This document shows, piece after piece, positions 1 to 34,383 of a stretch of 34,383 bases of DNA; position 1 is the first letter of the stretch; every line of letters begins with the position of its first letter. The notes under the pieces were generated by a model. The model ran no database searches, had not been told where the DNA came from, and saw only the letters and a program-made list of their open reading frames with translations. The stretch lies in contig ADNK01002805.1 in the NCBI GenBank assembly GCA_000320545.1, positions 1 through 34,383 on the forward strand, given 5' to 3'. Source of the stretch: Bigelowiella natans CCMP2755 (lineage: Eukaryota > Protista > Cercozoa). The translations under genes were made by a program, and so were the position numbers.

Positions 1-14
1 GTGAGTCTGCACAC

Positions 15-552
15 CCCTGTTTTGGTGTCAAGCATGACAGAAGGAAACCTGTGCGTAGTAGCAGCAGTAGTAGTAATTAACAAGAGTAGAAGATACTATA
101 GTGATCTTTCTGTCTTTCTCTCGCGCCCTCCACCAACACCCCGCTCTCTCCTTACTCGATAATTTCTTGGTTCTGAAGTCTCTGCCCATCCTCACACCTG
201 TGTACATGGGCGTCGTTCGGTTAGGTAAAGGTAAAGTGACATAATTGCATGTGTGTGTGTGTGTGTGTGTGTGTGTGAGCTGTTAGTAATTCAAAATTGC
301 TATTGACGCTGATTATCCGGCTGCCATATTTGATTTACTCGTCGTCGTCGTTGTTGTTGTTGTTGTTGTTGTCATCATACGTGGCCTCGAAGTCGAGAAT
401 GCAAAGATATTTCACTTCCGCAAGCTGAGATGACCGCACGCACACGTACAGACCAGGGGGGGGGGGAGAGGGGCAGGAGGAAGGAGCACATAATTAACAA
501 AGACGTTTGCAGAATATCATACATCATACGTATATTATGATGCCAGTGAGAG

Positions 553-597
<45 letters not shown>

Positions 598-876
598 ATT
601 TGCATATAGTGTTCCTTAATAGTAGAGATTACACCTCTGTTTCTGATCTTATTGCGCGCGTTCTCCAATTCTGCAAGTGAAGGCAGCGTCATACACGCAA
701 TAATCTAGCTGGAGCGCCATTGGTGGTGGGGGGGGGATTCGAATGGGGTTTTTCTCTCGTGGATATTCTCAACCAATGATGCCCCAGCCGATCGATGCTG
801 TAATAAAGCAGAATTGATGAAGCTCCTACCTCTATTTCACAGAGCTTTTTGTGCTGCCCATGTCCTTTTACCTCCT

Positions 877-930
<54 letters not shown>

Positions 931-1119
931 ACATGCGTACATGTGCATGCATGTGCGTGTGCAAGGGGGGGGGCATGATGAGTTTGGAATGACCGACCTC
1001 CACTTTGGCAATGTAGGATGGGGGAATAATACCGCTCTGGTTCAAACCCTCCGTAAGAATGACTCTTCATTGGTAGCATCAGGTCCGCCCAGCCCCCCCC
1101 CCAATATACACACCGAGAG

Positions 1120-1161
<42 letters not shown>

Positions 1162-2482
1162 AGAAAAATAAAAACATAACCTCAGAAAGAGCAACCGAGT
1201 CTATCTCAATGGACATCACATCGGTGTTTGCCAGAACACCGAAATTAATCAATTTCAATCATGATAATGATGACACTAATATATAATAATTCCAAACACA
1301 GCGTATGCTATTTCCCCAATCTACTGCTGCTTTGCCGCTACTGTTCTGTGCAATAGCTGGTGGTATGTGCTGTACGCTACTACCACTATTACTACTACTA
1401 CTGCTGCTAGTAACTATTGCCTCTCCTCCCTATACTACCGATTCGTGGAAAGATACAGCTTGATCCCATCCTTAAGACACCTTGTCACCACAATACCATT
1501 ACTACCTTACGACGACGCATGTCGGCAGTGCAATGCAGCTGGATTCTTTACAATGCGAACAACAACTGCATCGTAGGTAGGAGCAGAATCCCTAATGCTT
1601 CTCTCATATGCCACCCCCCTCACACCATTACTACTACTGCTGCTACTACTGCTACTGCTATTACTACTGGCGGCTATTACTTCTCCACATCGAGATGGAT
1701 TAGCAGTTGTACGGTGCCTGAAAAAAACATGTATGTGGATTTATGGGCAAAAGAAGCAGCGGCGGCAGCATGGGGAGAATCTTATCCTGCATGCCATAAG
1801 CAGACAGCTGGTTTGTGCGCCATGTGTGATATGGACAAAATGGAAAAAATTGAAACAATAAAAAAATTTAAAACAATAATGATAATAATAATAATAATAA
1901 TAACAACGAAAATGTAGAAGAGGGGCACCTCTCATCCCGCTGATCGTGTCCCTCGACAAGAACGGATCTTAACACAAGAACAAAGACGCACGGGGGAAGA
2001 AGTTGAGGGGCAGACATTACATCGCTGCAAAGAAATTGGACATAAGAAGATCTCCCATTTCTCGCACATACAGCTGGAAAAGTGCACATGCTTCCGAGTC
2101 ATTCGATTGAGTCCGGTTTTTCTATCGAGGTTTGGAGGAAGGCGGGGGAGGGGGGGGGGGGGGGGGATGCAGCAAATGGAAAATATATCAGTACGCGAAG
2201 GAGGCAATAACCTACTCACCGAATGTAAGCAAATCGGTTCGGAAATAACGATGATCAAAGCATAAGATGTTTCAATGTATCGGAGTCTTTAGCGTTTGTG
2301 AAATCTATGATTTCGTTCAAACACACACATACACACACATACACGCACAAACACACGGACACCTCATCATATCGTATCGCATCGTATCGTATCGTATCGT
2401 ATCACACCTTATGCTGTCAAATGAGTCCCAATATGTTCCATGAATGCAAGCTTGGACCTTCACATCATCGTCATCATCAATC

Positions 2483-2516
<34 letters not shown>

Positions 2517-2965
2517 TGTAGCATACTTTCTACATAGTACCAGCAGCACACCAGCAGCACCCATGATGGATATAGTAGATATTTTCTGCTTTATCTCCCC
2601 CCCCTCCCCTCCTCCCCCTCTCTCCCTCTCAGTCGGTGTGTGTATAGACGTGTTTGTGCAGATAGAGAGAGAGAGAGAAAGAGGGTGAGAGATGAAAGAG
2701 GGTGGGGAGCGAAAATTACTTGGTTTGCATTTGTTATCTCCGTCATCATCGCGGTATCGTTGAGACTCCTTATGCTGTGTCCCTTTTGTATATACACATG
2801 TGTCTTTGTGTGTGTATGTGTGTTCTTTGCCAGATGTGCTGCATGAATGAATCAACTCAAGAATGATACCTGATTTGCCCGAATATAATACTCCGCGTTT
2901 TGGCTAGTAAGAAAGTCCATTCCACATAAACACGCAAGTAAGCAACATAAACAGACACACACACG

Positions 2966-3001
<36 letters not shown>

Positions 3002-3921
3002 GTACAATTATATTATATATTCTCGCGACAATGTATGATTTTGCCATCTTTGACAACCAACATTCAAACTTCGTTTATTCGCATAGAATATCGTATGCGA
3101 GTGCTAAACATACTTTTTCCTCATATCATCAGCGAAATCCCCGACGTAGCGCCTTGGGGGGGTGGGGAAGTAACCAAAAAATAAAAGTGTTTTGTGTATT
3201 TTCAGAATCCACATCAGAGAACACGCCAAAGCTCCATACTGTGCTTGAAAAGACGACTTCAAAAAGGGGTAAAATTAGAGAGGAAACAAAGAAGCGGAAG
3301 TGCAGGAGCAAGAACGAGAAAGAGAAGAAACGTGGAAGAAAGGAGTAAAATTAGAAACGTGCGCGTATTAAATGTAAATTACATTAACTTCTGGACATGC
3401 CCAGGCTTCATCCCTGCTTTCCGCATATCCTGCCATAGCTGCATACGAACGCTTCGATTTATTACACCGAACAACCCGAAACATCACTACTATGTATACA
3501 CACCTTGTCCTCTGGGCTGGAATCCATGAGCTTCTGCATCGTAACCTTTAGGCTATCTTCTAGGATTTTTCTGTACTCAGAGTTTGAGCCGAGCTTTGAT
3601 TCCTCCAGAACGGTTTGCAGCTGGGGAATTTTGTAGTTGGGGTCCTGAAAGGAAGAGAGAAATTGAAACGACGAACTAGCTTCGGTGTTGGGAAACGATG
3701 ACTTACAAAGTGTCGGAGCCTGAATCGTTGCTTCTTGCAGTTTCTAACGATTTCCTGTATCTTTTCGATCTTCTTATCATCTTCAGTAAATTGGTCGAAT
3801 ACTGATATCTTGAGCAGGTCGCCAAGCTAACGTACGTATAGTGTACATGGCACAAAGCAGAATAATATGGGTTACAATGCTCCAACAGAGCATGTCGGAC
3901 ATTCTCGCGAATGCATATATC

Positions 3922-3960
<39 letters not shown>

Positions 3961-4416
3961 GTGTGTGTGTGTATAATTATATGTATCAATGCAATGAAGG
4001 GTTCCTTTCAATGATATATTAATCTTCAGCCAAATCCCCACCCCTTAAACGAAATGGTTTCCGCGCCAAAAAAATTGGGTATTATCGGGATCGGAATGGT
4101 CGTTGGTAAACTGACCTTCACGTATCCATCCGGCGTCATCTTTAGCCCATAATCGAGAGCCTTATGCCTATTGAAAACAAAATTAAGCTTGTTGGGTTTT
4201 GCAATGTGATGACAAAGTTCATTTAGCACTGTATACCTGAGCACGCGAGTCAAAGCCCGTGATAATCGTTCCTAATGTTTGAAGAAGAAACAGGAGGAGG
4301 ATGAGGAGGAGGACAATGGGTGAAAATAGAACAAGAAACAAACGATTGCGAAACAAACGACTGCGAACGAAAGGAGAAAATTCCATGTTTGCTCCGACCT
4401 GAATGGATCTTTCCAT
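15..4416 (-). CDS. TPT1: tRNA 2'-phosphotransferase (Tpt1/KptA) with SAM-like insert, fused to an ERI-1-like DEDDh 3'-5' exonuclease; 3' end runs out of the window
   Basis: Phase-consistent exons: 4416-4399 MERSIQ; 4271-4237 ERLSRALTRVLR; 4167-4116 HKALDYGLKMTPDGYVK; 3826-3707 LGDLL..IVRNCKKQRFRLRHF; 3644-3504, 3438-3383, 3152-3114 (insert); 2903-2870 YYIRANQ; 2782-2720 GHSIRSL; 2457-2408 ACIHGTYW; 2121-2072 GLNRMTRKHVHFS; 1967-1929 TISGMR; 1230-1181 DVMSIEID (acceptor reads GG, not AG); about 1063-998 VILTEGLNQSGIIPPSY (5' edge garbled); 874-830; 670-635; 424-381 YLCILDFEAT; 197-156 CEDGQRLQNQEIIE; 48-15 FPSVMLDTKTG. The Tpt1 Arg-His-Arg-Arg catalytic tetrad and the HGT motif are present. 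Confidence 0.9.
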
Positions 4417-4753
4417 GGCTTTGCAATAAAGAAGGGGGAGGAGGAGGAAGGGGAGAAGACGAGACAGAAGAATATTGGAATTTTACCGAATTGTTTGTCG
4501 CACTAAAGGAATTTATTCAATTTTTATGCTGCGACTAAAGGAATTTTCTCATTTTTTTGAAAATATCTGGTCGCTTGTCGTCTTGTCGGGAGATCTCGGG
4601 AGACTAAGGACTTCCACTCTTCCAGAAATTGAGATCTTAGAATATTATTGTTATTATTGTTATTTCGAATTAGGAAAATAATAGATCTAAATGTTGACCC
4701 GTAAACATTTAAATCAGAATTCAAACTCTCCACTGAGAGAATTCTCCGCTACA

Positions 4754-5306
4754 ATGGCGGCCGCAGGGCTGAGACATTCCAGGAACCCTGCGGCTATTGC
4801 CACCGCTAAAGCGACTGACCTGGTGCAAAAATTTGGATTTATCGCGTGCGCATGTGCAGTGATCCTCGGAACAGTGTCAGTGTTGATTTTGAAGGAGGTG
4901 ATTTATCCCAATCGACGCTTGCAAGGTTGCTCCTCCATCGCCTTTCGAGGTCTTCGTTCTGATGCTGATACTTTTTGTTTGCAGCTTGGCGAAGAAGTCG
5001 CATGGTGTGCTATGACTTCATAAACACCAAATGCTCTCGGGGAGAAAACTGCAAGTACTGATACATTTGTACATTATGTTCATACACCACGCAAGCACAC
5101 GCACGCACGAACTCACAATATGTATATTTATATATTAACATATTAACAAATTGTTGTTCTTTATCAGATTCGCCCACAAATCGGAATGGAAACCGAAGAA
5201 AATATGTCGCGATTTTCGAATAGGAAATTGCACGCGACAGGAGTCGTGCATGTTCTCGCATGACATGGAAGCTCACCGTCAGAGGCGACAAAAGGTGCCC
5301 TTGCTG
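4754..5306 (+). CDS. CCCH zinc-finger protein (partial model)
   Basis: Exon about 5168-5306 encodes KPKKICRDFRIGNCTRQESCMFSHD (C-x7-C-x5-C-x3-H). ATG at 4754 and a small exon at 4985-5004 are candidates, but they do not join this frame without a 1-nt indel. The 3' end is unresolved. Confidence 0.6.
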
Positions 5307-5681
5307 TACGTATAGGAGCTGTATTAATAGCAGTAGATACATACAGGAAGGAGAGAGACAAGCAAACTGAAAGTCTCCGAACAACAAAGCGTTTGCACCT
5401 GAAAACAAAACAACTCAAATTCGAATGATGCTTGCATCCAATAGCACCACCTTTACACGCATGATGCCCATATCGCCATCTGCAACGATGTGGATGTAAT
5501 GTTGTGAGAGCTGTTTATCATTCACGCCAAAAAGAAAGGTAGTAGTAATGGTCGTTGGCTCGTTGCTGTCGTCGTTCGTGGTGGAGTAATCGTTTTTGTA
5601 CCACAGTAAGAAATAGTGGCACGCCCATGTGAGCAGCAATATACCCCACTCTTCCTCGATGTTTTATATTTTTATCTTTCT

Positions 5682-5712
<31 letters not shown>

Positions 5713-5713
5713 A

Positions 5714-5748
<35 letters not shown>

Positions 5749-5768
5749 TTCCTCTCTTCTCCCATTCC

Positions 5769-6271
5769 TCATATATACCTGGCGCTTTCAATGTGTGGTA
5801 TATATGTGTACGTGTATGTGTATGTGTATGTGTATGTGTATGTGTGTCTGTGTGCATGCCAACTCAAGTCACGTCGTTGAATCATCCTGCCCTGACCTGA
5901 AAGTCATTGACATCTCCTCTCTTTCTGTGCCATACCCCCGCCCCCCTTCATCGAGGCTGCCGAAGAGATCAGGACCCCAAAGACCGTTTATATCAACAAG
6001 AGCTGACGGTCTCTCCCCTTCCCTCGCCGTCCCTTTCGTGAGCGCCGATCGACGACTTTTAGGCTTTAGAACGGGGGGTGAGCTGCTGAAGGGGTACCGC
6101 ACTTGCATGGCTCGTTTGGGGTTGTGCTTGAATAGAATGTGAGCATCAGAAAACTTAAGCACAGTGCCCGTGGCATGCTTGATCCAGCCCATCCGAAGAA
6201 ACTTATTACCGATCTCCACCTGCGCATTTTAAGATATAGATGTGTGTGCTTGTATATAAATATAATATGTG

Positions 6272-6319
<48 letters not shown>

Positions 6320-6464
6320 GATTACATATTTAATGCCATTGCAACCACAGCGCTGTTGGATGATAACACGACCGGGGTGATAATACGAACAGCTGGCGAC
6401 TTATGGTTGCTTTCCAATGCCAAGGATTCTAGGACGCTTCCACAACAAAATTGCTACTACTACT

Positions 6465-6520
<56 letters not shown>

Positions 6521-7644
6521 TATAATTCCTCCTCAATACCGCGTGTTGTCGATTCTTGGCTCGGCCAGAATTGACCATATAAGAGACTGCCTCATGAGCA
6601 ACAAAGGCGTCCTTTCTCCCCTGATTGTTGGAATCAGTAATAAGCACAGAGGGCTGTCGTAAACGCCGTGGAAATGAATGCCCCCCCCCCCCTTAAGATC
6701 TCATTCTGGTGAATTTGAGCAATGCTGTAACTTGATGGATGATAAGACATCTTAAGGCTTTTCGAGTACGCGAACGTTCACTCACCAGAAAATGTAGGTA
6801 ATATAATGCGTGTGTGTGTTTGTGTGTATGCGTGTGCGTGCTGCAACGTACAGAGGGTCTTTTGCTTCCAGCTTTCAGAAGAATCTCCTCTAAGTGCTGA
6901 TGTAAATAAGCACAACAGAGATACAAAAACAAAACCTCCCATCTCATCACTTCAATATGCTGTCAATGCCCTTGGCACTAATGATGATGATCTCACAACC
7001 TCATCAGCCATAGAGCCCCTTCCCCTCCCTTCCAATCATCCATCATATTCCTATCATCCATTTCACCGAGGTGGCATATCTAGAACATTATGTCAGCGCC
7101 TCTACTTACCTTTTGATTTGGTGAGGTTATGAGATCCCTTTGCGGTTCCTCCTCCTCCTCCCCTCCCCCCTCTTCAAAATAGCCATCACCACCCCCCTCC
7201 CTTAGCAAAGCATCACCGAACTTCGCGTCGCTATTCTCTGTGTCTGTAGTGGGGGTGGTGTTGGATAACGACCTTATCGTCTTATCGCTGAGATATGCGG
7301 TACTGTTCTTTGGGAGGCTACTGGCTCGAGGCTGCTGCTGCTGCTGCTGCTGAGGAGGAGGAAGAGATGTATTTACAATGACCGGGTCTTGGTGAATTGA
7401 TATTGTAATGGATTTCTGCTGAGGTCGTTGCTGTCTCCTTCCACTGTCATAAGGAGTAGGTGCGCCAGTATTGAGGCCTTGGCCGATGGCGGCGTCTTGC
7501 GAAGTTTTGGTTGTTTCCGACAAGGAAGAGGCCAGCATCGTGTTTCGCAGTGTATCGTGGGCCTTGGGTTCTGTAGACCTGTGTTGTTTCATTGTATCTT
7601 GAACATGTCTACACACAAGAATTGAAGGTGAAAATGTTCGCGCG

Positions 7645-7695
<51 letters not shown>

Positions 7696-8999
7696 TATAT
7701 ATGAGTGTGTGCGTGTGTGTGTATGTGTGCGTGTGTGTGTGTGTTGTGTAGCAAATAGAAAAATACTTCTCATGATCAGCACATTGCCAAGCTACGCAGC
7801 TCCACGCATATAGTACGCCCAGAGTAAGAATCATAGTAGCTCCACGCATATACTACGCCCAGAGTAAGAATCATACCCATTCATCCTCCGCTTTTGATCG
7901 TCGTTTGAACCAAAATCATCGGTATTAGCTGACGAGTAGTGTTCTGGTCGGATGCTATTACTCACTGCCATTTCTCGTCCTCCTCGCCTTCCAACTATTT
8001 CTTCTTCTTTTTCGCTGCACGTCGCATTCTCTCCTCCCCCCCCGCTGCTATGGTTATTCTCCTGCTTATGAGCGTAGTCGTCTCTGTTCCGAGAGAGGCT
8101 GTTGCTTGGAATTTCGAGCAGCGGTATTGCCCTCCTAATGGCATCGACGGCGGCGGTGGCTTGGTTTATACTGCTTCCAGCTGAGGACTTATCTGCATCG
8201 CTATCAGAAGCAAGAATTTTGGCGTCGTTGCTACCGCAACGAGCGCTATCTGCCGGCTGATTATGTCCTTTACCCCTTGTTCGCTGTACGACTGCTTCTG
8301 CCTCACCCTCCCTATTGCAATCTTCCTCGATGGCGCTGCCACTCCTGCCTTCATAGTGCGAACCATCTCTTGTGCGAAAGAAGGAGCCAGCTTCGCTTGC
8401 GCTGCTGTACACACTACTCAGCCCTCGGCGCCGAAGTATCGCTGGGGAGGCCACGTATCTTTCTCGCCTGGAATCTATTCCCTTGTCGGAACACGATGAG
8501 GTGCGAAAAGACTGTCCTGCTACGGTAGGAGGGGGGACAAGCGAGAGGGTATGAAGATTAAATATAACTTCTTAAATCGGGGAAGGGAGGAGGGAGGAAG
8601 GAAACTTCGGAAATGGAGCGATAATGATCGATCGATGTTTGGTTTGTTAGCATGATTCGGCTACTTCATAACCTTCTCCACCGACAGTGTTTCTTGAGTT
8701 ATAGTGACGCACACTGCTGTTGTTATTCGGTAAGGGTGATTTCCAGCAGCTAGTAGCTATGAAGCGATTACAGGATGATTTAGTGCTCTTTTTTCGGAAA
8801 TGACAGGGAGTATTGCAGCTTACCCTAACGAATGAGATCGTGATAATTTGTTCTTGTCATACCTGCCTGTTTGTATAGGATCCTTATTCTTCTCCCTATT
8901 GTCGATATTACTTCTGTCCTTCTGCATGGGTGGGTATCTCGTCCCAAGAGTGGGGTGGGCAGCAGCAGTTTCTGCTTCCGCCGAAGAAATAAAGCGCAT
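5769..8999 (-). CDS. DEP-domain protein with a long low-complexity N-terminal region
   Basis: Spliced exons near 6645-6540 and 6219-5895 give DAFVAHEAVSYMVNSGRAKNRQHA|VEIGNKFLRMGWIKHATGTVLKFSDAHILF, which fits the DEP consensus (F.g.EaV.wl...R.eAv.iG..ll..g.I.hv...F.D..y). Upstream exons near 8999-8824, 8750-8674, 8519-7876, 7608-7109 and 6897-6853 join in phase. One donor near 6692 reads GG in a G run. Start and stop are approximate. Confidence 0.7.
7798..7875. repeat. 40-bp tandem duplication (2 copies, 1 mismatch)
   Basis: agctccacgcatata(g/c)tacgcccagagtaagaatcata at 7798-7835 and 7838-7875, at the 5' end of an intron of the DEP gene. Confidence 0.9.
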
Positions 9000-9363
9000 T
9001 CAGCGGCTAATTCGCGAATACGACACGATCGATTTAATGTGGGGATCCTTGATCGTCATTTACTGCCCAGTTTTTATTGCTCTGACCCTCGTTTCTTAGT
9101 TCCTATTTTTCCTCGCACCGTTCCCTTCCTGCGCTCGATGTGTGAGATGGGTTTGGAGACAGGCGATTTGGTCGTTGTTTTTGAATGCGCGACAAGGAAA
9201 ATCTGCCAAATTTTGATCGGGATATCATCTCGAGCATGCCCTCCACAACCGAGCTGCGACAACTAATGGACAAGCAAACACTGCGAAATCCGCATTGTCG
9301 AATATTAGGAAAATTATCGCCCGGAAAACTTCTAAAGCTAACGCCTCCTCCCCTCTGTCGGTA

Positions 9364-11644
9364 ATGCGTTGGAGGGGGGTAGTGATCGTCACGTGGTTGT
9401 GCTCGTTGCCCCCTTCCCTCGCGGCCGATCACGCCTACCCGATGATAAAGCATACTTGTGCAACCTTGACTACCGTCATGAGACATCACTTAGTTGGTAG
9501 AAATTGGGGGGGGGGGAGGCAAAGATACGCCTGGCCTCACCATAATACAAACCTGAGGTGTAGTTCTTCGTCCCGAGGAAGAAGCAGCATGCCCCACCGT
9601 CGCCACTTTGAGCGCGAGTGGTGTGTATTCAGAGGTGGCATTAGCATGCAGCATAGCAATCATCAAAACCGACGATTACTCGCCGGCGCTGCATCGTCTG
9701 TCGCGTCGTCGGAGCAGCCAACATCTGATATTTTCACGCTCAAAGATTTCTACTCTGACGAAGTGGGTTCGCTATGATCTTGATGGTTTTCACAGAGACT
9801 GAGGGGATGAAATGTTTGGGGGGCGCGGAAATAGAGAGCGGGATGATGTTATTAACGATGACATGTGAATTATGTACGTCGTCGTTGCTAATGTTTTCTT
9901 CTTCTTCTTCTTCTTCTTCTTCTTCTTCTTTCGCTCAGGAAATAGTAAAAAAGAGTCGATTCATCACTCATGTGGCTCCGATACAAAATCAAGAGGAATT
10001 CGACGATTTCTTGGAAGAAATTCGGTACAGTTTATTGATGCGCTGCGAATTCGGTCGCTTGCTGTTTTCGTCCCTTCATCGCCGTCAGCGTTATCCCGAC
10101 GCTCCTCTGTTGGAATTACCATACTCAAAACCTACATGAAAGGAATGAACTGATGGACGATCTGTTTTGCACGATAGGGATGACACTGCGAGCCACAATT
10201 GTTGGGCCTGGAAGGTAATTTCTCACTGTTAATCATGAGGACATAAATTGAAAACAAACCGGCACGTGCTCTGCGCACAGCATTTTATAATGATGTTCTC
10301 TGTAAGGCTGGAAAAACAAACACGCACACTGGCAGCGAGTTGTTGGTTGATGAAATGCATAAAGGATTTATTGATGACACCCAATACGCAGGTCGGCAAT
10401 GAATATCGTTTCAGTGACGACGGCGAGCCTTCAGGTGGTACAAGGCGTGAAGGGGAAGATGAGGGGGGAGGGGGGGTAGTGCCGCCACTAAGGCCACGAA
10501 AGGCTTGGAGCTGTATTTGTCTTTTTACTAACTTGTACCCAAATTATTAATGGTTTCATCATACCATTGTGATATGACTCATAGCGACTTGTTGCACACA
10601 AAATAAGCGTTATTATCCCAATTATCGTCTCCGCTGTCATCAGGCACCGCAGGAAAGCCGATTTTCCAAGCCATTGAGTATTCGGGACTTGACAAGTATG
10701 TAAATTTGGAGAAATGATGATGATCCTACTTGATGATGATGATGATGATGGTGATATGTATGTAATGAACTTAAAGAAGTATGTAGAGGTGAATCGTCGG
10801 CCTTATTTGCCATTGCACCCAATCATTAGCGTCGCCGTTGTCGTTACTCGTTTTTTCGGAGGGATAAAGCTGGGCGCGGGTACGTTTAAGATCCCATCTC
10901 ATTCTCTTCCTCCTCCTCCTTCTCCTCCTCCCACTCACTGACGTCCTCTTTGTTGCTGCTGCTGCTATTCCTGCATTCTAGGAGGCCTTGTTCGGGCATA
11001 TGGCGGTTCGGCCTCGTCATGTTTGAGGAAGGCTCCGAGAGTAAAGGTGATGATGTCGTTGCAGGAGCATATAGTCATTTATGCAACCTGGCTCTCGTGT
11101 GCTATTTCTGCGAGTTAATGAGCTGCATGTATGAATCTCCGAGGACGCATTCCCCTTTGGGGAACCTATTTTCTATGATCGTCGCCACTCAGTATGATCA
11201 CTCTTTAGATGGTGGCAATGTCCCTCGTTGAGGTGTCCTGCTCAGCAAGCTTCATCGGCATCATGTAAGCAGAAACAAGCCATTGGAGAACAACACAGAA
11301 CCGCAGTTGTTCGAAGGCTAGTAGTAGCAACAGCGACTCCACATAATACGATTAGCTTTGAATTGCGATGGTATGCTCACTGAAGAACGATCTCCATTTG
11401 CCTAACATGCCTGATCTAAACTCGAAGAGATTCCTTGAGGTTATTGTGATATTTGGCTCCACTGTAGATACAGGATACTTCAAGGACGCTTAGATCTGAA
11501 AACGGTGGCATGCAATCGTTGTGCCATTGCTGTCGTCAATGATGCTCCTGTGATGATACTCTATGCTGAATGAAAAATTTAGACAAGGATTCGCATACAC
11601 GTAAACACCATGATAATGCTTAGAATACATGTAACAAAATAATA

Positions 11645-11686
<42 letters not shown>

Positions 11687-11698
11687 TACAAATGCAAA

Positions 11699-11739
<41 letters not shown>

Positions 11740-11953
11740 ATGAAAATGAATATATACGCAAAATGCATTTTATTGTGGCTGCACGTGTGTATATCATCAT
11801 CAGGACTACTGCGAAGACGGCAGTGTAAAAGTAAGTGCTCGTGTCCCTGAGGGAGATGCAGAAGTCATATCAAAGAAGGTGGAATCGGCCACTCAAGCAA
11901 GGGCGACTGTCGGAATAACAGCTAGCTTCCCGTCGGCCGAAGAACCTGAATAA
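9364..11953 (+). CDS. IMPACT/YigZ family protein (UPF0029 + DUF1949-like C-terminus) with a bipartite targeting leader
   Basis: Exons 9364-9762; 9939-10024 EIVKKSRFI; 10178-10214 ASHNCWAWK; 10392-10434 FSDDGEPSG; 10644-10695 TAGKPIFQAI; 10830-10879 VVVTRFFGGIKLGAG; 10982-11046 GLVRAYGG; 11209-11264; one or two uncertain small exons at 11355-11505; 11804-11953 DYCEDGSVKVSARVP..VESATQARATV..stop. Hallmark YigZ motifs are all present. Confidence 0.92.
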
Positions 11954-12813
11954 TAGAATATGGTGACAGAACTCAATGAAATCAAGCAAAGCGACAAAAA
12001 TGAGAAGCAGCGCATTAATGATGCATATATATATATGGCGTTGCGAGTAATGCCTATGCTGACTAAGAGTGGCTTCCTCTCCGCTATAAGATGTGACGGA
12101 TGTAATAAAGTGATTAATTCTTTTCAATATGGTCATCTCCACTATATATGTGTATACTATATACGTATATATATATATATATTTATTTATTTATATATAT
12201 GTTCCCAACTGCTATGCAACGCGCACAAATTGCGGTATGTTATTCGCAATATCGTGCCGCGGGTCTATACTTGCGCATAAAATAGGGCGCCCAAAATGCA
12301 ACGATATGCCGTTTCGCGTCGATGCAAGCTAGTGAGTTAATGGCGTGCGTAAGGCACAGTTTGCACCGCTCTTCCAACATATTCTCCTCCGTAATAAACT
12401 ATAGTCTATGCATAGCTAGATAGGGAGCCGGGTACCGACAAAATAAAATATAATTCATCGCAGCATCATATGTATGCGCATATATGCTATTTAGTAATGA
12501 TTTCACGCGTGCAGCCACAGCGGGTCTTAAAGCACGGTCTACACTAGTACAGATGAGAGCAAAATCCCGTAGGAAATGTTATATTTGTAAGCTATCTTAG
12601 AGGATTGAACTTGCTCGAATTTTTCCTTCTATCATCGCAATGTTACTTTGGTTTGGGGGTTATTATCACTGCAAAAGGTACGATGGGCTCACTGTCGTTT
12701 TACACTACGCAATCAATGAGGAAGGGCAAGGTAGTTACACCTAACGCCCATGTTATGCAGGTGGTACTCATACGTGTTATCAGGACTATGAGAAGATGAC
12801 ATAGAAATCTCTT

Positions 12814-12849
12814 TTATTGACCAATGCCTCCTGCCCTTTCCTGTTTATA

Positions 12850-12921
<72 letters not shown>

Positions 12922-13763
12922 TATGTGACGACGCACATTAATAACTCTCACTTACCACGAATGCAAGGCAATCCATAAGGAGAAATCCTCCAAAGAATGC
13001 GATTGCTGCGAAGAACACTAGGACGAGAAAGACTTGAAGCCCTGACCCGAAGGTGAGCTCCTCCTGCAGAATGACGAAAGCATGGTTGTTGAGTTCAAAA
13101 TCAATAAATGAAAGCTGAGGGTATCATTTCGAATGCCTCACCGCAGGTTCAGCGCTTTTGGAGCTTCCAAGGGCTGCCTGCTCGAAGTCATCTCGCAACT
13201 TAAACCTGCGCGTGTGACGATGGATGATGCTCATATATTTTTATTTGTACTTGTGGTAGGGATCGTTCAAATCACGTGATCATTTACTACGTTGTTTTCT
13301 CATTTCCTCCGGATGTGGAAGGCCTCTTCTCATTTCGTGGGGACCCCATGCCTCCTACATCATTCTGGACAATTAATGGTCTAATTGGCGTGCACAACGC
13401 GTATTGTTACCCGGAGCGCCGCCGAATCCAGTAGGTTTTTTGCGTCCACTTCTCGCCCTCACCGGTATCACCAACCTTGACATTAGAAGTCAGATTTACA
13501 TTTTATTACGTGCTTTCCCCCATATATATATATATATATATATATTCACAGTGACGCAAGTACCCTCTTCTGTTGGCTACACTCTGAATCATCATCATCT
13601 GTCGACTGGCAGTGAACGACTTCTGTGAGCATAACCCCCCCCGTGGACTTGAGAGCGCTTTTCCATTCTTTATGGGTCTGGCTAAACTCAAAGTAGAGAT
13701 GGCAGCAAATATTATAGCGGCAGCGTAGCATGCAGTTGTAAGAGCGGTGCGGGCCGCCGTCAT
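12814..13763 (-). CDS. Hypothetical single-TM protein (about 175 aa), probably plastid-targeted
   Basis: Six phase-consistent GT-AG exons: 13763-13564, 13475-13411, 13354-13291, 13205-13142, 13063-12956, 12840-12814. Signal peptide (ACYAAAIIFAAISTLSLA), basic Ser/Arg-rich transit region, KKPTGFGG, then a hydrophobic helix (LQVFLVLVFFAAIAFFGGFLLM). Confidence 0.75.
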
Positions 13764-14337
13764 GGTGATCCAGGAGCAGGAAGGCTCGATCCGTCTTTGG
13801 GTGTTACCTGTGGAGAACAAGGCAAGTTGATGATGAGGACACGCAATCTTCTGTGTACCCGAAAACAGTTAGATCCTCAAAAAACGCTGCATACTCAGAC
13901 TCAGAGGCCAGGTGAATGACGACCGCGAACTACTATCCGCACGTGGTTGGGGGGCGCCGATGGGAGTGGGGTATTCAGCGCAGGAATCCTGCGACAGATG
14001 CTATTCGTTGTCGCATGCCAAAAACGGAAAGAATTCCAACAGAAATAGACCTGAAGAAACAGCCAATTTTATCCAAAAGAGTATTGACGCTCTGAGCAAT
14101 TCGAGGGGATTTTACGTCCGATATCCGCCCGATGTTGCCAAAGATCCCAGCCTGCCTGGCGACTGACGACGATTGCGCTTTGTGAGAGTGGGCTGGGGCG
14201 AGTAGACGCCTGCATCTTTGGCGGGAGTAGCTTTTACTGATTGGTTACGAATTACCCCGAGGGAAAACGTGCATTAAGATGTCCATGCAGGAAGGTAGCA
14301 GCTCGATCTGATACGACCTTGTTTTAAGTAAGACCCG

Positions 14338-16011
14338 ATGGTAAAAAACACGAGCAGCAGCTCCAGCAGCAGCAGTATTGGTGCTCTCAGCGTCTCTGTG
14401 CTGCGCGTAGGATTCTTAGCTTCAGCTGTATATTTCTTTACGCTAGGGACTCTTATGAACCATGTCCCCGCTCCCGTCGCGATAAGCAGCGCTGCTACTG
14501 TTGCGGATGCACCTGGCGTCGTCGCTCCGAGTATACTAAGATCTGGAAGCAAGCCTGTAGCTGTATTATCCAAAGGGCTCATCGACGGTGCTGCTTCTTC
14601 TTCCTCTTCATCATCATCATCATCATCATCATCATCTGGACATGATATGAAGGAGATCGCAATAGAGCTATATTCGCAGGCTGGGTGCACCGGGGACGTA
14701 ATGCGGTACACCCCGGCGAACGATGAGGAGAGATGCGACCGATGCGTGGATATGTGCCAGCGCACATTCGAGGGCTCCGGTGCAAAAATGCATGACAGTG
14801 TGAAATCATTCCGTGTCATCGGCCCGAAAACTGTCGACGGAAGGGAATGGTGGGTGTCGGCTGATCAGCTGTGCTCGGGGGTGTACGCCTACCCAAAGGA
14901 GAGCCTCGTCCGGAAGAAGGTCAAGCCCTCAGGCAAATGCACAGAATTAGGGGGGGACAGCGCAAATCTGTTCAGCTTCAACAATCTCCCTACGGTATTG
15001 TCAAGTGAAAACTTGGTTTCGTTCCACATTGCATATTCTGCTGAATCCAGCCAGTATTTCGGCTACCAGGCCTACGCAAACTATTACGCATTTCTTCACT
15101 CCGAGCAGCCTGAACAGACAGGATACACTCGGTTGCTGACCAGCTCAGAGATGGATGATCTGGAGGCCAGAATACCTACATTTCAGGCACCTCGGATCCA
15201 GTACTCTAACCGTTATACTCCTATAAACAAGCCTGATGTGATTGACAAGTGGATGCAGTCCAGTCAATCGCCGACAGAGGAAGTAGTTGTCATCATAGAT
15301 CCGGACAACTGGCTACTCCGCCCCCTCGCGAAGTACGCATCGATGGTGAAAAGGGGCCAAGCGCTTGCGCAGAAGGCCTTCTTCTACAAACACCCGCTCG
15401 TCAAGGAGCTCTACCAGCTCGTCTGTCAACGCAATTGCGGGTACACGCCGGATGATGCAGCAGTTCCTTACTTCGTGCATAGGGATGATTTGAAGCAGAT
15501 TGCCCCCTTGTGGAGAGAGCTTACGATGAAAATAAAGGATATGACGTGGAAAGATCCGAGCCTCCTCAAGAAGTTTCACGACATACAAGTAGACTGGTGC
15601 GCCGAAATGTATGGCTACGTTTTCGCTGCTGCGGAACTGGGCATTAGACACACAATCAAAGGGGGGCTGCAACTGAGGGACGTCGATTCTCCTGTCTCGC
15701 CCGAAAAGGAGAAATTTATCCCAATGATACACATGGGCCGTGCATGGTTTCCCAAGGAACACGCTGTTGCTGCTGAGAGATGGAGGCACACGGAAGGAAG
15801 AAACTTCGCGTATCGCGGCATCCAAGTATGGTGTAAGTGCAACTGGACGGCTAGTCACATTATTCCATGGCCCGTTCCAGAAGGATCTGATTTCGTCAGC
15901 CGGGTGACTCTCAGCCTGTTGCATAACAGCATGCAAGAATATGGCCCTTTGCCAAAGTCGAGGTTTCGAGGCGGGCCAACACGGGGCGGATACCATACAA
16001 ACTTTCCCTAA
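14338..16011 (+). CDS. Peptidyl-serine alpha-galactosyltransferase / hydroxyproline O-arabinosyltransferase-like glycosyltransferase (GT96/GT95-like), intronless, 557 aa
   Basis: Uninterrupted ORF. N-terminal TM anchor and poly-Ser stem, then FHIAYSAESSQYFGYQ, YTRLLT, YTPINKP, VVIIDPD (DxD), PYFVHRDDLKQIAPLW and WCAEMYGYVFAAAELG, which are typical of the SERGT1/HPAT families. Confidence 0.88.
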   Translation: MVKNTSSSSSSSSIGALSVSVLRVGFLASAVYFFTLGTLMNHVPAPVAISSAATVADAPGVVAPSILRSGSKPVAVLSKGLIDGAASSSSSSSSSSSSSSGHDMKEIAIELYSQAGCTGDVMRYTPANDEERCDRCVDMCQRTFEGSGAKMHDSVKSFRVIGPKTVDGREWWVSADQLCSGVYAYPKESLVRKKVKPSGKCTELGGDSANLFSFNNLPTVLSSENLVSFHIAYSAESSQYFGYQAYANYYAFLHSEQPEQTGYTRLLTSSEMDDLEARIPTFQAPRIQYSNRYTPINKPDVIDKWMQSSQSPTEEVVVIIDPDNWLLRPLAKYASMVKRGQALAQKAFFYKHPLVKELYQLVCQRNCGYTPDDAAVPYFVHRDDLKQIAPLWRELTMKIKDMTWKDPSLLKKFHDIQVDWCAEMYGYVFAAAELGIRHTIKGGLQLRDVDSPVSPEKEKFIPMIHMGRAWFPKEHAVAAERWRHTEGRNFAYRGIQVWCKCNWTASHIIPWPVPEGSDFVSRVTLSLLHNSMQEYGPLPKSRFRGGPTRGGYHTNFP

Positions 16012-17005
16012 ATAAGAGAAATTAGCAGTCTCAAATGAGCTAAAATTCGTTTTGGCCAACATGAGATGTTAACATGGTGTCTTATAATCGGCCCATTGGA
16101 TCGCAGCGTTGCCTCGTGTCTTGCACACACACATCTGAGATGCTCAATCTGTCATTATCGATCAATTTCTACTTCTCCTGCAACTTGTTCCCTCTGCTAC
16201 GCTACATGCGTGCTCGTTTGTTTGGTTCGCTGGATGAGAGCGCTGTAGCATGGTTAGCACACTGCTACACTTGTGACACATTTATTTCACTGCACAATGA
16301 TGCATTGTGATTCGTTCTTGCGTACGTGTAGCGTCTTTAGCTCATCATGCATTTCGATCGATGCCTCAGTGCTGCACAGGCTGCATATCATCAGCAGCGA
16401 AATGAACTATTCACATCCAGACCCATGCGCCACATGGTTTGCACGTCATGGTTTTCCAACCAGAACACTTCATGCATGGCTTAGGTTCATTTGCTGACAA
16501 AGCGTTGTGTCTATAGCAGCAGTGTGCACAGAAGAATGCCCTACGTGTCACCTCGTTAATGAACAAGCTGAATTAGTCACACGACGTAATTTCCTGCTGG
16601 CATGACTGGACTAAATACATCATGCACGTTGTCTCTCTTGTCAACAGCATGAGCAGCCGCCATTGCGATGCATTGTGTGTGCTTTTAGTATATATTCGAT
16701 TCATTCCTTACTGTACATGTAAATAAAGACCATTTTTTGTTAAGATTGTGGTGATGGCTAAATTATCTAATGTACACAATGTGCACTACTAAACGTGCGT
16801 GATCGCCGTATATCCACTCTTGCACACATGCCTGCGGCTCCGGTCCGATCCTATCATATTTCTCATACAGTATATCGATGCGAGCGACCCGCAATTTATT
16901 ATAAAAAAATAAGAAGAATTTGGACTTCATCTAGCCCGAACAGCTACACCTGCATTTTTGCATCAACCCATTAAGAAACACGGCTGTAGTCGCGTGTGGG
17001 TGTCA

Positions 17006-17887
17006 TTAGCGCGTCATGGTGCTCGTCTGTGCCGGTCTCTTCATCGCCATGAACTTACCACTGAATGCTTCGCCTCCCTTTACCTCTAAAGGAGTGCTTC
17101 CTAGCTCCTCGAATCCGAATTTCCTGTAGAATCTGTCGTTCTTACCGGCGTCGCACTCCAAATACACCGGCAGCTTCAGCCCGTCACCGATCGCGCAGAC
17201 GGCCTTCATCAACTTGGAACCAACACCCTGCCCTTGGCACGTCGGGTCGGTCGCGAGAATCTGCAAACATACATGCGCTCCGTTCGCTCCGTTCGCGAGC
17301 AGATACCTCTTTTTCATGTCGACCATGGCTTTGTCTAAGGCCTTTAGGCGATCGGAATGTATCGTGTCATTTTGTTTAGCTGTCCACTCACTCGCACCCG
17401 CTGCCATGGCGATTTTCATCGCCATCATAAAACCGTCGGGGCTTGGCGTCCACCTCTCGGGGTAGATGTACATGATGCAGCAGCCGACGATCTTGTTCTT
17501 TTTCCTCTTCTCGTCAGACTCAAGATCGGACCCTTGGCTGTTCTTGAATAACCCACTGCGCTGGGTAAGCACGAGCCCATGCGACTTGAGCTTGAACGCT
17601 TTATGCACGCTCCATCCCATGACCGCGTTCAATCGGTGGACACGCTCGTCTGCATCCTCAATTTTCGCGTTGGTTTTACCGTCGTAGAGGAGCCAGTCGA
17701 ATTCACCGGGAGGGGGCGCGGCCTCGCCCCCGGCGAAGCTTCGCGCGCACAGGGCAACAGCTTGATCCACAGAAGGCTTGTCTTCGGGCCGCAGGATCTC
17801 TATGCTGTCGGGGTATCCGTACTGCGCGGAGCACGCCTCTGGCAGCGGGCACGGGTAAGGATCTGCATTCGAGCAGCAAGCACCCAT
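17006..17887 (-). CDS. GNAT-family N-acetyltransferase, intronless, 293 aa, with predicted N-myristoylation/palmitoylation
   Basis: Acetyl-CoA motif A LQILATDPTCQGQGVGSKL and motif B PVYLE..NDRFYRKFGF. The N-terminus is MGACCS. Confidence 0.9.
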   Translation of the reverse strand: MGACCSNADPYPCPLPEACSAQYGYPDSIEILRPEDKPSVDQAVALCARSFAGGEAAPPPGEFDWLLYDGKTNAKIEDADERVHRLNAVMGWSVHKAFKLKSHGLVLTQRSGLFKNSQGSDLESDEKRKKNKIVGCCIMYIYPERWTPSPDGFMMAMKIAMAAGASEWTAKQNDTIHSDRLKALDKAMVDMKKRYLLANGANGAHVCLQILATDPTCQGQGVGSKLMKAVCAIGDGLKLPVYLECDAGKNDRFYRKFGFEELGSTPLEVKGGEAFSGKFMAMKRPAQTSTMTR

Positions 17888-18081
17888 GCCGACTGCAACT
17901 GTGGGAGTACGAGTTTCGTCAGTTACAGTGAACTAGATGAAATGATAGTTCATTTGTTGTCGCAGGAAGTGAATATCCTTGTTTTTGGGAAAAACGATGC
18001 TCATCTTCGAATCCCAGCCAACGCCGGGACTGAAGGTGATCAACGCTTGCGAAGCTCTTCCCCCCCCGGGCGCTGTCGTCG

Positions 18082-20344
18082 ATGCTGGTAGTCCTGGCTG
18101 GATGGGTGGGGAAAATCCTCGATCGCTTGGAGCCATCGCTCAGACTAACTAGACAGGGTAAAGTTCGTGAAGCGGACTCAGATAAGAAGAAGCAGAAGGG
18201 GGACTTTGACATTGGAGAATTCCTACATCGGGTGAGGTCCTTTCTTGCCGATTTGGAAGAGGTATGTTGTAAGAAGCCATGGATGGGGGATTTGATAACT
18301 TCATGGGATAAGTTAGTTTGTAAAGGGGAACTGTTTTACGAACATCCCGTAGGTCCTGCACAACGTAAGCAGCGCGAAAGAATCTGCAAGTTCCCTTCTT
18401 GTTCGCCTGGGGTCTGACGAGAATGGGCCTCTCGTACACCAATGTCTAGCCTTGCTTTGCCAGATGCAGCCAGTCCTTTGCTTCGACCAAGATGTAGTTA
18501 GCCTGCAAATTTCTACCATGATTATTCTGACACCATCAACGATTGTTGTAGCCTCCTCAGTGTTTGATGTCATATGAATTATCTGACCAGATGATAAAGG
18601 GCTTGGTGTCGTGCATCGTGCACGCCTCGTGCTATTGCAACTCTGCTGTGGACGAAGAGAGGTAGTTTGTTGTACTTTTCGAATTTTCGCGAGCTTGAGA
18701 GCTGCGAACATTATATTATGCAGCCTGGCTTGGAGCAGCTCTTGCCTGCAGACACTCTTCGCACAGCCGCTTTCCCTCGGCGATAGCGCCAAGAAAGCCA
18801 GAGTGAACGCCAGGTAGCGTGTATGTCCCGCCATTGATATCGATCCTGATATATATGTGCTGTTGAAATTCGTGAATACAGTAAACTTACCAAAAAAAGT
18901 CTTTGATTGCTATCTTGCAAAGGAGTACACACGGCCAAAAGGATGCCGCTGCACTATCACCCAAACCACAATTGTGGCTCACCCAATTCTCCTGTGTGTT
19001 TGTCCACATATTATGCCCTCAGCCTCCATTTTGCTGCCAGCCTTGGAGTCGATTCACAAGATGTTCTCGAAGAGCACGCAGTCGCAGCGCATCAGATATT
19101 CATCCGTCAGTTACTTACCGCGACGACTGGAAAAGAAGGTTTGAGAGATTCTGAAAGAGAGAATGTCAAATACCTCTATAAATATCGTCACCAGATGAAT
19201 GATAGATACGCTATTCTGGCCACAGTGTCGTCATCCCCACGGCCGCACTACTGTTCGCGAGAGAAGGAAATCGATTTGACTGTCAATGACACGAAGAAGC
19301 TGATGCTCTTCCTGCTCTCTAATCCGAGGAATTTGGCTGAAGATGACAGCTACAGTCTAGGTGAGGCCGATGCACTCCACACATACAATTAGAGTAGAAT
19401 TTCTTCGCTTTTGAGTTTGGCTCGTTTCAAGATGCGATAATAGTATTGCAATACGTTTGTACCTGCTGCCTACTACTGTGTTTCAGGGCACGTCGCAAGG
19501 GCGATGTTGGCAAGGGATCAGTGGCTGTCATCATGTGTAAAGAAAACAAAACAATTAATGGGACAGCGACACTCGAACGACAGTAGAAGAAGCGGCAAAA
19601 AACGGCAACGTCCTTCTCGGAACGGCAGCGACAGCAATGTATTTTAGTGATGAAAATCTTGAGAGAACGGTGTTGCGTTAGAGTTGGGAAAAGTCGCGGA
19701 GTTTCTTTAATTTAGCTCCTGTATGCAAAACCCGGCCAATATCAAAGAAACATCTACCTTTTACTTTCTTCCTCCCATCCTCTCTGATCTTCCTTTTTGT
19801 TTTAACCAACAACTTAGCAGCCATCATCATCGTCATCGTCATCCTTATCGTTGTCGGATGGGAAAAAAGACGACGGGGAGAGGAGAAATATTAAAAGAAA
19901 GAAGGATGAGCGCAGTAGCGGTCCTCCTCGTCGTTTTTATCATCATCCGCCGCCTGTGATCCGAAGGCAAATAATGGCAGCCAACCACGAGGTCTTCCTC
20001 GAGCAGGTGAATGAGTTGGGGCGGGGTGGGGAGAAATGATCAAAACGAATGACCGAAAGCTGTTTCTTCTCTTAAATCATCATTCTTACTTACCTTTCCC
20101 ACCCCCACCACCCATTGAGATAAACAATGCCCCTCACACACACAAATCCAGAAGAAGCATGACAATTGTCTATCATCGTTACGCTCACACGTCCTATCTG
20201 CCAATACGTCCACACGCGGAACAGATGGAGGGCTTCCTTCGGAGTCGGGTGTTGCTTTTCCCACTCAATGGCCGCCAGAACAAAGGTGGTGACGACATGG
20301 CTCAGGAGGCCGCGAATGGCGGTGATATCATCAGTACAAAGAGC

Positions 20345-20380
<36 letters not shown>

Positions 20381-20477
20381 TACAGGGGAAAGTTCCTATG
20401 CGATTTACACCAGGTGGTGGTGGTGGTGGTGGTGGTGGTGACTGTATATTGCAGTATGTTACAGCATTTATGCTGTG

Positions 20478-20519
<42 letters not shown>

Positions 20520-21174
20520 TCTCCCTCCCTCACTCTTGCTCTTCTTTCTGTCTCCTTATCTTCTTCATCTTGATGTAACTCTCCTCTGAAAAACAAATAA
20601 GACGCCATGTTCCCCCCACAAAGGCCCACCCACTCCTCTGGGCCGACTTTTTCAAAGCGACATCGCCCGGGGGGGGTACGGCATGTGCTCGGAGAATGAG
20701 ATGGTGGACGCGGAACGGCCTTGATGACAACGCCCCCCCCTCCCCCCCAATCAACACAACGGCGGCGGACGTGCTGAAGATCGGGGTCGTGGTCAGGGAG
20801 AGGCTGCTGGAGTATGTGAAGAAGTAAGTGTGTTCCATAGAGATAACCAAAGAAGAAACGACGACAACGACGACATCAACAAAGACTAGCGCAAAATTCT
20901 TCATCATAAACACGGTGTGGTGTGCTCACAAGATCATGATCGTAACACCGCAGGTCTTGTCCATGCTGCCCGAATATTCTTGTCGCTTTGAATCTGCTAT
21001 CACGATGGCTCCATGCGGCCTGTCACGCCCATGGCCTCCCGGTCTACACGCTCCTCCCCTCCTCCAGCTCGCGGCTTCGGCTTGTATCGAAGCTCATACG
21101 ACGGTAAACTACGCTCTTGGAACAGAGAAAGAGCTCATTTAGTCAACAGGAGCATTTGCATCACATCTTTCCTT

Positions 21175-21215
<41 letters not shown>

Positions 21216-22888
21216 TTATTTATTTAAATATATAAATTTTCAGAGCGGGTCTTTCGTCGACATCATCATCATCTTACGATGATGATGATGGTGGGAACAG
21301 CAGCATCAGCATCAAGAAGATGAATATCCACACCGATCCTGGCAGCGACAATAATGTCATTCCCATCATCCACTCGATTCTGGCTGTTCTGCGAGAAAGA
21401 AGGCGGGGAGGGGGGGGGGGACTTAAAGCACAAGCTAAGCAATCAGAAGCAGAAACGAATATTGCCACCACCGTCACCACTACTACTACTACTACTACTA
21501 CCTCTACTACTGGCACTAATACTGCTGGTACTACCACTGAAAACAGCAACAACAGCCGTAATAAAAAACATGAAAATAATGATGATTCCTCCTTCTCCTT
21601 ACACGGCGACTACGACGATGCTGTAGCCGATGTCCTTCTTCAGGTAAATGGCAAGCAAGTAGTGTGACATTAGATCAAATATATATATGCAGCTGGGCAT
21701 TGCTGCACTCGTGATGATAAGATGCGTTGAAGTGCTATGCGGAGAGCGTTGGTAGGTTGCTGCTCGCTGCTGCTGCTGCTGCTACGACGGTCATCGTAAA
21801 AACACCCAACCGTTCTAATCGGAATGGTGATTGTTCAGAGCGACGACCTGATGCGTGCAGCATTACTTTATCTTGGCGTAGGAGGCCTCCATATCAAGGT
21901 AGTAGCAGGGGAGGAAAACAAGCTAGCGCGATCATCGATCGCAGTTCGTGCAGTCAATACATAAAACGATGCACACGCATACCGACACATCTTGCCTTAT
22001 TCCGTGTCGGCGAAAGCTCCTCATCACTTATCTATAAGCTTATGCACCCCATGCACACCTTTCAGGACCTCGATTTCCTGTTATCGTACTGCCTCACAAG
22101 GCCGCAGCTAGCGGCATTCAAGACCGCCATTGCGCCGCTCGTAGACACCGAGTTCGGCGGCAAGGGGGTGAGGAAGCAATCATCGAAAGGCTGCCTCAAA
22201 GCTCTCCTCTCTGCCGTGGGACATAATCCTCCTGAGGAGGACTCCTTGCATGACGGGAATAGGCTAGGGAAAGGGGAACTACTCTTTCAGCTGCGTGCCA
22301 TCGTGTATCTAGCTGCTTTGAGGCCAAGCGATGATGCTTTCGCCCAGCAGGTTTGCAATGCACCAGTGCTGCTCGATGTACCATGGCTGCTGCTGCTGCT
22401 GTTTGTTGTTGTTATTTTCATTTTCTTGGCTCTCCCCCCCTCCTTTACTAAATGCTCGATTCCTAGAATGATGATGTGCATGGTGATGGTGATGATCATA
22501 ATAATGATAATAATGATAGCACCACTGATGCATGCGTTCTTGTGCTATTGTCCCGTAAATTGGGATGGGAAGCTTTTTGTAGTCGTCGAGGGATGGTGGT
22601 GGTGGTGGTGATGATGATGATGATATGCTCCGAACATCCTTGCAGAAGAAAAGGAAGTTCCTATTCAATTTGTAAATCTCGCTTTCTCCTTCCCTCCCAA
22701 ACAAGATTCTGGCAGGTCTTCGATCACAAAGTCAGCTTTTTAACGCCGCCATATGCAGCTTTTCAACGCAAGCCGTGCACGACTCAAGACGGTTCCTCAA
22801 GCAAGAGGATGCGAAGAAGCTGCATCGGCGTGTGCACGACGCTTTGTTATCACCTGTGGACTACGACGGAAATGAGCTTCACAATTAA
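18082..22888 (+). CDS. Alpha-helical protein, candidate Fanconi anaemia group C (FANCC)-like
   Basis: Phase-consistent exons 18082-18105, 18157-18261, 18353-18493, 18591-18661, 18724-18813, 19023-19138, 19226-19360, 19487-19638, 19818-20006, 20225-20413, 20624-20825, about 20954-21102, 21244-21643, 21693-21751, about 21841-21898, 22066-22350 and 22715-22888 (the last needs a 1-nt indel or an unseen exon). The gene itself is well supported. The FANCC identity rests on by-eye similarity to a remembered human sequence. Confidence 0.55.
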
Positions 22889-23498
22889 TATGTGCAGGGT
22901 GTTTATGTTCTGGACGCGTACGATGCCATAAGTCCGGATATACGCTCGATATATACACGTAAACCTATTGTTGTGTAACAAGCTAAGACTCTCGTATATG
23001 ATAATAATAAACGCAGCATCATTGGTGCATCTAGACATCTAGCATGCGCATGTTGCATAGCTAGATAGCAGCGAATCCTACGCACCCGACCTCAACAAAG
23101 CAATCTTGCAATGACAGGTGTTACTGTGCGTGTTCGATTCACGTAGCACTGCATGAGCATGAAGTTTTGCAATAATCTGATGAGACGTGGAACATGCTAG
23201 CATGTGTAGTGACATCAACGCTGTAGCCACAGTATTGCTAGATTGCACAGCTGCCTTGCCAGGTCATTGGGATGACCATTGGAAAAATGCAATCATTTGT
23301 TTCATCACATCGCCGCTAGTCCGTCTCATCTAGCAACATCTAGGTATGCATGCACATCAAATCAGGCTGGGCGCCATTACGAGTAGCTGTGTTGCATCAT
23401 CTAGACACATTGGATGATGAAAGGGGCAAGGCTTTGACTGCTGCTACTTGTCAATTGTCACCGCAAAACGAAGATGAGTGCGGCGTTGAGCTGGATCC

Positions 23499-23975
23499 CT
23501 AGGGATAGTATTTCTCAGCCTCCTCTTTTTCCTTCTGCTCATTGGTACACATCGTTCGTACAAAACATTGGAAGCAGCGTCAAGGTCTCAATCATAGATT
23601 CGAGTGGCAAGTGAACAAAGGAGCACCCAGTAGTCAAACCGCACAGATGTGTGGCGATCGCGGGACTTTCAGGACAAGAGCAAATGCCGCGAAAATACAA
23701 GAAAATATGACTCGATTCGTCCACAGCCAGCACAACGAGGTACCTTTCTCTCGTCTTTCTCTTTGATCCTTTGGACTCTCTCCTCCTCCTCCTCGCGCCG
23801 CCGCAGCTTCTCCTCTTGGGATTGCTGTGCAACGTGTAAACACGGGTGATGAAAGTATACGCACGAAAAACGCCATTATAATGGCATAGAGGAGCAGGGA
23901 AGAGTGGTCTCTAAAAACGAATGAAGAAAAAAAAGAAGAGGCCAAATATTGTTCATATATAATATTAAATATATT

Positions 23976-24008
<33 letters not shown>

Positions 24009-24504
24009 AGGGGAGAGAGAAGACGACCGCATCCTCCTCAGGGTTCTCGAGACTCTGCAACTTCTCTTCTAATTGTCGTAATGCTGCTTGTGGTGTAGAA
24101 TCATCTATCTGATCATCCTCTTTCAAGTCCTATCCGGATGTCGGTGAAAGAGGGCAAGAAGGGGGGAGGGGGGGGGGGGGGGGTGGAAAATTTAGTGAAT
24201 ATAGCACGTTTGTTACGAATGTGCTGGCGTTGTCATTTTTGTGAGATGGGATGGCCCGAGGCAACTTATGCTTAAGCACCACAGGTCGTCGTAAAGATGG
24301 CATTATTCCCATAGTGATGGCTATATCAAAGCAGCACGTGATGATGAGAGCCAGACAGTTCATCATTGAATGCACACACGATATGAGGAAAGGAAAGGGA
24401 GTAAGAGGAAGGCAGGATGAGGAAAGAGAGCTTTAATCATCGTTAACACCTCCAGCGTTTGGTTGGCATAAATGCGCTTCTTACGGCCGAAAATGCGAGC
24501 CTAT

Positions 24505-24553
<49 letters not shown>

Positions 24554-24657
24554 TTCCTTGATGAATTGCAGCAGGAAGAACAATCCTAATACTTTCCTCC
24601 CATTCTTGTAGATCTCCAAACCACCACGCTATTCATGTTAGCATCACCATCATCATC

Positions 24658-24688
<31 letters not shown>

Positions 24689-25083
24689 TCGGATTCTCAC
24701 CTCAACTGCCTGAGCCTTCTTCCCATCCGCCTCCGTTATCTAAGGGGTTTGCAGTATCATCGCCAAGTAACGTAAGTAACAACAGAAATATGAGAAAATA
24801 TTCACATCCGATATTCATCCGATGACATCTATCCCACGCGCATCATTACATCTCGATCAAATCCGAGGAAGTCGTAGAAGATCTTCTCCTTCTCATACGT
24901 CGCCTCAAAAGCGTCCACAGCTTCGGCTGATGGTAGATAGCAAGCGCAGCCATGCTGTCATTTGTTTGGCCACCGAAGGACATGGAAATGGGCTGTGTTT
25001 GGGTGCAGGAAGAAGCTCATTCGTTTGATAAATACCGTCATAATGATCGCGGATGAAGTCTCGATAGCCCTGTATTAACATAT

Positions 25084-25123
<40 letters not shown>

Positions 25124-25158
25124 CGTGTGCATCTCCAAGCACTCACTACTCTCATGAA

Positions 25159-25198
<40 letters not shown>

Positions 25199-25412
25199 CA
25201 TATTACGTTCACATCCATGCCAAGTATGCAGACTTACCAAAATATCATTATATTGCTCCATTTCCCCACTAGCCTGAAGCTCCTACAACACAGCAAAATA
25301 GTGTGTGTGTCTGTGTGTGTCTGTGTAGTCTTGTGTTTGTATGTGTGTGTTGTGTTTGTTTGCCTCTCCTTCTCCTAACCCCCCCGTTACATTTCTAACA
25401 ACACTAGCATTG

Positions 25413-25454
<42 letters not shown>

Positions 25455-25818
25455 TTGTACCCTGAGATATTGCTCGTAATTTCTGCGTGCTGCCTCCTTC
25501 GCCTCCTTGAAAGCTTGCGTGTTTCTGAAGCAAATGACCAGGAAAAGAGCCACGAGGACGATAATGTCCGCGCGGAAGTAGCCAGCATCAGGTTGACAAG
25601 ATGAAGGGGAGGGGAAGCGACAACAACGCGCTTGATTATAGCCCTGCGATTTCATCCTTCGCGAGGACGCATATGATCGGCCCCTCTCCATGTGCTGCTG
25701 CTACTACTTACCCTTCAATTTGATTAAGCAGAAGAATAGTGCTACAACACACCATTAAAGGGTACAAACAGGAGGCCCTTTCGAATCTGTATTTACCTAT
25801 AATGGCTCTCTTCCCTCA

Positions 25819-25905
<87 letters not shown>

Positions 25906-26021
25906 CACCTTGGCAGCACACGCTCGGTGGCGTTGTGAGCTTCTGGCCATTGCTTCGGCCACTGGTCCCACCCGTGCAGCATTTGTTTCTAGGAGAGGAG
26001 GAGGAGGAGGAGGAGGAGGAG

Positions 26022-26053
<32 letters not shown>

Positions 26054-26169
26054 AGAGGAAGAACAAAGAAGAAGACAACGACACAGACACGTAGAATAAT
26101 GTGGAAAACACAGTACACCTCATCACACTGTGCCAGGCAATATTAGCGATGACGACGATGATGATGATA

Positions 26170-26200
<31 letters not shown>

Positions 26201-26458
26201 CGACGGAAGGGTGGTAACGATGAGAACTCGGTTCTTCAAAATGATCCTTTGATCATCAATGTATATGTACATATATCCCCCCCTCCTTTCTCTCATTCTT
26301 TTTATTCACCACCGCACCTTTATGAAGCCATCTGCGCCCTTATCTACCATGTCTCGATTCAATGCTAATCCCATTGTAACGAGGGAGTGTGGGTTTGCGT
26401 TTGGTTTTTATTTGTAGTTGGGTGGGGGGGGGGTGGGGAGAGCGAGAGCGAGAGCGAG

Positions 26459-26508
<50 letters not shown>

Positions 26509-26755
26509 CAAAGAAAAGCCAGAATTATCATAAATACATTATCAATAGACTGAGAAGGGGCAAGACGATTGCACTTAATATATCGCATTATCGAACAAAT
26601 GCCGCCGTTTCTTCCCCCCACCCCCCATCCCCCCGCACATACTACTACCTTGCGACTCGCTTATCCCCAGAATGTATCTTGGTCGCGCTGTATCACCATC
26701 AGATGTTAGGAAGAATACCGCAAGTTTACAGCATTACTACCATCACCATCAACAC

Positions 26756-26787
<32 letters not shown>

Positions 26788-27738
26788 CCATCATTCATTA
26801 TAAATATCCCCATCATTATGAGTGATGAGCGCTCATACGGTATGAGGGTGTTCGTTTTGCCATCTTCACTATAGCGTCCATCAGCGTGTCCCCCTGGCAT
26901 TAGCGCCACCACGAAGAAAGGGGGGAGGGAGGGGAATACGTGCAGCGACATAATAGTGAGGGTGGGTGGGGACGGGTTGGTTATTAAAGAGGAAAGGAAG
27001 AGAGATAGAATGGAGGAGGAGGAGGAGGAGGAGGAGGAGGGGAGGGGGGGGATAGAGAATAGAAGCGCCCCTGTCCTTTAGTGCAGTGTCATGAGCATGC
27101 TTTCGCCTTAAATAAATGCGCTTCATCTGCTAGTAAAGTACGATAGTAACTGCTACTCCTCCTCATCCTCCTCCCTCTCCCCCCCCCTCCTCCAACATCC
27201 TTTTGGCTCGATATTATTCGGAGTGTTAGTTGTGAGCATGGTATTGTTTGTGTTTCTTGCCTCGTTGGGGTTGTCCACGTTAGTGATGTGCACGACGCTC
27301 ACACGGCTCATATCGACCTGAACAACATTGGAGATATGGTGGTGCAAAGGAGAGTATCAGAAAGAAGAAGAAGAAGAAGAATAAGAAGAAGCAAATATTT
27401 GAAGGTCAGATCGGCGAAGATACCCAGCGTTTTTCACACCGATTCAACAAGATAGGAGAGCCCGAAAAGGGGGGGGGGGGGGGGGGATACACAACACGAA
27501 AACACTCATATGCGAGTCAGAACGGATGCATAATCTTTATCCATGATCGCCTTCATGCATGCGTAATGCATATATCTGTCAGAGGGAAAATGCGCTTGTG
27601 TTTGATGTTATTTTGTGTTTGTGCGTGCTGGTGAACCGTACTTGTCCATAGAAGTCAATTTCAGGAATGAAAGGGCTGGCACGATTTCGCCTGATTATAC
27701 ATAACAATGAGACGATATATATATGTGTATAGTGTGCA

Positions 27739-27778
<40 letters not shown>

Positions 27779-29007
27779 ATTACATGTTAATAGGCTGCTC
27801 GAGTGGGCGTCCCAGCAACTCAGAGATATTATGTGACTGCGTTATGGCCACAACCTATCATGATGGGAAATAGGAAGAAGAAGAAGAAGAAGAAGAAGAG
27901 GAGAGGGAGGAAAACAACAAAATCAAAATGAGGAGGAGGATCTCAGAAGACGGCCGCAAAGGTCGGAAAACAGAACCAATAGAAGCGGGGGAAAGCTCAA
28001 CGCAATTGTCCCGAAACCACTGCATCTTTCTCGGAGTGGACTCAAAAAACATTGGCCGACGGCGCACTTCGCGCTAGGATAACGTCCTCCTCCTCCTCCT
28101 CCTCCTCCTCCTCCTCACCACCACAATACGCATTCATCACATACACCTCCACAGCTTGATGTTCTGTTCGATACACGACCTTTAGAGGGTTTGCATCCGA
28201 ATCTTGCCGGAGATCTCCTCGGTAGTTCATGCCCCAGAATACGCCTTCGTATGACCTGTGCAGTCGTGCATCAGCACAGCAAAATATGGAGGCACATCAA
28301 AGCTGATACCCAGTTGAAAGTAGTGGAAGCTGTGTGTGTGTGTGTGTGTGTGTGCGTGCGTAAGCGGGAATGCAAGATCGATGCTTGTGATCGTTGCTAT
28401 CTTCACTGTTTGATGCAGTTGCAAAGGGGGGCTGCTGCTACACACTTCCAAACTTCCAGAGCCGACGTCATCTGCACCGGAGGCTTCTTCACCTTGGAGG
28501 ATGTCTCTTCCTAAGAATTAGTGCGGTGGGCATTACTGTCATTAACCATCGCCATCAGCATCACCACCATAGCAAGGTAAAAAGACAAAACGAGGCATGT
28601 ACGCCTACTAGTCTAGTTTTTTAATTCGTCGGACCGCGTTAATGCGGAAACAGGGTCGCCTGTTGATCGGAGTTGTGCGAGCACGCATCAGAGACTGCGT
28701 CGTCCACTCTAAGAGGAAGGGAATGCCAATGACGACCGGGGACAAGAATAGCGTACGAGAAAGATGACAACTTGTTATTTATACACTGAGACGTCTAACA
28801 CAGTAATGCATTGTTTCTTCTGCTACCTTTCCCCGAAGACACGATGGGCCCTCCCCCGCGAGGTCTGCTCCTACTCCCCATTGTCGTCGCTGTGCTTAGT
28901 CGCCGGTGGGAGCTGCACGCCAATCCCGCCAGCATCCACACAATGCCCCCCCCCAAGACGACATGGTTCATGGTTCTGGCCTTGCACCACGATGGAGGCG
29001 CTGCCAT
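23499..29007 (-). CDS. Large multi-exon hypothetical protein with bipartite leader and charged coiled-coil C-terminus
   Basis: Exon 29007-28827 (hydrophobic VVLGGGIVWMLAGLAC, then Arg/Ser-rich). Later exons read EETSSKVKKPPVQMTSALEVWK|SYEGVFWGMNYRG.., REVRRRPMFFES, VVAITQSHNISELLG, PEIDFYGQ|VDMSRVSVVHITN, AFKEAKEAARRNYEQYLR|ELQASGEMEQYNDIL|GYRDFIRDHYD, ARIFGRKKRIY, DLKEDDQ..LEEKLQ, QSQEEKLRRREEEEE, KEKEEAEKYYP-stop. Frames between 25700 and 27150 are ambiguous, and some joins need GC donors or indels. This could be two genes. Confidence 0.6.
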
Positions 29008-29459
29008 TTTATACCGCACGAGATGCGAAACGGATGAACTCTGTCCCCACCCCAAAAGTTGCAAATGCAGTCAGGGTTTGTGAGCTCCCCTGGCTGGCTC
29101 GCTCGTGTGCTACTTCTTTTTCTTATCCCCGAAGAGAGCCCCGGAGATCCGGCAGTACATCCTTCGGAGTTTATGAGAGACAATCTTGCCATCTCGAGAC
29201 AATCTCTGAATTCCTCCGACGAACGCGCTGTGTCTTTGCGCGGAGAACATCGTAAACTCTCTCTTTCTTTGGCCATTTTTCGGGATATTCCTCGGGTAGG
29301 ACAGGGCCTAAAAAATGTTCCGATTGTGCGAGGCGAATTCCGTTCCGGGAAGCCATCGCCCATTTAAAAATTACATTTTATCGTAAAAACATCTTGTAAT
29401 TTTGGTCTAATAACGCTGGTGTCCTATGAGGTTACTTGCCATTAATTCTGCTGGACTGG

Positions 29460-30041
29460 ATGGCTGCTGCAGTGCCCCCCCACTCAAGGCCATCATGCCT
29501 GGCACTCCTCCTCACAGCCTCGTTCATGGCCACAAATAGCCATCCTACAGATTTAGACGGAAATGAATTTACTGCCAGCTTGTCTTCTTCATCGTGGAAT
29601 CGACACGGAATGAGAGCCAGCACTTTCCAGAGAAGGTAATCACCACCCATGAGAAATAGCACTGATCATGCATAGAGTTCGGCGTCCATTGACGTGTATC
29701 ACTTGAGTTGTGGAGCACGATCGAGGAAATCATCCGTCTCATGTAATGAACTTTCCCTCGTGCTGTTTGGCGGGAGATTTGGGCAACTATTCGCCCCCCC
29801 CCCCTCCCCCCCCTAAAAGTACCCTACCCTTGCGGTTACGTGAAGTCCTGTAAAGTTATACGAACATAGGGGTAATTAATAAAATATGGGAATTCACAGC
29901 CTCAGACCAGTAGACTTCGTACGGACGTCTCTTTGGCAGCATCTCAGAGGGGGGGGGCTACAAGGTGGTCATTGGTGGCGGTGGTGGCAGAAACGCAGCG
30001 TGTGGTGGGGGTTGGAACACAATACGTGACATCTACATAAG

Positions 30042-30082
<41 letters not shown>

Positions 30083-31320
30083 ACACTGACACTTACGTCC
30101 GAATAACAGCAAACGCAGTCAAAGTGCTGTTGGGCACATCAAATACGAACAGACACACATCACAACACCACGCATACAGGTAGCAAGGTTGAGGATGGAG
30201 ATGTTGTCGCCACTTCTGCGGCTTCTGCTGAGCACGAGCTCACGCACTCCATTTCCCAAATACAGCGTATGAAAAAGTCCGGAAGAAGAGGGCCATATGT
30301 AATAGGCGTGGCAGGTAGTAGCATTTATACACGCTCACGCACACGCACGCACACACACTTGCACATCTGATTGTATTACCCTGTCATTCTTTCTCATTTC
30401 GCGTGGTGGTGGTGTGGTTGCTGTTGTTGCTGTTCTTGTTGTCTTTGTTGAATACTTGCGCCGCGTGTGTTAGGAGGAACAGCAAGTGGTAAAACCACCG
30501 TGTGCAATACAATCATTAAGAAAATGGGGTTGTCTCCGGTAGTGATCCTCCCAATGGATAGGTGTGTGAGTAATAAGCAGCTAATATCCCTTCCTCTCCA
30601 CCTCTTCAGTTCTGCTGTATGTGTGATGTGCGTGCGTGTGTTTGACGTTCTGGCGATATATTTGCGACATGGCAGATTCTATCGGCAGCTGTCCAAACCT
30701 GAGATCGCAAATCTCCAGGTTGTGATGACCATTCTCTCCCCGTTGTTCTTCTTCTTCTTGTTGTTGTTGCTTCCGACATATGCTGCGTTTCATATGCGCT
30801 GCTCTATTTGTTATTCATTGTGGCAAACGTTGTCTCCATATATGTCACAGTCTTTTAGTTTCTTTCGAGTTTATTTCCTGAAATAATTAACTCTTACTCT
30901 TACCGCTCATCATATATCATATTTTTTGCTGTGCTCATCATCTTGCGCTCCCCCCTCCCTTCCACAATTCCGCATTCAGAACCACAACTTTGACCACCCA
31001 GAGGCTTTTGATTGGAAGCTGTTTCGAAACACGCTCGACGGGTCGCCCCGCAAATGAATAAATGCTATCTCCCCTCCCCTATCTATATATGCGCGTGTGC
31101 TGGTGGCGGACTTCCAGAAACAATAATAACAGGGGTTTTACTACTTCAGATTGGTTGCTCGCAAAAACGTGAAAGTGCCAAGATACGATTTCAAGGTAGT
31201 AGTACTCAGCAGTAGCAGAAGTGGGAGAAGAAGAAGAAGAAGAAGTAGTAGTAGTAAGTCTCGACGTGGCAGAGGAGGAGGAGGAGGAGGAGGAGGAGGA
31301 GGAGGAGTTCTTTTGATATT

Positions 31321-31357
<37 letters not shown>

Positions 31358-31680
31358 TATATGATTTATATAATATGCACGATTGCACACTGTGTTTGAT
31401 ATCAGACGCATAGGCGTGAGAACGTGAGCGACAACTTCGTTGCTGCAGATGTCGTTATTGTGGAAGGTACTACGCAGCCTCCTCTTCTCCTAGAATCAGC
31501 ACGTTCATTACGAATGAAAAGGGGGAAATGCAAACTGCTGTGGTTTGGTCAAATATAACAAGTACTACTACTATCTCAGGGATCTTGGTGCTGTACGACA
31601 AGCAGATTCGAAAGCACATGGTATCATGCGTTTATTGCTACTTTCTTTCATCTCTCAAATCATTCATTTTATCATAATGT

Positions 31681-31750
<70 letters not shown>

Positions 31751-31853
31751 GTATGTGCGCGCGTGCGCTAGGATTTTGAAGATATTTGTCGATAGTGTGT
31801 GTGTGTGTGTGTGTGTGCAAGAAGGTAAGAGCATAGAAGCGCCAATACACCAA

Positions 31854-31889
<36 letters not shown>

Positions 31890-32841
31890 TGTGTGTGTGT
31901 GTATGTGTGTGTGTGTGTGTCAATGAGTGCGCGAGATTTTGAGCTTTTTGCTGAAGATTACAGTGCACAGTGAGGAGGATGAAAATGGCAATGATGACGA
32001 TGATTTCGAGAATCGCCTTGACAATGCTGCTGCCAATATGATTGCGAACAAATAGCAACAACAACAATACCTACAACAACGACAGCCCTCATCTTCACCA
32101 TCTTCATCATCTTCATCATCATCATCATCAACAACAACAACACTCAATCAATAGAATACAACGAGATACGAAATCAAGAGGCCGCACAGTGGACGACATC
32201 CTAGACCAGTACATAAGAACGGTAGTAGTACTAGTAGTAGTACTACTACTAGTAGTAGTACTAGTAGTAGTACTAGTAGTAGTACTAGTAGTAGTTGTAG
32301 TACCTGTAGCGGAAGTAGCAGTACTACCACTACTACTACTGCTACTACTACCACCACCTCGACTACCATGATCGTATTACTCAAACAATGCTTTGCTGGC
32401 TGCTGCTGCTACTGCTTGTAAGGATGATGGCGGTGGTGATAATGGTGATGGTGTTTTTACAGAAATGCCTTTCTTGTTATCGAATACGAGTAATGATGAT
32501 AATGGTGCGAACAGGTAAAGCAGTCGTACGAGGACTTTGTGCATCCGACGAAGCGTTATGCTGACATCGTCCTGCCAAGGGGGGGGAGCAACACAGTCGC
32601 CATAAAGCTGATGGTGGAGCACATAAGAACACAGCTCACAGAACGGTAGCAGAGAGAAAGATGGAGAGACGAAGAAGATGGAAGATAGAAGAAGAAGAGA
32701 GCAACCGTTGGGAACCACCACGAATGCTGTATGGTGACAGTGATGATGATGATGATGATGATGATGATAATTATTATATTATTTGTATTTTTTGCTAGCA
32801 ATTATTTATCATTTTCCAGCGCCATTGTATCCCCAGATTAA
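29460..32841 (+). CDS. UCK: Uridine(-cytidine) kinase with bipartite targeting leader, no UPRT domain
   Basis: Exons 29460-29635; 29900-29964; 30180-30314 PYVIGVAG; 30474-30561 GTASGKTT (P-loop)..LPMD; 30676-30718 FYRQL; 30980-31041 NFDHPEAFD; 31150-31195 VPRYDFK; 31406-31466 DVVIVEG; 31580-31620; 31772-31824 (corrupted KIFVD..ARR); 32155-32221 IQRD..RGR; from 32515 PTKRYADIVLPRG. Stop at 32649, or at 32841 via a final small exon. Confidence 0.93.
31679..31748. repeat. (TA)n microsatellite, representative of dozens of mostly intronic SSRs
   Basis: Long TA run. Similar (GT)n, (GA)n, (TA)n, (CAT)n, (TAG)n and (GGA)n tracts occur in most introns, for example 250-276, 559-592, 2463-2516, 12851-12919, 25822-25900 and 32222-32345. 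Confidence 0.95.
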
Positions 32842-33277
32842 TAATAGCTGACACTTGAAATCAACCGATGCGTTGTGCATGCTTCCTGCACACAAATCAT
32901 AGGGGTATTGAAACGCACGACAGCAAAGACTGCAACGGCGGCTAAGCATAACAACGACGTACTATAACGCATCATCGGCCTATTTCAAGCGATGCTAGAA
33001 ATCCATATCATCATCATCATCATCATCATCATCATTCTTCTCTCGCGACTAGTGACATTATTCAGGCGGCAATATAAACAATAAAAATCATTAAGATCAC
33101 TTTATTGCGCGTATCGCTACGGCACACTGCAAGTAGTTCGGTCATTGCTATGTTCAAGAAAATATTTTTAAAAAACCGCAAATTGGATCGTCCTGCTCGG
33201 AAATATGTGCCATCCGTTTTTTGCCTACTTCACGCCGCAAATCGGTCAATATTAGGTATTTGCTGTTTCACATTAAT

Positions 33278-33331
<54 letters not shown>

Positions 33332-33350
33332 TTGTACAAGACGACATAAA

Positions 33351-33610
33351 GTCTAAGCTTCAGTACTCATAGCGCAAACATCATGCTAGCATGGCTTGAT
33401 ATATGAGACGTATTTAATATAATGAATATGTTAGATTTGTTCAATTGCCGTCATATTCATTATGTATGTAGCAATTCAAAGTCTAAGCTTCAGTACTCAT
33501 AGCGCAAACATCATGCTAGCATGGCTTGATATATGAGACGTATTTAATATAATGAATATGTTAGATTTGTTCAATTGCCGTCATATTCATTATGTATGTA
33601 GCAATTCAAA
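33351..33610. repeat. 130-bp perfect direct tandem duplication
   Basis: gtctaagcttcagtactc...gtagcaattcaaa occurs at 33351-33480 and again at 33481-33610. Confidence 0.95.
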
Positions 33611-34212
33611 GCTTCGTATATATACATGGCTAGATTGGCGTCACGCGCAGTAAACATCAATGACAAACACAAACCACTTGCTTTGATAACTAGATAATCA
33701 GCAACGCTAGCTAGCTAGAACGGCCATCTAGTTAGCAAATCACATATATCAATCTAGAAAGCATTCTACTTCATGACCGCGTTGCTGCACAAGTTATTGC
33801 AACGTGTAGATATGGATAATGGCACCGCTCGCTGCGCTACGCATTAGATGACACTCAGCCATCCAAGCATGTAGCCGCGTGGCGAAGTTTCGGCACGTTG
33901 TTATAACATAAATGCTCCTGGTAATATTTGACTTGCTGTGGCGCATTGCTTAGTCTTCACGAAAATGCCATGTATGTAACCAGCATAGCGAGATAGCCTT
34001 CTAGCCTTCATGTACAGTTTGACTGCAAGCAATTGTTTGCTAGGTGAAAAGATCGTATATCTGTACATGCTAGACATATATGTTTACATTGTGGTCATCA
34101 TTGCATCTTCTCCTAGACATTCCGAGCATCGACGTGCAACCGTGCATGCGGTACTATCTTCGCTGCATAATGATATTACGCACGTCGCCCCTAATAATTT
34201 GAGCACAACGCT

Positions 34213-34275
34213 TCACGAGACGGAGGACATTTTCCTGAGACTTTCCACGGTCTTGTTGATCGATTCCACCCATTT
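34213..34275 (-). CDS. Probable terminal exon of a gene entering from the right edge (PH-domain C-terminal helix-like)
   Basis: After tacag: KWVESINKTVESLRKMSSVS-stop. The W..SI pattern resembles the final PH-domain helix. Very short evidence. Confidence 0.35.
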   Translation of the reverse strand, partial: KWVESINKTVESLRKMSSVS

Positions 34276-34383
34276 CTGTACACCGGGGGTAGTGGGGGGG
34301 GGGGGGAGGGGCACATGTGATCTCATGAAAGGCTGTATCGAGCACACTTTGCCGCTCCTACTGTGTCACCACCACTCGCTTTC

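What the first reader, a model, noticed from the sequence alone, without database searches (positions are those of the whole stretch)
15..4416. Tpt1 2'-phosphotransferase apparently fused to an ERI-1-type 3'-5' exoribonuclease: a candidate RNA end-healing plus trimming enzyme
Seen: after the Tpt1 C-terminal motif (VILTEG..IIPPSYIAKVE) there is a splice donor and no stop. Two phase-0 GT-AG exons (874-830, 670-635) lead in frame into KYLCILDFEATCEDGQRLQNQEIIEFPSVMLD. Known: DFEATC..EIIEFP is the Exo I signature of ERI-1/Snipper DEDDh exonucleases. Tpt1 removes RNA 2'-phosphates using NAD+ and is normally a stand-alone enzyme. Inference: one polypeptide could couple removal of a blocking 2'-phosphate to 3' trimming of tRNA, rRNA or small RNAs. 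I do not know of a characterised protein with this architecture.
Basis: partly seen in the sequence, partly recalled or inferred. Interest (0 to 1): 0.85.

Follow-up and report, generated by a model that had tools for sequence, protein, structure and literature searches.

The report
Real Tpt1–ERI3-like exonuclease fusion gene
This alga (Bigelowiella natans) really does splice an RNA 2'-phosphate-removing enzyme and an RNA-trimming exonuclease into one protein, but the same two-domain protein is already listed, unstudied, in databases for many protists including trypanosomes, so this is a new member of a catalogued family.

Summary
On the minus strand, 20 GT-AG exons (4416 to 15) form one open frame. 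Spliced RNA contigs from three public runs and three JGI transcript contigs carry these junctions. One 2,021-nt cDNA runs from the Tpt1 5'UTR to the exonuclease stop. The rest of the exonuclease lies on contig C935 and has Exo II, Exo III and an RGG tail. The full ORF is 559 aa. The exonuclease is closest to human ERI3, not ERI1. The genome is Bigelowiella natans, whose JGI gene model for this gene is a 156-aa fragment.

The architecture is not new. At least 98 protein clusters carry both domains. 67 have Tpt1 first (chlorarachniophytes, Cymbomonas and others). 31 have the exonuclease first (Trypanosoma, Leishmania; some entries are named after both domains). I found no paper that characterises any of them. 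Both active sites are conserved across the family.

Functional coupling is inferred, not shown. All assembled cDNAs retain the frame-breaking 104-nt intron 11. Its removal is seen only as junction contigs.

The parts
4399..4470 (-). Exon 1: 5'UTR (about 4470-4417) plus start codon ATG at 4416-4414; codes MERSIQ
   Evidence: model; X17 contig piece 4398-4470; L014 1-54 is 5'UTR, ATG at L014 55
4237..4271 (-). Exon 2: Tpt1 N-lobe start (ERLSRALTRVL, first base of Arg18)
4116..4167 (-). Exon 3: catalytic Arg18-His19 (LRH) and the following residues
   Evidence: joint 3826/4116; aligned to human TRPT1
3707..3826 (-). Exon 4 (40 codons): Tpt1 N-lobe up to KKQRFRLRHF
   Evidence: (joints 3826/4116, 3643/3706)
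3114..3644 (-). Exons 5-7 (3644-3504, 3438-3383, 3152-3114): lineage-specific insert of about 78 aa (aa 76-153) inside the Tpt1 domain
   Evidence: Joints 3438/3504, 3151/3382, 2903/3114; no Pfam match; shared with P0005 and paralogue P0225
2870..2903 (-). Exon 8: ...AEYYIRANQ, with catalytic Arg162
2720..2782 (-). Exon 9: GHSIRSL...ANQ
   Evidence: (joint 2455/2718)
2408..2457 (-). Exon 10: HGT NAD-binding motif (VQACIHGTYWDSFDSIR)
   Evidence: (joint 2121/2408)
2072..2121 (-). Exon 11: GLNRMTRKHVHFSS
1968..2071 (-). Intron 11 (104 nt): often retained. Retention shifts the frame and brings a stop, splitting the ORF
   Evidence: Retained in L014, L032 and L033. Spliced joint 1967/2072 and unspliced contig 1938-2101 are both present in X15/X17/X18
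1929..1967 (-). Exon 12: ...DTISGMR, with catalytic Arg232
1439..1717 (-). Exons 13-14 (1717-1681, 1480-1439): Tpt1 C-lobe
   Evidence: Joints 1716/1928, 1478/1679, 1064/1439
998..1064 (-). Exon 15: last Pfam-matched Tpt1 exon (VILTEG...IIPPSYIAKVE); ends in phase 0 with no stop
830..874 (-). Exon 16: first linker exon (EVKGHGQHKKLCEIE); base 840 differs in the cDNAs (Cys to Tyr)
   Evidence: Joint 670/830
635..670 (-). Exon 17: second linker exon (NWRTRAIRSETE); holds the conserved D/N-W-x-T motif
   Evidence: Joints 670/830 and 424/635; motif conserved in P0005/6/7
381..424 (-). Exon 18: start of the exonuclease domain, Exo I D-x-E (LDFEAT)
156..197 (-). Exon 19: CEDGQRLQNQEIIE
   Evidence: (joint 46/154, cut +2)
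15..48 (-). Exon 20: FPSVMLDTKTG, the last exon in the window. The gene continues across an assembly gap onto contig C935
   Evidence: Loose end at place 14 in X17/X18

Best explanation
Window 4470-15 (minus strand) is the 5' two-thirds of one Bigelowiella natans gene of about 31 tiny exons. When fully spliced it encodes a 559-aa two-enzyme protein.

- aa 1-281: a complete Tpt1/KptA NAD+-dependent RNA 2'-phosphotransferase, with a lineage-specific insert of about 78 aa.
- A short extension holding a conserved D/N-W-x-T motif, then a tether of about 10 aa.
- A complete ERI3-like DEDDh 3'-5' exoribonuclease domain.
- An RGG-rich tail that probably binds RNA.

Shown: the exon structure, the in-frame splicing of the two halves, intact catalytic residues in both domains, and conservation of the same architecture in other chlorarachniophytes and many other protists.

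Inferred: the Tpt1 module uses NAD+ to convert an RNA 2'-phosphate to 2'-OH. That phosphate could be the splice-junction mark left by a Trl1-type ligase, or a terminal 2'-PO4. The tethered exonuclease needs a clean 3'-OH end. It would then trim or degrade the same RNA from its 3' end.

My odds: fusion gene real 0.95; both domains catalytically competent 0.8; the two activities act on the same substrate 0.4. The confidence given for this explanation (0.8) refers to the fusion gene encoding a protein with two competent enzyme modules, not to the coupling.
For: Exon model: 20 exons and 19 GT-AG introns form one open frame of 348 codons.

Transcripts: one spliced contig per run in X15, X17 and X18 carries Tpt1 C-terminal joints and exonuclease joints together. 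Its depth (51/37/265) is similar to that of the Tpt1 N-terminal contigs (41/17/288). Three JGI transcript contigs (L014, L032, L033) from three samples carry the same junctions. L014 runs from the 5'UTR to the stop after the exonuclease.

Domains: P0001 holds the Tpt1 C-terminus, the linker and the full exonuclease. RNase_T scores 99 bits and PTS_2-RNA 28-37 bits. The N-terminal piece scores 127 bits on PTS_2-RNA.

Active sites: D-E-D-H-D aligns with human ERI3 (7K05, E 2.4e-45). R18/H19/R162 and HGT align with human TRPT1. Across 48 Tpt1-first fusions the tetrad (R25, H26, R89, R159 in P0007 numbering) and the exonuclease residues D271, E273, D368, H425/6 and D430/1 are invariant or at least 90% conserved.

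Orthologues as single ORFs: Amorphochlora P0007 (a genome annotation), Partenskyella P0006 and P0005.

Both domain orders exist: 67 Tpt1-first and 31 exonuclease-first.

ERI3-like domains are also fused to NADAR, microbial-type PARG, NUDIX and the MJ1316 cyclic-end recognition domain.

A subset of Tpt1 enzymes removes terminal 2'/3'-phosphates (PMC6573784).
Against: No enzymatic data exist for any member.

Every assembled long cDNA (L014, L032, L033) retains the 104-nt intron 11, which breaks the frame. Removal of this intron is seen only as junction contigs in three Logan runs, at spliced/retained depths of 46/15, 11/7 and 72/104. No single record shows the complete 559-aa ORF.

Contigs cannot exclude an internal transcription start for a stand-alone exonuclease. 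The raw RNA run gave only 4 reads.

The AlphaFold model of the orthologue P0007 shows two confident domains, a disordered linker and pTM 0.60, so there is no sign of a fixed interface.

The characterised S. pombe Tpt1-Yae1 fusion shows that a domain fused to Tpt1 need not cooperate with it (PMC12810181).
Confidence: 0.8

Rival explanations
1. The fusion is real but the domains are not functionally coupled. They act on unrelated substrates and are linked only by evolutionary accident or for co-expression, as in S. pombe Tpt1-Yae1.
For: In S. pombe the Tpt1 and Yae1 domains are both essential but need not be linked (PMC12810181). The predicted structure shows a disordered linker and pTM 0.60.
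Against: The same pair of domains is joined in both orders and in distant lineages. ERI3-like domains are repeatedly fused to other NAD+/ADP-ribose or RNA cyclic-end domains, and there is a triple Tpt1+NADAR+exonuclease protein. Both active sites are conserved family-wide.
Confidence: 0.3
2. The locus mainly yields non-productive mRNA. Intron 11 retention brings a premature stop, so the fusion protein is made at low level, or retention is a regulatory switch. Alternatively, a stand-alone exonuclease could be made from an internal start.
For: All three JGI transcript contigs retain intron 11. In run X18 the retained form is deeper than the spliced one (104 versus 72).
Against: The spliced joint 1967/2072 is canonical, restores the conserved HVHFSS...ISGMR sequence, and is the deeper form in X15 (46/15) and X17 (11/7). 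The orthologues have an uninterrupted ORF. The downstream ORF would start inside the Tpt1 C-lobe, after many upstream AUGs.
Confidence: 0.12
3. Two neighbouring genes have been merged artificially by read-through transcription or by contig assembly.
For: The read-laying tool warns that a contig across two genes shows no single transcript. The JGI gene model for this locus is Tpt1-only (P0224).
Against: There is no stop between the domains once spliced, and the linker exons are spliced in phase 0. The linker carries a motif conserved in orthologues. Six independent data sets agree. Orthologous single ORFs exist in at least three other chlorarachniophyte data sets and in dozens of other taxa. 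P0224 simply reads into intron 7 and stops.
Confidence: 0.03
4. The Tpt1 module acts mainly as an ADP-ribosyltransferase that caps 5'-phosphate ends of RNA or DNA. The exonuclease would then belong to an ADP-ribose-nucleic-acid pathway rather than to 2'-phosphate removal.
For: Tpt1 enzymes can ADP-ribosylate 5'-phosphate ends (abstracts of PMC6182162 and PMC12678800). Sister fusions of the exonuclease are with ADP-ribose-removing domains: NADAR, PARG and NUDIX.
Against: The full R-H-R-R tetrad needed for the two-step 2'-phosphotransferase reaction is kept. The genome encodes an Rnl1/Trl1-type ligase domain that could create 2'-PO4 junctions.
Confidence: 0.1

Closest known systems
Chlorarachniophyte Tpt1-exonuclease proteins: Amorphochlora amoebiformis AAMO2058_000886300 (P0007, 494 aa), Partenskyella glossopodia MMETSP1318 (P0006), MMETSP Transcript_5042 (P0005, 570 aa)
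   Same: Same domain order (Tpt1 then ERI3-like exonuclease), 46-52% identity to P0001, conserved D/N-W-x-T motif after the Tpt1 domain, and a basic Gly/Arg-rich tail. They group with P0001 in the exonuclease tree.
   Different: P0006 and P0007 lack the 78-aa insert in the Tpt1 domain and have a longer linker (about 70 aa, against about 30 aa). None has been characterised.
Kinetoplastid 'Exonuclease/RNA 2'-phosphotransferase, Tpt1/KptA family, putative' proteins (Leishmania P0038/P0079; Trypanosoma P0057, P0066, P0077)
   Same: The same two Pfam domains in one polypeptide of 525-629 aa. The exonuclease domain is 39-44% identical.
   Different: The order is reversed (exonuclease first, Tpt1 last). 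Their exonuclease domains form a separate clade (support 97). This suggests a separate fusion event, but the quick tree does not prove it. I found no functional study.
Human ERI3 (PDB 7K05, 2XRI) and ERI1/3'hExo (1W0H, 1ZBU)
   Same: DEDDh fold family. All five catalytic residues align. E 2.4e-45 to ERI3 and 2.3e-40 to ERI1.
   Different: No SAP domain (an ERI1 feature) and no zf-GRF domain (an ERI2 feature, from my own knowledge). Here the domain is fused to Tpt1 and an RGG tail.
Stand-alone Tpt1/TRPT1 (human 7YW3, yeast Tpt1, bacterial KptA)
   Same: PF01885 is covered end to end. The R-H-R-R tetrad and HGT motif are present.
   Different: A 78-aa insert lies between the N-lobe and the IRANQGHS strand, and there is a C-terminal exonuclease fusion.
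Schizosaccharomyces Tpt1-Yae1 (PMC12810181)
   Same: The only experimentally dissected two-domain Tpt1 that I found.
   Different: The partner is an Fe-S assembly adaptor, not a nuclease. There the domains need not be linked, which is a caution against assuming coupling here.

Membership tests
Tpt1/KptA RNA 2'-phosphotransferase (PF01885) | Profile match above Pfam's gathering score over the whole domain | tested here: met
   L014:55-711 scores 127.1 bits (profile 4-132/177). L014:819-1835 scores 36.9 bits (profile 138-177/177). The cut-off is 26. The two pieces are contiguous once intron 11 is removed.
Tpt1/KptA RNA 2'-phosphotransferase (PF01885) | [quoted passage not shown] | tested here: met
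   R18-H19 (LRH), R162 (IRANQGHS) and HGT align with human TRPT1. R232 (ISGMR) aligns with the orthologues. All four are at least 90% conserved in 48 fusions.
Tpt1/KptA RNA 2'-phosphotransferase (PF01885) | NAD+-dependent removal of an RNA 2'-phosphate | not testable with these tools
   Needs a biochemical assay or yeast tpt1-delta complementation.
DEDDh exonuclease, ERI-1 family (PF00929) | Profile match above the gathering score over the whole domain | tested here: met
   RNase_T 99.4 bits, profile 2-163/164, cut-off 24. Only Exo I (exons 18-20) lies in the window. The remainder lies in an assembly gap and on C935:26691-28626.
DEDDh exonuclease, ERI-1 family (PF00929) | Exo I D-x-E, Exo II D, Exo III H-x4-D | tested here: met
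   LDFEAT, GDWD and HHSGIDD align residue for residue with human ERI3 7K05. They are invariant or at least 90% conserved in A2.
ERI1 (3'hExo/Snipper) orthologue proper | N-terminal SAP domain next to the exonuclease domain | tested here: not met
   No SAP hit in Pfam scans of P0001 or of the cDNA pieces. The best structural relatives by sequence are ERI3 entries. That SAP defines ERI1 is from my own knowledge.
Tpt1 + ERI3-like exonuclease fusion proteins (PF01885+PF00929 architecture) | Both domains in one open reading frame of one mRNA | tested here: met
   In-frame spliced junctions appear in six data sets. Caveat: the fully spliced 559-aa ORF is pieced together from contigs, because every long cDNA retains intron 11.
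Tpt1 + ERI3-like exonuclease fusion proteins (PF01885+PF00929 architecture) | Orthology to other Tpt1-first fusions | tested here: met
   The top hits of P0001 are fusions with the same order (P0005/6/7, E 1e-85). They form a common clade in the exonuclease tree, with weak support of 68.

The most novel reading that the evidence does not exclude
ERI3-type exonucleases, whose cellular substrates are poorly defined, may be the dedicated 3'-end nuclease arm of NAD+/ADP-ribose-linked RNA end processing. They have been joined repeatedly to Tpt1 (in both orders) and also to NADAR, PARG-like, NUDIX and RNA cyclic-end-recognition domains. In this reading Tpt1 would unblock 2'-phosphorylated or ADP-ribosylated RNA ends so that the tethered exonuclease can trim or destroy them. 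That would be a quality-control or repair pathway not yet described in any eukaryote.
Probability: 0.3. Interest if true: 0.6.

Novelty: new member of a known kind. Interest (0 to 1): 0.4.

Why it matters
For this genome, the JGI gene model (a 156-aa fragment) needs replacing by a gene of about 31 exons and 559 aa that spans two contigs.

More generally, a Tpt1-exonuclease protein exists in many protists, including the tractable parasites Trypanosoma and Leishmania. It occurs in both domain orders, with both active sites conserved, yet I found no study of it. That recurrence is a good guilt-by-association lead to what ERI3-like exonucleases do. It may also bear on why Tpt1 persists in lineages where tRNA splicing may not need it. 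It is not a new kind of protein, and the coupling idea is still only an inference.

Tried and rejected
1. Pfam-profile searches of the genome for PF01885 and PF00929 missed the window's own gene, because its exons are 12-47 codons long. No conclusion about other Tpt1 copies can be drawn from them.

2. The RNase_T hit on C3084 was considered as the missing rest of the gene. I rejected this because that locus has its own Exo I motif and is a separate, stand-alone ERI-like gene.

3. Pattern searches for the next exon seen in RNA found only an 83%-identical version with a stop codon on the 1-kb contig C934. The true exons (161 nt of CDS) are absent from the assembly.

4. A separate start for the exonuclease was considered: an ATG near 692 in the other frame of exon 17, plus an alternative acceptor.

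5. The raw RNA run X21 placed only 4 reads. It gives no information on transcript ends, strand or isoform ratios.

6. Eight literature searches found no paper describing a Tpt1-exonuclease fusion. The library lacks most subscription journals, so this is not proof of absence.

7. The exonuclease-domain FastTree resolves the exonuclease-first type as one clade. It scatters the Tpt1-first type (19 label changes) on a weak backbone. Many 'exonuclease-only' rows may be truncated contigs. I therefore do not claim a number of fusion events.

8. The AlphaFold model of the orthologue P0007 gave pTM 0.60 and no evidence for a fixed domain interface. I ran no complex prediction, because I do not claim that the domains bind each other.

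9. The joined 20-exon model has no reference. It was used only inside local scripts, for frame checking and for alignment to fetched sequences. Searches used single-exon references and the natural cDNA contig and its ORFs instead.

Full report
WHAT IS IN THE WINDOW

The minus strand from 4470 to 15 holds a gene built of very small exons (18-141 nt) separated by introns of 62-374 nt that are rich in microsatellites and homopolymer runs. I assembled the exons in a local script. The result is 20 exons, 19 GT-AG introns and one open frame of 348 codons, starting at the ATG at 4416-4414.

The frame reads a Tpt1 domain with these features:
- LRH (R18, H19).
- An insert of about 78 aa (aa 76-153).
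- IRANQGHS (R162).
- HGT.
- ISGMR (R232).
- The family's C-terminal VILTEG...IIPPSYIAKVE.

After them come KYLCILDFEATCEDGQRLQNQEIIEFPSVMLDTKTG.

TRANSCRIPT EVIDENCE

Logan contigs of three runs from three studies (X15, X17, X18) were laid on window 1-4700. In each run a single spliced contig (1205, 1229 and 804 nt) carries the joints 1716/1928, 1478/1679, 1064/1439, 670/830, 424/635 and 46/154. All are CT..AC on the plus strand, which is GT..AG on the minus strand. The depth of that contig (51/37/265) is close to the depth of the contig covering the N-terminal Tpt1 exons (41/17/288).

No exon in the junction region reaches 30 codons. I therefore searched the representative protein library with a 30-residue reference: exon 15 plus seven read-through residues (window:977-1066:-). 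It gave one hit, P0001 (329 aa).

P0001 starts at the Met of ISGMRG. It runs through the Tpt1 C-terminus and the same linker into a complete exonuclease domain (LDFEAT, GDWD, HHSGIDD) and an RGG-rich tail. Pfam finds RNase_T (99 bits) and the end of PTS_2-RNA.

Its source is a 2,021-nt JGI transcript contig (L014). My model CDS matches L014 at 55-712 (100%) and 817-1202 (99.7%) without gaps. This confirms every junction, including 998/874 and 381/197, which one search did not print. L014 runs from the Tpt1 5'UTR to a stop at 1836-1838 and a 3'UTR. Two further JGI transcript contigs from other samples (L032, L033) carry the same junctions.

A CAVEAT: INTRON 11

L014 713-816 is the retained 104-nt intron 11 (window 2071-1968). 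Retention shifts the frame, which is why the gene caller split the contig into two ORFs. L032 and L033 retain it too.

Removal of intron 11 is documented only by the joint 1967/2072 in X15, X17 and X18. The depth of the spliced form against the unspliced contig 1938-2101 is 46/15, 11/7 and 72/104. The spliced sequence restores HVHFSS-YPFLSRDTISGMR, which aligns with the uninterrupted orthologues, so it is a true intron.

The fully spliced ORF is 559 aa. No single record shows it whole.

THE REST OF THE GENE AND THE ASSEMBLY

The window is the start of contig C932. The cDNA downstream of exon 20 maps to eight exons on C935:26691-28626, on the same strand and at that contig's end. The 161 nt between (L014 1203-1363) are absent from the assembly.

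The 1,074-nt contig C934 repeats window 1-360 exactly. It then carries an 83%-identical version of the next exon that contains a stop codon. I cannot explain it; it may be assembly debris. C933 is a 99.2% copy of window 1109-2926.

ORGANISM AND ANNOTATION

The best hit of the N-terminal cDNA piece is the EukProt record jgi/Bigna1/143663 (P0224). It is 100% identical but only 156 aa long, and it ends by reading into intron 7. From my knowledge of JGI portal names, Bigna1 is Bigelowiella natans. The current gene model therefore misses most of the gene and the fusion.

A paralogue (jgi/Bigna1/144451, P0225, 66% identity) maps to C767:31105-35545. It keeps Tpt1 exons 2-10 and the exonuclease exons from the equivalent of exon 20 onward. 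Only about 170 nt separate them. It therefore lacks the Tpt1 C-lobe with the fourth Arg, and it lacks Exo I. It is probably a decayed duplicate.

DOMAIN INTEGRITY

The Tpt1 domain is covered end to end by PF01885 (127 + 37 bits). It aligns with human TRPT1 at the LRH, IRANQGHS and HGT motifs.

The exonuclease is closest to human ERI3 (7K05/2XRI, E 2.4e-45). ERI1 follows (1W0H, 2e-40) and then ERI2. All five DEDDh residues align. No SAP domain is present. It is a member of the ERI-1 family of the ERI3 type.

An alignment of 48 Tpt1-first fusions shows the following (P0007 numbering):
- The Tpt1 tetrad (R25, H26, R89, R159) is at least 90% conserved.
- The Exo I residues D271 and E273 are invariant.
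- The Exo II and Exo III residues are at least 90% conserved.

Both active sites are therefore maintained across the family.

An AlphaFold model of the orthologue P0007 has mean pLDDT 87.7 and pTM 0.60. It shows two confident domains. A confident beta-hairpin extension follows the Tpt1 domain and contains the conserved D/N-W-x-T motif. A disordered linker comes next. In B. natans only about 10 residues separate that extension from the exonuclease domain.

DISTRIBUTION

Searches with P0001 and with the full-length relative P0005 returned mostly proteins that carry both PF01885 and PF00929. Among the 223 proteins fetched by that stage, 67 have Tpt1 first and 31 have the exonuclease first. Pfam coordinates confirmed the order for 12 of them.

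Named Tpt1-first examples:
- Amorphochlora amoebiformis (NCBI, 494 aa).
- Partenskyella glossopodia.
- Cymbomonas tetramitiformis.
- A record labelled Rmarinus.

Exonuclease-first examples are Trypanosoma, Leishmania, Leptomonas, Phytomonas and Novymonas. Some are annotated 'Exonuclease/RNA 2'-phosphotransferase, Tpt1/KptA family, putative'.

In a quick exonuclease-domain tree the exonuclease-first proteins form one clade (support 97), away from the chlorarachniophyte group. The opposite orders suggest at least two fusion events. The tree is too weak to count them.

Related ERI3-like domains are also fused to NADAR, microbial-type PARG, NUDIX, DUF1810, DUF4326 and the MJ1316 RNA cyclic-end recognition domain. 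A Tpt1+NADAR+exonuclease protein exists as well.

HOW IT PROBABLY WORKS

Shown: one mRNA, one frame, two intact catalytic modules and an RGG tail.

[quoted passage not shown] A subset of Tpt1 enzymes also removes terminal 2'- or 3'-phosphates (PMC6573784). From my own knowledge, DEDDh exonucleases need a free 3'-OH end.

Inference: the Tpt1 module clears a 2'-phosphate, either internal at a ligation junction or terminal. The tethered exonuclease then trims or degrades the same RNA.

The genome encodes both RtcB (C1874) and an Rnl1/Trl1-type ligase domain (C232). Junctions bearing a 2'-PO4 are therefore plausible here. I did not establish whether that ligase is a true Trl1.

The strongest argument for coupling is the recurrent fusion in both orders, together with the NAD+/ADP-ribose theme of the exonuclease's other partners. 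The strongest caution is S. pombe Tpt1-Yae1, where the fused domains need not be linked (PMC12810181).

NOVELTY AND VERDICT

The architecture is already abundant in public databases and is named in kinetoplastid annotations. This is a new, previously mis-annotated member of a known but apparently uncharacterised family. Eight literature searches found no study of any member. I score interest as moderate.

PROCEDURE NOTE

The joined exon model has no reference. It was used only in local scripts and was not sent to any search tool. Searches used single-exon references and natural cDNA contigs.

Noticed in passing
window 1968-2071 (intron 11): This 104-nt intron is retained in all three JGI transcript contigs (L014, L032, L033). 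In Logan runs its depth rivals that of the spliced form. Retention shifts the frame and brings a stop after HVHFSS, so it could be a regulated detained intron or just noisy splicing.
   Followed up: partly
window 3114-3644 (exons 5-7, aa 76-153): A 78-aa insert sits inside the Tpt1 domain, between KKQRFRLRHF and AEYYIRANQGHS. It has no Pfam match. It is shared with P0005 and with the C767 paralogue, but not with Amorphochlora or Partenskyella.
   Followed up: partly
window 2900/3719: A non-canonical joint (TG..AG on the plus strand) skips the insert. It is seen in one contig in each of three runs, at depths 30/6/53. It is out of frame and runs into a stop, so it is probably an artefact or a non-productive isoform.
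   Followed up: partly
L002 (G000:C934:1-1074): This 1-kb contig repeats window 1-360 at 100%. It then carries an 83%-identical copy of the next exonuclease exon with an in-frame stop. It matches neither the expressed sequence nor the paralogue. Unexplained.
   Followed up: partly
L030 (G000:C767:31105-35545, + strand): A paralogous Tpt1-exonuclease gene (JGI model Bigna1 144451, P0225, 66% identity) appears to have lost the exons for the Tpt1 C-lobe and Exo I. Exo II reads GDRD instead of GDWD. It is probably a decayed duplicate.
   Followed up: partly
L009 (G000:C3084:16100-17250): A separate, stand-alone ERI-like DEDDh exonuclease gene with longer exons and its own Exo I (MDLEWTC...EIIEF).
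   Followed up: no
L025 (G000:C232:4769-5353) and L023 (G000:C1874): An intron-poor ORF with an RNA_lig_T4_1 (Rnl1/Trl1-type ligase) domain (52.6 bits), and an RtcB gene with many exons. Both RNA-ligation routes may exist in this organism. I did not check whether the first has kinase or CPDase modules, or whether it is a contaminant.
   Followed up: partly
window 840: A single-base difference between the genome and all three cDNA contigs changes Cys to Tyr in linker exon 16 (KKLCEIE versus KKLYEIE). It is probably a strain polymorphism.
   Followed up: no
L031 (G000:C933:1-1815): A small contig that is 99.2% identical to window 1109-2926. It is probably an uncollapsed haplotype.
   Followed up: no
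window 1-4800, introns: Nearly every intron carries (CT)n, (CA)n, (GAT)n/(GTA)n microsatellites or C/G homopolymer runs of 10-16 nt. These repeat tracts coincide with holes in RNA and contig coverage.
   Followed up: no
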